From Candidatus Woesearchaeota archaeon (lineage in GTDB: Archaea > Nanobdellota > Nanobdellia > SCGC-AAA011-G17 > GW2011-AR20): a DNA stretch of 44,872 nucleotides. A model generated the notes under the pieces. That model did no database searches. It was not told the origin of the DNA and worked only from the letters and a program-made list of their open reading frames with translations. Shown in pieces: positions 1-44,872 of this stretch. The stretch is from the NCBI GenBank assembly GCA_016181245.1, contig JACOZR010000022.1:1-44872 (forward strand), in the 5' to 3' direction. Positions within the stretch are counted from its first letter, which is position 1; every line of letters begins with the position of its first letter. Both the position numbers and the translations under genes were made by a program.

Positions 1-184
1 ATTGCATGCTTTCCCTTCTCTTCGAAAAACATATCTCCGAAGAGGGCATTTCTGGAGTGCTGGAAAATTTTACAGGTCAGTAGGTAATGTTACTGCTGAT
101 ACGATCCAGCATTACATCCAGCAAAGCCAACATGGCTGGAATTTTGAACATCAGGCAACTCTTTGAGTAAGCCCTCATCAGACA

Positions 185-204
185 CCTCGACCTTTAGGTC
201 GAGG
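185..204. repeat. GC-rich perfect hairpin CCTCGACC-TTTA-GGTCGAGG
   Basis: 8-bp inverted repeat read directly. It lies in the non-coding lead-in about 20 nt after a short partial ORF ending at 164-166. Confidence 0.5.
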
Positions 205-405
205 AGTATCATTTGAAACCTACGATATAACATTTTTTAAAGATTTATGTAGTGTAACATTTTCGTGCAACTATCATTTATTCTTTGTAATGCAAAATCT
301 TCGAGATATAAACTCTAAATAGAAATGTTTATATAGTAGTTAGTTGTTTACTTTAAATCAACATAGGCTTACTATAAAAGCTTTTTGAAAAAGGGGGAGA
401 AATAA

Positions 406-747
406 ATGGCTGAAAAACAAAATATCAATGTGAACTTAGACCACTCAAATCATGCATTTTTTGCAGATGGAATATCTTTGTTTAATCGAAGTGATAAGTT
501 TTTTGTGGATTTTAGACAAACAAGTCCAAGAATAGATGTTATTGGAGATAAACAGCATCATACTCATGCAGTAAAACATAGTACAATAGCTTTAGACCCT
601 ATGATGGGGAAAGCTTTACTTGAATTATTAAAAGACAGCGTTTCAAAATATGAAAAACAATTTGGTAAAATAAAAGTGCCAAAACAGAAATTTTTGAAGG
701 AGGAACCTGTTGAACAAGTTTCAGTAGATAAAAGTTACATAGGATAA
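406..747 (+). CDS. DUF3467-like small protein, first gene of the grpE-dnaK operon
   Basis: 113-aa ORF with a GGGGGAG ribosome-binding-like run just upstream. The pattern FFVDFRQ...IALDP..GKALLELL...KYE resembles DUF3467. Its stop forms a TAAAATG junction with grpE. Confidence 0.55.
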   Translation: MAEKQNINVNLDHSNHAFFADGISLFNRSDKFFVDFRQTSPRIDVIGDKQHHTHAVKHSTIALDPMMGKALLELLKDSVSKYEKQFGKIKVPKQKFLKEEPVEQVSVDKSYIG

Positions 748-748
748 A

Positions 749-1264
749 ATGAAGAAAGAAAATAATGAGCAAAATGAGCAAATTGTAGAAGAAAATTTAG
801 ATTTACCTTTAGAAGAAAGTAATGAGAAAGATAAGTCTCAAGAATATTTAGACATGCTTCAGAGGTTGAAAGCGGAATTTGAAAACTATATGAAGAGAAA
901 TGAAGAAGAAAGAAAAGAATTTGTAAAATATGCTAAGCATGATTTGATTTTGAAATTACTAAGTATAAAAGATGACTTTGAGAGAGCATTAGAATCTGAA
1001 AAAGAAAGTGAAGAATTTGCAAAAGGGGTTGAAATGATTTTCAAGCAGTTACATAAAACTTTAGAAGAGGAAGGAGTAAAGCCAATAAAATCTTTAGGAG
1101 AAAAATTTGATCCTTACAAACACGATGTTATTGGAAAAGTAGAACATGATAAGCATGAAGATGTAATTGTTGAAGAAATAAAAAAAGGGTATATGCTTAA
1201 AGATAAAATTTTGAGGCCGAGCTTAGTTAAAGTAAGCAAGCTCAAGGAGGATAAAAATGAGTAA
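749..1264 (+). CDS. grpE: nucleotide exchange factor GrpE
   Basis: 171 aa with a coiled-coil N-terminus and the C-terminal GrpE pattern [11 protein letters not shown]...[16 protein letters not shown]. It overlaps the dnaK start by 8 nt. Confidence 0.9.
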
Positions 1265-3095
1265 AATAATTGGAATAGATTTAGGAACTTCGAATTCAGC
1301 AGCTTCTGTGCTACAAGGGGGAAGACCAGTAATGATCCCTAGTAGTGAGGGAGCTTCATTATATGGAAAAGCATTTCCCTCAGTTGTTGCTTTTACTAAA
1401 GATGGGAAAATGTTTGTTGGAGAACCAGCAAGAAGACAAGCAGTTAGCAATCCAGATGGAACAGTAATGGCTGCTAAGAGAAAGATGGGTTCTACATTTA
1501 AATATGATATTCATGGCAAAAGTTATACACCACAGCAAATTTCTGCTTTTATTTTACAAAAAATAAAGAGAGATGCTGAAGCTTTTTTAGGAGATAAAGT
1601 CGAAAAGGCGGTTATTACAGTACCAGCTTATTTTGATGATGATCAGAGACAGGCTACTAAGGATGCAGGAACAATTGCAGGTTTAGAAGTTGTGAGAATT
1701 GTGAATGAGCCAACTGCGGCTTCATTGGCTTATGGTTTGGATAAGAAAAATAAAGATGCTAAAATCCTAGTATTTGATTTAGGCGGGGGAACTTTAGATG
1801 TTACCATTATGGAATTTGGTGGAGGAGTATTTGAAGTTAAATCTACATCAGGAGATACAAGTTTAGGTGGAACTGATATGGATCAGGCAATAATGAATTT
1901 TATTCTTAAAGAATTTGAAAAAGAATCAGGAGTTGATTTAAGTGATGATTCAACAGCTATACAGAGAATAAGGGAAGCTGCTGAGAAAGCAAAAATAGAA
2001 TTGTCCACAGTAATTGAAACTGATATTAACTTGCCTTTCATTACTGCAACTGATAAAGGACCTAAGCACTTAACAATGAAGTTGACAAGAGCTCAATTGG
2101 AAAAGTTAATTGATCCTTTAGTGCAGAGATGTAAAAAACCAGTTGAACAAGCTTTGAAAGATGCAAACTTAAAAAGAGAAGAAGTAGATGAAATAATTTT
2201 AGTCGGCGGGCCTACAAGAATGCCTGTTGTTAAACAATTTGTTGAAAAGTTGTTAGACAAAAAAGCAGAAGGCGGAGTTGATCCGATGGAATGCGTTGCT
2301 ATTGGGGCAGCTATTCAAGCAGGAGTTTTAGCTGGAGATGTTAAGGATGTTTTGTTATTAGATGTTACTCCATTAACATTGGGTATTGAAACTTTAGGCG
2401 GTATAAGAACTGCTTTGATTCAGAGAAATACTACAATTCCAACTAAAAGAGCTCAAGTATTTTCAACTGCAGCAGATAATCAACCTAGTGTTGAGATTAA
2501 TGTTTTGCAGGGAGAAAGAGAAATGGCTATTGATAACAAAAGCTTGGGAAGATTCATTTTAACAGGAATACCTCCTGCTCCAAGAGGCATACCTCAAGTA
2601 GAAGTTACTTTTGATATTGATGCAAATGGTATCATTAGTGTTTCTGCTAAAGATTTGGGAACTAAGAAAGAGCAGAGTATTAAGATTTCAGGAAGTTTGA
2701 AACTAGATGAAAAAGAAATTGAGAAAATGAAGAAGGAAGCTGAAGAATTTGCTGAAGAAGATAAGAAAAGAAAAGAATTGATTGAAATTAAAAATCAGGC
2801 AGATTCTGTTGTTTACTCAACTGAACAAATGTTATCTGAATATGGTGATAAAGTTGACAAGGATACAAGAGAAAAAGTTCAGAAAGAAATAAATGAAATT
2901 AAGGAAGTTTTAAAAACAGATGATGCAGCAAAAATTAAAAAGAAACTTGAAGAAGCTAACAAAGTGATACAAGAAATTGGTATGAAAATGTATCAGGAAG
3001 CAGCTAAAACTTCTCAGGAAGTAAAAGAAGACAAGAAAGAAGATGATACAATAGATGCTGAGGTTATAGATGATGAGGATAAATCCAATAAATGA
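1257..3095 (+). CDS. dnaK: Hsp70 chaperone DnaK
   Basis: 612 aa with the Hsp70 signatures [21 protein letters not shown] and [10 protein letters not shown]. Confidence 0.97.
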
Positions 3096-3399
3096 GCAAC
3101 TAAATCCAACGCTAGAAAAATTGGTCTTAGTTGTTGTTAGTGATGCTTTGTCTATGACTAAACCAAGAAACTTTGTTAAAAGACTTTTGATTGCTGTTGA
3201 TCGCGCTATTAATGCTTATGCTGCTGATTTGGAATATGAAGAAAGTATATATGGAATCCCTATTGAGATGAAATGGATTTATAACCCCTTTGCATCTGGA
3301 AAAGAGCTTAGAGTTATGAGTGCTAGACACCACTTGACAAATTATGTGCACAAATATATAGAAGAAAATTTTCCAGAATATTCAGAACAAGTATTATAA
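3070..3399 (+). CDS. hypothetical protein inserted between dnaK and dnaJ
   Basis: 109-aa ORF whose first 26 nt overlap the dnaK 3' end. The real start is more likely TTG 3121 or ATG 3154 (MTKPRNF...). No domain recognised. Confidence 0.45.
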
Positions 3400-3428
3400 A
3401 CTAAAGTTAAAAAGGGAATACACAAACC

Positions 3429-3818
3429 ATGGCAAGAATATTATTTTGTGATGATGATGAGAATACTAGGCACGTTTTTACTGAGATGTGTACCGAATTG
3501 GGGCAGCTATGTGATGTGGCTGAAACGGATGATGAGGCTATGGTATTTGCTCGAAGAATGAAGCATGATTTAGTTATAATTGATCTTGGTAATGTGCATT
3601 GTGATACTTATGATCTTTGTAGAGAGATAAGAGGATTACTGCCGTTTTCTGTTATTATTTTAACTAGTGGATATATGCAGGAATATAGAAGAGAGGTTAT
3701 TGAACAGCTTCCTGAAAAAACATTTAATGGATTAATTGCCAAAAGTGAGTTAGTAAAAATTTATCCCCATTGGAGATCTGGGTTAAGTAATCTTTTACAA
3801 AAGTACGGTTTAACATGA
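3429..3818 (+). CDS. single-domain CheY-like response-regulator receiver
   Basis: 129 aa with receiver landmarks in order: acidic cluster ILFCDDDE, phospho-acceptor position [13 protein letters not shown] (Thr) and LIAKS (Lys). Its stop overlaps the dnaJ start (ATGA). Confidence 0.6.
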
Positions 3819-4912
3819 CAACTAAAAGAGATTATTATGAAATTTTGGGAGTAAGTAAAACAACTAGCAAGGAAGATATTAAAAAAGCCTATAAAAGATT
3901 AGCATTAGAGCATCATCCTGACAAGGGAGGGGATGCTGAAAAATTTAAAGAAATTTCTGAAGCTTATGCTGTATTAAGTGATGATACGAAAAAGCAGCAA
4001 TATGATCAATTTGGTCATGCAGGATTTGATCAAAGATATTCTCAAGAAGATATTTTCAGGAATGTAAATTTTGATGATATTTTCGGTGAGGTTTTTGGAA
4101 GAAGAGGGGATATTTTTGATATGTTTTTTGGGGGAAACAGGGAAAGGAGAGGTAATGATTTAAGATACGATCTAGATATAAGTTTTGAAGATGCTGCTTT
4201 TGGTGTTGAGAAGAAAATCAAGATTCCAAGACTTATTAATTGTGATAGTTGTGATGGAACTGGTGCGGATAAGGGGCATTTGATAAAATGCGGATATTGC
4301 AACGGGACTGGACAAACAAGGAAAACAACTAAAACTCCTTTTGGTATTTTTAGCCATGTTGCTACATGTAGGGAATGTGAGGGATATGGGGAAATTGCTA
4401 AGTCTAAATGTAAAGAATGTAATGGCACTGGTTTAATAGAAGATGATAAAACTTTGAATATTAAGATTCCTGCTGGTGTTGAAAATGGAAATAGGATAAG
4501 AGTTACAAATGCGGGAGAGGCAATCAAAAATGGAAAATCTGGAGATCTTTATATTTATCTAACTGTTAAACCACATGAAATTTTTGAGAGAAAAGGAAGT
4601 GATATTTATTTGCAAATGCCTTTAAGCTTTAGCCAGGCTGCTTTAGGGGATGAAATTAAAGTTCCAACATTAGAAGGAAGTGTTAAAATGAATATACCTG
4701 CTGGGACACAAACAGGAACTACTTTTAGATTAAGAGATAAGGGAGTTGAAACTTCAAGAGGACAAGGAGATCAGTATGTTAATGTGATAGTTAAGACTCC
4801 TACTAAACTTAATGTAAAGCAAAAAAAATTGTTAAAAGAATTTGCAGCAGAAAACAAAGAAACTTTAAAGATAGAAAAGGGCTTTTTTGAAAAGATTATT
4901 GAAGGATTTTAA
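3815..4912 (+). CDS. dnaJ: Hsp40 co-chaperone DnaJ
   Basis: 365 aa with a J domain (DYYEILGV...HHPDK), a G/F-rich linker, and four CxxCxGxG zinc-finger repeats. Confidence 0.96.
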
Positions 4913-5058
4913 GATTCTTCTTCTCCTTCATAACCTTCCATGAAACCAGCTTCCCAGTCTTCTATTTCATCATCGTTTAACTGAGATTCTCTTCCTTCTT
5001 CAGTGTAAACATCTTCTTGCTGTGCTAATTCGTCTTCATAATTCTTTCTTCTTTTCAT
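4909..5058 (-). CDS. small acidic protein (49 aa), below the ORF-track cut-off
   Basis: My minus-strand translation is [57 protein letters not shown] sits 4 nt upstream of the ATG. It fills an otherwise empty 220-nt gap and overlaps the dnaJ stop by 4 nt. Confidence 0.45.
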
Positions 5059-5086
5059 ATAACACCACCTATTTTTTTGAACAACC

Positions 5087-5106
5087 GTTAACTATATATA
5101 GTTAAC
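5087..5106. promoter_or_regulatory. perfect 20-bp palindrome GTTAACTATA/TATAGTTAAC upstream of the AbrB-PhoU gene
   Basis: Read directly. It ends 30 nt before the ATG at 5136 and is a candidate operator. Confidence 0.4.
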
Positions 5107-5107
5107 C

Positions 5108-5135
5108 TATATATTAGATATAAAGTATATATACT
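5108..5135 (+). promoter_or_regulatory. TA-rich promoter/operator motif shared with 29036-29061
   Basis: TATATATTAG-a-TATAAA-g-TATATATACT abuts the ATG, so the mRNA is probably leaderless. The same 10+6+10 nt blocks recur upstream of the paralogous gene at 29102. Confidence 0.35.
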
Positions 5136-6089
5136 ATGGAAAAATTCAGAAAAATCATTAAATTTGGAACCTCATCTCTTATACTATCTTTACCTATTGA
5201 TTGGACTAAAAAAAATAAACTTGGAAAGGGAGATCTTCTCTCTATTTCTGAAAATGTTAATAATGAACTTGTTTTAAGTGTTCCATCTAAAAACAGGTCT
5301 GAACAAAGAAAAGAAATTGTTATTAATACTGAGAACAAGGATTTAACTAGAATTAAAAGAGAAATTGTTTCCTCTTACATTAATAACTATGGTATTATAA
5401 GAATTAAAGGAAAACTTTCTGCAAATTTTATTAAAGAGATTAAAAATATAATAACAGGATTAACTGCTTTAGAGGTAGTAGAACATAATGCTGATTCTTT
5501 AGTTGCTAAAGACTTTTTAGATATAGGAGAGATAACTTTTCAAGAAATATTAAGGAAAATGGATACTATAACGAGATCTATGATCGTTGATTTGAAAAAT
5601 ATATCCAAAGAAGATACTTCTCAGGCTATCCTTGAAAGAGATGAAGAAGTAAATAGGATGGTTTATTTGATTATAAGGACTATGAGATTTACTTTAGATA
5701 CTCCGAGTTTATCTCATAAAGAAAATAGAATAAGCATGGGGAATATTTTAAATGTGTGGGATGTTGCATTGACTGTCGAAGGTATTGCAGATGATATAAA
5801 AAGAACAGCAAGAGAATTTTCAAAAATGAGCACTTCTTTGCAAACTAAGAAAGAACTTTTAAAGGTTTTGGAGGAAATTGAGACTTTTTATTGGGAAACT
5901 ATGAAAGCGTATTATACTAATGATGTAGAATTGGCCTTTAGACTTTCTTTAAATAAATCAAATCTTTCTAAGAAGTGCAATGAATTGCATGAAAAAGTGT
6001 GGAATGTCAGGTATGCTCCTATTATTTTAGAAAACTTTAAAAGTATAGTTTCTTCAATTCATAATCTTGGAAGAAGAGTTTACAGTTAA
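5136..6089 (+). CDS. AbrB/SpoVT-domain plus PhoU-like regulator
   Basis: 317 aa. The N-terminus KFGTSSLILSLPIDWTKKNKLGKGDLL is a swapped-hairpin AbrB-type pattern, followed by a helical PhoU-like region. It is paralogous to 29102-29980. Confidence 0.7.
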   Translation: MEKFRKIIKFGTSSLILSLPIDWTKKNKLGKGDLLSISENVNNELVLSVPSKNRSEQRKEIVINTENKDLTRIKREIVSSYINNYGIIRIKGKLSANFIKEIKNIITGLTALEVVEHNADSLVAKDFLDIGEITFQEILRKMDTITRSMIVDLKNISKEDTSQAILERDEEVNRMVYLIIRTMRFTLDTPSLSHKENRISMGNILNVWDVALTVEGIADDIKRTAREFSKMSTSLQTKKELLKVLEEIETFYWETMKAYYTNDVELAFRLSLNKSNLSKKCNELHEKVWNVRYAPIILENFKSIVSSIHNLGRRVYS

Positions 6090-6136
6090 AACAAACTTTT
6101 TTAAGCTTTGCTACAGAATATTGAATTAGGATTAAT

Positions 6137-7624
6137 ATGACCCAACTTAGTTCTATTGGTACTGTATCTACTCAAGGTAGTGTGAACCATAATTCAAATG
6201 GATTGGAGAGCACTGCTTTGCTATATACGCCTTCTGTTGAATACTATAGGGAAATCCTTGCAAGAGATTATGTTATAGAACAACTTGCTAGAAGAGGTTA
6301 TGATTTTAACATTGATGATATCGCTAGTGAGCAATCTGCTGATCTGGGAATTGGGGGGACACTTAATCGAAGAACGCACCTTAAAAAAGTTGTACTAAGA
6401 GATGCTGCACAAAATACACTTCCTTTAAGAATATTTCTTAAGATAGCTTCAGAAATTAATTTGGGAACTGACGCTTCTTTAGCAAATAGGCATCATGAAT
6501 TGTCTGATAGCATGTTATACCAGTATGAGCAAATGCGCCTTTGGAATAGCCTTGGTCTTCCAACTCCAATTGTTTTTGGTTTAGATACTGTTAATCATCA
6601 GAGAGTTACTTACTATCAATTAGCAATGGAGAGTTGGGATGGATCTACACACGACTTGAATCTACTAGCACTTAGGGAATTAGGCAATAGGATAAGGGGG
6701 TCTAGGAAAACTTATGGTCCTGATGAACAAGCTGCTTATTTAAGGCAGCTTGATGAAGAAAAAAGTTTTATCGTTAATTCTAGCCTTAATACAGTTAGGG
6801 CATTTCATATTATTGGCACTGAAGGACTTAGAAACTTAACAAAACTTCCTACACTGGGCATCTTTTGTCATGATGACGTAGAAGAATACTTTTTAAGAAA
6901 AAGAGCAATAAACTATGCTTCTCAGTTTTATAGATATACTCATAACATGGAGAAGGACGAATCTGTTCCTCGTTTATTCTTGGAAAAAACAGTTGCTTCA
7001 CTTGTTCATCTTGTTGAACCTTTTAGAGATGAATCTAGATATGTTTATGCACAAGGTGATGAATACCCTCAACATTTTCAATTTTTTTCTGGATTTAATG
7101 GGAATAGATTAAGTGGAATATTTGATGCAGATCATGCTATGATGACTATACCTGTATATTCTTATGCAAAACTGTTAACATCTTCTCTTCTCAATCTTAC
7201 TTTCGAAGAAGAACTTTCTTATTTATCGCAGGTTTTCTCTTTTGAACATCCGTGCTCAGGAGGGATATACCCTAGTCATCTTTTTGGTAACCTAGACATG
7301 ATTCAGAGAGATTATGTTCTTACTTCATTATTAACTCGTTTTTTTAATTTGGGGAAAAAAGCAGCTGATACATATGTGCACCCACAACATCATCTTAGAT
7401 ATGAAAGTGGAATTTCTTATTCTCCCGGCAGAACAAGATTCCCTATTAGGGATTTAATTCCTGTTTCTGTAAGCTATCCTAGTGCGGATTACGAAATTGA
7501 GACCCAAAAGAAGGCTCTTGAAACTCGTTTAGAAATTTATGAGCCCTTAGAATTTCTTAACCGCCAAGATTTAAGGGCTATTTCTGAATTTAAGAGGTAT
7601 CTTACTAATAATAACCTTTTATAA
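6137..7624 (+). CDS. hypothetical protein, possibly a degenerate kinase-like (APH/choline-kinase) fold
   Basis: 495 aa. The segment YAQGDEYPQHFQF...LSGIFDADHAMM lines up with the HGDxxxxN...IDxxD catalytic and Mg-binding loops of aminoglycoside-phosphotransferase-like kinases, with Q in place of H. Confidence 0.3.
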   Translation: MTQLSSIGTVSTQGSVNHNSNGLESTALLYTPSVEYYREILARDYVIEQLARRGYDFNIDDIASEQSADLGIGGTLNRRTHLKKVVLRDAAQNTLPLRIFLKIASEINLGTDASLANRHHELSDSMLYQYEQMRLWNSLGLPTPIVFGLDTVNHQRVTYYQLAMESWDGSTHDLNLLALRELGNRIRGSRKTYGPDEQAAYLRQLDEEKSFIVNSSLNTVRAFHIIGTEGLRNLTKLPTLGIFCHDDVEEYFLRKRAINYASQFYRYTHNMEKDESVPRLFLEKTVASLVHLVEPFRDESRYVYAQGDEYPQHFQFFSGFNGNRLSGIFDADHAMMTIPVYSYAKLLTSSLLNLTFEEELSYLSQVFSFEHPCSGGIYPSHLFGNLDMIQRDYVLTSLLTRFFNLGKKAADTYVHPQHHLRYESGISYSPGRTRFPIRDLIPVSVSYPSADYEIETQKKALETRLEIYEPLEFLNRQDLRAISEFKRYLTNNNLL

Positions 7625-7722
7625 TTTTTACTACTTACTAATAATAAAGTTTATAAAGCCCCTTTTCTTATGTGTTTTAACAGAAGTCTTAAAAATGAAA
7701 ATGGAAATAATCTTTCAGGAAC

Positions 7723-9438
7723 ATGACACAAACAAGATCTCTAATATGTCTACTTACAGGCCATGTAGACCATGGAAAGTCTCAGATAATTGAGACTATA
7801 TCAAAAAAAAAGATTTTAAATAAAGAAGCGGGAAGGATTACCCAGAAAATAAGTGCTGTTAAAGTTGACATAAATGATATTAATTCTTTAGCAGGAAGAC
7901 TATTAAAAAATTTAAAGATAAAAATCAAGATTCCTGGGTTTTTGTTTATTGATAGCCCGGGGCATGCTGCTTTTACAAACTTAAGAAAAAGAGGGGGAAA
8001 TTTAGCTGATATTGCCATATTAGTAGTTGATGCAAATGAGGGAATATTAGCTCAAACTCAAGAAGCTATTGAAATATTAAAGAAATGCAAGACTCCTTTT
8101 ATAATTGCCTTAAATAAAATTGATTTGGTTTCAGGATGGAGGCAAAATGTTGGAAAGGATATTTTAACAAATATTAATTCTCAATCTGAAACAACTAGAG
8201 ATCTATTAGATAATAAGTTGTATACTCTTGTTGGAAAATTATATGAACTCGGATTTAATGCTGAAAGATTTGACAGAGTAAGTGATTATACAAAGCAGGT
8301 TGCTATTGTTCCTATTTCTGCCAAGACTACTGAAGGATTGCAAGAATTATTAGCTGTTTTAGTGGGTTTAGCACAAAAATATTTAGAAAATGAATTGAAT
8401 GTTGAACTTTCTAAAGGAGGTAAAGGTGTTGTTTTAGAAGTTAGGGAAGATAAAGGTTTAGGAACCGTTTTAGATGTGGTTTTGTATGATGGCAAGATTT
8501 CTGTTAATGATGAATTTGTTATTGGAGGAATTGAAAATCCAATTGTTACTAAAGTAAGAAATATATTTGAAATGAAAAAACCAGTTGAGCATGTAGAAGC
8601 TGCTGCTAATATAACTTTAATTGCTCCAAATGTTGAGGAAGTTTGTGCTGGAATGCCTTTAGCCGTTGTTGACAAATTAAATGATGTAAATAAATTAAAA
8701 AAAGAAGTTCAAGAGCAAGTTGAGGAAGTTGTTATTGAGACTGGGAAAGAGGGTATTGTTGTTAAAGCAGATAGTTTAGGAAGCTTAGAGGCTTTAGTTT
8801 GCTTGCTTAAAGATAAAAAGATTCCAATCAAAAGAGCTAGTGTTGGGGAAATTTGCAAAGGAGATATTGCAGTAGCTGAATCGCAAAAAGATGAGATTAA
8901 CAGAGTGATTGTTGGATTTAATATTAAAGATGTAAAGGAAAATGTTCAAGTTATAACCTCTGATGTTATTTATACAATTATTGAGAAATTTGAGAAATGG
9001 AGAGAGTATACTAAGAAAGACTTAGAAACTAAGAAGTTAGATAGATTAACAAGGCCTTGCAAAGTTTATATTATTCCTAATTTTGTTTTTAGACAGAGCA
9101 ATCCTGCTGTTGTTGGCGTTGAAATCTTAAAGGGAACATTAAAAACAACTATGCCTTTAATGAATGGAACTGGAAAAAGAATAACTGAAGTGAAAAGCAT
9201 TCAGGAAGAGGGAAAAAATGTTAATGAAGTTTGCAAGGGAAAACAAGTTGCTGTTTCTCTGCCTGGAGTTATAGTTGGAAGGCAGGTAATTGAAGGACAA
9301 GTTTTAGTTTCTGATCTTAATGAAGAAGAATTTAGAAGATTAAAAGAGATGAAGACTTTTTTAACTCCTGATGAAATTGAATTATTAAAGGAAATTGCTG
9401 AGTCTAAAAGGAAAAATAATCCTATGTGGGGAGTTTAA
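7723..9438 (+). CDS. infB: translation initiation factor aIF5B (IF2-type GTPase)
   Basis: 571 aa with an uninterrupted GHVDHGKS, plus DSPGHAAF and NKID. The domain order is typical of aIF5B. Confidence 0.93.
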   Translation: MTQTRSLICLLTGHVDHGKSQIIETISKKKILNKEAGRITQKISAVKVDINDINSLAGRLLKNLKIKIKIPGFLFIDSPGHAAFTNLRKRGGNLADIAILVVDANEGILAQTQEAIEILKKCKTPFIIALNKIDLVSGWRQNVGKDILTNINSQSETTRDLLDNKLYTLVGKLYELGFNAERFDRVSDYTKQVAIVPISAKTTEGLQELLAVLVGLAQKYLENELNVELSKGGKGVVLEVREDKGLGTVLDVVLYDGKISVNDEFVIGGIENPIVTKVRNIFEMKKPVEHVEAAANITLIAPNVEEVCAGMPLAVVDKLNDVNKLKKEVQEQVEEVVIETGKEGIVVKADSLGSLEALVCLLKDKKIPIKRASVGEICKGDIAVAESQKDEINRVIVGFNIKDVKENVQVITSDVIYTIIEKFEKWREYTKKDLETKKLDRLTRPCKVYIIPNFVFRQSNPAVVGVEILKGTLKTTMPLMNGTGKRITEVKSIQEEGKNVNEVCKGKQVAVSLPGVIVGRQVIEGQVLVSDLNEEEFRRLKEMKTFLTPDEIELLKEIAESKRKNNPMWGV

Positions 9439-9473
9439 GAAAACTTTAAAAAGGGTTTTCATTAAGGATTGAT

Positions 9474-9878
9474 ATGGCAGAATTTAAGATTGTTGTAGGA
9501 AATAAAGGCAAATGCTATAGCAAGGCTTTAAATGAGAATGAAAGTTCTGCTTTTTTAAATAAAAAAATGGGTGAAAAGATTGAAGGCAATTCTTTTGGTT
9601 TTTCTGGATATGAGATGGAAATAACTGGTGGAAGTGATAAGGCTGGGTTTCCTATGAGACATGACTTATCTGGGATTCATAGAAAAAAAATTCTTTCTGT
9701 TAAGGGGCAAGGACTAAATGTTAAAGGAAAAGGCATTAGAAAAAGAAAAACTGTTGTTGGAAATACTATAGGATTACATATTGCTCAGGTTAATCTTAAA
9801 GTTGTTAAAGAAGGAAAAGATTCTTTAGCTAAAATTTTAGGCAAAGAAGAAAAAGTTGAAGAGAAAAAAGAAGAATAA
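9474..9878 (+). CDS. rps6e: ribosomal protein S6e
   Basis: 134 aa with MAEFKIVVGNKGKCY...GFPMRHDL...KRKTV and a Lys/Glu tail. Confidence 0.9.
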   Translation: MAEFKIVVGNKGKCYSKALNENESSAFLNKKMGEKIEGNSFGFSGYEMEITGGSDKAGFPMRHDLSGIHRKKILSVKGQGLNVKGKGIRKRKTVVGNTIGLHIAQVNLKVVKEGKDSLAKILGKEEKVEEKKEE

Positions 9879-9880
9879 AC

Positions 9881-11392
9881 TTAATTCAATTCTCTTTGCC
9901 AAGTATCATAAAGGCTTATTTCTTTTTTTGTTAATAACCCTACAGGCGGGATACTTACTGTTGTTGGTCTTCTTGCTTTTCCAGTCCTGTAGTCATCTGC
10001 TAATAATCTTTTTTCTAATTGGTTTATTGCTGGATGTTGACTAAGATTTAATGCGGGTAATTTTTCTTCACTTCCGTATAAGAGAGGTGCATCGCTTAAA
10101 TAACTATAAACTAGTAAAGGAAGCTTGAAATTTTGGTTATCAAATAAGATGTATACTACTTCAGTTCCTCTAACGTGAGTTATGCCTATTGTTTCAAAAG
10201 GAGTTGACTTGAAAACAGTTGCAAATCCCTGATATGTGTAACCTTTTTTTGCTAAATCAAAATGGGCTTTTTGAATAATCTTTCTTACTTGGGTATCATT
10301 CATTCCTCTTAAATTTTTTACAACTTCTCTTGTGATATTACCTGTTTTTAGTAGGTTCATGAACTGGGTTGAAGTAACTTCTTTTTCACGGTCTAATAAG
10401 TATGCATCTGTTTCTGCATAATCTAAGCCAAGACCATAACGAGCTACTATTGCATTAAATACTAAATCATTACTAAGATTATCAGTAAACCTAAAAGGCA
10501 TTAGTACCTCTGCCTCTAAATCATCCTCTAGAAACTTTATTTCTCTAACTCCTTGTTTTGCATGTTCTAAAGCTATCTTTGTTAACGCAACTGCTCCATG
10601 ATAGGGTATTAATACTGTTTGTCTTGATCTTGTTGAGTCCAAGCCCATTTTTTCTAGATCTCTGAGAATTTTTTCATCAACATTGCACCATAGCCAACCT
10701 TTTCTTTTGTGATGTCTATGAAATTGAACGCCTGAATCTACATCAAATTCTTGCAAGATATATGGAGATTTTGATCTACTCAAAAAAGGATTGCTTACTT
10801 CTACATCCCAATAGCTCATTGCTTCTGGAAGATTTCCATGCTCTTTGCTTTTTACTCTTAAAATTACCCCTCCTTGGTGTGAGAACTTTCCAAGCTGAAC
10901 TACATTTTCATCAATTACTTTTTGAGTCATTAAAGGATTGGCTGATGTTAAATTTTTTGTACTAATATGCCTATGAGAAGGAACTCTTAAGCCTTCTACT
11001 TCTTTATACATTACCCTTCCTTCTGTGTCTTTTAATAACTTAACTTCTGAGTGTTGTATATCGTGTTCTAACCCTGCAAAATCAATTCTTGTTAAGTCTT
11101 CTTGGCTATCTGCATACATTCTCCCATTTTTTCTAGTTGATTCAATCCATTTAGCGATGTGGGGATGTTTTTCAGCTTCTCCCGAGGTCTTATCAACTTT
11201 TTTTGCTAGTTCATCAAATTGAGTTCTTCTTTGTTCTCTGTCCATTAAAGCAAAATGAGCTTCAGCAAAAGCACTTGGTGAAAATAAAATATCTCTGGAA
11301 CCTTGTCTCCACATATAACCATGATTAAGGGGATGAATTCCTTGTCCTTGAACTTGGTCTTCTTCTACTTGATTTTGGAGATTTTTTTGCAT
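9881..11392 (-). CDS. hypothetical 503-aa protein, last gene of a three-gene accessory operon
   Basis: Long ORF rich in His, Arg and Trp relative to the core genes. No domain recognised. Its stop is 2 nt from the convergent rps6e stop. Confidence 0.6.
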   Translation of the reverse strand: MQKNLQNQVEEDQVQGQGIHPLNHGYMWRQGSRDILFSPSAFAEAHFALMDREQRRTQFDELAKKVDKTSGEAEKHPHIAKWIESTRKNGRMYADSQEDLTRIDFAGLEHDIQHSEVKLLKDTEGRVMYKEVEGLRVPSHRHISTKNLTSANPLMTQKVIDENVVQLGKFSHQGGVILRVKSKEHGNLPEAMSYWDVEVSNPFLSRSKSPYILQEFDVDSGVQFHRHHKRKGWLWCNVDEKILRDLEKMGLDSTRSRQTVLIPYHGAVALTKIALEHAKQGVREIKFLEDDLEAEVLMPFRFTDNLSNDLVFNAIVARYGLGLDYAETDAYLLDREKEVTSTQFMNLLKTGNITREVVKNLRGMNDTQVRKIIQKAHFDLAKKGYTYQGFATVFKSTPFETIGITHVRGTEVVYILFDNQNFKLPLLVYSYLSDAPLLYGSEEKLPALNLSQHPAINQLEKRLLADDYRTGKARRPTTVSIPPVGLLTKKEISLYDTWQRELN

Positions 11393-11430
11393 GTTATTTT
11401 TAAAATAAACAATCTTAAAAGCTTTTTTAA

Positions 11431-13284
11431 TTAGATTTGCATAATGGGCGCTTTAAATTTCATTGTGTTGACTTTTCCTTCTCTGATTTTTTTGGTTCTT
11501 AATAATTGCATAATTTCTCTTCTACTAGTTTTTGAGTCTCCCACAGAAACCAACATTTTTCCTATTTCTATGACGCTTCTTTTTGGATCCCATGTACCGA
11601 TTGGTTCTAGTGTTGTATCTTGAGATTCTATCAATCTTTTAACTTTTTCTAAATCTGTTGCTCTTTTTTCATAAGCTAGACGAGCTGCTTCATTTTCTGC
11701 AACTATTTCTTTTTGAGTTTTTCCATATACTAATACTTGAACATCATTTATTAACCCTTTTGGTATTTGTTCTAGAGATCTTTGTGCCAGTCTATTATTT
11801 TCAGCAATTTCTGATTCTAACTTTCTTTGATGAATTATTTCTTCTATGTAATCTCTTACTTGTTTTTCTGGAAGAATGATTACACCTCTATTTGGTTTAG
11901 AGCTTAAAAATTCTGCAAGTTCAGGTTGTACATTATAACAAGCAAGAGTGCCATGAACTATTTCATCTAATTGTTGATAACCTGAATTATTTTTTCTTCT
12001 CCAGTTAGACATTGCTATGTTACCTGATATTGTTGCTGCATATGCATCTAATTGCTGGCGAGCTTTTTTAGCAGTTTCATACTTTTCTGAATCTACTGCA
12101 TGTGGCTTAACTTCTATAACCATGAATTTTCCGTCTTTGGTTTTGTATACTAAGTCGCATCTCATCCATGGAATTTCTCTTTCACCCATTCGTGCCTTAG
12201 CAAATTCAGCAACTTCCGTGTATTGAGAATTTAGTCCTTTTTTCAATGCTGCTAGCAACTCCCTGTTTCTTTCTTGTAACTCTTGAGGCATTTCAATATC
12301 TTCCTGGAAATCTGCTGCTAAAAGTTCTGAATCGCCTATAAGTTCTTTGTAATTTTTTGGATCTGTTAGATAAGTAACTAGATATAGGTGCCTTAAACTT
12401 GCTGCATTGAGAAACTTTTTCCTTTTTTCTTGGTTGAGAGGGATTTCTTCAAGCCTTTCTTCTACTACTTCTTCTAGAATGTAGGGATGAGGGTTAGGGC
12501 TTCCCTTTGCTTGCCCATTTCCATCTTTTTTCCCTGCCCATAATTTGTTTACAATTCCTCTTACAGAATCTTCTGTTCTTTCCTCTAAACCTTGCTCTCT
12601 TAGTATTTCATTTAATCTTTTTCTTATAATCTCATATGATCCTTTTCTCATACGCCCTTTTTCGGTTAATCCTGTTTCTTCGACATAGTTAATTATTTCA
12701 TTGACGATTACATCTTCTTCTAAACGGCCATCTGGAATTTTCCTCAATCTTACGATATTTCCTTGATTGTTCTCGATGTGCTGCAATCCAATTTCAGAAA
12801 ATCTTGGGTCTAATGCAATAATTTCTTCATACAATTTTCTTCTTCCTTCATATGTGTAACCGTAGGTGCCATAAAAAGATGAATCTACTTGTTGGATTAT
12901 TGGACTAGATAATAATTGTCTTTTCCCTTCTTGTCTTAATTTTGAATCTTCTTCTAATACTTTTTCTCCTATCTTTCTTAGTATTTGAATATATTCTGAA
13001 CTTCCTTTTTCTGGAACTTTTAATAATAACTCATCTACTCCTTTAAACTGAGTTGGTGAATATCCTAGGAAGCTTATTATTTTTAGAAAGTCTTGTTTTT
13101 TAGGATTTCTTTGCGAACAAATGTAGCCCATTACTTTTGATGGGGATACTTCTAATAACCTACTAAATCCATCTATACTTGTTTCATACGCAGCTCTTTC
13201 TCTATCTAAGAATTCTGAAAAAGAAATCTTCTTTTCCTTTTCAGTTTCTTCATCTACATCTATAAAGTATAATTTTTGCGTCAT
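11431..13284 (-). CDS. HTH (XRE-like) protein with a PD-(D/E)xK nuclease-like core
   Basis: 617 aa. The N-terminus SIDGFSRLLEVSPSKVMGYICSQRNPKKQDFLKIISFLGYSP looks XRE-like. Residues 377-393, CDLVYKTKDGKFMVIEVK (about nt 12106-12156), match the D...E-x-K restriction-endonuclease/NucS-type pattern. Confidence 0.55.
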   Translation of the reverse strand: MTQKLYFIDVDEETEKEKKISFSEFLDRERAAYETSIDGFSRLLEVSPSKVMGYICSQRNPKKQDFLKIISFLGYSPTQFKGVDELLLKVPEKGSSEYIQILRKIGEKVLEEDSKLRQEGKRQLLSSPIIQQVDSSFYGTYGYTYEGRRKLYEEIIALDPRFSEIGLQHIENNQGNIVRLRKIPDGRLEEDVIVNEIINYVEETGLTEKGRMRKGSYEIIRKRLNEILREQGLEERTEDSVRGIVNKLWAGKKDGNGQAKGSPNPHPYILEEVVEERLEEIPLNQEKRKKFLNAASLRHLYLVTYLTDPKNYKELIGDSELLAADFQEDIEMPQELQERNRELLAALKKGLNSQYTEVAEFAKARMGEREIPWMRCDLVYKTKDGKFMVIEVKPHAVDSEKYETAKKARQQLDAYAATISGNIAMSNWRRKNNSGYQQLDEIVHGTLACYNVQPELAEFLSSKPNRGVIILPEKQVRDYIEEIIHQRKLESEIAENNRLAQRSLEQIPKGLINDVQVLVYGKTQKEIVAENEAARLAYEKRATDLEKVKRLIESQDTTLEPIGTWDPKRSVIEIGKMLVSVGDSKTSRREIMQLLRTKKIREGKVNTMKFKAPIMQI

Positions 13285-13285
13285 T

Positions 13286-13810
13286 TTAATCTCTTAATAA
13301 ACGGGTAACTATTTGTGTTGCTTTGTTTCTTCCAGTTCTAACGTCGCTTGGTGATGATGGCATAGACACAAATTTTTTCGGATCATCTATTCTTGCAATT
13401 CTGTGGTGACCTTTTCCATCTTCTCCGTCTATATACATCAAACCGATTTTGGCTAACACCCTTCTTTGATACGGTGTTGCTCTGCCTTTCCACTCTCTGA
13501 AGGCTTCTTTTAAATCCTTTAAAGCTTGGGGGTCTATATTTTGAGTATATTCTTCTGGTTCTACAGTTTCTTCCCCAATTCCTTCTAGTATTTCATTAAC
13601 TCTTGTTACTAATTCTCCGTTTTGTTGTCTAAGAACGAGATCTCTCATTTCTTGAGCTATTAGTTCTGTTAACTCTCTGTCAGCAACTTCTCCACTCACT
13701 TTTAAACAGGAACCATTATCAGATATAAGTGCCTCTACCCTATCTGGACCTAATTGGATTAAATATCTCTTAGTATCTCCTACTTTTCCGCAATAATTAA
13801 CTAGTGTCAT
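13286..13810 (-). CDS. hypothetical protein with a HicA-like C-terminal region
   Basis: 174 aa. The C-terminus GKGHHRIARIDDPKKFVSMPSSPSDVRTGRNKATQIVTRL resembles the HicA (YcfA) pattern GSH...VP.H...L..GT...I. The N-terminal half could be HicB-like. A TAAAATG junction links it to the next gene. Confidence 0.35.
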   Translation of the reverse strand: MTLVNYCGKVGDTKRYLIQLGPDRVEALISDNGSCLKVSGEVADRELTELIAQEMRDLVLRQQNGELVTRVNEILEGIGEETVEPEEYTQNIDPQALKDLKEAFREWKGRATPYQRRVLAKIGLMYIDGEDGKGHHRIARIDDPKKFVSMPSSPSDVRTGRNKATQIVTRLLRD

Positions 13811-13929
13811 TTTAACCTATTTTTGTTATTATTTGGTAGTAAATATGCTTTATAAATCTTACTATTTTTGACTACTTTTTAGGGGTTATAAAATAAATAC
13901 TTATAAAATAGGAATTTTGAGGTATCTTT

Positions 13930-15846
13930 ATGCCAGTATTTACACAATACAAAGCTACAAAGAAAAGTAGAATTGATGGACTTGTTAATTATGTAAGAAC
14001 AGAACTGGGAGAATATAGATCTGGCTCGTTGGATAATTTATTGACATGCAATGAGTTGGGTGCTGTATTTGGGATATCATCTGGCTATGCTTCTTTACTT
14101 ATCCAAAGAAACTTTTCTTTGGCAGATAAAAACTATAGGATTGGGATAGTAGAACTCCAAAGAGGGAGAAGAGTTTCGGCTTCAAAAACTGGAATTAAGA
14201 AGTCTAGGCAGTCTGTAGAAAGAACCTCTAAAACTAAATTAAAAAATTTACTTATTAAACTGGATGGATTAAAACCTTATATTCTTGATGAGTTACGGGC
14301 GTATAAGGGAGGGCGTATTCAATTTTTGTCTTCAAACGATGAGCTTGCTTCACTTTATGGGGTTACTCACACAACTATACGTAAAATATCTCGAAGAATT
14401 TTGAATAAAAAAGATTCTTCACTTAGAGATAAAATATTAAGGGAAAACACTAGGAGAAAAATTTCTATTTCTAGGTCGAGTTATAATGAGGAAGGACGAA
14501 AATTATTGATTTCTGAAGTAAAAAGAGAACTATTCTTATATTCTTCTGGCAAGTCTTTTGCAGTTTCTTCTTCGGAGGAATTAGCTGAAAAATTTGGTAT
14601 CAGTTCTCAAACAGTTTATCTATGGATGAAAGAAGATTTACCTGATTCAGAAATTAGATCTAGAAACCAATATTTAGTTCAATCGCGGAAATTAAGATTA
14701 ACTGAGCAAAGACGAATTATACATGAAGATATAATTGACTTTATAAAAAAAGAGATTGTGGCTCATAGGGAAGGAAAAATTTCTAGAGTGACAGGTACAA
14801 CAAAACTGATGAGTAAATTTGGTATAACTCAAGGTCGTTTATCTTTTATTATTGATGAAAACCTTACAAAAGATGACATAGCATATAGGATTAGTGCCAT
14901 GAATAAACAACGTGCGGATGATTTTACTGCTGCTAGAACAAAAGAAAATTTATTAGACTTTTTAGATTATGTAAGTGATGAAATCCGTAGACATAGGTCT
15001 GGTGATTTGCCTAGACTTACTTTTGCTACTCAATTAGGTGAAGAATTTGATATCTGTGGCACTGCTGCATCTTATAGACTTCGTAAATATCTGGACAGAC
15101 AGGATTTTGATTATTGGTTAAATATTGTTAAGCAGCAAAAACTGAGTGATATGGCTAGTCTTAAAGGAGAAAAACATCCAATGTTTGGCAAGAAACATTC
15201 TCAAGAAACAAGACTTAAAATATCTAATGCTAATTCAAAAAAAGAAGGATTTCCGCAATGTATTGATTTTGTAAAAGCTGAAATAGAATTACATAAATAT
15301 GGGAATATAAGCAAATTTTCTAGTATAGGCTCTTTAGGTGAAAAATTTGGAATTTGTGGCCATACTATTCTGAAGTGGCTCAAGAAGGGATTATCTAAAG
15401 AAGAGCTTGATTATAGAAGAGATGTTACTAGGTCTCAAGTGGGAGTAAGGGGGGCAAATCACTATTTGTTTAATGGTCATATGCGTCTTAAGTATAGCGT
15501 TTTTTTTACAGATGTTATGAGATCTTATATCCGGGCAAGGGATAATTTTGAATGCCAGCTGTGTGGTGCAACTGAAGGAAGAAGAGCCCATCATGTTCAT
15601 CACATAGATTATAATAAGAAAAATGATGGTGAGATGAATTTAATACTATTATGCGGTAGATGCCACCCATCTATCGGTTCTTCTTTAATCTACTTGGGAG
15701 AAGTATGGAATTTCTTGTGTAACAAAAGGATAGAAGACATTTATGAGGATATGTTTGAAGAAAGATTTAGAGATTTGCAGCAATTTAAATTTGATTTGAT
15801 GGTTATAAATGGATTAGAAGGTTTATTGGATCAACATTTTGATTAA
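13930..15846 (+). CDS. HNH endonuclease with a NUMOD3 motif and six tandem HTH-type repeats
   Basis: 638 aa. Six ~55-aa repeat cores spaced ~75-105 aa apart share the core h..Eh..a+.G.....s...L...FGI....h. NUMOD3 GEKHPMFGKKHSQETRLKIS is at about 15163-15225. HNH CQLCG...HHVHHIDYNKKNDGEMNLILLCGRCH is at about 15535-15669. Confidence 0.75.
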   Translation: MPVFTQYKATKKSRIDGLVNYVRTELGEYRSGSLDNLLTCNELGAVFGISSGYASLLIQRNFSLADKNYRIGIVELQRGRRVSASKTGIKKSRQSVERTSKTKLKNLLIKLDGLKPYILDELRAYKGGRIQFLSSNDELASLYGVTHTTIRKISRRILNKKDSSLRDKILRENTRRKISISRSSYNEEGRKLLISEVKRELFLYSSGKSFAVSSSEELAEKFGISSQTVYLWMKEDLPDSEIRSRNQYLVQSRKLRLTEQRRIIHEDIIDFIKKEIVAHREGKISRVTGTTKLMSKFGITQGRLSFIIDENLTKDDIAYRISAMNKQRADDFTAARTKENLLDFLDYVSDEIRRHRSGDLPRLTFATQLGEEFDICGTAASYRLRKYLDRQDFDYWLNIVKQQKLSDMASLKGEKHPMFGKKHSQETRLKISNANSKKEGFPQCIDFVKAEIELHKYGNISKFSSIGSLGEKFGICGHTILKWLKKGLSKEELDYRRDVTRSQVGVRGANHYLFNGHMRLKYSVFFTDVMRSYIRARDNFECQLCGATEGRRAHHVHHIDYNKKNDGEMNLILLCGRCHPSIGSSLIYLGEVWNFLCNKRIEDIYEDMFEERFRDLQQFKFDLMVINGLEGLLDQHFD

Positions 15847-16024
15847 AAACAACCTTATTTTAACCTTCTTTTTAATATTAAAAAATTCACTTAATTTCTT
15901 TATAAATCTTTCTACAATAAAAATTTTTTTTGGTCTCTAGAAGCCTTAAAACCTCTGAATTTGGGCATTTCAGCTTGGGAAAAGTATATAAATTTGGAGC
16001 CTGTTTTTTTATTAAAAAAGGTGA

Positions 16025-18359
<2,335 letters not shown>

Positions 18360-18364
18360 ATAAA

Positions 18365-20773
18365 ATGGCTGAAAAAATTCAACAAAAATTAATTGAAGAA
18401 GAAATGAAGGAGAGTTACATAGATTATGCTATGTCTGTGATAACAGCAAGAGCATTACCTGATGTTAATGATGGTTTAAAGCCAGTCCATAGAAGAATAT
18501 TATATGCAATGCATAAAGCGGGGTTGCAGCATACAAAACCATTTAGAAAATGTGCGAGAGTTGTTGGAGATGTTTTAGGTAGATATCATCCTCATGGAGA
18601 TATTGCTGTTTATGATTCTTTAGTCAGAATGGCTCAGAATTTTTCTTTAAGATATCCTTTAATTCATGGGCAAGGAAATTTTGGTAGTATAGATGGATAT
18701 AGTGCTGCCTCAATGAGATATACCGAATGTAAGTTAACCCCTATAGCAGAGGAAATGCTTGAAGATATAGATAAAGATACTGTTAAGTTTGTACCAAATT
18801 ATGATGAAAGTTACAAAGAACCAATAGTGTTACCAAGCAAGATTCCTAATTTAGTGATTAATGGTACAACAGGAATTGCTGTAGGAATGGTTTCAAGCAT
18901 ACCTCCACACAATTTAAGAGAAGTTGCTGATGCTATTGTTGCTTTAATTGATAATCCAGAACTTAAAACAGATGGATTAATGCAGTATATTAAAGGACCT
19001 GATTTTCCAACCTATGCAAGCATTGTTGGGAGAGAAGGAATTAGAAAAGCCTACAAAACAGGAAGAGGAAAATTAAAAGTAAAAGCTAAATGTGAATTTG
19101 AGAAAGATAAGATAATTATTTCTGAAATTCCTTATCAAGTAAATAAAAAAATATTAATTGAAAGCATTGTGGATTTAGTTAAAGATAAAAGAGTTGAAGG
19201 TATAAGAGACATAAGAGATGAGAGTGATAGAAAAGGTATGAGGATTGTTTTAGAATTAAAAGACAATGCTAATAATGAAGTTGTTTTGAATCAATTGTAT
19301 AAGCATACTCAATTGCAATCTACGTTTAGTGTTATTATGACAGCTTTAGTTGCGGGGCAGCCAAAGACTATGAGCTTGAGGAACATGCTTAATTTCTTTA
19401 TACAGCATAGAAAAAGAACTATTACAAGAAGAGTTCAATTTGATTTGAAGAAAGCAGAAGATAGGGTTCATATTTTAGAAGGATTAAGAATTGCTTTGCA
19501 AAATATTGATGATGTTGTTAAGGACATTAAGGGGAGCAAGGATGTTGAATCTGCTAAGTTGTTATTGATAACTAATTACAAATTAAGTGAAATACAAAGT
19601 CAAGCGATATTAGAGATGAGGTTGCAGAGATTAACTGGTTTAGAACAGAATAAGATTGAAGAAGAATTTAAGGTTTTATTAGTATTTATTGCTGAGATGA
19701 AGGCTATTCTTGCTTCTGAAGAAAGGATTTTAGATATAATCAAGAAAGAAACTTTAGAGTTAAAAGAAAAATATGGGGATGACAGAAGAACAGTTATCAT
19801 AGAAGAAGATGAGAATGAAATTGAAGATGAAGATTTGATTAAGAATGAACAAATAATTATTACTGCTACTAGAGATGGGTATATTAAACAAACTTTATTG
19901 GAAGAATATAAACAGCAGAAAAGAGGCGGAACTGGTATAATTGCTACAGAGAAGAAAGAAGAAGATATTGTTGAGCATTTATTTTCAACCAAGAGTCATA
20001 ATTACTTGTTGTTTTTTACTAATGCAGGAAGAGTTTATTGGTTAAAGGCTTATAAAATTCCTAAGGGAAGCAGATATGCGAAAGGAAAAGCTATTGTAAA
20101 TATATTCAAATTAGCTGAAGGGGAAAAGGTAAATGCTATATTGCCAATTTTGAATCTTGAAAAAGAAAGCTATGTTATGTTTGCTACTAAAAATGGCAAG
20201 TTAAAGAAAACTCCTTTGAAATCATTTTCCAAACCTAGAAAAGCAGGGATTAAAGCCATTAAATTAGAGGATAAAGATGAGGTAGTTTCTGTTAAGTTAA
20301 CTCCTGGAAATTTGGAGATTATTGTTGGAAGCAAGAAAGGAAATGCTGTCAAGTTTAATGAAAAAGATGTAAGAGTTATGGGAAGAAATGCTTCTGGTGT
20401 AAGAGGAATTAGACTAAAAGAAAAAGATGCTGTTGTTGGAATGGAAATTGCAAATCCTGAAGGAACTTTATTGACTGTTACTAAAAATGGATATGGAAAA
20501 AGAACATCTTTTGGAGATTATAGATTAACTAGAAGAGGCGGTAAGGGAGTTAGAAACATTAAGATTACTGAGAAGAATGGAGAGGTTGTGGGAATTAAAA
20601 CTGTTAAGGATATAGATGATGTTATGTTTATTACTGAGAAAGGTGTTGTTATTAGAACTCCGTCAAATGGGATTAGTGTTATTGGAAGAAATACGCAAGG
20701 TGTTAGAATAATGAAGTTAAAAGAAATGGATAAAGTTAAATCTTTGACAAGGATTATTTCTAAGATTGATTAA
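18365..20773 (+). CDS. gyrA: DNA gyrase subunit A
   Basis: 802 aa with DGLKPVHRRILYAM, the active-site region AASMRYTECKL, and a C-terminal beta-pinwheel repeat region. Confidence 0.97.
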   Translation: MAEKIQQKLIEEEMKESYIDYAMSVITARALPDVNDGLKPVHRRILYAMHKAGLQHTKPFRKCARVVGDVLGRYHPHGDIAVYDSLVRMAQNFSLRYPLIHGQGNFGSIDGYSAASMRYTECKLTPIAEEMLEDIDKDTVKFVPNYDESYKEPIVLPSKIPNLVINGTTGIAVGMVSSIPPHNLREVADAIVALIDNPELKTDGLMQYIKGPDFPTYASIVGREGIRKAYKTGRGKLKVKAKCEFEKDKIIISEIPYQVNKKILIESIVDLVKDKRVEGIRDIRDESDRKGMRIVLELKDNANNEVVLNQLYKHTQLQSTFSVIMTALVAGQPKTMSLRNMLNFFIQHRKRTITRRVQFDLKKAEDRVHILEGLRIALQNIDDVVKDIKGSKDVESAKLLLITNYKLSEIQSQAILEMRLQRLTGLEQNKIEEEFKVLLVFIAEMKAILASEERILDIIKKETLELKEKYGDDRRTVIIEEDENEIEDEDLIKNEQIIITATRDGYIKQTLLEEYKQQKRGGTGIIATEKKEEDIVEHLFSTKSHNYLLFFTNAGRVYWLKAYKIPKGSRYAKGKAIVNIFKLAEGEKVNAILPILNLEKESYVMFATKNGKLKKTPLKSFSKPRKAGIKAIKLEDKDEVVSVKLTPGNLEIIVGSKKGNAVKFNEKDVRVMGRNASGVRGIRLKEKDAVVGMEIANPEGTLLTVTKNGYGKRTSFGDYRLTRRGGKGVRNIKITEKNGEVVGIKTVKDIDDVMFITEKGVVIRTPSNGISVIGRNTQGVRIMKLKEMDKVKSLTRIISKID

Positions 20774-21134
20774 AATGAATTTTCTTTTTGTTTCTCATTA
20801 CTCTGATTTTTATAGAAAGATTTTGCCGCAGTTTTTAGAAAAAGGAGTTAATTTGGGCTTTTCTGGTTCTATTGAAAAAACTACCCAGTTATTAAGAACA
20901 AGAAAGGATTATGGCTGTATTATTTTACATTATAACCCTGAAGATCATCCTGAAATGTATGGAATATCTTTGCTTGAACATTTAATCTTAACAGGACAGA
21001 CTTTTCATAGAGATTATACTAGAATAATTTCTGTAATATCTATAGATGAAACTAATTTCTTTGAAAGAGCTTTTGAGTTATATGTACAGACTATTGTCCT
21101 AAGACTGATCCAAGAACAGGAAGTCCAAACATAA
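20766..21134 (+). CDS. small hypothetical protein coupled to gyrA, weakly receiver-like
   Basis: 122 aa; the likely start is ATG 20775 in a second TAAAATG junction. It has NFLFVSHY...TTQLLRTRKDYGCIILHY...RIISVIS, but the conserved acidic residues are absent. It overlaps the convergent M50 gene by 44 nt. Confidence 0.25.
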   Translation: MIKMNFLFVSHYSDFYRKILPQFLEKGVNLGFSGSIEKTTQLLRTRKDYGCIILHYNPEDHPEMYGISLLEHLILTGQTFHRDYTRIISVISIDETNFFERAFELYVQTIVLRLIQEQEVQT

Positions 21135-21723
21135 ACAATACTGCTATTCCTAAAACTATGAAATAAATTGTTTTATTCCATAAGAATACTTTTTTACCGT
21201 CTAATGGGCCAAAAGGAAGCATATTGAATATTGCTAGCCATGTATTTACAGAAATACCATATTGAGCAATTGTTATAATTAAACTATTTGAGCTCACTAG
21301 CCATAAGATAAAGAAGAGTATTGCTAAAACCAAATTTGTAATTGGTCCTGCTACTGAGATTCTTCCATTTCTTGGGATACCTACAAATCCTGAAATAAAA
21401 ACTGCACCTGGAGCAGCAAATATCCAGCCAGTAAATGATAATGCAATTGCTACTAAAAGCATTAAATCCCAGGACCTGAATTCTGCCCAGCAGCCATATT
21501 TCTGCGCTACTATTTTGTGAGCAAGTTCATGTAATAAAAATCCAAACCCTACTGCTATTGCTGACACTACCAAATTTTCAATAAACTTTTGAAAAGGAGC
21601 GTTGAATACACTATCATAACTATCGATACTAAAAGCAATTGCAAAAGCTATTGATATTGCTATCCATGCTTTTATCAAATCTCTTATTTCCTCTTTTGAT
21701 GTTTTAATTTTTATTTTTTTCAT
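21091..21723 (-). CDS. M50-family (site-2 protease-like) membrane metalloprotease
   Basis: 210 aa, polytopic and hydrophobic, with the HELAHK zinc motif. It overlaps the 3' end of aIF2-gamma by 20 nt. Confidence 0.8.
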   Translation of the reverse strand: MKKIKIKTSKEEIRDLIKAWIAISIAFAIAFSIDSYDSVFNAPFQKFIENLVVSAIAVGFGFLLHELAHKIVAQKYGCWAEFRSWDLMLLVAIALSFTGWIFAAPGAVFISGFVGIPRNGRISVAGPITNLVLAILFFILWLVSSNSLIITIAQYGISVNTWLAIFNMLPFGPLDGKKVFLWNKTIYFIVLGIAVLFMFGLPVLGSVLGQ

Positions 21724-22969
21724 TCTCTAAAGAAGCTACACCTATTAATCTCCAACGAGATCCTAAATTTCTTGAAATTGTTATTCTGTCTGTTTTTGAT
21801 ACACAAACCGGTATTTTTAATGAAACATGGATTATATCTTTTTTCATTTCTGTTACTGCGCCCACTGTTGCGGCTGAATTAACATTTAACATTAAAATTT
21901 CTCCTTTTTTTATTGGTTCAACTACTAAATCATCTTTTGCTCCAACTACTCTTTCTAATAATTTTGGTTTTATGTTAAATTCGTAAAATACTTCTGGAAC
22001 TTTGCCTTTTAATCCAACTACATTTCCTGTTAGATTATCTGATTTTACAATTGAAGGATCTAATGATGTTAATATTCCGGATGAACCTCCAGGAGATAAT
22101 TCTTTAACTTCTATCTCTCCTGTTTTTAATCCATTAATTTTTGTTATTATTGGTTTCCATACTGCTTTTGTTTCATCTATTTTTAAGCCTGGTCTTATTT
22201 CTATTTCCTCGTTTACTTTTAACTTTCCTTGCTTTAATGAACCACCTAAAACTCCGCCTACTAAACTGTTTATATCTGCGCCTGGCCTGTTAATGTCGAA
22301 GCTTCTCGCTACAAAAAATAATGGAGATGCATCTGAATCTCTTTTTGGAGTTTTTATTGTATTTTGAATTTCTTCCAATAATATATCAATATTAATATCG
22401 TGCAAGGCTGATATTGGGATTATAGGTGCTTTTTCAGCTATTGTGCCTTTTGTGAACTTCTTTATTTGCTCATAATTTTTTAGTGCTTGTTCTTCTGTTG
22501 TTAAATCTATTTTACTTTGGATTACTATTATGTTTTTAATTCCTATGATATCTAGAGCCATTAAATGCTCTCTTGTTTGCGGCTGAGGGCATTCTTCATT
22601 TGATGCTATTAATAATAATGCGCCGTCCATTATTGCTGCTCCTGAAAGCATTGTTGCCATTAAAGTTTCGTGACCTGGAGCATCTATGAATGAAATTTTT
22701 CTTTCAAAAATTGCTTTTGATTTACAAACTTCACATGTTTTTTTTGTTGTGTAATGATTCTTAGAACATTTGTAAATTGATGTATCTGCATAACCCAATC
22801 TAATTGTTATTCCTCTTTTAACTTCTTCAGAATGGGTGTCTGTCCACTTACCCGACAATCTTTCAGTTAGGGTTGTTTTGCCATGCAGTCGGATTTAAGT
22901 TTTTTCTTAAAATCTATCGACGTGGCCAATTAACCCTATATTGACTTCTGGTTGTGATTCTTTTTCCAT
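21704..22969 (-). CDS. eif2g: translation initiation factor aIF2 gamma, split by a 30-nt intron (exon 1 22916-22969, exon 2 21704-22885)
   Basis: The ORF-track protein begins at SGKWTDTHSEEVKRGITI and lacks the G1 motif. Exon 1 reads MEKESQPEVNIGLIGHVD. Exon 2 resumes HGKTTLTERLSGKW in the ORF frame. DAPGHETL and SKID are present. The joined length is about 411 aa. Confidence 0.85.
22886..22915 (-). other. BHB-type mini-intron in aIF2-gamma mRNA
   Basis: The RNA is AGAUUUUAAGAAAAAACUUAAAUCCGACUG with an in-frame UAA. It is flanked by a central helix GUCG/CGAC, 3-nt bulges AU|A and UG|C, an inner 8-bp stem and an outer helix GCCA/UGGC. Confidence 0.7.
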
Positions 22970-22992
22970 CAATAATAACCTGTTTTAGTGGA

Positions 22993-23000
22993 TTTATAAA
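22993..23000 (-). promoter_or_regulatory. TATA box (TTTATAAA) for a leaderless aIF2-gamma transcript
   Basis: Centred about 27 nt upstream of ATG 22969, and 5 nt downstream of the reverse-transcriptase stop codon. Confidence 0.4.
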
Positions 23001-23005
23001 GCTAA

Positions 23006-24223
23006 CTAGAAAGGAAGATCTTCTTCTAGACCCTCTAATGAGCATTCTCCTTGATTTGGAGGAATTTCTCCCATATAGACTTCATGAATCCATTCAATTT
23101 CACGCTCTGTAGCAATGCATTCTGGATCTAATGGAACTAGTTTATCTTTTGATTTTTCTTTGTTCATTTTAGTTATCCTATTTCCAATTATTTTATGCCC
23201 CAATAAATAAAATTCTGGAACATTTTGCTGGAAGAATACTTTATTTACTGCAATAGGAAACTCTCTTCGGACCATAGAAATTGCACCGCATATTTTTTCT
23301 GGATTGCGGTTAGTTTCTTTAGCACTGATTGTTATATCATCTACCCATCTTGTGTATCTCAGACCTTTTTTCAATGCACATATGTGGAGAACTTCATCTA
23401 TAGGATAGAATAACCTATTGAATAAGCAGATACTTATGGGAGATCCTACAGGAAGCGCTGAAATTTGCGTATCGCTATAATATACTGTTGATATGGATGT
23501 AAGAAATCCGGCTATATCCCTCCTTATTTCTCGGTTTTCAATTTTATTTTCAAATAATGTGTAATAAAAATCAAAAACATACTGAATATGCGTATTTTTA
23601 AATGCATTAGCTAGATCGAAAGATAATACTGTACCTAGAGGTAAATGCCTACTTAAGCTTTTTTTTGGTGAAAAACCTTGTTCTCCCCCGTGGCATTGGG
23701 AATGACAAGGAGCTTCCATTATAATCGGCTTTACGTATTCTATTAAAAGATGCTCTAAGGAATCTTGAGGAATGGAAATATCTCTAACTTTTCCGTTTAT
23801 TCTTTGTGACCACCTTTGGTACAAATGTTTTCTTTCTCCTTTCAATGCTAACAAATCGTCTAATAATACCTCTAACCTTTCCTGCTTGTTATCTAACATT
23901 GATAACTGATTGTCGAGTGGAAGAAGTTCTAATAATGTTTTTAGAATTATTTCTTTTTTACTCTCTAATACCTCTAAAGGGTTTCTTGTTTCTGAGAAGT
24001 ACTTAACAAGTTCATCTGCATAAGACATGGGAAGCCAAGGTCCTGTAAAATATGCACCAGGTACCAATGGTACTGAACTTAGAAATATCGTTGGTGTGCC
24101 GTCTGTATCAATTTCTAAATCTGGATTTTCACTAGGAATAACATCTAACCTACTGCCCATACTCATACAGTCTACGAATATTCTAAATCTTCTTCCGCTA
24201 GGAGCATACATCCGGTCTTCCAT
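23006..24223 (-). CDS. reverse transcriptase, unclassified stand-alone type
   Basis: 405 aa with collinear RT motifs: VRDISIP, SFDLANAF, LPVGSPISICLFN, RYTRWVDDITIS (VDD is encoded at 23336-23344) and FYLLGHKI. The N-terminal ~140 aa match no domain I know. Confidence 0.8.
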   Translation of the reverse strand: MEDRMYAPSGRRFRIFVDCMSMGSRLDVIPSENPDLEIDTDGTPTIFLSSVPLVPGAYFTGPWLPMSYADELVKYFSETRNPLEVLESKKEIILKTLLELLPLDNQLSMLDNKQERLEVLLDDLLALKGERKHLYQRWSQRINGKVRDISIPQDSLEHLLIEYVKPIIMEAPCHSQCHGGEQGFSPKKSLSRHLPLGTVLSFDLANAFKNTHIQYVFDFYYTLFENKIENREIRRDIAGFLTSISTVYYSDTQISALPVGSPISICLFNRLFYPIDEVLHICALKKGLRYTRWVDDITISAKETNRNPEKICGAISMVRREFPIAVNKVFFQQNVPEFYLLGHKIIGNRITKMNKEKSKDKLVPLDPECIATEREIEWIHEVYMGEIPPNQGECSLEGLEEDLPF

Positions 24224-24314
24224 GATGCTCAGTATTACTAAAATTTTATAAAGTGCATCCTTTCAACTAAATTTTATCCAAACCTTTTTAATCTTTTTTA
24301 ATTACATAATATTC

Positions 24315-24821
24315 ATGGGAAAGATATTAGCTAGATATGTTCATACGGAACCTATTCCTGGAAAATTATTTCTTTTTGATAGTGGGGTTGAAGCTTTTGG
24401 AGAGACTTTAGATTTACAAGTTCAAAACGCTGAGGAATATGCACGAGGTCAATTGAGTCATTTAGTTTATCCTCATGAATTTGTTCAATGGAAGGCTATT
24501 TTTACTTTGGGATTAATTTGGGGAGATTCTGCGAGCAAGGTAATTGATTTGTATGGATATAAAGGAATTGATCAAAGTTCTTCTGATTATTGGAAAAATG
24601 CTAATCCTGATGTTACTATGTGGGTAGCGAAAACATCCCCTGGTTTTAATGGGGCAGCATGGAAAAAAGAAGATATGGCTTCATGTGAAACTTCTTTAAT
24701 AATCTTAGGAAGAGAAGCTGTTCATAGAAGAAAAACAAGTGGTCTTGAAGAGTATATGAGATCTCATGCTTATCTAATGGATATGGAGCCTTGCGAACAA
24801 TATCGGGTTTTAAAGATATAG
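24315..24821 (+). CDS. hypothetical protein divergent from the RT gene
   Basis: 168-aa ORF. No domain recognised. Confidence 0.45.
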   Translation: MGKILARYVHTEPIPGKLFLFDSGVEAFGETLDLQVQNAEEYARGQLSHLVYPHEFVQWKAIFTLGLIWGDSASKVIDLYGYKGIDQSSSDYWKNANPDVTMWVAKTSPGFNGAAWKKEDMASCETSLIILGREAVHRRKTSGLEEYMRSHAYLMDMEPCEQYRVLKI

Positions 24822-24847
24822 AAATATTATTTTCTTTTAAGAGATTT

Positions 24848-25240
24848 TTAACTATGTGCGGTATCTCTGTTCACACGACCTGACATTTTATAAAAGTTAG
24901 GTTTAAGGTCGTTTGCTGCTAATTGTGAAGCAACCAAGCCTAATTCTGATTCTTCTGGTTTTTTTAATCCTGTTGCAATTAAAAAGGGTTCTTCAAGATG
25001 TTCGATATTATGGTATTTGCAATATACTCTTACAATTTCTGGTGTAACCCTTATTTCTCTTGGTGTATGGCCGACTATCCTTGCACCAAACCTTCTTAAT
25101 TCTGCCACAATTCTTGGGGCATTACCTGCAGAAGGATCAGTAACATTAACCATCTCTTCAATATTGCTCAATAAGTATTTAAGTATTCTGCGACTAATAA
25201 CTCTCGAATTTGTGGGGTAACAATGTTGTGACCTCTCCAC
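24848..25240 (-). CDS. hypothetical protein (probable true start ATG 25153)
   Basis: The ORF-track start is GTG 25240, inside the upstream gene. ATG 25153 lies 14 nt after the upstream stop and is preceded by GAAGAG. Confidence 0.4.
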   Translation of the reverse strand: MERSQHCYPTNSRVISRRILKYLLSNIEEMVNVTDPSAGNAPRIVAELRRFGARIVGHTPREIRVTPEIVRVYCKYHNIEHLEEPFLIATGLKKPEESELGLVASQLAANDLKPNFYKMSGRVNRDTAHS

Positions 25241-25482
25241 TGGTTAAAATTTAAGCGGTACGGACCTCCTCCATCAAATAATTCGGGAAATGTCAGCACT
25301 CTTCCCCTTTCCCCAACATACCATTTATCTCTGTCTAGATCCCCCGCTGCTATTTTGCCTCGGAGGTCATATATCAATCTTCTTTGTTTTAATGTTAGTT
25401 CTTGTCCTTCAATAATAAAGTCCAATGCACCGAATGTGTTTGATGTCAACTTTTCATTTCTCCTGACCCTATAGTGTTCCAA
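25168..25482 (-). CDS. hypothetical protein (TTG start)
   Basis: 104-aa ORF with no internal Met. Spot counts suggest it is relatively GC-rich. No domain recognised. Confidence 0.4.
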   Translation of the reverse strand: MEHYRVRRNEKLTSNTFGALDFIIEGQELTLKQRRLIYDLRGKIAAGDLDRDKWYVGERGRVLTFPELFDGGGPYRLNFNQWRGHNIVTPQIRELLVAEYLNTY

Positions 25483-25596
25483 TAGATATTTAAATATTGT
25501 TAAAGCGTATAGGGGAAGAAGAGTTGCAAATAACTTTAATTGAATATCTCTAGGGGTATAGAAATATTAATATAACCTAAATTATTACTTTTATTT

Positions 25597-26397
25597 ATGA
25601 AGCACAATTTGAAAATTACTATTCTCTTATTTTTATTATTCCTTGTGGCTCATGTTTTAGGATTAGTGATATTAAATCAGTATAACTTTGTTAATGAATT
25701 AGGTAAAGATTTACCCTATGGATTACAACCCCCCGAGATGGAACAGAATACTAGCTTTATTCCTATTTTTGTTATAATCTTAGTTGGAACAGCTTTAATG
25801 CTTTTGTTATCAAGATTTAAAACAATGTTTCTTTGGAAATTTTGGTTTTTTATCAGCTTAATGATAACCTTAACTATTGCTTTTGGGGCTTTTGTTGCGC
25901 AAAACATTGCTTTAATTTTGGCTTTAATATTTTCTATTTTTAGAGTTTTCAAGTATAATGTTTATGTTCATAACTTTAGTGAAGTTTTTCTTTACGGAGG
26001 ATTAGTTTCAATTTTTGTTCCTGTTTTTAATTTATGGAGCATTTCAATATTATTAATCTTAATTTCAATTTATGACTTTATTGCTGTCTTTAAGACAAAA
26101 CATATGGTTAAATTAGCTAAATTTCAATCCAAAGGAAAAATCTTTAGCGGCTTATATGTTCCTTATGAGAAAAAGGCTGCTCTTTTGGGCGGGGGAGATA
26201 TTGGATTTACTTTATTATTTTCAGGAGTTATTTTAAAAGAATTTGGCGCTTTACCTGCACTTATTGTAAGCTTTATTATAGGATTAAGTTTACTTGGGTT
26301 GTTATTTTATTCTAAGAAAGATAAATTTTATCCTGCTATGCCACCTTTAACTATTGGCTGTTTTATTGGGCTTCTAGTGGTGAAATTACTTTTCTAG
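25597..26397 (+). CDS. presenilin/signal-peptide-peptidase-like intramembrane aspartyl protease (A22)
   Basis: 266 aa and polytopic. It carries the YD motif (SIYDFIAVF), the GxGD motif (LLGGGDIGF) and a PAL-like PAMPPL motif. Confidence 0.8.
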   Translation: MKHNLKITILLFLLFLVAHVLGLVILNQYNFVNELGKDLPYGLQPPEMEQNTSFIPIFVIILVGTALMLLLSRFKTMFLWKFWFFISLMITLTIAFGAFVAQNIALILALIFSIFRVFKYNVYVHNFSEVFLYGGLVSIFVPVFNLWSISILLILISIYDFIAVFKTKHMVKLAKFQSKGKIFSGLYVPYEKKAALLGGGDIGFTLLFSGVILKEFGALPALIVSFIIGLSLLGLLFYSKKDKFYPAMPPLTIGCFIGLLVVKLLF

Positions 26398-26506
26398 AAT
26401 CTAGAATTTTGAATTCTGTGTTTTTACAACTACACATCATTCCTTCTGGTAGGTTTCCTTCTCTTAATGTATAAATCATTCCGCATTTTTTACAGTTTAT
26501 TTCCAT
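26363..26506 (-). CDS. small zinc-ribbon protein (47 aa), below the ORF-track cut-off
   Basis: My translation is MEINCKKCGMIYTLREGNLPEGMMCSCKNTEFKILDSRKVISPLEAQ, with CxxC...CxC. The 3' end overlaps the convergent presenilin-like gene by 35 nt. Confidence 0.35.
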   Translation of the reverse strand: MEINCKKCGMIYTLREGNLPEGMMCSCKNTEFKILDSRKVISPLEAQ

Positions 26507-26657
26507 TTTAATCACTATTAGATAGTATTAGAACTTGTATATAAATATTACTATTTTATGTTACTTTACAGTGGTTAAATAATGGAAAGATTTAAGAATA
26601 AGCTTTACTGGTGTAAACTTGAGCTAGAAGCTTACAAAGTTATCGAGAAAACATAAA

Positions 26658-27071
26658 ATGTCAGAAACAAGATTAAGAATTAACTCAGAGGAAGAGTTGG
26701 CAGATAGATTCTTAGAGCTAAAATTAAGGCTAGGAACTACATTAGTTACAGAACTTGAAAAAAATAGGGATAAGTATATGGGAAGAGGCATTATGGCTGG
26801 AATCCCTATGGGTATAACTCTCGGATCACTTTCGGGGTATTTTTTTATGCATGGAGAAATGTTAAATGGTGATCCTATAACTGATTTTGGTAAACTATTT
26901 TTTGGAGGGTATCTTGGTCTTGTTGTTGGTGCTAATATCGGGCTTGCTTTAGGTATGCTATATGCTAATCATAGAACTAGAAATTTAAGAATAAGATATC
27001 CAGAACAATCTCAAACCATTGAAGATTATATGAAAGTAAGAAAGGCAATAACTGCTCTTAGTATTAGGTAG
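26658..27071 (+). CDS. small membrane protein with Gly-zipper helices
   Basis: 137 aa with two hydrophobic Gly-rich segments, GIMAGIPMGITLGSLSGYFF and GGYLGLVVGANIGLALGMLY. Confidence 0.5.
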   Translation: MSETRLRINSEEELADRFLELKLRLGTTLVTELEKNRDKYMGRGIMAGIPMGITLGSLSGYFFMHGEMLNGDPITDFGKLFFGGYLGLVVGANIGLALGMLYANHRTRNLRIRYPEQSQTIEDYMKVRKAITALSIR

Positions 27072-27079
27072 GTTTTATC

Positions 27080-27607
27080 ATGGAAGTTCATGAATTTTGG
27101 TTAAAGAAACACAGTGAAGATTCTGGCTTTTCTCCAGAAGAAAATAGATGTGATACTTATAGAGTAGCCCTTGGAGAATTGATAGACTCAACACAAAGGA
27201 AAATACTTCCTCCGAAACGTAGCTATTCAGAGGCACCTAATCCCGATCGTTGGAATAAGAGCGGTTCTATAGGATTTATGGACTTAAGAGTCATACCTCA
27301 GACTATACCTAAAGAAAATGCAAACCCTTTATCTGGCTGTGATTTTAAAGAGAGAGATTACGAAGAAAAAAAAGTGATTATTGATTTGGTGGGAATTGAG
27401 CCTAGGCATAACAGTCTTGGTTATTTAAGATTTTTAAAAAATAGGGCAGAAGAAATTGCACTTGAATGGGGATTAGAAGCTGTTGTTTTCGTCATAACCG
27501 AGAATCTAAAATTGAGAGACTTAATGAGGAATCACGGTACAAGATTAGGTTACACATCATACGCTCATGGTTATAGAGCAGTTAAAAGATTAAAAGTCAA
27601 TACCTAG
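27080..27607 (+). CDS. hypothetical protein, weakly GNAT-like at the C-terminus
   Basis: 175 aa. VGIEPRHNSLGYLRFLKNRAEEIALEWGLEAVVFVITENLKLRDLMRNHG loosely fits the acetyltransferase motif A region. Confidence 0.4.
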   Translation: MEVHEFWLKKHSEDSGFSPEENRCDTYRVALGELIDSTQRKILPPKRSYSEAPNPDRWNKSGSIGFMDLRVIPQTIPKENANPLSGCDFKERDYEEKKVIIDLVGIEPRHNSLGYLRFLKNRAEEIALEWGLEAVVFVITENLKLRDLMRNHGTRLGYTSYAHGYRAVKRLKVNT

Positions 27608-28246
27608 AGATACTCTATTTTCTAATTCTGGAATTTTGTCTCCATCACTTATTAATGCGGAATCATATGCAATGTTTAAACCATGTACTTTTTTGCCTAA
27701 CTTTACTTCCCCATACATCCAAGGAAATCCTTTTTTTGCAACATTCCATTGCCCAAAACCACTAAAATTAAGTCCGTGTGGGAGCTTTGCATTAAATCCA
27801 TATTGTAGTTCTGCTAAACTTTCTATTCTTTCTCCATTGTTGTTAAACCATATAGGTAAAAGACTTAGTTCTATGGATGATCCTTCTGGGAGGCCTGGAA
27901 TCTTTGTTGCAATTCCTGTTCCAAATCTTTTAGCAAGTTCATTTGAGTATAATAATTGTGTTTTTGATAATACTAAATTTTTTATTTCTCTTCTTAGTGT
28001 TGTTCTGCCAAAATATCCTTCGCCTTTATTTCTGTTGTGGTCGTATAAATCTATGAAAGAGAAACCCTTGAATCCAAGAGGCAATGAATATGCACCTTGA
28101 GCTTCTGCGTAAGATCCATATGAATTTCTTTCGTTTTCAGTTTTGATATATCTTACATTTCCTTTTAGGTCTGCTTGTGTTTCCTTAACTGGAAGTAATG
28201 TTGCTGCAGCTACACCTATGCCTAGAATGAGTTTACTTAATTTCAT
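27590..28246 (-). CDS. secreted beta-rich protein resembling a bacterial beta-barrel outer-membrane protein
   Basis: 218 aa. The signal peptide is MKLSKLILGIGVAAATLLPVKETQA|D. It shows an alternating hydrophobic pattern, and the C-terminus ends ...RVSLGIDF with a terminal Phe, like the OMP beta-signal. Confidence 0.5.
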   Translation of the reverse strand: MKLSKLILGIGVAAATLLPVKETQADLKGNVRYIKTENERNSYGSYAEAQGAYSLPLGFKGFSFIDLYDHNRNKGEGYFGRTTLRREIKNLVLSKTQLLYSNELAKRFGTGIATKIPGLPEGSSIELSLLPIWFNNNGERIESLAELQYGFNAKLPHGLNFSGFGQWNVAKKGFPWMYGEVKLGKKVHGLNIAYDSALISDGDKIPELENRVSLGIDF

Positions 28247-28974
28247 TTTGCGCCCCTCTTGAAATCGTAATTTAACATTAAACTCAAACCCGTTTTATCA
28301 TCAAAATCTTTTTTTACGGCTTTTTGAAATTTGAAACTTGGGTTTATAGAAACTCCTCTGTATGACAAAGGCATACTTGCTTCTGCTTGAACTACACTCA
28401 CTCCAGAACCTTCAATGAAATAGTGGTTGTTGTAATGAAAATGCGCATCAAGTGAAACTGGTATTCTTCCTACATTTCTGCTTTCGTTTAAACTAAGACT
28501 CACTTCTTGTCCTTTACTATTGTCAAATGTTCCTGCAGAAATATTTTGAACAAGTTTCAATCTTGGAGAAAAAGGGCTTTTTCTGCTTAGCACTAACCAT
28601 GCTTCTTGAAGGTTGTCGTTTACTCTTTTATCCCCTAAATTTCTAAAATCAAACAAATTATAGGCTAGATCAGTATTTACTCCTTGAAAATTCCTGCTAT
28701 ATCCTAAACCTAAATCATATTCTGTCAATACTTTCCTATCTAAGTTTACATTGTTCCATGTATAAATATAAAAGTTATTTTTACTTGCAACCAAAGATGA
28801 TTGAAGTGCTGGTTCTTTTTCTACTTCAAAACCTACTGGACTAAGATATTTGTCTCTTGCTGTGACACTTGCTATTAAACTTAATGGATCAGCTTTAATT
28901 TCTTTTATAGGCAATAAACTTGCGAATATCATTGCTGTACCGGTGATTATGTTCTTTGTTTTCATTTTTATCAC
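28243..28974 (-). CDS. secreted beta-barrel-like protein resembling the bacterial Gcw_chp/TIGR02001 OMP family
   Basis: 243 aa. The signal peptide ...FASLLPIKEIKA|D is paralogous to its neighbour's. DKYLSPVGFEVEKEPALQSSL...FYIYTWNNV...EYDLGLGY matches that family's N-terminal pattern. It joins the next gene by an ATGA overlap. Confidence 0.45.
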   Translation of the reverse strand: MIKMKTKNIITGTAMIFASLLPIKEIKADPLSLIASVTARDKYLSPVGFEVEKEPALQSSLVASKNNFYIYTWNNVNLDRKVLTEYDLGLGYSRNFQGVNTDLAYNLFDFRNLGDKRVNDNLQEAWLVLSRKSPFSPRLKLVQNISAGTFDNSKGQEVSLSLNESRNVGRIPVSLDAHFHYNNHYFIEGSGVSVVQAEASMPLSYRGVSINPSFKFQKAVKKDFDDKTGLSLMLNYDFKRGAK

Positions 28975-29035
28975 TCCTTAGTAATTTATAATCTTAAGAG
29001 AACTAATTTCATACTTAAACTTTTTTATTATACTT

Positions 29036-29061
29036 TATATATTAGTATAAATATATATACT
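29036..29061 (+). promoter_or_regulatory. second copy of the TA-rich motif TATATATTAG-TATAAA-TATATATACT
   Basis: It lies 40 nt upstream of ATG 29102 (AGGAGG at 29083-29088), in the divergent intergenic region shared with 28974(-). Confidence 0.3.
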
Positions 29062-29101
29062 TTTTAGAAATATTTAAATATTAGGAGGTTTTTGTAATTT
29101 T

Positions 29102-29980
29102 ATGAAAAGAAGAATAGTAAAACAAGGAACCGCAACTATGATGGTTAGTTTGCCTGCAAAATGGATTAGAAAATTTAATCTTAAGAAGGGCGATGAAGTT
29201 TACGTTGAGGAGTTTGATAAAGGATTGATAATCAAAACTGATTCTTCTTTAGTTAACTCAAATAAAGCAATTATAGATGTTACTGGTTTTAATCCTTTGG
29301 TTAATAGGATTCTAATTTCCTTTTATGTTCGAGGAATTGATGAGTTAGAAGTAAGATTTTCTAATACAAGTGAAGTTTCTGATTTTCAAAAAAGAGTTAT
29401 AAACGAATTAATAGGATTTGAGATTATTAAACAAACTAACTCTAGTCTTATTATAAAAGATATTGCTACTGTAGACAACCAAAATATTGATGAGGTTGTT
29501 AACAGAATATTCTTAATTTTAGATTCTATGGCAGATGAGCTTGTTAATTCTATAAGCAAGAAACAAGATTTAAAACCTATTATTGACATGGATTCTAGCA
29601 TAAACAAATTTGTGAACTTTTGCTTGAGAATACTGAACAAGAAAGGGTATATTAGATTTGATAGAACATTGCAAATGTATTCAATAGTCTCTTTACTAGA
29701 AGAAATCGGAGATTTATATAAAAAGATTTCTTTAGAATTAAAAAAGAATAAGAATTTAGCAAATAATGATGTTTCTACGATTAGAGAACTGAAAGAATTT
29801 TTACATTTATATCATAAATTATTATTTAATTTTAATAAGAAAGAGGCTGTTATTTTTGCTAATAAATATGAAGCTATAAATAAAAAATTAAAACAAAAAA
29901 ATTTAGTTGATATTTACTTATTTCAAATTTTAGAAACTATAATCAGAATGAATAATCATCTTTTAGTTGTTTCTTTCTAG
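29102..29980 (+). CDS. AbrB/SpoVT-domain plus PhoU-like regulator (paralog of 5136-6089)
   Basis: 292 aa with the N-terminus KQGTATMMVSLPAKWIRKFNLKKGDEV followed by a helical PhoU-like region. Confidence 0.7.
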   Translation: MKRRIVKQGTATMMVSLPAKWIRKFNLKKGDEVYVEEFDKGLIIKTDSSLVNSNKAIIDVTGFNPLVNRILISFYVRGIDELEVRFSNTSEVSDFQKRVINELIGFEIIKQTNSSLIIKDIATVDNQNIDEVVNRIFLILDSMADELVNSISKKQDLKPIIDMDSSINKFVNFCLRILNKKGYIRFDRTLQMYSIVSLLEEIGDLYKKISLELKKNKNLANNDVSTIRELKEFLHLYHKLLFNFNKKEAVIFANKYEAINKKLKQKNLVDIYLFQILETIIRMNNHLLVVSF

Positions 29981-31909
29981 AGCCTTTCTGTATCCAACAA
30001 GTTTTTCTGAAAAGTCTGGTGTTGGTAATGCAAGTTCCCACCAAAACGTGTTTTCTACAATATGTTCTCTATGTATTGGTACTGCATAATACCCAATTAC
30101 TCTTCCGCTTTTATTTTTTAAAGCAAACTGTAGTGTTTTTGTGGTTGTATCTTCCCCTATGGGTAAACCAAGATTGGAAAAAATTCCATTAACAAAATTA
30201 CCTTGTCTTATCTCTGTTTTGAACCCATCTTCCGGTATTGATACATCACATGCTAGTTTTTCTTGTAGGGATTCATAATCTGGTGTTTCTATGCGTGGGA
30301 GTTCTGCATATCCTCCTAGTTCTAATGATCTTAGCCATACTTTGTCTTTTTGATTTCCAACAATTATTGGGACTCTTTTTCTTGCCAGGCATTTGCCGGG
30401 TTCTAAGTACTCTATTTCTTTTAATGCTGTTATAACGCCTTCTTTATCTGGCTTATCATGAGCGTATATCTCTGCTGCTAAGATATATATTCCATCTTCC
30501 TCTGGGGCTTTCATTTTTACATACGGATACCATCCATATCCTTCACTTCCTATATCATCGTATCTTTCTGCACTAACAGCAAACTCTATTGGTTGATATC
30601 CTTCGAAATATACTTTTCCTTCAAATGTGGGTATTGAACAATGACTTCTGTTAGGCCATGGCTTTTCTTTCACTTTTACATTTACTTCTATACTGTCTCC
30701 TTTGCCTAATGATAGAAACTTTTCTACATCTTTACACAGTTCATATGGATTTCTTTTATATACTTTAAGATTAATATCAACTAAGTTGTTATCAATACCT
30801 AATGTGGATCCGGAAAATTCAGCTTTCACTGGGTATTTTTGTTCTACTATTTTTTCAGTATTTGTTTGTAGATAACTAATCCCTGGAATAGCTAAACTTG
30901 CAGCGAATAAGCCTCCTACTAAAAATCTTTTAAGTCTTGATTTTGTTTTTGAATCTTTCTTTGTTGCTCTGTCAAAATCTTCAACTAATTCATCTATTGA
31001 ATTGTATCTTTCTGCTTCATTTAATGTCAAACATTTTCTGATTAATTGGGAATACTTTCTTGCTTTTCTTGGAATTAATTTTAATCCTCCTTCTAAAGTT
31101 TTGCTATGTTTCCTTTTGTCTATTAATCCCCCACTTAGTATACTCTCTCCTGTTACTGTGCTTTTTCCTTCTCTTTCTAAAAAATCATAACTGAATGGAA
31201 CTTTTCCTGTTAATGCATAGAACATATTCATACCTAGGGCATAAATTTCTGCTTGCTCTGTATATTTAGACTCTTGCCCTGTAAATGTGTCTCCTAATAA
31301 TGGGTCACGAACGAATCTTGCTCCAGCTGTTGGCATAACACTTTCTCTTATCTCTGCTATACTTGAAGAATTTGCTAAATCTGTTATTCTTGTCTCAATA
31401 CTTCCGTTTCTTCTCACTAAAATATTTGGAGGGGTCAGATCTCTGTGAAACAAACCTTTTTCTTTAATTAAATATCTTACTCCAGGTATTACTTGAGAAA
31501 AAACTGTTTCAAATTCTTTTGCCTCTAAAATACCATCTTCTTCTACTGTTCTTCTTAGAGATTTTGAACTAGTAAATTGTGGTTCTACTGACACATATGT
31601 TCCGTCTTGTTCATAAAAATCTGCTAATGGGCTTATACTATGTGCTAATGCTTCATCTATCCCCATTGATAATAAGGCTGAAATTTCATTTCTAGTATCA
31701 CAACCTCTTTCTCTTAACAACGTTCCATTCTGGGTACTTGGGACTTTGTCTACTTTTATGAAGACAGGTCTTCCTTCTCCATCTTTGCCTTGTAAAGCTG
31801 TAAATGTTTGACGCATAGAACCATTTTCCCCTCTAAAAGGTTGAAGTTTTGTGTACTTATTTGAAGGTAAAATTTCTCTAACTATATCTATTAAATTCTC
31901 TTTTTCCAT
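29963..31909 (-). CDS. membrane-anchored Ser/Thr protein kinase with a large C-terminal extracytoplasmic domain
   Basis: 648 aa with VFIKVDK (Lys), the HRDLTPPNILV catalytic loop, and ITDLA in place of DFG. A single TM helix, FLVGGLFAASLAIPGISYL, lies near aa 330. The C-terminal ~300 aa are unassigned. Confidence 0.8.
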   Translation of the reverse strand: MEKENLIDIVREILPSNKYTKLQPFRGENGSMRQTFTALQGKDGEGRPVFIKVDKVPSTQNGTLLRERGCDTRNEISALLSMGIDEALAHSISPLADFYEQDGTYVSVEPQFTSSKSLRRTVEEDGILEAKEFETVFSQVIPGVRYLIKEKGLFHRDLTPPNILVRRNGSIETRITDLANSSSIAEIRESVMPTAGARFVRDPLLGDTFTGQESKYTEQAEIYALGMNMFYALTGKVPFSYDFLEREGKSTVTGESILSGGLIDKRKHSKTLEGGLKLIPRKARKYSQLIRKCLTLNEAERYNSIDELVEDFDRATKKDSKTKSRLKRFLVGGLFAASLAIPGISYLQTNTEKIVEQKYPVKAEFSGSTLGIDNNLVDINLKVYKRNPYELCKDVEKFLSLGKGDSIEVNVKVKEKPWPNRSHCSIPTFEGKVYFEGYQPIEFAVSAERYDDIGSEGYGWYPYVKMKAPEEDGIYILAAEIYAHDKPDKEGVITALKEIEYLEPGKCLARKRVPIIVGNQKDKVWLRSLELGGYAELPRIETPDYESLQEKLACDVSIPEDGFKTEIRQGNFVNGIFSNLGLPIGEDTTTKTLQFALKNKSGRVIGYYAVPIHREHIVENTFWWELALPTPDFSEKLVGYRKALERNN

Positions 31910-32012
31910 GGTGAAAATAGCAAAATTTACTTTATAAACGTTTCTGTTTTGTTATTATTTCTTAGTAGTTAATTATACAAAGGTTTATATACGGGTTTGA
32001 CTACTTAATATT

Positions 32013-32387
32013 ATGAAAAAAGTAGGAAAAGCTTATGGATTTTTTGGATGTAGTGCTTCAAGACAGGAGATTGAGGCAGAGTTATCTTTACCTGCAGTTC
32101 GTAGAAATGTTCCCAAAGAACTGGAGCTTTCTCTGATGGAAGATATGAATCATTTAATGGGGTTAAGTGGCGTAATAAATGTTGATGGCTTACTTCAATT
32201 TGCTAGAAGATTTGATGCACAGTATATGGTGGAAGCAACTTATCCTGATGCAACTAACGAGAAAACATCTGGAGAATTGCAAGCGCTCTTAATTAACTTA
32301 TCTAATTCGCTTTTCTGTCACACACCGGAGCATATACAAGGAAAAGTTGTTTATGAAGTAGGTGGTCGGTATGTTATTAAAGAATAA
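32013..32387 (+). CDS. hypothetical protein
   Basis: 124-aa ORF divergent from the kinase gene. No domain recognised. Confidence 0.4.
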   Translation: MKKVGKAYGFFGCSASRQEIEAELSLPAVRRNVPKELELSLMEDMNHLMGLSGVINVDGLLQFARRFDAQYMVEATYPDATNEKTSGELQALLINLSNSLFCHTPEHIQGKVVYEVGGRYVIKE

Positions 32388-32394
32388 ATAGTAA

Positions 32395-34278
32395 TCATCT
32401 AATTCTTATAACTTCTAAATTTTTAGGAGCAACGGTTTCAATTCTTTCTAACTTGTGGATTGTAGAAGCCAAGTCTAAACATTTTGAACTTTCTCCATGT
32501 ACAAGAATTATTTTCTTAGGCTTAGGATCTAATCTATGAACAAAATTTAACAACTGCTTTCTGGAACTATGACCTGAGAATCCAGACAATGTATGAATTG
32601 ACATGTTAACTGGAACTACGTTGTTTGTATCAAAAGTAATTTCTTTTTCTCCATTTTGGATTCTTCTTCCAATGCTACCTGGACCTTGATAAGAAACAAG
32701 AACTATGGAGTTTCTTTCATCAGAAGCCAATTCTTTAAAGTATTCAACTGAGGCTCCTGCATTCAACATTCCTGATGTTGCCAGGATAACACAAGGACCA
32801 CCTTCTAAAACTTCTTTCATTTCTTTTTGACCTGCTATATGTTTGAAAACATCACTTAAAAATGGATTTTGATCTCTGTGGAAAATTAATTTCTTTACTA
32901 TGTTATTAAAATAATCGGGATATGCTGTGTGAATTGCAGTTATATCCCAAACTAAACCTTGGACATAGATTGGAACTTTTTCCATTTGTCCTGAGCGTAT
33001 TAATTTTTCAATAATGACCATAACTTCCTGAGCCCTTCCAACTCCTAGGACAGGAATTAAAACTTTTCCTTTTCTTTCTACTGTTTCTTTTACTATTTTT
33101 ACGAGTTCTTCTTCAGATTCTTTTCTTGCTGGAGGATTGTCATCTTTGCCTCCGTAAGTTGCTTCTATCATTACTGTTTCTAATCTCGGGAATCTTGTAT
33201 TTGCAGAAGACAATAAATTTGAAGTTTCATAATTTAAATCTCCACAATATAGTAGGTTATGCAAACCGTTACCAATATGCAAATGAACTAGTGAACTACC
33301 TAAAACGTGGCCGGCATTGTAAAATGTTAAACGAACATCTGGTGTAACATCTGTAACTTCTTCATAATTTAAAGTAATGGAATGTTTTACCATTTCTTTA
33401 ATGTCAGTACTAGAATAAATTGATTTTTTATTTTCTTTATTTGCGATTCCTATGTAATCTAAACACAATAAAGCAGCTATGTCTCTTGTTGGTTCTGTGC
33501 AGTAAATCGGACCTTTATATCCCATCTTGTATAAATAGGGGATTAATGCTGCATGATCTGTATGCGGATGAGACAAGATAATTGCATCCAATTCTTCAAT
33601 ATCAAATTCTGGGGCGTCTAAATATGGAAATGGCTCTTTATCATTTGAAACATCAACTCCACAATCTAATAAAATTCTTGATTCTGGGGTTTGCAATAAG
33701 AAACATGATCTTCCCACTTGTCTTGCTGCGCCTAGGAAACTAAGTCTTACCCACTCATCTTTTTTCTCCCTTATCCAGCCATCATAAATTCTATGACCTA
33801 CTTTGTCTAAGAATTTTTTCCTATAGTCATCATTTTCAAATAGAACCTTTCTTATTTTTTCTATTATTATTGATCTAATTGCTGGTTTTCTTTTTACAAT
33901 TGGAACCCAGAATGTCTTTTCTTTTATTGACTTTAGTACTTCACCGCCCTTGCCAATTGCAATGCCTGGCTTTTCAGCTTCAATTACTACAATTGACCTT
34001 TGATGATCAAAATTTATTTCAATCTCTCCAGCTTCAGAAGGTATTTCTTTTCTAATAATTTCTTCTGCTTTTTCTTCATCTAAAATAATAGAAGGATCGG
34101 GTCTTAATTCTACTCTTTTTTTTATTTTGTCAACTATTTCTTTAAGAGTTCCATTGTTGTTTAAGAAAAATTCTTTATTCTTAGTATACAGAACAATGTT
34201 TGCTCCTTCAAATCCTGAATCAGAAATGTCTGCTGATTCCGGGACATCTTTTAGTACTTCTTTTAATATATTTACCAT
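32395..34278 (-). CDS. aCPSF1-type RNA-processing ribonuclease (KH + metallo-beta-lactamase + beta-CASP)
   Basis: 627 aa with an N-terminal KH-like region (GIAIGKGGEVLKSI), the HPHTDH motif and a beta-CASP-length C-terminal half. Confidence 0.9.
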   Translation of the reverse strand: MVNILKEVLKDVPESADISDSGFEGANIVLYTKNKEFFLNNNGTLKEIVDKIKKRVELRPDPSIILDEEKAEEIIRKEIPSEAGEIEINFDHQRSIVVIEAEKPGIAIGKGGEVLKSIKEKTFWVPIVKRKPAIRSIIIEKIRKVLFENDDYRKKFLDKVGHRIYDGWIREKKDEWVRLSFLGAARQVGRSCFLLQTPESRILLDCGVDVSNDKEPFPYLDAPEFDIEELDAIILSHPHTDHAALIPYLYKMGYKGPIYCTEPTRDIAALLCLDYIGIANKENKKSIYSSTDIKEMVKHSITLNYEEVTDVTPDVRLTFYNAGHVLGSSLVHLHIGNGLHNLLYCGDLNYETSNLLSSANTRFPRLETVMIEATYGGKDDNPPARKESEEELVKIVKETVERKGKVLIPVLGVGRAQEVMVIIEKLIRSGQMEKVPIYVQGLVWDITAIHTAYPDYFNNIVKKLIFHRDQNPFLSDVFKHIAGQKEMKEVLEGGPCVILATSGMLNAGASVEYFKELASDERNSIVLVSYQGPGSIGRRIQNGEKEITFDTNNVVPVNMSIHTLSGFSGHSSRKQLLNFVHRLDPKPKKIILVHGESSKCLDLASTIHKLERIETVAPKNLEVIRIR

Positions 34279-34307
34279 TTATCGAAAACTTGAAATTTTA
34301 AAGAAAA

Positions 34308-34958
34308 TTATTCTAACGAAATTCTTGCTTCTTTCTCCATTAAGGGTTGAACTCCTGCTTCTGTTATGGTTACAATATCAATACCATCTCCTGAAGCCAT
34401 ATCTCTTTGCACTGCTGCATTAACCGCTTTCTTTGCTAGTTCTATACCTTCTTTCATTGACATATTTGGAGTATACAAAGCTTCTAGAACACCTATTGCA
34501 GTTATACTTCCAGAGCCTGATGAGGCATAGTCTGTATATTTTGTTATTGAACCATCAATTCCTAAGTCAAATAAATGAAATCCTTTTTGATCAACCCCGC
34601 CTAGTATGAACCCAACTATTCCTGGAACCATGCTTGGTCTTCTTATATTTGAGTATAATAAATTCCCCAGTAAGTTAGCTACTTCTGCTACATAAAGATT
34701 TTTTCCTCTTCTTAAGGAATCTAACCTAACTTGAGCTCTTATTATTCTTGTTAACAATTGAGCATCTGAAACTAATCCTGCATGGGTTATTGCAATATTA
34801 TCACTAATTTTAGCTATTTTTCTTTGTCTTTTATTAACTATCATATACCCTGCACTTGTCCTTTTATCTGCAGCGAATACAATACCATCTTTACAGATAA
34901 TTCCTAATGTTGTTGTTCCTGTTTTTACAACCTCTTTGTTTACTGAATCTGTTCTCAT
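34308..34958 (-). CDS. psmB: proteasome beta subunit
   Basis: 216 aa with the propeptide then VKTG|TTTLGIICKDGIVFAADKR, which carries the N-terminal Thr nucleophile. Confidence 0.93.
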   Translation of the reverse strand: MRTDSVNKEVVKTGTTTLGIICKDGIVFAADKRTSAGYMIVNKRQRKIAKISDNIAITHAGLVSDAQLLTRIIRAQVRLDSLRRGKNLYVAEVANLLGNLLYSNIRRPSMVPGIVGFILGGVDQKGFHLFDLGIDGSITKYTDYASSGSGSITAIGVLEALYTPNMSMKEGIELAKKAVNAAVQRDMASGDGIDIVTITEAGVQPLMEKEARISLE

Positions 34959-35086
34959 ATTATTTTCCCTCTCTAAGTTGGAAGAATTAATCTTATTTTT
35001 TAGTTACTTCTTAGTTTTATTTAAAGCTTTTGGTTTCAAAATTTTGTTACGAAAGCCTTTTAAGAATTTTTACTCTTATAGTTTAA

Positions 35087-35953
35087 ATGGGTGAATTTAG
35101 AAATTTAAGGTCTCTTGATGCACTGGGGATTATCCATTTAGGATATGATCCAGATAAAGTAGACTTTGTACCTGGAGAAACGCCTCACGAGTTTGTTCCA
35201 AGAAACATATTTAACAAACCCGGAGATTTTGCTTTAGTTCATAGTTATGGTTCTTGGGTTTACATAGAAGAACGAAATGAGAATGAGTTAATGAACTTGA
35301 CTCAGTTAGTCTTACCTAATACTACGATTGTTAGATCTTATGAACAAACCGTTAATGTCTTTACTATTGAAACTTTAAATGATAGCGAGGGAAGACCAGG
35401 ATATTCATTTAGATCTGGTAATATTGAAATGACTGGGCAAGATATTCCCGGAATAACAGGATATGCATTAAATGTGGGTAATAAAATAATCAAAGTATTG
35501 TTTAATGTGGATATATCTTCTCCTTTTAATGGGGTCCATCACACATTAATTGTTCCGATGCTACCTTTTAAGCAGAGAGATTTAAAATTTTGGCAAAAGC
35601 TTTCAGAGACGTATGGCCTTGAATTATCTGAAGGAACGAAAGGAAAAAATGGTATGGTTACTTATCATGCTTCTAGAGAAGGATTGTTAGAAATAGAACT
35701 CTCATCTATTCCTGTATATTCTGACCATCAGGGAGGATTAAATATATTTTTAAGACTTACAAGACCAGTTGATGGAAAAGTACTAATTGGATTAAACCCT
35801 CTATCCTCTTTTGGTTCAGTCCATCTTGAAGGGCAGCTTCCTAAAAAAGGTTTAATTGGATCAAATATCTCTATTGATGCACCTAGAAGGGAGAGTTTTA
35901 TTATACCAAGAGTTCTTGAAAGGATTTTACATGAAGAAGAGCCAAACTCATGA
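35087..35953 (+). CDS. hypothetical protein
   Basis: 288-aa ORF. No domain recognised. Confidence 0.45.
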   Translation: MGEFRNLRSLDALGIIHLGYDPDKVDFVPGETPHEFVPRNIFNKPGDFALVHSYGSWVYIEERNENELMNLTQLVLPNTTIVRSYEQTVNVFTIETLNDSEGRPGYSFRSGNIEMTGQDIPGITGYALNVGNKIIKVLFNVDISSPFNGVHHTLIVPMLPFKQRDLKFWQKLSETYGLELSEGTKGKNGMVTYHASREGLLEIELSSIPVYSDHQGGLNIFLRLTRPVDGKVLIGLNPLSSFGSVHLEGQLPKKGLIGSNISIDAPRRESFIIPRVLERILHEEEPNS

Positions 35954-36018
35954 TGTTATTCATAAACCTCTGGGCAACTAAAACCATAATCTTATAAAGA
36001 TTGTCTTTTGTTTTTTAA

Positions 36019-36384
36019 ATGATGTATACTATAGTTTTAGATACAAATTTTTTGATTACAGCTCTAAAGTTTAAGATAGATGTATTTGGGGAAATTGAAA
36101 AAATATGCATTTTTGACTATAATATCTCTGTTTTAGATAAAACTCTAACTGAATTAAAGGGAAAACCTAATGAAAAGCTTGTAAAAGCGTTATTAAATAA
36201 AAAAAAGGTTAATATTATAAAAACAAATACAAAAGACTATGTTGATGATATCTTAGCAAAATTAGATAAAAGTTTTATAATAGCTACACAAGACATAGAT
36301 TTAAAAAGGAGATTAGAAACTAAAAAACTGCCCATAATCTTTATAAGGCAGAAAAAATATTTGGAATTGAAAAATGTTTTATGA
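36019..36384 (+). CDS. PIN-domain protein, Fcf1/Utp24-like
   Basis: 121 aa with VLDTNFLI and ATQDIDLKRRL acidic motifs. It occupies the conserved position directly upstream of rpo7. Confidence 0.8.
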   Translation: MMYTIVLDTNFLITALKFKIDVFGEIEKICIFDYNISVLDKTLTELKGKPNEKLVKALLNKKKVNIIKTNTKDYVDDILAKLDKSFIIATQDIDLKRRLETKKLPIIFIRQKKYLELKNVL

Positions 36385-36937
36385 AGTAACTTTGAGAAGC
36401 CATATAAGAGTACCTCCGCACCTATTTGGGGATGATACTGGAGATTCTATATTGAAGAGATTAAGAGAACAATTTAATAATATGGTTTCTAAAGATTTTG
36501 GAATTGTTATTGCAATTTCTGATATTGTAAATGTTGGAGAAGGAGTTATAATCCCTGGAGATGGAGCAGCTTATTATGATACTACATTTAAAGTTTTAGC
36601 TTTTAAGCCTGAATTACAGGAAGTTGTTTTAGGTACAATTACTGATATTACTGATTTTGGCGCTTTTATTGATATTGGACCAGCAGATGGAATGATACAT
36701 ATTAGCCAGACAATGGATGATTTTGTTAATTTCAGCAAGACTAATGTTTTAACAGGAAAAGAATCTAAAAGAACTTTGAAAGTCAAGGATTCATGCAGAG
36801 CAAGAATAATTGCAATAAGCTATAAAAATGTTAATGAACCGAAAATTGGATTGACTATGAGGCAGCCAAGATTTGGTAAATTAGAAGATATTGAAAAAGA
36901 AGTTAAAGATGCTAAGGGAGAAGATAAGAAAAAATGA
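36374..36937 (+). CDS. rpo7: RNA polymerase subunit Rpo7 (E')
   Basis: 187 aa with the N-terminus MFYEVTLRSHIRVPP and the S1 domain GTITDITDFGAFIDIGPADGMIHISQ. Confidence 0.9.
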   Translation: MFYEVTLRSHIRVPPHLFGDDTGDSILKRLREQFNNMVSKDFGIVIAISDIVNVGEGVIIPGDGAAYYDTTFKVLAFKPELQEVVLGTITDITDFGAFIDIGPADGMIHISQTMDDFVNFSKTNVLTGKESKRTLKVKDSCRARIIAISYKNVNEPKIGLTMRQPRFGKLEDIEKEVKDAKGEDKKK

Positions 36938-37191
36938 CTGGGTGGACTACATATGGAAATGGAATTAGAACTAGGGCTGTAGATGAATTTATAGTATGGG
37001 CACAAACATTAAGAATGAGACAAGACACGGATAGTAATGTTATTTATTTTGATGAGACTCTTTCTTTAATAGAGAACTACACGAGATTTTTATGCAGGGA
37101 TGAAGATATGAACCCTAAAGAGTTAACACTAGAACAAAGAGCCCAGTTAGAAAGATTAAGAACTGGGATGATTCATCTTTTGGGAGGGTAA
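36934..37191 (+). CDS. hypothetical 85-aa protein inserted between rpo7 and spt4
   Basis: ATGA overlap with the rpo7 stop. Trp/Arg-rich. No domain recognised. Confidence 0.4.
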   Translation: MTGWTTYGNGIRTRAVDEFIVWAQTLRMRQDTDSNVIYFDETLSLIENYTRFLCRDEDMNPKELTLEQRAQLERLRTGMIHLLGG

Positions 37192-37204
37192 AGAATAAAT
37201 AAAA

Positions 37205-37387
37205 ATGGCAAGAAAAGTATGCAAGAAGTGCAAAATTTTTGTTGAAAAGGATAAATGTCCTATTTGTGGAAGTAATCAGTTTAATGATACTTGGAAAGGA
37301 AGGATAACTATTTTAAAGCATGATAAATCTGAGGTTGCTAGTAAAATGGGTATTGCTGTTAATGGAGAATATGTTATAAAACTATGA
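37205..37387 (+). CDS. spt4: transcription elongation factor Spt4 (RpoE'')
   Basis: 60 aa with the zinc ribbon CKKC...CPICG. Confidence 0.85.
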   Translation: MARKVCKKCKIFVEKDKCPICGSNQFNDTWKGRITILKHDKSEVASKMGIAVNGEYVIKL

Positions 37388-37683
37388 AAATCGTTCAAAA
37401 AATAAATCATCCTTTATTGAAGAGAGAACAAATAACTTTTGAAATAGAACATGCAGGATCAAAAACACCTAAGAGTGATGAGATTTTACAAAAAATTGCT
37501 GAAGCTACTAAGGCTTCTAAAGAGCTCATCAAAATTAAGAATATTGTTCCTGGATATGGTGTTACAAAAGCTAAGGTTATAGCTAATATTTACAAAGATG
37601 AGAATGCTTTCAAACATATAGAAATAATCAAGAAGAAAGCTAAGAAGAAAGAAGATGGCAAAAAAGAAGCAAGTAAAGAATAA
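37384..37683 (+). CDS. rps24e: ribosomal protein S24e
   Basis: 99 aa with HPLLKREQITFEIEHAGSKTPKSDEI. ATGA overlap with spt4. Confidence 0.88.
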   Translation: MKIVQKINHPLLKREQITFEIEHAGSKTPKSDEILQKIAEATKASKELIKIKNIVPGYGVTKAKVIANIYKDENAFKHIEIIKKKAKKKEDGKKEASKE

Positions 37684-37834
37684 AAAACCAAGTACTAAGT
37701 GGACTAAATTTAAATTAATAGATGGAAAAATAACAAGAGCTAGAAATTGTCCTAAGTGTGGACCTGGAGTATTTTTTGCAGAACATAAAGATAGATTATA
37801 TTGTGGGCATTGTCATTATCTAGAAATTAAATAA
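37655..37834 (+). CDS. rps27ae: ribosomal protein S27ae (59 aa, just below the ORF-track cut-off)
   Basis: My translation is MAKKKQVKNKKPSTKWTKFKLIDGKITRARNCPKCGPGVFFAEHKDRLYCGHCHYLEIK, with a C4-type zinc ribbon. It overlaps the rps24e 3' end by 29 nt, the usual gene order. Confidence 0.8.
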   Translation: MAKKKQVKNKKPSTKWTKFKLIDGKITRARNCPKCGPGVFFAEHKDRLYCGHCHYLEIK

Positions 37835-37847
37835 ATTCTTTTTAAAA

Positions 37848-38255
37848 ATGGCAGATTTAAGGGAAATTTTAATTAAGTTTATTAGGACTAATGGTTTAGA
37901 AGCTAGAGCTGATTTTCAAATGGGCAAAAAGCCAAGAAAAGTTTATTCTTGGTTTGATGGTTCTATTAAAACTGAAAAACAGGTTAAAGCAACACCCGAA
38001 TTTGAGGGTTTTTTGGATGGATATCAAGGACGTCCTAATCTGTATGAGGGAAGTGGAGTACTTTCAGGAAGAAGAGCGTATTTTATTCAAGAACTAGTAA
38101 ACTCTGCTGAGACGATGGTTGCAGCTATTGGTGGTGTACAAGATGCAGGACTAAGTGCTAAGATAAGAGAAGCAGCTGGAGAAGCGATGCAAGAAACTCC
38201 TTTAGAAAGATATAATGAACAGTATAAACTAGGATTATTTTCTTCTAGAAAATAA
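37848..38255 (+). CDS. hypothetical protein
   Basis: 135-aa ORF. No domain recognised. Confidence 0.4.
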   Translation: MADLREILIKFIRTNGLEARADFQMGKKPRKVYSWFDGSIKTEKQVKATPEFEGFLDGYQGRPNLYEGSGVLSGRRAYFIQELVNSAETMVAAIGGVQDAGLSAKIREAAGEAMQETPLERYNEQYKLGLFSSRK

Positions 38256-38409
38256 TTTTAAAACCCACAAGGTCAGCCCGAGAGCCAACCCCATGGGAAA
38301 AAGAGGTGATATAATATAGGGATACCAACATATATATAAACTTTTCTATTGTTTTTATTTTAAAGTAGTTACACAATAGCCTTTTTAACTTCTTTGCTTT
38401 TATTAGCCT

Positions 38410-38958
38410 ATGCCTACAAGTGAAAAGGAAATTGGAAGGATTATTCTTTTTAAGATTGCTACAGAATTGCTAGATTTTGACTTTATAGGAAAAGTTATGC
38501 ATAGGTCTCTTGAATTTAAATATCCTGAATCTGCTTCTCTTTATGTTAGAAATGTAACTGAAGGTTATATGTATGGTTCTAATGGAAATAGTGCTAGAAC
38601 TTTGAGCAAAACAAGAAGTTTGCATAGACTTTCGACATTAGTTTATGCTTTAGGGATTCCAGAACGAGAGGGATTTATTGGGTTTATTAGAAGTGTAGAT
38701 GCAGATTTTATTTATCCTCCTAATACCAACATAGAGTTTGGTATACTTCCCTTAATGGGTAGAACCTTGCCAGACAAGATTAAATCACTTGAGGAAAATG
38801 TAAGTGAAAGAGTTTCTTTATGTTGTGATGAGATAAGGACACTTTTAGAAGAGGCAAAAAAACCAAACAAGACACCATGGATTTATCATTCTTCGCTACA
38901 AGCCTATGGCGAGTGTTTAGAAATTTTAGAGAGGCATTTTTCGGAAGCAAAAAAATAA
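38410..38958 (+). CDS. hypothetical protein, possibly HTH-containing
   Basis: 182 aa. SARTLSKTRSLHRLSTLVYALGIPE loosely resembles the XRE-type HTH seen in 11431-13284. Confidence 0.4.
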   Translation: MPTSEKEIGRIILFKIATELLDFDFIGKVMHRSLEFKYPESASLYVRNVTEGYMYGSNGNSARTLSKTRSLHRLSTLVYALGIPEREGFIGFIRSVDADFIYPPNTNIEFGILPLMGRTLPDKIKSLEENVSERVSLCCDEIRTLLEEAKKPNKTPWIYHSSLQAYGECLEILERHFSEAKK

Positions 38959-38970
38959 TTTTTTAAAAAG

Positions 38971-38978
38971 ATTTAAAA
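38971..38978 (+). promoter_or_regulatory. TATA-like box (ATTTAAAA) for a leaderless aEF-2 transcript
   Basis: Centred about 28 nt upstream of ATG 39003. Confidence 0.3.
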
Positions 38979-39002
38979 AGACTTTACATTTCCAATACTT
39001 AA

Positions 39003-41228
39003 ATGGCAGATGTAGATGTTGTAAAGAGAGTAAGAGAGTTAATGAATAATCCTGAGCAGATTAGGAATATATGTACGTGTGCCCATATCGATATAACTTA
39101 ATAATTTACTACTTTTAAGTTACGACAGCATGGGAAGACGACATTTAGTGATAATTTGCTTTTAGGAGCAGGCATGATCTCTGAGGATTTAGCAGGTAAA
39201 CAGTTGTCTTTAGATTTTCATGAAGATGAGAAAGAAAGAGGCATTACTATTGATGCTGCTAATGTTTCTATGATCCATAAGTTGGCAGATAAAGAATTTT
39301 TAATTAACTTGATTGATACTCCAGGACATGTTGATTTTGGAGGAGATGTTACAAGAGCAATGAGAGCTTGTGATGGAGCTATTGTTTTAGTTTGTGCTGT
39401 TGAAGGAATAATGCCTCAGACAGAGACTGTTTTAAAACAAGCATTAAGAGAAAGAGTTAAGCCAATTTTATTTATTAATAAAGTTGATAGGTTAATCAAA
39501 GAAGTTAAGTTGACCCCTGAAGCAATGCAGCAAAGATTCATTAAGATTATTACAGATGTTAATAGATTAATTAAAAGTATTGCACCTGATGAGTATAAAG
39601 AGAAATGGCAGGTTAATGTTCAAGATGGAAGTGTTGCATTTGGAAGCGCTTTCCATAAATGGGGATTAAGCGTTCCTTATATGCAGAAACATGGAATTTC
39701 TTTTAAGGATGTGATTGAGGCTTATGTTTCTGAAAAGCAATCAGAGTTGGCGAAGAAAGCTCCTATGCATCAAGTTGTTTTAGATATTGTTACAAGACAT
39801 CATCCTAATCCAAGACAAGCTCAAGCTTATAGAATACCGAGAATATGGCAGGGAGATTTAGAGTCAAGTTTAGGAAAATCTTTATTAAGCTGCGATCCGA
39901 ATGGAGAAGTTGCGTTTGTTGTTACTAAAATTGTTGTTGATAAACATGCAGGAGAGGTTGCTGCGGGAAGATTATTTTCTGGAACTGTAAAACAAGGGCA
40001 AGAGGTTTATATGATTGGAGCTAAGAGAAGATTAAGAGCGCAGCAAATTAATATTTATAAGGGAGCACAGAGATTTCAGGTAGAAAGTGCTGTTGCAGGA
40101 AATATTATTGGGATTATTGGACTAAAAGATGCTTTTGCAGGAGAAACTGTTTCAAGTATCGACATGGAACCTTTTGAAGCTATCAAGCATATTTTTGAGC
40201 CTGTTGTTACAAAATCTATTGAAGCAAAGAAAGCAAGTGACTTGCCCAAACTAGTTGAAGTTTTGAGACAAGTTAACAAAGAAGATCCAAGTATTTTTGT
40301 TTCTATTAATGAAGAAACGGGAGAAAATTTAATAGCGGGAATGGGAGAGCTGCATTTAGAAGTTGTTGAAAACAGGATAAGAAAAGAAAAAGGAGTTGAT
40401 GTTAAAACTTCTAATCCTATTGTTGTTTATAGAGAATCAATACTGAAAAAATCTAGAGAAATAGAAGGTAAAAGTCCAAATAAACATAATAAATTTTACT
40501 TTATTGTTGAGCCAATACCAGATAATGTTTATGAAGCGATTAAAAGTGGAGAGATCCAAGATGGCAGGATAAAGAAAACCGACAGAGATCTTTGGGACAA
40601 ATTTGTTAAATTAGGATATGAAATGAAGGAAGCTAGAAGTGTTAAGCAAATATTCAATGGAAATGTTTTGATTGATTCAAGTAAGGGTATTGTTCACATT
40701 GGTGAAGTTATTGAATTAATCATGGATGGGTTTGAGCAGGTTATGAGAGAAGGACCATTAGCAAGAGAACCTGGTATTAAGATGGTAGTAAGATTGAAAG
40801 ATACTACACTACATGAAGATGCTATTCATAGGGGGCCATCACAAGTATTGCCTGCTGTTAGAGAATCAATAAGAGGAGCAATGGTTGATGCACAGGCAGT
40901 TTTGTTTGAGCCGTTACAAATTTTACAAGTAGATATTCCTGCAGAGTATTTAGGAGAAATTTCTAAATTAGCTGGAAATAAAAGAGGACAACTTTTAACT
41001 GTTGAACAAGAAGGCGAGCACATAACTTGTAAGATTAAATTACCTGTTGCTGAAATGTTTGGACTAAGCAATGATTTGAGAAGCGCTACTGAGGGCAGAG
41101 GAAGTTTCTTTGTTCTTGATCAGGCTTTTGAAAAGTTACCTAGTGAGTTACAAGATAAAGTGATTAAGAGCATAAGACAAAGAAAAGGTTTGAAGACTGA
41201 AACTGTTTCTGAATCTGAGGAGAAATGA
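39003..41228 (+). CDS. fusA: elongation factor aEF-2, split by a 36-nt intron (exon 1 39003-39092, exon 2 39129-41228)
   Basis: The ORF-track protein starts at LLGAGMISEDLAGKQ and lacks G1. Exon 1 reads MADVDVVKRVRELMNNPEQIRNICTCAHID. Exon 2 resumes [16 protein letters not shown] in frame. DTPGHVDF, NKVDR and the diphthamide loop HEDAIHRGPSQ are present. The joined length is about 729 aa. Confidence 0.87.
39093..39128 (+). other. BHB-type mini-intron in aEF-2 mRNA
   Basis: The RNA is AUAACUUAAUAAUUUACUACUUUUAAGUUACGACAG with an in-frame UAA. It has a central helix AUCG/CGAC (one A.C mismatch), 3-nt bulges AU|A and AG|C, a perfect 8-bp inner stem UAACUUAA/UUAAGUUA and an outer helix CCCAU/AUGGG. 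Confidence 0.72.
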
Positions 41229-41881
41229 GAAGAGGTTTAATCAGCTTATTAAGTGCATCTTTATTTTTTTATTCTAGCTCTTTTTCTCAAGATGAGATAA
41301 GAATAGGTCCTTATCAACAAGATATAAAAGTTAACTCTTTGGATGGAAGACATTTTTTATTTCATCATAGATATACTACAAAAAATTTGGAAAAATTAGC
41401 TCTTATTTCTGATAATGTTGATGTTTCTTCTGTGACAAGGTATTTATTGCCAAAATCAGGAATAGAACATTTGGGTCTAACGAGCTTGGTATTTAAAGAT
41501 GAAAAGACTGTTGAAACAAGCGATAGTACATATACTCATTATTCATTGGAATTGAAGTTATTACCTACTTTAGACAAAGCCTTTCAAGATAGTGTTATTG
41601 TGCCGGTTTATGATTTTTACTCTATAACTGCTAGAAAAGAAATATTTGTTAATAGGCATAGAACATTTTTCTTGATTATATCTGATGGTGCTTTGGGGAG
41701 AAATAGCGTTGGGTCTGCGGGGTTTAGAAAACCTGTAGATGGTTTTGTTGATAGGGCGGGTTTGTTTAAAGATGGTAAATGGATATCTGTTGAGTTTGCA
41801 GGTGTTTCGAGAGATTCTGCTTTTGTTAAATCTCAAAGAGCTTATATTGAGGTAGTAAATGCTTTAATTGAACAAAAATAG
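41225..41881 (+). CDS. secreted hypothetical protein coupled to aEF-2
   Basis: 218 aa with a signal-peptide-like N-terminus MRRGLISLLSASLFFYSSSFSQ. ATGA overlap with the aEF-2 stop. Confidence 0.45.
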   Translation: MRRGLISLLSASLFFYSSSFSQDEIRIGPYQQDIKVNSLDGRHFLFHHRYTTKNLEKLALISDNVDVSSVTRYLLPKSGIEHLGLTSLVFKDEKTVETSDSTYTHYSLELKLLPTLDKAFQDSVIVPVYDFYSITARKEIFVNRHRTFFLIISDGALGRNSVGSAGFRKPVDGFVDRAGLFKDGKWISVEFAGVSRDSAFVKSQRAYIEVVNALIEQK

Positions 41882-41991
41882 TTACCTTCTATTAGTAGTA
41901 AAAATAGAAAGTTTTATAAACTCCTGTTAACAGTAATATTTATAAATTAAGTTTTTCGTGAACTTGTATATCAAAGGAGGATTATGATAAA

Positions 41992-43275
41992 ATGGCTAAA
42001 GAAAAACCACATCTCAATTTAGTGTTTATTGGTCATGTAGACCACGGAAAGAGTACTACAGTAGGTAGACTATTATTTGATTCTGGAGCTATCACCGAAC
42101 AGGCTTTAAGAAAATTAAGAGAAAAAGCAGAAGAATTAGGAAAGAAAGGATTCGAATTTGCTTTTGTTATGGACAATTTGAAAGAGGAAAGAGAAAGGGG
42201 GGTTACTATTGACCTTTCTCATAAAAAATTTGTTACTGACAAATATGAGTTTACTATAATTGATGCACCAGGACATAAAGATTTTATTAAAAACATGATT
42301 ACAGGAGCTAGTCAAGCAGATGCTGCTGTTTTAGTTGTTGCTGCAACTGATGGTGTTATGGAACAAACTAAAGAGCATATATGGTTGAGTAGAACTTTAG
42401 GTGTTGGGCAAATGATTATTGCTGTCAATAAAATGGATGCAGTAAAGTATGAACAGGCTAGATTTAACAAAGTCAAGGAAGATGTTAGCAATGTTTTGAA
42501 GACTGCAGGATTTAAATTAGATACTGTTGCATTTGTTCCAATTGCTTCATTCCCTGGAGACAATGTTGTTAAGAAATCAAGCAACCTAGGATGGTATACA
42601 GGACCAACATTAAGAGAACAACTTGATTTACTAAAATTACCTGAGAAACCAACTAACTTACCTTTGAGATTACCGATTCAGGATGTATATAATATTACTG
42701 GTATTGGTGTTGTTCCTGTTGGAAGAGTTGAAACAGGAATAATGAAGATTGGAGACAAGGTTATTGTAACTCCAGGAAGAGAAGGTAAGGGTGTTCCTGG
42801 TGAAGTAAAGACTATTGAAATGCACCATGAGCAAGTTACCCAAGCAGAACCAGGAGACAATATTGGATTTAATGTAAGAGGCATTGGAAAGAAAGATATT
42901 GCCAGAGGAGATGTTTTAGGACATACCGATAACCCTCCAACTGTAGCTTCTGAATTTACAGCTCAGATTGTTATCTTGAACCATCCAACTGTTATAACTG
43001 CAGGATATACTCCGGTTTTCCATGTACACACTGCACAAGTAGCATGCCAATTTGTTGAGTTGGTAAAAACAATCAACCCAGCTACAGGTGAAACTTTAAA
43101 AGAAAAACCTGATATGTTGAAAAATGGTGATGCTGCGATTGTAAAGATAAGACCAACTAAGCCAATGGTTATTGAAAAACAAAAGGATATACCTCACATG
43201 GCAAGGTTTGCTATCAGAGATGCAGGAAGTACTGTTGCTGCAGGTATGTGCATTGACGTGACTAAAAAGGTTTAA
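41992..43275 (+). CDS. tuf: elongation factor aEF-1 alpha
   Basis: 427 aa with an uninterrupted GHVDHGKST, plus DAPGHKDF and NKMD. AGGAGG lies upstream. Confidence 0.97.
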
Positions 43276-43312
43276 TCCTTTTTTTCTTTTTTATATAACT
43301 ATTTAATGTGAG

Positions 43313-43612
43313 ATGAATATGATGGTATACATTTATGATTTAAGACTTACAGTAAGAGAGTTAGGTCGTGAACCAAATATTTTAAGGCAATACTACATGG
43401 AAAATATATCTTTTCCTAATTCAATCCATGTAGGAGAAGATGTTCGACTCAATAATTCAAAAGAGCCGAATCTATCAATGAAAGTTTTGGGTGTTGAGCA
43501 TTTACCCTTACTTTTAGGCAAATCAATGTTAACAGCAGAAACATCATTTGTTGCAGATGATCTACCCAATATAGAAAGTGTTTTATCTAGGTATAACCCA
43601 ATAGAATTTTAG
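43313..43612 (+). CDS. hypothetical protein
   Basis: 99-aa ORF. No domain recognised. Confidence 0.35.
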   Translation: MNMMVYIYDLRLTVRELGREPNILRQYYMENISFPNSIHVGEDVRLNNSKEPNLSMKVLGVEHLPLLLGKSMLTAETSFVADDLPNIESVLSRYNPIEF

Positions 43613-43697
43613 GCTCTATTTTTTATCTATAACCCTTTATCTGACTAGCTACTTTAAATACAAAGATTTATAGGTATTAATTTTATTTATTTAAAGT

Positions 43698-44720
43698 ATG
43701 GGTGATTACTCAAAAGAAGACCTTATATTTTATAACCAATTATCAAAAAAATGGCACCAATTTATAATCTTCTTAAATGATTATTGGATTATATGTAATA
43801 CCATTTCTAAGAAAAGATTGTATGATCGTGTGGATGATTATCGGCAATTATTAATGCATAGGATTTCACTTAGTGACCTAAATGAGTTTAAAGATTTTTT
43901 AAAAACCGGAATTTTTAATAGAAGAAAAAGAAGATTATTATCAATTATTTTAAACAGAAGAGAAATCACCCAAACCGTAATATATGCGCAAAGAAAGTTC
44001 AAAAGAAAAAACATACTATCTAATCCCGATTTAGAATTTGATTATTCACATGAAGCATATCAGATTAATAATTTAGCTTATAATCGTTTTATAACGAGTA
44101 TAAAAAAGTATGAGCTGGATTTTGATAAGTGGAACCAAATCAAACAAGTTTGCGAAAAGAAAAAGATGAATATATTCCAACCAACCTTTACGCATGTGAC
44201 CAAATTCAATTGGACAAAAAAACATTTGGCAGAGTTTCCAACTAAGGGGTTATGCCCGCCTAGGATAATTGATAGGGTAGGAAAGGGTGGTTTTTATGGC
44301 AACAACGTTCCGGACTATGTTTCTTTATTTTACAATGATGATGTTAAGCCTCGTATGTATTATGAATATGCTAATCGGGTCCAATTCATCATAGATAGAG
44401 ACTATATTAAGAATGAAAAAAAACAATTTTGCTTTGGGTATGGTGATGGTGGTGGTGACGGACATTCAAGGAAGATGCAAGAGTATATAGAAGAAAAATG
44501 GTATAACCTTGGTATAACACATGGAAGGAATATAACCCTGTGGGATAATGAAATAGCAAGTCAAAAACCAATACCTTTTAAGGCAATACGGGCCATGATT
44601 GTACCAAGAGAAAAGCTTGGCATAATTAGGGACTACATACTCCCCATATGTATGAAAGATCCAGAATATGCTATTCCAATCTATGATTGTGATGGCAATC
44701 TGATGTGGCCATTAGATTAG
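43698..44720 (+). CDS. hypothetical protein
   Basis: 340-aa ORF rich in Tyr, Trp and Asn, with a GYGDGGGDGH loop. No domain recognised. Confidence 0.5.
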   Translation: MGDYSKEDLIFYNQLSKKWHQFIIFLNDYWIICNTISKKRLYDRVDDYRQLLMHRISLSDLNEFKDFLKTGIFNRRKRRLLSIILNRREITQTVIYAQRKFKRKNILSNPDLEFDYSHEAYQINNLAYNRFITSIKKYELDFDKWNQIKQVCEKKKMNIFQPTFTHVTKFNWTKKHLAEFPTKGLCPPRIIDRVGKGGFYGNNVPDYVSLFYNDDVKPRMYYEYANRVQFIIDRDYIKNEKKQFCFGYGDGGGDGHSRKMQEYIEEKWYNLGITHGRNITLWDNEIASQKPIPFKAIRAMIVPREKLGIIRDYILPICMKDPEYAIPIYDCDGNLMWPLD

Positions 44721-44791
44721 CAGTTTGTTAACTTTTCAAGGAATTTTTAAGCAACTAGAGGGATACTTTTTATCGGCTTTGCGTGGATATT

Positions 44792-44809
44792 AGCTGACTT
44801 TTGTCAGCT
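44792..44809. repeat. hairpin AGCTGAC-TTTT-GTCAGCT
   Basis: 7-bp inverted repeat read directly, about 70 nt downstream of the stop at 44720. Confidence 0.45.
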
Positions 44810-44813
44810 TATT

Positions 44814-44846
44814 ATAATACGCAAGTTTTCTTGCATTGTGTATTAT
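44814..44846. repeat. composite hairpin ATAATAC-GCAAG-TTTT-CTTGC-(ATTGT)-GTATTAT
   Basis: Read directly. It is the second stem with a TTTT loop, immediately after the first and near the window edge. Confidence 0.4.
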
Positions 44847-44872
44847 AATCCTTGCTGTTATTTGGCTTAATC

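What the first reader, a model, noticed from the sequence alone, without database searches (positions are those of the whole stretch)
9881..13810. Three-gene accessory operon: HicA-like protein, HTH plus PD-(D/E)xK nuclease, and an unknown 503-aa protein
These genes lie on the minus strand between rps6e and gyrB. Gene 1 (174 aa) has a HicA-like C-terminus (GKGHHRIA...VSMPSSPSDVRTGRNKATQIV). Its N-terminal half could be HicB-like (SGEVADRELTELIAQEMRDLV), so it may be a toxin-antitoxin fusion. Gene 2 (617 aa) is joined to it by a TAAAATG junction. It combines an XRE-type HTH with a nuclease core, CDLVYKTKDGKFMVIEVK. Gene 3 (503 aa) is entirely unassigned. A sensor/regulator plus a nuclease plus a large unknown effector is the kind of architecture seen in prokaryotic immunity and abortive-infection systems. 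I cannot place this combination in any named system.
Basis: partly seen in the sequence, partly recalled or inferred. Interest (0 to 1): 0.62.

Follow-up and report, generated by a model that had tools for sequence, protein, structure and literature searches.

The report
Nested accessory genes, not one operon
The three genes are real, but they are not one conserved system: gene 3 is an independent orphan gene, while genes 1 and 2 plus a neighbouring HNH endonuclease form a strain-specific 4.4-kb insert carrying a rare, undescribed DNA-binding nuclease that is distantly related to the Shedu anti-phage nuclease.

Summary
All three ORFs and the TAAAATG junction are present.
- a HicA-like C-terminus in gene 1;
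- an XRE-type HTH in gene 2;
- a PD-(D/E)xK nuclease in gene 2, closest to the Shedu/NucS type, with D-ExK-QxxxY intact in 29 of 34 relatives.

The HicB-like N-terminus is not supported.

The three-gene-system reading fails. No fetched locus holds more than one of the three families. A 92%-identical relative keeps gene 3 and its promoter-like spacer, but has an IS200-type transposase and a truncated SNF2 gene where genes 1 and 2 and the HNH gene lie here. Two same-genus genomes have S6e directly next to gyrB. So 9875-15842 is nested accessory DNA at one hotspot.

Gene 3 is under purifying selection (dN/dS 0.14). Its ancestral neighbour is an SNF2-helicase/methyltransferase, which is missing here.

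The gene 2 family is very rare: 48 clusters among 1.84 billion, 2 of 401 DPANN and 1 of 401 CPR genomes. No defence or Pfam model recognises it. It recurs with the HNH protein's HTH-repeat module (adjacent twice, fused once).

Most likely the insert is a horizontally moving nuclease module, for defence or selfish. Its function is inferred. Both structure predictions failed.

The parts
9875..15842 (.). Whole accessory block (gene 3, gene 2, gene 1, HNH gene). It fills a single insertion site in the S6e|gyrB spacer.
   Evidence: The S6e-gyrB region of same-genus genome G002 aligns to the window at 9370-9874 and resumes at 15843-16116, with only about 52 nt in between. G001 and G002 have S6e directly next to gyrB and none of these genes.
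9881..11392 (-). Gene 3: a 503-aa orphan protein with patchy distribution. It is functional, and its ancestral divergent partner is an SNF2-helicase/methyltransferase.
   Evidence: Homologs at 93%, 50% and 42% identity lack genes 1 and 2. dN/dS is 0.138 against L006. It was found in 5 of 240 genomes of the order. SNF2 neighbours are shown. No family hit. The AF2 model is unusable, pLDDT 36.
11393..11444 (-). A/T-rich promoter-like spacer upstream of gene 3 (AAAAAAGCTTTTAAGATTGTTTATTTTAAAAATAAC). It includes the last 14 nt of gene 2.
   Evidence: It is identical in L006, where a divergently oriented Y1 transposase gene lies upstream instead of gene 2. Its function as a promoter is inferred.
11445..15842 (.). 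Strain-specific 4.4-kb insert: the gene 2/gene 1 bicistron plus the divergent HNH gene.
   Evidence: blastn of the window against L006 is collinear at 88-92% except for this segment. L006 has about 1.3 kb here, holding an IS200-like Y1_Tnp and a 173-aa SNF2 fragment. There are no terminal repeats or target-site duplication, no tRNA or Rfam hit, and GC content is like the flanks.
11431..13284 (-). Gene 2: a 617-aa multi-HTH nuclease and member of a rare, undescribed family.
   Evidence: 48 representatives among 1.84 billion proteins. Found in 2 of 401 genomes of the class and 1 of 401 CPR genomes. No Pfam, NCBIfam, PADLOC or PHROG hit. No match in viral contigs, phages or plasmids.
13045..13227 (-). 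Gene 2 N-terminal XRE-type helix-turn-helix (about aa 20-80).
   Evidence: hhalign of the family N-terminus against 30 genuine HTH_3 domains scored 24.0 (P 1.6e-4), in register. Shuffles gave 8.0 +/- 1.9, maximum 14.9.
11815..12435 (-). Gene 2 PD-(D/E)xK nuclease domain (aa 284-490) of the Shedu/NucS-like type. The catalytic block D377...E391-x-K393...Q411-xxx-Y415 lies at 12040-12156.
   Evidence: Motif conservation in 29 of 34 members, and H299 in 36 of 38. hhalign against DPANN SduA_C domains scored 36.1, with D, ExK and Q in register and z = 12.4. Comparison with Cas4/RecB-type PDDEXK_1 is not meaningful.
13286..13810 (-). Gene 1: a 174-aa protein with an orphan N-terminal half and a HicA-fold C-terminal domain. 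It is coupled to gene 2 by a 1-nt spacer.
   Evidence: The N-terminal half has no relative and is not HicB-like.
13289..13528 (-). Gene 1 HicA-like (dsRBD-like) C-terminal domain, aa 95-174, containing G-H-H.
   Evidence: hhalign against genuine HicA scored 25.4, z about 7. PADLOC HicA-like gave E = 0.027. The same domain ends 448-aa and 502-aa proteins in G015 and G012.
13930..15846 (+). Divergent 638-aa HNH endonuclease with NUMOD3/NUMOD1 and six HTH repeats. It is the third gene of the insert.
   Evidence: Pfam NUMOD3 2.8e-10 and HNH 8.9e-7. Single copy in this genome. Among 60 relatives there is only one short HNH-domain match. Its HTH-repeat module recurs next to the G660 gene 2 homolog (E = 4e-10) and is fused to family member P0015 (2.7e-27).

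Best explanation
The region is not one system. It is two accessory units nested in a single insertion hotspot between the core genes S6e and gyrB of a DPANN archaeon.

Unit A is gene 3. It is a functional orphan protein of unknown biochemistry. It appears to have its own promoter (inferred from a conserved spacer). It originally came as a divergent pair with an SNF2-helicase/methyltransferase fusion, and that partner has been lost here.

Unit B is a 4.4-kb strain-specific insert that replaced the SNF2 gene. It carries:
- a tightly coupled bicistron of gene 1 (unknown N-terminal half plus a HicA-fold, probably RNA-binding or RNase-like, C-terminal domain) and gene 2;
- a divergent HNH/NUMOD3 endonuclease with six HTH repeats.

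Gene 2 has an XRE-type HTH, a second helical DNA-binding region, a Shedu/NucS-type PD-(D/E)xK nuclease and a small C-terminal domain.

Inferred mechanism: gene 2 binds DNA through its HTH modules and cleaves it with the D377/E391/K393/Q411 active site. Gene 1 acts as a small regulatory or sensing partner, as KELA does for the DUF4263 nuclease KELB in KELShedu. The module as a whole is a horizontally moving conflict element, either defence or a selfish nuclease. The HNH/NUMOD endonuclease may contribute DNA targeting or mobility.

Shown: gene presence and absence, boundaries, remote homologies, motif conservation, rarity, and purifying selection on gene 3.
Inferred: nuclease activity, the gene 1/gene 2 partnership, and a defence or selfish role.
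For: Structure of the locus:
- Collinearity with L006 breaks only at 11445-15842.
- The empty site in G002 and G001 is shown.
- The L006 SNF2 fragment is 74% identical to the full SNF2-MTase that lies divergent to the 50% gene 3 homolog.
- No SNF2 gene was found in the window's genome.
- Gene 3 dN/dS is 0.14, against 0.03-0.07 for core genes.

Gene 2:
- The family alignment shows the conserved W-R-C-D...E-V-K-Q...NA-KARQQ-xx-Y.
- hhalign to Shedu SduA_C gives z = 12.4, in catalytic register.
- hhalign to HTH_3 gives z about 8.
- Distribution is sporadic and crosses domains: Woesearchaeota, a second DPANN genome, and Peribacteria.
- The G660 homolog sits in an operon next to a protein with the same HTH-repeat module as the window's HNH protein. 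It lies in a toxin-antitoxin-rich island with AbiEii, DUF6036 NTase, MNT-HEPN and a HicA-like gene.
- P0015 carries that module as a fusion.

Gene 1: the HicA-fold domain is supported.

Precedents:
- Shedu has a conserved DUF4263 core with very diverse N-terminal domains, including wHTH types; its closest structural relative is EndoMS, and 11 instances are in DPANN (PMC10441436).
- KELShedu is a bicistron of a small partner and a DUF4263 nuclease with a 3-bp spacer, and it needs the conserved Q (PMC12577705).
Against: - No curated model (Pfam DUF4263/SduA_C, PADLOC SduA, NCBIfam) recognises the window's gene 2. Only 2 of 38 family members give weak SduA_C hits.
- hhalign probabilities are moderate, at 44-59%.
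- Both AlphaFold models failed (pLDDT 36 and 39), so no fold-level confirmation exists.
- Gene 1 accompanies gene 2 only in this genome. L014 and L015 homologs are stand-alone, with no HTH-repeat or HicA-like neighbour.
- The HicA-like neighbour in G660 is not specifically related to gene 1, and HicA genes are common in this order (74 of 151 genomes), so that adjacency may be chance.
- The window's gene 2 departs from the family consensus at several highly conserved non-catalytic positions (Q300L, D363K, Q394P, N404T), which could mean relaxed constraint.
Confidence: 0.6

Rival explanations
1. Genes 1, 2 and 3 form one three-component immunity or abortive-infection operon, with a HicA/HicB-like sensor-toxin, an HTH nuclease and a large unknown effector.
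For: The genes share a strand and are tightly spaced (1 nt and 38 nt). All are accessory relative to same-genus genomes. The nuclease and HicA-like domains are real.
Against: No locus contains two of the three families together. The 92% relative keeps gene 3 and its upstream spacer without genes 1 and 2. Gene 3's recurrent neighbour is SNF2, not a nuclease. PADLOC gives no hits. The HicB-like part is at noise level.
Confidence: 0.07
2. The insert is purely selfish. Gene 2 is a free-standing homing-type endonuclease of a new PD-(D/E)xK class, and the HNH/NUMOD gene is a second one. Together they spread the insert by cutting empty S6e|gyrB sites and being copied in by recombination. Gene 1 is a passenger.
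For: - The junctions are sharp, with no target-site duplication or inverted repeats, and the flanks stay homologous.
- The insert lies between essential genes.
- The distribution is extremely sporadic and crosses domains.
- Modular sequence-reading DNA-binding domains are present: two family members carry NUMOD3, and the HTH-repeat module is shared with the HNH/NUMOD3 protein.
- Stand-alone copies lie next to housekeeping genes, for example IleRS in L014.
Against: - All three insert genes are single-copy in this genome.
- There are no relatives in phage, plasmid or viral collections, where homing endonucleases abound.
- The nuclease core aligns best with an immune nuclease (Shedu) and not with a known homing family.
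- The G660 copy sits in a toxin-antitoxin/defence-type island.
Confidence: 0.22
3. Genes 1 and 2 are a HicA-type toxin-antitoxin pair in the canonical toxin-first order. Gene 1's HicA-fold domain is an RNase toxin. Gene 2 neutralises it and autoregulates through its XRE HTH, with the nuclease domain as an added effector.
For: The order (HicA-like first), the 1-nt coupling and an XRE HTH at the start of the second gene mirror hicAB organisation. A G-H-H aligns with the HicA G-S-H catalytic motif. The G660 copy is surrounded by TA modules.
Against: - Gene 1 is 174 aa with an unrelated N-terminal half and falls below every HicA model threshold.
- Gene 2 lacks the HicB N-terminal fold, and most gene 2 relatives have no HicA-like neighbour.
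- The same HicA-like domain ends large non-toxin-like proteins in relatives, where the His is shifted.
Confidence: 0.1

Closest known systems
Shedu (SduA, DUF4263/PF14082) immune nucleases, including Type 1G (DNA-binding N-termini) and two-component KELShedu
   Same: The PD-(D/E)xK core has D, ExK and an essential Q in the same register. A nuclease is preceded by variable DNA-binding domains (PMC10441436). A small upstream partner gene is coupled by 1-3 nt, as in KELA-KELB (PMC12577705). Occurrence is sporadic and island-like.
   Different: Pfam, PADLOC and NCBIfam Shedu models do not detect it. The nuclease is internal and followed by a ~120-aa C-terminal extension. The family has its own conserved elements (GHQ-L-AYLMDP-NY, W-R-C-D, NA-KARQQ). 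The partner has a HicA fold and is unrelated to KELA. Anti-phage activity is untested.
EndoMS/NucS-type minimal RecB-like nucleases
   Same: The motif set D...E-x-K...Q-xxx-Y has similar spacing, read from the sequence and from my own knowledge of NucS. EndoMS is the closest structural relative of Shedu (PMC10441436).
   Different: There is no NucS N-terminal domain. Direct comparison with NucS was not run. The domain context (multiple HTH modules) is different.
HicA toxins of HicAB type II toxin-antitoxin systems (PF07927)
   Same: Gene 1 residues ~115-170 align over the whole HicA domain, including the G-x-H position.
   Different: It scores below the family threshold. It is 174 aa with an orphan N-terminal half. 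There is no HicB partner, and the N-terminus is not HicB-like. The domain subfamily also ends 448-502-aa proteins.
Free-standing HNH/NUMOD homing endonucleases of phages and introns
   Same: The neighbouring 638-aa gene has HNH, NUMOD3 and NUMOD1. It lies in a strain-specific insert with clean junctions between essential genes.
   Different: It has six tandem copies of an HTH module that is also found next to, or fused with, gene 2 family nucleases. There is no intron or intein context. Homing has not been shown.
SNF2-helicase partner proteins, such as SWIM-domain proteins encoded next to bacterial SNF2 genes (recalled from Makarova et al. 2002; a lead only)
   Same: Gene 3 homologs sit divergent to an SNF2 ATPase in two lineages. 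Distant relatives carry a CxC...CxH pattern, and the His is invariant.
   Different: Pfam finds no SWIM domain. The window's subfamily has lost most of the Cys ligands. Distant relatives neighbour TrmB-like regulators, not SNF2.

Membership tests
Co-conserved three-gene system (genes 1, 2 and 3) | The three families co-occur in other genomes. | tested here: not met
   tblastn of all three proteins against every fetched locus found no locus holding more than one of them. Contexts are shown.
HicA toxin (PF07927) | Scores above the curated family threshold. | tested here: not met
   No Pfam hit at E <= 1. The genome-wide PF07927 search finds nothing in G000. PADLOC HicA-like gives E = 0.027.
HicA toxin (PF07927) | Remote homology over the whole domain, including the G-x-H catalytic position. 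| tested here: met
   hhalign scored 25.4 (P 2.3e-4) over 51 columns, and 0 of 200 shuffles reached it. GHH aligns with GSH.
HicAB toxin-antitoxin | A small stand-alone toxin with an adjacent or fused HicB antitoxin. | tested here: not met
   The gene 1 N-terminus against 14 HicB neighbours scored 12.6, against 11.0 +/- 2.3 for shuffles. No HicB hit in any library.
PD-(D/E)xK nuclease superfamily | A conserved D ... (D/E)-x-K catalytic triad on a beta-hairpin. | tested here: met
   D377, E391 and K393 (plus Q411 and Y415) are present in 29 of 34 members. The fold itself could not be confirmed because AF2 gave pLDDT 39.
Shedu / DUF4263 (PF14082, PADLOC SduA) | Detected by the family's curated HMMs. 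| tested here: not met
   No hit for the window protein or for 7 other members in PADLOC. 2 of 38 members give weak SduA_C hits, best E = 0.006.
Shedu / DUF4263 (PF14082, PADLOC SduA) | The nuclease core is homologous, with catalytic residues in register. | tested here: met
   hhalign scored 36.1 (P 9.5e-5) over 128 columns, z = 12.4 against shuffles.
Shedu / DUF4263 (PF14082, PADLOC SduA) | Protects against phage or virus infection. | not testable with these tools
   This needs expression and challenge experiments.
RecB/Cas4-type PDDEXK_1 (PF12705) | Profile similarity in register with the catalytic motifs. | tested here: not met
   Pfam gives E = 0.44. hhalign against 18 DPANN PDDEXK_1 proteins gives 3% probability and is misregistered. 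Its score of 23.4 lies within the shuffle range, whose maximum is 27.1.
XRE-type HTH (HTH_3, PF01381) | Homology over the five-helix domain. | tested here: met
   hhalign scored 24.0 (P 1.6e-4), and 0 of 100 shuffles reached it. Pfam itself hits only 2 of 38 members weakly.
HNH/NUMOD homing endonuclease (neighbour gene 13930-15846) | An HNH catalytic domain plus NUMOD DNA-binding motifs. | tested here: met
   NUMOD3 2.8e-10 and HNH 8.9e-7, both above threshold. phrog_8446 gives 6.4e-16. Homing activity is untested.
SWIM zinc finger (gene 3 family) | CxCxnCxH ligands, and detection by PF04434. | tested here: not met
   No Pfam hit in gene 3 or in 5 relatives at E <= 0.1. The ligand pattern is present only in distant relatives and mostly lost in the window's subfamily.

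The most novel reading that the evidence does not exclude
Genes 1 and 2, possibly with the HTH-repeat/HNH protein, are the founding example of an undescribed immune module specific to ultra-small episymbionts. Its components would be:
- an XRE-HTH nuclease with a Shedu-like core, exchanged between DPANN archaea and CPR bacteria;
- a HicA-fold partner;
- a modular HTH-repeat specificity protein.
Probability: 0.2. Interest if true: 0.65.

Novelty: new variant of a known kind. Interest (0 to 1): 0.42.

Why it matters
DPANN archaea and CPR bacteria have tiny genomes and few recognised defence systems, and many of their genes are orphans. Three points follow from this locus:
- A core-gene junction (S6e|gyrB) acts as a swap site for accessory cassettes.
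- A rare nuclease family occurs in both DPANN archaea and CPR bacteria, and current defence-finder models miss it. It gains a testable catalytic motif and an approximate place beside Shedu/NucS.
- Tight spacing and a shared strand proved a poor guide to function here. The real associations are gene 3 with an SNF2-methyltransferase, and gene 2 with the HTH-repeat module.

If the nuclease module is shown to defend or to home, it would extend Shedu-like biology to episymbiotic archaea and bacteria.

Tried and rejected
- AlphaFold2 on gene 3 (4-sequence alignment) and gene 2 (3-sequence alignment) gave pLDDT 36 and 39. The models are unusable, so no fold search was run. Only sequences the tool permits could be supplied, which kept the alignments shallow.
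- PDB profile searches for the gene 2 and gene 3 families gave only spurious hits.
- Pfam, NCBIfam, PHROGs and PADLOC gave nothing significant for the three proteins.
- Cas4/RecB-type PDDEXK_1 homology was rejected.
- A HicB-like gene 1 N-terminus was rejected.
- The SWIM domain in gene 3 is unconfirmed.
- Viral contigs, phage records and plasmid records hold no relatives.
- No terminal repeats or target-site duplication, no tRNA and no Rfam family were found.
- The bacterial-type promoter and terminator scan is uninformative for an archaeon.
- The first two related-loci runs failed because the alignment was too divergent.
- The contexts of about 45 other gene 2 family members could not be fetched. 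Their proteins came from the representative search, which the contig look-up does not accept.

Full report
**Observation.**
The three minus-strand ORFs exist exactly as described: gene 1 at 13286-13810 (174 aa), gene 2 at 11431-13284 (617 aa) and gene 3 at 9881-11392 (503 aa). The gene 1/gene 2 junction reads GAT-TAA-A-ATG. It has NUMOD3 (2.8e-10), HNH (8.9e-7) and many HTH hits. None of the three proteins gives a significant hit in Pfam, PADLOC, PHROGs or NCBIfam. The best are PADLOC HicA-like at E = 0.027 for gene 1 and PDDEXK_1 at E = 0.44 for gene 2. The genome is a 0.9-Mb, 51-contig assembly, and an earlier scan note calls it a DPANN archaeon.

**Is it one conserved unit? No.**
Gene 3 has three homolog clusters, at 93%, 50% and 42% identity. 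Their contigs show three arrangements:
- S6e, gene 3, an IS200-like Y1 transposase, a 173-aa SNF2 fragment, then gyrB (L006);
- a 703-aa SNF2-helicase/methyltransferase divergent to gene 3 (L007-L012);
- aIF5B divergent to gene 3, followed by NDK (L013).

None of them has gene 1, gene 2 or the HNH gene. Gene 2 relatives in a Woesearchaeote (L014), a Peribacterium (L015) and a second DPANN genome (G660) have no gene 1 or gene 3 nearby. The C-terminal domain of gene 1 recurs only at the end of unrelated 448-aa and 502-aa proteins in two genomes of the same family.

**Anatomy of the locus.**
The window and L006 are collinear at 88-92% identity except for window 11445-15842, which holds gene 2, gene 1 and the HNH gene. 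L006 has about 1.3 kb there instead. The left junction lies 52 nt upstream of the gene 3 ATG. That stretch is A/T-rich and promoter-like, and it is identical in L006, where no gene 2 precedes it. Gene 3 therefore probably has its own promoter, though this is an inference.

In the two same-genus genomes, S6e is directly followed by gyrB. G002's spacer aligns to the window up to 9874 and resumes at 15843. So 9875-15842 is accessory DNA filling one site, and its right edge is the same as in L006.

The SNF2 fragment in L006 is 74% identical to the full SNF2-methyltransferase next to the 50% gene 3 homolog. The window's genome has no SNF2 gene (the genome is 83% complete). The most economical history has three steps:
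1. an SNF2-MTase/gene 3 cassette entered the S6e|gyrB spacer;
2. in the window's lineage the SNF2 gene was replaced by the gene 2, gene 1 and HNH insert;
3. in L006 the SNF2 gene was truncated and an IS200-type element arrived.

The insert has no terminal repeats or target-site duplication, no tRNA or Rfam element, and no compositional deviation.

**Gene 2.**
An exhaustive HMMER search found only 48 representatives among 1.84 billion proteins. The ten looked up are all singleton metagenomic clusters called "hypothetical protein". The family profile hits 2 of 401 genomes of the class and 1 of 401 CPR genomes. Nothing was found in viral contigs, phages or plasmids.

The alignment shows a conserved block, GHQ-L-AYLMDP-NY ... 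vDF ... W-R-C-D-mIF ... G-Y-V-E-V-K-Q-A ... NA-KARQQ-xx-Y. D377, E391, K393, Q411 and Y415 are all present in 29 of the 34 members that cover it, and H299 is present in 36 of 38.

Profile-profile comparisons gave these results:
- Against seven genuine Shedu SduA_C domains from DPANN genomes: score 36.1 (P 9.5e-5, 59% probability) over 128 columns, with D, ExK and Q in register. Column shuffles gave 12.2 +/- 1.9, maximum 16.9.
- Against Cas4/RecB-type PDDEXK_1: not meaningful.
- The N-terminus against 30 genuine HTH_3 domains: aligned in register, score 24.0, shuffles 8.0 +/- 1.9.

Weak Pfam hits in other members fall on Myb, sigma-70 region 4 and other HTH families, on NUMOD3, and on PD-(D/E)xK clan families. 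PADLOC recognises no member. The AF2 model was unusable.

The window's copy keeps the catalytic set but differs from consensus at Q300L, D363K, Q394P and N404T.

**Recurrent partners of gene 2.**
In G660 the homolog (460 aa) is the last gene of a same-strand run. It is preceded, with a 1-nt gap, by a 415-aa protein whose N-terminus is the same HTH-repeat module as in the window's HNH protein (E = 4e-10, matching several repeats). A 139-aa membrane-anchored HicA-like protein lies convergent just downstream (Pfam 2.8e-4, below threshold; hhalign P 3.9e-5). The surrounding island holds AbiEii (6.8e-28), a DUF6036 nucleotidyltransferase and an MNT-HEPN pair. One family member (P0015) carries the HTH-repeat module fused to its N-terminus (2.7e-27). 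The bacterial copy and the Woesearchaeote copy have no such neighbours. The link between gene 2 and the HTH-repeat module rests on two adjacencies and one fusion. That is better supported than any link to gene 3, but it is not universal.

**Gene 1.**
Residues 95-174, together with the two related C-termini, align over the whole HicA domain of 18 genuine DPANN HicA toxins. The score is 25.4 (P 2.3e-4), against 10.5 +/- 2.1 and a maximum of 18.3 for shuffles. G-H-H lies opposite the HicA G-S-H. The N-terminal 94 residues have no relative and score at noise against 14 HicB antitoxins. Gene 1 is therefore a HicA-fold protein, but it is neither a canonical HicA nor a HicB-HicA fusion.

**Gene 3.**
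It is patchy: 5 of 240 genomes of the order have a match, three of them only distant, and none of the 26 other genomes of its own family does. It is nevertheless functional. Against L006 its dN/dS is 0.138, compared with 0.034-0.065 for gyrA, gyrB and S6e. The distant relatives (442-463 aa) carry a CxC...CxH pattern with an invariant His and sit beside TrmB-like regulators. Pfam sees no SWIM domain, and the window's subfamily has lost most of the Cys residues. The AF2 model was unusable, and the PDB profile search gave only an artefact. Its biochemistry remains unknown. The one contextual clue is the SNF2-helicase/methyltransferase partner, which matches the SNF2-helicase components of PADLOC systems (ZorD, DpdE, DrmD); I read this as shared SNF2-domain similarity.

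**Mechanism and comparison with known systems.**
Shedu nucleases combine a conserved DUF4263 PD-(D/E)xK core with extremely diverse N-terminal domains, including DNA-binding wHTH types. Their closest structural relative is EndoMS, and a few instances occur in DPANN (PMC10441436). KELShedu is a bicistron of a small partner and the nuclease, separated by 3 bp, and it depends on the conserved Q (PMC12577705). Genes 1 and 2 resemble this in architecture and in the catalytic register, but they fail the membership test because no family HMM detects them.

I therefore describe the pair as working like a Shedu-type, DNA-binding nuclease with a small partner, without filing it as Shedu. The rival reading is a selfish, homing-type nuclease insert. 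It is favoured by the clean junctions between essential genes, the NUMOD and HTH-repeat modules, and the extreme sporadicity. It is disfavoured by the absence from virus and plasmid collections and by the defence/TA-type context in G660.

**Verdict.**
What is actually present is a nested accessory region at a core-gene hotspot. It contains an undescribed, very rare Shedu/NucS-like HTH nuclease family found in both DPANN archaea and CPR bacteria, and a separate orphan gene whose natural partner is an SNF2-methyltransferase.

Noticed in passing
L006:12021-12713, against window ~9436-9474: The 92%-identical relative has an extra 230-aa ORF with no Pfam hit between aIF5B and S6e, which the window lacks. 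This is another core-gene junction with variable content.
   Followed up: partly
window 17946-18359; L006:5208-6537; L086:4861-5280; L087: The gyrB-gyrA spacer is also variable. The window has a 137-aa ORF, and G002 has a 40%-identical 139-aa ORF. L006 has three ORFs (130, 131 and 179 aa). In G001 the window's 137-aa ORF has no match and no ORF of at least 110 aa fills the ~300-nt spacer.
   Followed up: partly
L007:3285-5396 (and L008-L011, L018): A 703-aa fusion of an SNF2-family helicase with a class I SAM methyltransferase lies divergent to the gene 3 homolog. The pair appears in genomes of two different GTDB families, at 74% identity for SNF2 and 50% for gene 3. This suggests a transferable two-gene cassette of unknown function.
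   Followed up: partly
L004:427-1773 and L005:1495-3003: 448-aa and 502-aa proteins in two related genera end in the same HicA-like domain as gene 1. Each sits next to a conserved 205-aa membrane protein. This appears to be a DPANN-specific use of the HicA fold as a C-terminal module.
   Followed up: no
L082 (G660:C1:297500-317400), about 5389-15907: A dense toxin-antitoxin/defence-type island in a second DPANN genome. It holds AbiEii with a putative AbiEi, a DUF6036 nucleotidyltransferase pair, MNT-HEPN and a membrane-anchored HicA-like protein. It also holds a four-gene same-strand run (187, 355, 415 and 460 aa) that ends in the gene 2 homolog. The 187-aa and 355-aa proteins have no family.
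   Followed up: partly
window 13806-13821 and 13280-13295: Genes 1 and 2 share the start context TTAAAATGAC (repeat D16). The TAAAATG heptamer noted elsewhere in this window may be a general start-codon context of this genome rather than a coupling signal.
   Followed up: no
L077, L078, L079 (G104, G105, G114): Distant gene 3 relatives (442-463 aa, with a CxC...CxH pattern) are each adjacent to a TrmB-like HTH regulator. This context is conserved and differs from the SNF2 pairing of the closer subfamily.
   Followed up: partly
window 11398-11420 and 13886-13908: A 23-nt A/T-rich element (TTTTAAAATAAACAATCTTAAAA, 78% identical copy) occurs upstream of both gene 3 and gene 1. It may be a shared promoter architecture or just low-complexity sequence.
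   Followed up: no

What the first reader, a model, noticed from the sequence alone, without database searches (positions are those of the whole stretch)
22880..22926. 30-nt bulge-helix-bulge mini-intron inside the P-loop codons of aIF2-gamma
The ORF-track protein starts at SGKWTDTHSEE and has no G1 motif. On the minus strand upstream, ATG 22969 opens MEKESQPEVNIGLIGHVD, which ends at 22916. The next 30 nt are AGAUUUUAAGAAAAAACUUAAAUCCGACUG and carry an in-frame UAA. After them, CAU GGC AAA ACA ACC reads HGKTTLTERLSGKW in the long-ORF frame. Deleting exactly 22886-22915 restores GHVD-HGKT and a normal-length protein of about 411 aa. The flanks fold as the archaeal hBHBh' motif. The outer helix GCCA/UGGC pairs exon 1 with exon 2, with one C.A mismatch next to it. 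The central 4-bp helix GUCG/CGAC pairs exon 1 with the intron. There are two 3-nt bulges, AU|A and UG|C. The inner stem GA(U)UUUAAG/CUUAAAUC is closed by an A6 loop. The tRNA splicing endonuclease cleaves after the second bulge nucleotide. Applied here, that rule cuts at exactly the two junctions needed to restore the frame. Introns in archaeal protein-coding genes are very rare (cbf5 in Crenarchaeota is the textbook case). I know of none described in the G1 motif of a translation factor.
Basis: partly seen in the sequence, partly recalled or inferred. Interest (0 to 1): 0.9.

Follow-up and report, generated by a model that had tools for sequence, protein, structure and literature searches.

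The report
Mobile mini-intron in aIF2-gamma P-loop
A 30-base insert splits the GTP-binding motif of an essential translation factor in a DPANN archaeon; it has the shape of a tRNA-type intron and belongs to a previously undescribed, patchily distributed family that usually travels with a homing-endonuclease gene.

Summary
On the minus strand, 22915..22886 is a clean 30-nt insertion between GHVD and HGKT of aIF2-gamma. Orthologues 87-94% identical lack it. Removing it gives a 411-aa protein that scores as aIF2-gamma. [quoted passage not shown]

A BHB-like motif alone is not significant in this window (24 found, 30 expected by chance). The comparative evidence carries the case:
- An independent metagenome contig (L083) has the identical intron at the same site.
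- Ten other Woesearchaeota/Nanoarchaeia loci carry a second mini-intron 8 nt upstream, 29-32 nt long.
- In all ten, cutting at the BHB positions restores GHVD[HN]GKT, including lengths that shift the frame.
- Their inner stems covary.
- The intron-bearing alleles are scattered among intronless relatives and share conserved exon flanks.
- Nine of the twelve distinct loci have a LAGLIDADG homing-endonuclease gene directly upstream. That gene often reads through exon 1 and stops inside the intron.

The window's copy has no endonuclease gene. It looks like an orphan acquired by gene conversion. Splicing itself is untested. I found no description of this in the searchable literature, where cbf5 is the only reported case of a BHB intron inside an archaeal coding sequence.

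The parts
22916..22969 (-). Exon 1 of aIF2-gamma (MEKESQPEVNIGLIGHVD), from the ATG at 22969 to the GAT of Asp18.
   Evidence: It aligns codon for codon with the intact orthologues L001, L163, L164 and L002.
22886..22915 (-). 30-nt BHB mini-intron AGAUUUUAAGAAAAAACUUAAAUCCGACUG, carrying two in-frame UAA codons.
   Evidence: It appears as a clean 30-nt gap against intronless orthologues. The identical sequence lies at the same site in L083. Removing it restores GHVDHGKT.
21704..22885 (-). Exon 2 of aIF2-gamma (HGKTTLTERLSGKW ... ENEKNKN, stop codon included).
   Evidence: The reading frame is full length, with dN/dS 0.07-0.10 against relatives.
22880..22926 (-). The hBHBh' motif.
- Outer helix: 22926-22923 pairs with 22883-22880.
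- C.A mismatch: 22922 with 22884.
- Central 4-bp helix: 22921-22918 pairs with 22891-22888.
- 5' bulge: 22917-22915. 3' bulge: 22887-22885.
- Inner stem: 22914-22906 pairs with 22899-22892.
- A6 loop: 22905-22900.
   Evidence: Unconstrained MFE fold, z = -3.85. The same structure is recovered inside a 131-nt context and for L083.
22870..22936 (-). Extended outer helix GGGUU (22936-22932) / AACCC (22874-22870), made only of exon sequence.
   Evidence: It appears in the MFE folds. The positions that differ from the intronless L001 (GGA to GGG, TTA to CTA) lie in it. It is inferred, not tested.
22866..22948 (-). 83-nt cassette (33 nt of exon 1, the intron, and 20 nt of exon 2) shared with L083 with a single difference. 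I read it as a gene-conversion (co-conversion) tract.
   Evidence: Eight of 9 informative sites group the window with L083 here, against 55:122 in the rest of the gene (Fisher p = 8e-4).
22993..23000 (-). TTTATAAA, the putative TATA box of aIF2-gamma, ending 24 nt upstream of the ATG.
   Evidence: Part of a TTTATAAAT stretch shared by all five loci that keep the native upstream region (window, L163, L001, L164, L002). Assigning it as the promoter is an inference.

Best explanation
**What it is.** The 30 nt are a bulge-helix-bulge intron in the pre-mRNA of the single-copy, essential aIF2-gamma gene of a Woesearchaeota-like DPANN archaeon.

**How it works (inferred).**
- The transcript folds so that exon 1 pairs with the 3' part of the intron (GUCG/CGAC) and with exon 2 (GCCA/UGGC).
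- The tRNA-splicing endonuclease EndA cuts after the second nucleotide of each 3-nt bulge.
- An RtcB-type ligase joins GAU to CAU, which restores GHVD-HGKT.
- Unspliced RNA cannot yield a GTPase, because two UAA codons lie in the intron.

**How it got there (inferred).**
- The intron belongs to a family of mini-introns that target the P-loop codons of aIF2-gamma at two sites 8 nt apart.
- In most relatives the intron sits just downstream of a free-standing LAGLIDADG homing-endonuclease gene.
- I propose that this enzyme cuts intronless P-loop DNA. The intron splits the target and so protects its carrier.
- Break repair copies the intron, some flanking exon and often the endonuclease gene into new genomes. 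This is collaborative homing.
- The window's allele is an orphan. It received the 83-nt intron cassette but not the endonuclease gene.

**Shown:** the anatomy, frame restoration, covariation, patchy distribution, the mosaic tracts, and the linkage and fold of the endonuclease gene.

**Inferred:** splicing by EndA/RtcB, the endonuclease's target, and the direction of transfer.
For: 1. The insertion is exact, and the BHB rule cuts exactly at its boundaries.
2. L083, from a separate JGI assembly, has the identical 30 nt at the same site, although the two genes differ at dS 0.67. If the intron evolved neutrally, 30 identical bases would have p about 2e-8.
3. Ten distinct site-2 introns of 29, 30, 31 and 32 nt all restore G-H-V-D-[H/N]-G-K-T when cut at GGAC|A...AG|A. 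In the 29-, 31- and 32-nt cases exon 1 and exon 2 lie in different frames.
4. Covariation across these ten:
   - 91.9% of cells are paired, against 29-44% when the partners are slid.
   - Inner-stem pair 29-46 is GC4/AU3/CG1/UA1.
   - Outer pair 18-58 changes GC to AU in 2 sequences.
   - 0 of 500 shuffles reach the covariation score.
5. Every spliced gene whose contig is long enough is full length with the conserved C-terminus. dN/dS is 0.07-0.10 for the close window comparisons, and 0.18-0.37 for two distant site-2 pairs where dS is near saturation.
6. The nearest relative of every intron-bearing allele is intronless: L083-L163 99%, window-L001 94%, L173-L013 91%.
7. L083 and L163 are about 99.3% identical over 3.4 kb, but differ at 11 of 66 nt flanking the site. 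In that stretch L083 equals the window (p about 1e-12).
8. None of 116 unique intronless P-loop DNAs uses the exon codons shared by the intron-bearing alleles.
9. An endonuclease homologue lies directly upstream in L083 and L091, and in no other of 162 loci (Fisher p = 8e-4). All 7 contigs fetched through that protein family carry an interrupted aIF2-gamma. At least 22 family members end in the exon-1 peptide followed by a stop.
10. The endonuclease model has pLDDT 93.5 and matches I-DmoI, I-Tsp061I and intein endonucleases. D221 is invariant and E330/E332 nearly so. Pfam LAGLIDADG_3 hits 18 of 25 members.
Against: - There is no transcript evidence and no enzyme assay. Neither EndA nor RtcB was seen among the window ORFs scanned, and the rest of the genome is not available.
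- The window BHB is relaxed: a C.A mismatch next to the central helix and a bulged U in the inner stem. Site-2 introns carry an extra unpaired A, and RNAfold often prefers a 3-bp register that would not restore the frame.
- BHB-like motifs are as common as chance in this AT-rich window.
- Only two site-1 copies are known and they are identical, so there is no covariation for the window's own intron.
- The window has no endonuclease gene. L083's copy appears frameshifted.
- The conserved exon flanks could reflect selection for pairing rather than co-conversion.
- Most site-2 loci were found through the endonuclease protein, which biases the linkage count.
Confidence: 0.78

Rival explanations
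1. It is a real, spliced BHB intron, but it is inherited vertically and lost repeatedly, with no endonuclease-driven transfer. On this view the conserved flanks and the identical intron reflect selection for the BHB fold, and the neighbouring endonuclease gene targets something else.
For: - Most flank positions shared by the window and L083 lie in predicted helices.
- The cbf5 intron shows gain and loss without any known endonuclease (PMC2738675).
- The window, L008 and L030 lack the endonuclease gene.
Against: - The A6 loop and non-helical flank sites are also identical between the window and L083, despite dS 0.67.
- L083 is a sharp mosaic against a 99.3%-identical sister.
- Intron-bearing alleles are scattered across hosts only 57-70% identical to one another, yet share near-identical intron ends and exon codons that occur in 0 of 116 intronless alleles.
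- The endonuclease gene was found only next to interrupted alleles.
Confidence: 0.15
2. The insertion has inactivated this copy. It is a pseudogene or a recent lethal-looking lesion tolerated because another aIF2-gamma exists elsewhere in the genome.
For: - Two in-frame stops lie in the P-loop.
- Only 44.9 kb of the genome can be seen.
- Gene callers leave the gene truncated or uncalled in related contigs.
Against: - The locus is the syntenic, orthologous one: aIF2g, M50 peptidase, gyrA, gyrB.
- There is no other lesion, and dN/dS is 0.07-0.10 in the close window comparisons.
- Exon 1 stays conserved in 12 distinct interrupted alleles from diverse lineages, and all with a long enough contig have intact full-length frames after removal.
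- No second copy lies in the window. None appears for the L008 and L030 genomes among the loci returned.
Confidence: 0.04
3. The 30 nt stay in the mRNA and are skipped by the ribosome, as in the programmed translational bypass of T4 gene 60. Or they are dealt with by another recoding event.
For: A stop codon follows soon after the 5' junction and a hairpin sits there, which superficially resembles gene 60 (direct reading).
Against: - There are no matched take-off and landing codons. GAU takes off, but the codon before CAU GGC is CUG. The only GAC in the insert would land out of frame (direct reading).
- The site-2 introns likewise lack matched codons.
- The BHB geometry, not codon matching, predicts the correct junction in all 12 cases.
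Confidence: 0.02
4. It is an assembly or sequencing artefact.
For: The window is probably from a metagenome assembly. Its truncated protein is not on record in the gene index.
Against: - The identical intron occurs in an independent JGI contig with a different genomic background.
- Site-2 introns were each recovered twice in separate assemblies: L008/L089, L030/L117, L165/L166, L168/L169.
- An artefact would not produce a precise BHB.
Confidence: 0.01

Closest known systems
cbf5 pre-mRNA intron of Crenarchaeota (Watanabe 2002; Yokobori 2009, PMC2738675)
   Same: - It is a short BHB-type intron (16-44 bp) with no ORF, inside a protein-coding gene.
- It disrupts the codon of an essential residue, so it must be spliced out.
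- Its distribution is patchy, with gain and loss.
   Different: - The gene differs (aIF2-gamma G1/P-loop) and so does the superphylum (DPANN).
- There are two alternative insertion sites 8 nt apart.
- Lengths are 29-32 nt.
- A homing-endonuclease gene is linked to it in relatives. For cbf5 no mobility agent is known, and the authors noted that the intron is too short to encode one.
Archaeal rRNA/tRNA BHB introns encoding LAGLIDADG endonucleases (I-DmoI, I-Tsp061I)
   Same: - They combine a BHB splice motif with a LAGLIDADG enzyme.
- The predicted structure of the neighbouring gene's product matches I-DmoI (TM 0.63 on the target) and I-Tsp061I.
   Different: - In those introns the endonuclease ORF lies inside the intron and the host gene is an RNA gene.
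- Here the ORF lies upstream of the host protein gene, contains that gene's TATA box, reads through exon 1 and stops inside a 30-nt intron.
Collaborative or trans homing of endonuclease-less group I introns by free-standing endonucleases in phages (T4 mobE and the nrdB intron, PMC2790892; cyanophage F-CphI and psbA, PMC6083498)
   Same: - A free-standing endonuclease gene sits next to an intron that has no ORF of its own.
- Intron, endonuclease gene and flanking exon are co-converted.
- The intron can persist as an orphan.
   Different: - The intron here is not self-splicing. It depends on the host tRNA-splicing enzymes.
- The hosts are archaeal cells, not phages.
- Cleavage at the insertion site is only inferred.
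Inteins in P-loops of archaeal NTPases, including the aIF2 entry in the survey of PMC4760082
   Same: A selfish element with a LAGLIDADG domain occupies the same conserved motif. L072 has a 565-aa intein after GHVDHGK.
   Different: - An intein is removed at the protein level.
- There is no detectable sequence relationship between the L072 intein and the free-standing endonuclease family.

Membership tests
Archaeal BHB (hBHBh') intron | Two 3-nt bulges on opposite strands, separated by a 4-bp helix. | tested here: met
   The unconstrained MFE fold gives GUCG/CGAC flanked by AUA and UGC. L083 gives the same.
Archaeal BHB (hBHBh') intron | Flanking helices h (exon-exon) and h' (intron-intron). 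| tested here: met
   h is GCCA/UGGC after one C.A mismatch, plus a distal GGGUU/AACCC. h' is 8 bp with one bulged U. This is the relaxed form, not the strict one.
Archaeal BHB (hBHBh') intron | Cutting after the second bulge nucleotide on both sides gives a functional junction. | tested here: met
   The cut sites are 22916|22915 and 22886|22885. The product is GHVDHGKT in a 411-aa aIF2-gamma. The rule also holds for 10 site-2 introns of 29-32 nt.
Archaeal BHB (hBHBh') intron | The structure is kept through compensatory changes among homologous introns. | tested here: inconclusive
   For the window's site-1 intron only two copies exist and they are identical. For the sister site-2 family the feature is met.
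Archaeal BHB (hBHBh') intron | Cleaved by the splicing endonuclease EndA and ligated by RtcB; spliced RNA exists. | not testable with these tools
   There are no transcript data. No EndA or RtcB was found among the window ORFs scanned. No tRNA genes occur in the window or in 30 related loci, so the lineage's own introns could not be examined.
cbf5-type protein-coding BHB intron | Located in cbf5 of Desulfurococcales or Sulfolobales. | tested here: not met
   The host gene is aIF2-gamma of a Woesearchaeota-like archaeon.
cbf5-type protein-coding BHB intron | Short, without an ORF, and interrupting an essential motif. | tested here: met
   It is 30 nt and lies inside the G1 motif. The cbf5 range is 16-44 bp.
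LAGLIDADG homing endonuclease (gene linked to the intron in relatives) | Two LAGLIDADG-type motifs with acidic catalytic residues, and the alpha-beta-beta-alpha-beta-beta-alpha fold. | tested here: met
   The motifs are GKWIGDRCGG and FYAGLFEAEGS. D221 is invariant and E330/E332 nearly so. The AF2 model has pLDDT 93.5. Foldseek hits include I-DmoI at 4.6e-5 and the TliVMA intein endonuclease at 7.7e-6. Pfam PF14528 hits 18 of 25 members, mostly below the gathering score.
LAGLIDADG homing endonuclease (gene linked to the intron in relatives) | Present next to the intron in this window. | tested here: not met
   tblastn finds no homologue in the window. That position holds a retron-like reverse transcriptase gene.
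Mobile intron spread by (collaborative) homing | Patchy distribution among close relatives. | tested here: met
   Presence/absence pairs occur at 99% and 94% protein identity.
Mobile intron spread by (collaborative) homing | Co-conversion of flanking exon sequence. | tested here: met
   An 83-nt cassette is shared by the window and L083. L083 is a mosaic against L163. Selection for pairing is an alternative reading.
Mobile intron spread by (collaborative) homing | The endonuclease cleaves the intronless allele at or near the insertion site and spares the intron-bearing allele. | not testable with these tools
   This needs an enzyme assay.
Programmed translational bypass (T4 gene 60 type) | Matched take-off and landing codons flanking the gap. 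| tested here: not met
   The flanking codons are GAU and CUG. The only GAC in the insert is out of frame.

The most novel reading that the evidence does not exclude
The mini-intron is one half of a two-part selfish element of DPANN archaea.
- A free-standing LAGLIDADG endonuclease targets the P-loop DNA of aIF2-gamma.
- A host-spliced BHB mini-intron splits that target and makes the insertion harmless.
- The two parts spread together by collaborative homing and leave orphan introns such as the one in this window.

Because the endonuclease ORF ends at a stop inside the intron, intron retention versus splicing could also decide whether a long transcript yields the endonuclease alone or an endonuclease-aIF2-gamma fusion.
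Probability: 0.5. Interest if true: 0.9.

Novelty: new variant of a known kind. Interest (0 to 1): 0.82.

Why it matters
- Since 2002, cbf5 has been the only gene reported to carry a BHB intron inside an archaeal coding sequence. How such ORF-less mini-introns arise and move has remained open (PMC2738675).
- This finding adds a second host gene, an essential translation factor cut in its GTP-binding motif, and a second superphylum.
- It also offers a concrete, testable mobility agent.
- Gene callers truncate or miss aIF2-gamma in these genomes. That affects completeness estimates and marker-gene phylogenies of DPANN MAGs.
- If the linkage to the endonuclease holds, it extends collaborative homing from self-splicing phage introns to protein-spliced archaeal introns.
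- It would also supply natural LAGLIDADG enzymes with a defined, highly conserved target.

Tried and rejected
- **Rfam at gathering thresholds on the window:** no hit.
- **tRNA scans of the window and 30 related loci,** to look at the lineage's own tRNA introns: no tRNA genes at all.
- **Loose BHB scan:** 900 hits against about 1120 expected, so uninformative.
- **Strict BHB scan:** 24 hits against 30 expected, and no other hit restores a broken frame. The window therefore shows no second interrupted gene, and the motif alone proves nothing.
- **Sequence search of the endonuclease profile against PDB:** no hit. Only the fold search worked.
- **hhalign of the endonuclease family against the L072 intein:** not significant.
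- **Exact look-up of the window's truncated 384-aa product:** not on record, so the source sample stays unknown.
- **Pattern scans of viral contigs for both intron types:** 0 hits.
- **Ideas considered and dropped:** translational bypass (no matched codons), an intein (30 nt with stops), stop-codon readthrough (two UAA, and 10 extra residues inside the P-loop), and intron sliding from site 2 to site 1 (no sequence similarity between the two intron types beyond the shared design).
- **The reverse transcriptase next to the gene:** I did not pursue a role for it. Any link to intron gain or loss is speculation.
Full report
**1. The observation**

On the minus strand the window reads ATG(22969) GAA AAA GAA TCA CAA CCA GAA GTC AAT ATA GGG TTA ATT GGC CAC GTC GAT, then AGATTTTAAGAAAAAACTTAAATCCGACTG, then CAT GGC AAA ACA ACC. 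The mechanical ORF list has only a 384-aa frame starting at TTG 22858, with no G1 motif.

Deleting 22915..22886 gives a 411-aa protein with GHVDHGKT. It scores 623.9 bits on NCBIfam NF003077 (cut-off 315) and 615.1 bits on TIGR03680 (cut-off 514.5). Read through, the insert gives RF*EKT*IRL, so it cannot be translated.

The closest database proteins are intact:
- P0001: 94% identical, 411 aa.
- P0002: 92% identical.
- P0003: 88% identical.
- P0004: 87% identical, annotated as from a Woesearchaeota archaeon.

Alignment of their DNA with the window shows one clean 30-nt gap between GAY and CAT. The gene order aIF2g, M50-like peptidase, gyrA, gyrB is conserved, so this is the orthologous locus.

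**2. The fold**

The structure survives in a 131-nt context. Its parts are:
- Outer helix GCCA/UGGC.
- A C.A mismatch.
- Central helix GUCG/CGAC.
- Bulges AU|A and UG|C.
- An inner stem with one bulged U.
- An A6 loop.

The cut-after-second-bulge-nucleotide rule falls on the two insertion boundaries.

One caution is needed. A strict BHB pattern scan of the whole window gives 24 hits against 30 expected by chance. The motif alone is therefore not evidence. What is improbable is the coincidence with one pre-defined pair of positions, about 7e-6 per pair.

**3. Relatives: the same intron elsewhere**

A protein-guided scan of metagenome contigs found L083 (Ga0209541_10009356). It carries the identical 30 nt at the same site.

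Elsewhere the two genes are about 85% identical in DNA, with dS 0.67 and dN/dS 0.10. A stretch of 83 nt (33 nt of exon 1, the intron, and 20 nt of exon 2) differs at only one base. By my arithmetic, p is about 2e-5 at 15% divergence. Thirty identical neutral sites would have p about 2e-8.

**4. A second insertion site**

Two of the 80 best species-representative aIF2-gamma loci carry mini-inserts 8 nt upstream, inside the His codon:
- L008, a Woesearchaeota MAG.
- L030, a Nanoarchaeia MAG.

The metagenome scan added L091, and recovered L008 and L030 again as L089 and L117. Seven more loci came from contigs fetched through a neighbouring protein family described in section 6: L165, L167, L168, L170, L171, L172 and L173.

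The ten distinct site-2 introns are 30, 29, 30, 30, 30, 31, 32, 30, 31 and 30 nt long. All have these features:
- Central helix UUGG/CCAA.
- Bulges AC|A and AG|A.
- An inner hairpin of unrelated sequence.

In every case, cutting at GGAC|A...AG|A restores G-H-V-D-[H/N]-G-K-T. This includes the 29-, 31- and 32-nt cases, where exon 1 and exon 2 lie in different frames.

On the alignment A3, the pair counts are as follows:
- 91.9% of cells pair, against 29-44% when the 3' partners are slid.
- Inner pair 29-46 is GC4/AU3/CG1/UA1.
- Outer pair 18-58 is GC8/AU2.
- No shuffle out of 500 reaches the covariation score.

RNAalifold finds 6 pairs with double changes.

There is one complication. RNAfold often prefers a register with a 3-bp central helix. 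Only the canonical 4-bp register restores the frame.

**5. The genes are alive, and the intron is patchy**

All interrupted genes on long enough contigs are full length after removal and end in the conserved ...ISR..G.RWRLIG motif. The window has no second aIF2-gamma.

The nearest neighbour of each intron-bearing allele is intronless:
- L083 and L163: 99%.
- Window and L001: 94%.
- L173 and L013: 91%.
- L030 and L005: 79%.
- L008 and L011: 78%.

L083 and L163 are about 99.3% identical over 3.4 kb. Yet they differ at 11 of the 66 nt flanking the site, and in that stretch L083 matches the window.

Between the window, L001 and L083, 8 of 9 informative sites within -33..+20 group the window with L083. 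The ratio is 55:122 elsewhere in the gene (Fisher p = 8e-4).

Codon choice points the same way:
- None of 116 unique intronless P-loop DNAs has GGTCTYRTTGGACA, which 9 of 10 site-2 alleles have.
- None has the window's GGCCACGTCGATCATGGC.

These patterns fit gene conversion with co-converted flanks. Selection for pairing can explain part of them.

**6. The linked endonuclease gene**

L083 has a 345-aa ORF directly upstream of aIF2-gamma on the same strand. L091 has a homologous 424-codon ORF that runs in frame into exon 1. Nothing similar occurs in the window or in the other 162 loci.

The family is small:
- 25 proteins in the 5.8-billion-protein set, the named ones from Woesearchaeota or Nanoarchaeia.
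- 26 clusters at E <= 1e-30 in the representative library.
- One member is named a LAGLIDADG homing endonuclease by NCBI.
- Pfam PF14528 hits 18 of 25 members.
- D221 in GDRCGG is invariant and E330/E332 in EAEGS nearly so.

An AlphaFold model with pLDDT 93.5 matches I-DmoI, I-Tsp061I, PI-SceI and the TliVMA intein endonuclease.

At least 22 members end with an aIF2-gamma exon-1 peptide and a stop right after GH or GQ. All 7 contigs fetched through the family show the interrupted gene immediately downstream.

The conserved C-terminal FIK/FIN motif of the enzyme is encoded by TTTATAAA, the aIF2-gamma TATA box (direct reading). L083's copy looks frameshifted. P0134 and P0150 end at the same truncated point, and P0161 matches the shifted remainder of the L083-type C-terminus.

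**7. Mechanism**

I infer that EndA and RtcB splice the mRNA.

I infer more tentatively that the endonuclease cuts intronless P-loop DNA. The intron protects its carrier, and repair spreads intron, flanks and often the endonuclease gene. This matches the logic of collaborative or trans homing in phages (PMC2790892).

The window holds only the cassette. The position upstream of its native promoter holds a retron-like reverse transcriptase gene.

**8. Literature**

The searchable library reports the following:
- cbf5 is the only BHB intron reported inside an archaeal coding sequence. Apart from it, the only mRNA case reported is a BHB intron in the 5' UTR of Haloferax HVO_1309 (PMC7714728; PMC2738675).
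- DPANN EndA enzymes with the L3 loop are associated with more disrupted tRNA genes (PMC5829648).
- No paper on an aIF2-gamma intron, or on this endonuclease family, was found. Subscription journals are not covered.

**9. Verdict**

The wider picture is a new variant of a known kind. Splicing and endonuclease specificity are untested.

Noticed in passing
window 23006..24223 (-): A 405-aa retron-like reverse transcriptase sits immediately upstream of the aIF2-gamma promoter.
- Best matches: PADLOC RT_VI 1.7e-24; NCBIfam retron St85 family 1.5e-19, below its cut-off; Pfam RVT_1.
- The gene is absent at this position in L001, L164 and L083. In L083 the same position holds the homing-endonuclease gene, so it is a hot spot for insertions.
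   Followed up: partly
window 13930..15846 (+): A 638-aa ORF with NUMOD3, HNH-endonuclease and helix-turn-helix domains lies just upstream of gyrB (16064..17953). It looks like a second free-standing homing-endonuclease-type gene next to a conserved housekeeping gene.
   Followed up: no
L072 1318..3030 (Nanoarchaeota SCGC AAA011-G17, AQRL01000029.1): The aIF2-gamma gene carries a 565-aa intein (C...HN|T) inserted after GHVDHGK, in the same P-loop. It has LAGLIDADG-like motifs. It shows no significant similarity to the free-standing endonuclease family.
   Followed up: partly
L091 1774..3048; L165 2501..3784; L167 2501..3820; L170-L173: The endonuclease ORF contains the TATA box of aIF2-gamma in its conserved C-terminal motif. 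It continues in frame through exon 1 and uses a stop codon at the start of the mini-intron. A spliced long transcript would therefore encode an endonuclease-aIF2-gamma fusion. Whether this in-frame arrangement is selected is unexplained.
   Followed up: partly
L005, L006, L010, L019, L021, L042, L065; also L030, L168, L172: Some Woesearchaeota/Nanoarchaeia aIF2-gamma genes have GHVDNGKT or GQVDSGKT in place of the usual GHVDHGKT in the G1 motif.
   Followed up: no
L165 3785..5013; L167 3821..5124; L173 4130..5083: In public annotations the interrupted aIF2-gamma is either not called at all or called as a 317-aa fragment. This universal marker gene is therefore missed or truncated in these MAGs.
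   Followed up: no
window 22886..22921 (-): The site-1 intron and its 5' junction form a near-perfect palindrome around the A6 loop (GTCGATAGATTTTAAG AAAAAA CTTAAATCCGAC). This shape would fit an origin by fold-back synthesis at a DNA break. That is speculation only.
   Followed up: no
window 29963..31909 (-); 5136..6089 (+); 29102..29980 (+): There is a 648-aa protein with a eukaryote-type Ser/Thr kinase domain (Pfam Pkinase 3.6e-18). Two further proteins, of 317 and 292 aa, have an N-terminal MazE/AbrB-like domain. Several large ORFs (495, 503 and 617 aa) have no Pfam match.
   Followed up: no

Follow-up and report, generated by a model that had tools for sequence, protein, structure and literature searches.

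Archaeal tRNA and rRNA introns share the BHB motif, which is defined by two 3-nt bulges on either side of a 4-bp helix together with flanking helices, and RtcB is the archaeal ligase (PMC4090602, PMC5829648). RtcB homologues are widespread among archaeal genomes (PMC4090602), and EndA types have been reported for DPANN lineages in work that also analysed the tRNA genes of a Woesearchaeota genome (PMC5829648). Transposition of tRNA introns was described for Thermoproteales (Fujishima 2010, as summarised in the review PMC4090602). A BHB intron also interrupts the cbf5 pre-mRNA of Crenarchaeota (Watanabe 2002; Yoshinari 2006; Yokobori 2009, PMC2738675). In the literature searched, archaeal protein-gene BHB introns were previously known only from this crenarchaeal gene, papers up to 2025 cite only cbf5, and nothing earlier was found on such introns for DPANN or Woesearchaeota, for elongation factor 2 or for metagenome-assembled genomes.

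Here I describe two inserts in a 44,872-nt stretch of contig JACOZR010000022.1 from a Candidatus Woesearchaeota archaeon (the window). They are best read as new members of the known BHB kind of intron, whose host genes and lineage are new as well. As in cbf5, a catalytically essential motif is interrupted and must therefore be spliced, some lengths are multiples of three, exon sequence forms part of the motif, and lineage-specific loss has been inferred (PMC2738675). The hosts here, however, are translational GTPases of a DPANN lineage, not a crenarchaeal pseudouridine synthase; two paralogues are struck at a homologous site, and three or more insertion positions crowd into 15 nt; turnover is far patchier, with sister alleles differing; and an intein 9 nt downstream co-occurs with the intron. 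Splicing of cbf5 has been shown experimentally, whereas here it is predicted from sequence.

The inserts resemble archaeal tRNA and rRNA introns in their hBHBh' geometry, with a 4-bp helix between two 3-nt bulges, and their lengths are within those of tRNA introns, 11-129 nt (PMC4090602). Similar introns at related sites of different genes are also seen among Thermoproteales tRNA introns, where the review's account takes them to suggest BHB-guided transposition (PMC4090602). Unlike these introns, the inserts lie in mRNA, an early in-frame stop is conserved, and the exon half is built from codons, so that synonymous sites bear structural constraint. HAC1/XBP1 offers another parallel: a short, spliceosome-independent mRNA intron, handled by a structure-specific endonuclease and a tRNA ligase (RtcB for XBP1), whose splicing alters which protein can be produced, although there the endonuclease is IRE1, acting on twin stem-loops in a regulated stress response (PMC4090602 and general knowledge). 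P-loop inteins, found between K and T of HGKT in aEF-2 of related Woesearchaeota, share the G1 motif, removal after transcription and a patchy distribution, but they are in frame, translated and removed at the protein level, whereas the inserts carry stops or frameshifts and are defined by RNA pairing.

Two inserts in the G1 motif and their predicted fold

Both inserts fall precisely at the Asp-His codon junction of (A/G)H(I/V)DHGKT, as the first-pass annotation had stated, one in aEF-2 and the other in aIF2-gamma, which are essential single-copy translation factors. The features are as follows.

39003-39092, plus strand: aEF-2 exon 1, 30 codons, start codon ATG at 39003, ending C-A-H-I-D with GCC CAT ATC GAT at 39081-39092
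39082-39086, plus strand: CCCAU, 5' strand of the outer helix (exon 1)
39087-39090, plus strand: AUCG, 5' strand of the central 4-bp helix (exon 1)
39091-39092, plus strand: AU, first two bases of bulge 1
39093-39128, plus strand: predicted aEF-2 BHB intron, 36 nt, ATAACTTAATAATTTACTACTTTTAAGTTACGACAG
39093, plus strand: A, third base of bulge 1
39094-39101 with 39115-39122, plus strand: inner helix, UAACUUAA with UUAAGUUA, loop at 39102-39114
39123-39126, plus strand: CGAC, 3' strand of the central helix
39127-39128, plus strand: AG, first two bases of bulge 2
39129-41228, plus strand: aEF-2 exon 2, up to the stop codon, opening H-G-K-T-T with CAT GGG AAG ACG at 39129
39129 and 39130-39134, plus strand: C, third base of bulge 2, and AUGGG, 3' strand of the outer helix (exon 2)
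22916-22969, minus strand: aIF2-gamma exon 1, 18 codons, ATG at 22969, ending I-G-H-V-D with GGC CAC GTC GAT at 22927-22916
22926-22923 and 22921-22918, minus strand: GCCA of the outer helix and GUCG of the central helix (exon 1)
22917-22916, minus strand: AU, start of bulge 1
22915-22886, minus strand: predicted aIF2-gamma BHB intron, 30 nt, AGATTTTAAGAAAAAACTTAAATCCGACTG
22915, minus strand: A, intron base of bulge 1
22914-22906 with 22899-22892, minus strand: inner helix, GAUUU(U)AAG with CUUAAAUC, loop A6 at 22905-22900
22891-22888 and 22887-22886, minus strand: CGAC, 3' strand of the central helix, and UG, bases of bulge 2
21704-22885, minus strand: aIF2-gamma exon 2, up to the stop codon, opening H-G-K-T-T-L with CAT GGC AAA ACA at 22885
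22885 and 22883-22880, minus strand: C of bulge 2 and UGGC of the outer helix (exon 2)
22938-22932 with 22874-22868, minus strand: UAGGGUU with AACCCUA, extra distal exon-exon helix

Taking out 39093-39128 gives a 729-aa aEF-2 and taking out 22915-22886 a 411-aa aIF2-gamma, each with an intact P-loop, and the spliced proteins are 87-95% identical to full-length relatives. Left in place, the inserts contain an in-frame TAA at 39099-39101 and 22909-22907, respectively. Gene callers shorten the split aEF-2 to proteins of ~684 aa beginning MISEEL, and such entries are found in public databases.

The minimum-free-energy folds of both regions run helix, 3-nt bulge, helix, bulge, helix, each bulge containing a splice site behind its second base, and thus the elements that define a BHB (two 3-nt bulges, a 4-bp helix, flanking helices) are present in the predicted structures. 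In aIF2-gamma they comprise GUCG:CGAC (4 bp), bulges AUA and UGC, an outer GCCA:UGGC and an inner helix of 5+3 bp; in aEF-2 the central helix is (A)UCG:CGA(C), in which an A.C mismatch adjoins 3 bp, with bulges AUA and AGC, an inner helix of 8 bp, and an outer CCCAU:AUGGG beyond which exon 1-exon 2 pairing continues to about 39152. The earlier proposal that the conserved P-loop codons themselves supply the exon halves of the motif holds for both genes: they form the outer helix, and the exonic (A/G)UCG pairs with the intron's CGAC in the central one. When the insert letters were permuted with the splice sites held fixed by protein homology, a central plus inner helix as good as the real one arose in only 2e-5 (aEF-2) and 3.5e-5 (aIF2-gamma) of 200,000 shuffles.

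Pattern searching on its own was far less informative. A loose BHB descriptor gave 673 matches over the window vs 754 +/- 21 in shuffles, hence no enrichment, and brought up no additional convincing intron; a generic scan is too permissive in 32%-GC DNA to be of use as sole evidence, and the significance therefore comes from position, reading-frame restoration and comparative data. Covariance model R1 found only these two sites in the window, at 65 and 63 bits with the next best at 11 bits. Applied to the window and 156 loci, it returned only the known introns, which had served as its training set, and weak exon-only matches, with no new host genes. Rfam and tRNA scans of the whole window gave no matches. 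Introns of groups I and II possess a catalytic RNA core several hundred nucleotides long, and a self-splicing intron of this kind was rejected for inserts of 30-36 nt in a window where Rfam matches nowhere. Inteins are open in-frame inserts with Cys or Ser first and His-Asn last, and intein identity was likewise rejected, the third codon being an in-frame TAA.

Both inserts are thus very probably archaeal BHB introns in pre-mRNA, as judged from sequence and its comparison. In the transcript, the codons flanking the insert would pair as the outer helix, (A/G)UCG, the four exon bases that precede the terminal AU, would pair with CGAC near the insert's 3' end as the 4-bp central helix, and the insert's own hairpin would form the inner helix, leaving two 3-nt bulges, AU-A and (A/U)G-C. 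By analogy with the known tRNA pathway, EndA, the endonuclease of tRNA splicing, would cleave each bulge behind its second base, a cleavage position that is said to go back to Thompson and Daniels and to Marck and Grosjean, and RtcB would join the exons. The product would read GAU-CAU and restore the P-loop (A/G)H(I/V)DHGKT, and the intron would be released, probably as a circle. Unspliced mRNA, with its TAA three codons into the insert, would yield a peptide of 20-33 residues at most. In Pfam scans, EndA and RtcB were not encoded within the 45-kb window.

Probable introns in relatives and tuning of the exons

Inserts at exactly the same Asp-His junction were found in 14 further Woesearchaeota aEF-2 alleles, giving 15 with that of the window: L004, L012, L013, L014, L018, L029, L045, L060, L149, L150, L151, L153, L154 and L158, with identical inserts in L155-L157 (as in L012) and L159 (as in L158). 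They are 30-40 nt long, and since 6 of the 15 are not multiples of three, translating through those is impossible. Groundwater samples of the JGI Ga0209541, Ga0209542 and C687J series contain these lineages. Among species-representative aEF-2 genes about 56 of 64 lack the intron, as do 79 of 80 aIF2-gamma relatives; the closest relatives are among these (L001 and L002 at 94-95% for aEF-2, P0241 and P0242 at 92-94% for aIF2-gamma), and in the tree intron-bearing alleles are scattered, with intron-less sisters. Further introns sit inside the aIF2-gamma His codon (L075, L077, L103) and inside the aEF-2 Lys codon (L152), which makes at least three insertion positions within 15 nt around the G1 motif, and the cut rule (second base of each bulge) also yields correct products at these two other positions. 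A stop comes in frame within five codons in 20/20 introns, as against 36% in shuffles. Between the aEF-2 genes of the window and L158 the introns are identical at 18/36 positions and exon 1 at 89%, which shows that intron sequences turn over much faster than exons. The inserts are part of a polymorphic set of Woesearchaeota mini-introns, quickly gained and lost near the G1 motif, and the coding sequence there is predisposed to this because the G/A-H and H-G codons are mutually reverse-complementary (GCCAU/AUGGC).

Among the homologous introns, compensatory changes preserve the structure. In alignment A1, 86% of cells were paired vs 29-39% with the partner slid, and the 42 cells with changes on both sides were reached by 0/500 shuffles. 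Compensatory changes occur at all five pairs of the inner helix, which is looser in L014 and L060. At the central pair, 11 sequences have C-G and 5 have U-A, with no unpaired case, while the first central-helix position is mismatched in 10/16 alleles, the A.C of the window's aEF-2 being one case.

A coupling of exon codons and intron was supported at synonymous sites, with the reservation that the statistics on alleles, here and above, treat related alleles as independent. The third base of the exon's Ile codon covaries with the intron base facing it without exception (15/15; C/G in 10, T/A in 5), AUC being matched by intron CGA and AUU by CAA. The Asp codon is GAT in 15/15 intron-bearing vs 27/55 intron-less aEF-2 alleles (p=1.8e-4), and GCC is used in 12/15 vs 10/55 (p=1.6e-5). 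Exon 1-exon 2 pairing is stronger in intron-bearing alleles as well: the aEF-2 duplex energy is -12.0 vs -5.7 kcal/mol in intron-less alleles (Mann-Whitney p=5e-8), and the aIF2-gamma duplex -16.3 and -15.8 vs -7.5 +/- 2.8 kcal/mol, with 1/75 intron-less alleles as low. The closest intron-less aIF2-gamma alleles, L160 and L161 (-4.2 and -4.5), differ from that of the window by eight synonymous changes at helix-building sites.

Two further translational GTPases of the window are uninterrupted, as had been noted.

7723-9438, plus strand: aIF5B gene; empty G1 site GGC CAT GTA GAC CAT GGA at 7759-7776; exon-exon duplex potential -6.3 kcal/mol
41992-43275, plus strand: aEF-1alpha gene; empty G1 site GGT CAT GTA GAC CAC GGA at 42031-42048; exon-exon duplex potential only -6.8 kcal/mol

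No interruption was seen in aIF5B among the best 120 relatives listed (query coverage 98-100%, one partial entry 75%), and every aEF-1alpha gene in the fetched loci (about 35 relatives) was intact, an apparent split in L159 being a 1-nt frameshift and not an intron. The first-pass annotation noted that GUAGAC of the empty sites is unable to pair with CGAC, and took this to suggest either a target requirement for intron gain or co-evolution. The lack of pairing would block a copy-and-paste transfer but not intron gain as such, and the argument is weak because introns vary to suit their exon, with CGA, CAA and CGG all represented. Across the sampled relatives, aEF-1alpha and aIF5B are simply uncolonised.

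True inteins, reading HGK-C...HN-T, occur in aEF-2 of relatives 9 nt downstream of the intron site. The simple idea that the intron shields against intein homing was rejected, given that intron and intein coexist in L158 and L159 (full LAGLIDADG intein) and in L012, L014 and L060 (mini-intein).

Origin of the probable introns and competing explanations

Both inserts begin with A, end in CGAC-NG and have TTAA-containing stems, as the sequence confirmed, and from this likeness the first-pass annotation had derived copies of one element or one ancient insertion. The shared A...CGAC-NG is largely forced by the common exon context, and when the pair was aligned its similarity was no better than under a null that keeps the architecture (P=0.30). 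Twin copies are thus probably not what the two introns of the window are. The notion of copying nevertheless survived in part, in that the aIF2-gamma intron, compared with 15 aEF-2 introns under the same type of null, was closer to that family than expected (maximum P=0.024, mean P=0.003). It was matched best by L013 and L150 rather than by the aEF-2 intron of the window itself, and 21/30 positions matched L013 with one gap and the same AGA..UAAG..CUUA..UCCGA layout. The aIF2-gamma intron may well derive from the aEF-2 intron family, or have come via recombination with an intron-bearing allele; the odds for such an origin are about even.

Convergence is quite conceivable too, if somewhat doubtful. 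Here both would still be BHB introns, but independent arrivals at the same site, made alike by the UCGAU-CAUGG context and the needs of EndA. The result for the window pair fits this, and so does the CGAN end, which follows from its pairing with NUCG of the exon and becomes CAAN where the exon reads AUUG; the introns at the two other motif positions are unrelated, so the region does attract independent insertions. Against it stand the closeness of the aIF2-gamma intron to the aEF-2 family, the L013 match in the same layout, and a stop codon placed at intron nt 7-9 in 13/16 introns.

A further suggestion is that the G1-motif mini-introns are mobile and spread laterally between alleles and paralogous GTPase genes with UCGAU-CAUGG as target, which I regard as rather unlikely. 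The aIF2-gamma intron is identical at 30/30 positions to the copy in a relative with 86% protein identity, and it is located within a 52-nt mosaic exon patch of foreign affinity that is common to a more distant allele. Directly upstream of it lies a lineage-specific 1.26-kb insertion encoding a retron-like reverse transcriptase, with the gene at 23006-24223. A search of the repeats flanking this insertion revealed no evident target-site duplication, and the enzyme was rejected as a conserved intron partner, as it is missing from all other loci, including L069 with the same intron. Taken as hints of mobility, the 30/30 identity, the patch and the adjoining reverse transcriptase would allow reverse splicing plus reverse transcription, or cDNA conversion, to drive gain and precise loss.

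Retention of the inserts in mRNA, with ribosome bypass of the T4 gene 60 type or stop-codon read-through, is very improbable. The window inserts do look superficially like gene 60, being multiples of three (36 and 30 nt) with a stop codon near the start and a hairpin, but the triplet before exon 2 is never GAY in 16 introns (CAG, CTG, TTT, CCG and others) to match the take-off GAU, 6 of 15 homologous inserts have other lengths, as noted above, read-through would place 10-12 additional residues in the P-loop, and the covarying pairs include the exon-intron central and exon-exon outer helix that define a BHB, not a bypass signal. Equally hard to uphold are pseudogenes or assembly artefacts, which the in-frame stops and the shortened gene calls might suggest: the exon 2 frames are open over 700 and 393 codons and highly conserved, many samples, assembled independently (ENA, JGI, Logan, NCBI), show inserts of this kind again, and their structure covaries. 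One ancient intron predating the aEF-2/aIF2-gamma divergence and kept only here would account for the same position and phase in both paralogues, but it is extremely improbable given the absence from most Woesearchaeota, closest relatives included, the much faster change of introns than exons, and the hundreds of independent precise losses it would need.

Significance of translation factor genes with predicted splicing

On the preferred reading as BHB introns, expression of two essential translation factors apparently depends on tRNA-type splicing machinery in a DPANN lineage. A regulatory role of this splicing can at most be inferred; a checkpoint that would tie aEF-2 and aIF2-gamma synthesis to tRNA-splicing capacity, with the early stop as a fail-safe against unspliced mRNA, is compatible with mobility of the introns and, like it, rather unlikely. 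Since gene callers shorten or split these genes, P-loop GTPases of DPANN genomes are being mis-annotated, or taken to be missing or partial. The polymorphism among close relatives provides a natural system for intron gain and loss and for exon-intron co-evolution at synonymous sites. More generally, the self-complementary codons of a conserved protein motif (GH...HG) can serve as a ready-made splice-site scaffold, an idea that bears on introns and inteins accumulating in the same conserved motifs.

Interrupted and continuous GTPase genes in the window

The window (32.5% G+C), from a Woesearchaeota (DPANN) archaeon and most closely related to MAGs that carry the label Candidatus Woesearchaeota, contained four translational GTPase genes. 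Two of these, aEF-2 and aIF2-gamma, were interrupted between the Asp and His codons of the (A/G)H(I/V)D|HGKT motif of G1 (the P-loop), referred to as the D|H site hereafter.

Translational GTPase genes and their G1 sites
7723-9438, aIF5B, continuous; G1 site GGC CAT GTA GAC|CAT GGA at 7759-7776
41992-43275, aEF-1alpha, continuous; G1 site GGT CAT GTA GAC|CAC GGA at 42031-42048
39003 (ATG), aEF-2 exon 1, 30 codons, ending GCC CAT ATC GAT (39081-39092)
39093-39128, aEF-2 insert, 36 nt, ATAACTTAATAATTTACTACTTTTAAGTTACGACAG
39129 to stop at 41228, aEF-2 exon 2, beginning CAT GGG AAG ACG
22969 (start), minus strand, aIF2-gamma exon 1, 18 codons, ending GGC CAC GTC GAT (22927-22916)
22915-22886, minus strand, aIF2-gamma insert, 30 nt, AGATTTTAAGAAAAAACTTAAATCCGACTG
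22885-21704, minus strand, aIF2-gamma exon 2, beginning CAT GGC AAA ACA

The first-pass annotation had described the interrupted sites, and the uninterrupted ones with their coordinates, correctly in every detail. The third codon of both inserts was an in-frame TAA (39099-39101 and 22909-22907), and deleting the inserts gave a 729-aa aEF-2 with AHIDHGKTT and a 411-aa aIF2-gamma with GHVDHGKTT, both with intact loops and 87-95% identical to uninterrupted relatives. Unconstrained folding of ~90 nt around each insert predicted an identical architecture for both.

Predicted elements of the fold
Outer helix, exon 1 with exon 2: CCCAU:AUGGG (aEF-2), GCCA:UGGC (aIF2-gamma)
Central helix, last exon-1 bases before AU with insert CGAC: four pairs, GUCG:CGAC (aIF2-gamma); UCG:CGA plus an A.C mismatch (aEF-2)
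Bulge 1: AU|A, 3 nt
Inner hairpin inside the insert: 8 bp (aEF-2), 5+3 bp (aIF2-gamma)
Bulge 2: AG|C or UG|C

This predicted fold is the hBHBh' motif of the bulge-helix-bulge (BHB) type, in which a 3-nt bulge sits on either side of a 4-bp helix (PMC4090602, PMC5829648). With the splice sites held fixed by protein homology, the observed central and inner helices were matched by 2e-5 (aEF-2) and 3.5e-5 (aIF2-gamma) of permuted inserts. If both bulges were cut behind their second base, reportedly the BHB cleavage position according to Thompson and Daniels and to Marck and Grosjean, an exact GAU-CAU join would result. A loose BHB descriptor run over the whole window showed no enrichment (673 matches vs 754 +/- 21 in shuffles); such a descriptor is uninformative in the AT-rich DNA of the window, and the case was therefore not built on motif counts. 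Removal would proceed through the standard archaeal pathway of splicing endonuclease EndA and ligase RtcB, the genes for which were not found within the 45-kb contig.

Recurrence and covariation in relatives

A scan of species-representative genomes found an insert exactly at D|H in 8 of 68 aEF-2 loci, and six further distinct inserts were reached through N-terminally truncated aEF-2 proteins from a protein search. The 15 distinct aEF-2 inserts measured 30-40 nt, and 6 of them had lengths that are not multiples of three, so that they cannot simply be translated. Central-helix positions 2-4 were paired in all 15: exon AUC GAU went with insert CGA (once CGG, giving a G.U pair) and exon AUU GAU with CAA, in 10 and 5 cases and with zero exceptions. 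In the alignment of D|H introns, 86% of the cells in 14 proposed pairs were paired, as compared to 29-39% with the partners slid. Both sides had changed in 42 cells, a count reached by 0 of 500 shuffles, and compensatory changes occurred at all five inner-helix pairs.

The observation of the inserts holds and lies far outside chance expectation, and the proposal of the first-pass annotation that both inserts are BHB introns is strongly supported by the predicted fold, shuffle tests, covariation and frame restoration. The size of the inserts and the lack of any Rfam match in the window exclude self-splicing introns. Pseudogenes or artefacts are excluded by intact conserved exon-2 frames and by recurrence in independent ENA, JGI, Logan and NCBI assemblies, and translational bypassing by the lack of matching take-off and landing codons, by lengths that are not multiples of three, and by covarying pairs that define a BHB.

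Gene callers shorten intron-bearing aEF-2 to ~677-696 aa or place the start inside the intron, and the shortened public entries are mis-annotated N-terminal truncations. Seven entries (P0011, P0012, P0041, P0046, P0067, P0084, and P0107) start with MISEEL or a close variant, while P0050 starts with MHGKTT and P0062 with LIRCHGKTT.

Distribution and relatedness of the introns

Intron-bearing alleles were scattered over the aEF-2 tree, several with intron-less sisters. The intron was present in the window and locus L158 and absent from L001 and L002, present in L004 and L013 and absent from L003 and L011, respectively, and present in L012, L014, and L060 and absent from the nested L005 and L006. 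Among 80 metagenomic relatives of aIF2-gamma, only L069 had a D|H intron, and the four closest proteins (94, 92, 88, and 87% identity) were full length, the first two of which were confirmed in DNA. Some aIF2-gamma relatives had Asn (VDNGKT; L073, L116, and L103) or Thr (VDTGKT; L098) in place of the second His in GHVDHGKT. Zero interruptions were seen among ~35 aEF-1alpha genes in fetched loci, and the 120 best aIF5B relatives listed had 98-100% query coverage, save one at 75% that its source labels partial. The aEF-1alpha of L159 (3820-5102), called as 38 + 368 aa, was rejected as an intron case: a 1-nt frameshift, probably a sequencing error, lies downstream of an intact G1. The scattered presence and the intron-less close relatives exclude a single ancient insertion; the distribution needs repeated recent gain and/or precise loss.

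The first-pass annotation had further suggested that the two window introns are copies of one element, a claim that is only partly supported. It did not hold for the pair itself (global alignment score 3; P=0.30 under an architecture-preserving null). Their common A...CGAC-NG follows from the exon context that they have in common. At the family level the idea fared better: the aIF2-gamma intron was nearer to the aEF-2 intron set than the null (P=0.024 for the maximum, P=0.003 for the mean), matching L013 at 21/30 positions (one gap) and L150 at 20/30 with a common AGA..UAAG..CUUA..UCCGA layout, so that a common element is plausible at about even odds. Among aEF-2 introns, those of the window and L158 had 18/36 positions in common, though exon 1 was 89% identical.

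The aIF2-gamma intron was identical to that of L069 at 30/30 positions, though exon 2 was only 85% identical and 28% of third positions differed. Near-identity to L069 (86% protein identity) spanned the intron and ~50 nt of flanking exon (22945-22865, minus strand). In a stretch of 52 exon nt surrounding the intron, the window sided with L069 at 8/9 informative sites, while outside it sided at 123/178 sites with L160 (Fisher p=8e-4), its closest intron-less relative (94% protein and 90% nucleotide identity). This mosaic fits, and suggests, lateral gain of the intron together with short exon flanks by recombination, as a conversion tract; alternatively, the same synonymous sites may have come under selection in parallel.

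A gene for a retron-like reverse transcriptase of 405 aa (23006-24223, minus strand) shares the strand of the intron-bearing aIF2-gamma and has its end 37 nt upstream of it. The product scored 31.7 bits with Pfam RVT_1 and, short of the model's cut-off, 70 bits with NCBIfam retron St85 RT. Compared to L160, window positions 23025-24285 form a clean insertion of ~1.26 kb, and the gene was not found in any other fetched locus, including L069 with its identical intron. Elsewhere in the window, gyrB (16064-17953) is closely preceded by a 638-aa ORF (13930-15846, plus strand) that combines HNH, NUMOD3, and helix-turn-helix domains and resembles a homing endonuclease of the free-standing type.

The G1 hotspot and its exon codons

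Introns were also found at two further positions.

Introns outside the D|H site
L075 ~3097-3126, L077 ~3097-3126, and L103 ~934-964: aIF2-gamma, second position, inside the His codon, 8 nt upstream of D|H
L152 ~1428-1460: aEF-2, third position, inside the Lys codon of HGK, 33 nt, CATGGAA|TCCAGTTTTAGATAAATTTCTAACTGGTCATTG|AGACAACA

Introns at the second position (30-31 nt; central helix UUGG:CCAA; bulges AC|A and AG|A; own inner hairpin) were BHB-like but unrelated in sequence to D|H introns, and canonical cutting would restore G-H-V-D. The L152 intron had a central helix AUGG:UCAU with bulges AA|U and UG|A, and its sister allele L151 had a D|H intron instead. Inteins occurred in related Woesearchaeota aEF-2 at HGK|C...HN|TTF, 9 nt downstream of D|H (L016, L017, L024, L012 with the same allele in L155-L157, L014, L060, and L158/L159; proteins P0030, P0058, P0085, P0101, and P0007), in part as mini-inteins and in part with a LAGLIDADG domain. 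Four alleles (L012, L014, L060, and L158) combined intron and intein, and in L158 and L012 the first intein codons take part in the extended outer helix of the intron (AAGUGCAU paired with AUGCACUU). Rather than a single site, the G1 coding sequence is a hotspot. Its G/A-H codons are the reverse complement of its H-G codons, which makes it intrinsically self-complementary and offers introns a ready outer helix.

An in-frame stop lay at intron nt 7-9 in 13/16 D|H introns, and no more than five codons from the 5' splice site in 20/20 introns from all three positions, as compared to 36% of shuffled inserts. Either the stop reflects common ancestry of the UAAG stem motif, or it may be selected as a fail-safe that immediately ends translation of unspliced mRNA; its presence in unrelated introns at other positions favours selection.

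The co-evolution of exon codons with the intron, also raised in the first-pass annotation, is well supported, although the alleles compared in the following codon and duplex statistics are not phylogenetically independent. Intron-bearing aEF-2 alleles used GAT for Asp in 15/15 cases vs 27/55 intron-less alleles (p=1.8e-4) and GCC for Ala in 12/15 vs 10/55 (p=1.6e-5), while ATA for Ile occurred in none vs 11/55. The predicted exon-exon duplex energy, calculated for 24 nt either side of the motif, averaged -12.0 kcal/mol in intron-bearing and -5.7 in intron-less aEF-2 (Mann-Whitney p=5e-8), and reached -16.3 and -15.8 in intron-bearing aIF2-gamma vs -7.5 +/- 2.8 in 75 intron-less relatives. The empty sites of the window (-6.3 for aIF5B and -6.8 for aEF-1alpha) were comparable to ordinary intron-less alleles. 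Compared to L160, the window aIF2-gamma showed eight synonymous differences in 51 nt (GGG, GGC, GTC, GAT | GGC, ACA, CTA, ACT), every one of them helix-building, and the pairs so built included a distal 7-bp helix, UAGGGUU:AACCCUA.

The closest precedent is the crenarchaeal cbf5 pre-mRNA intron (PMC2738675): it is similar in size, likewise splits a catalytic motif, and its loss is lineage-specific. A literature search covering part of the journals found BHB introns reported neither for GTPase genes nor for DPANN protein genes, and a 2025 paper cites the cbf5 work alone for pre-mRNA splicing in archaea. The inserts would be further BHB introns, of high interest to specialists.
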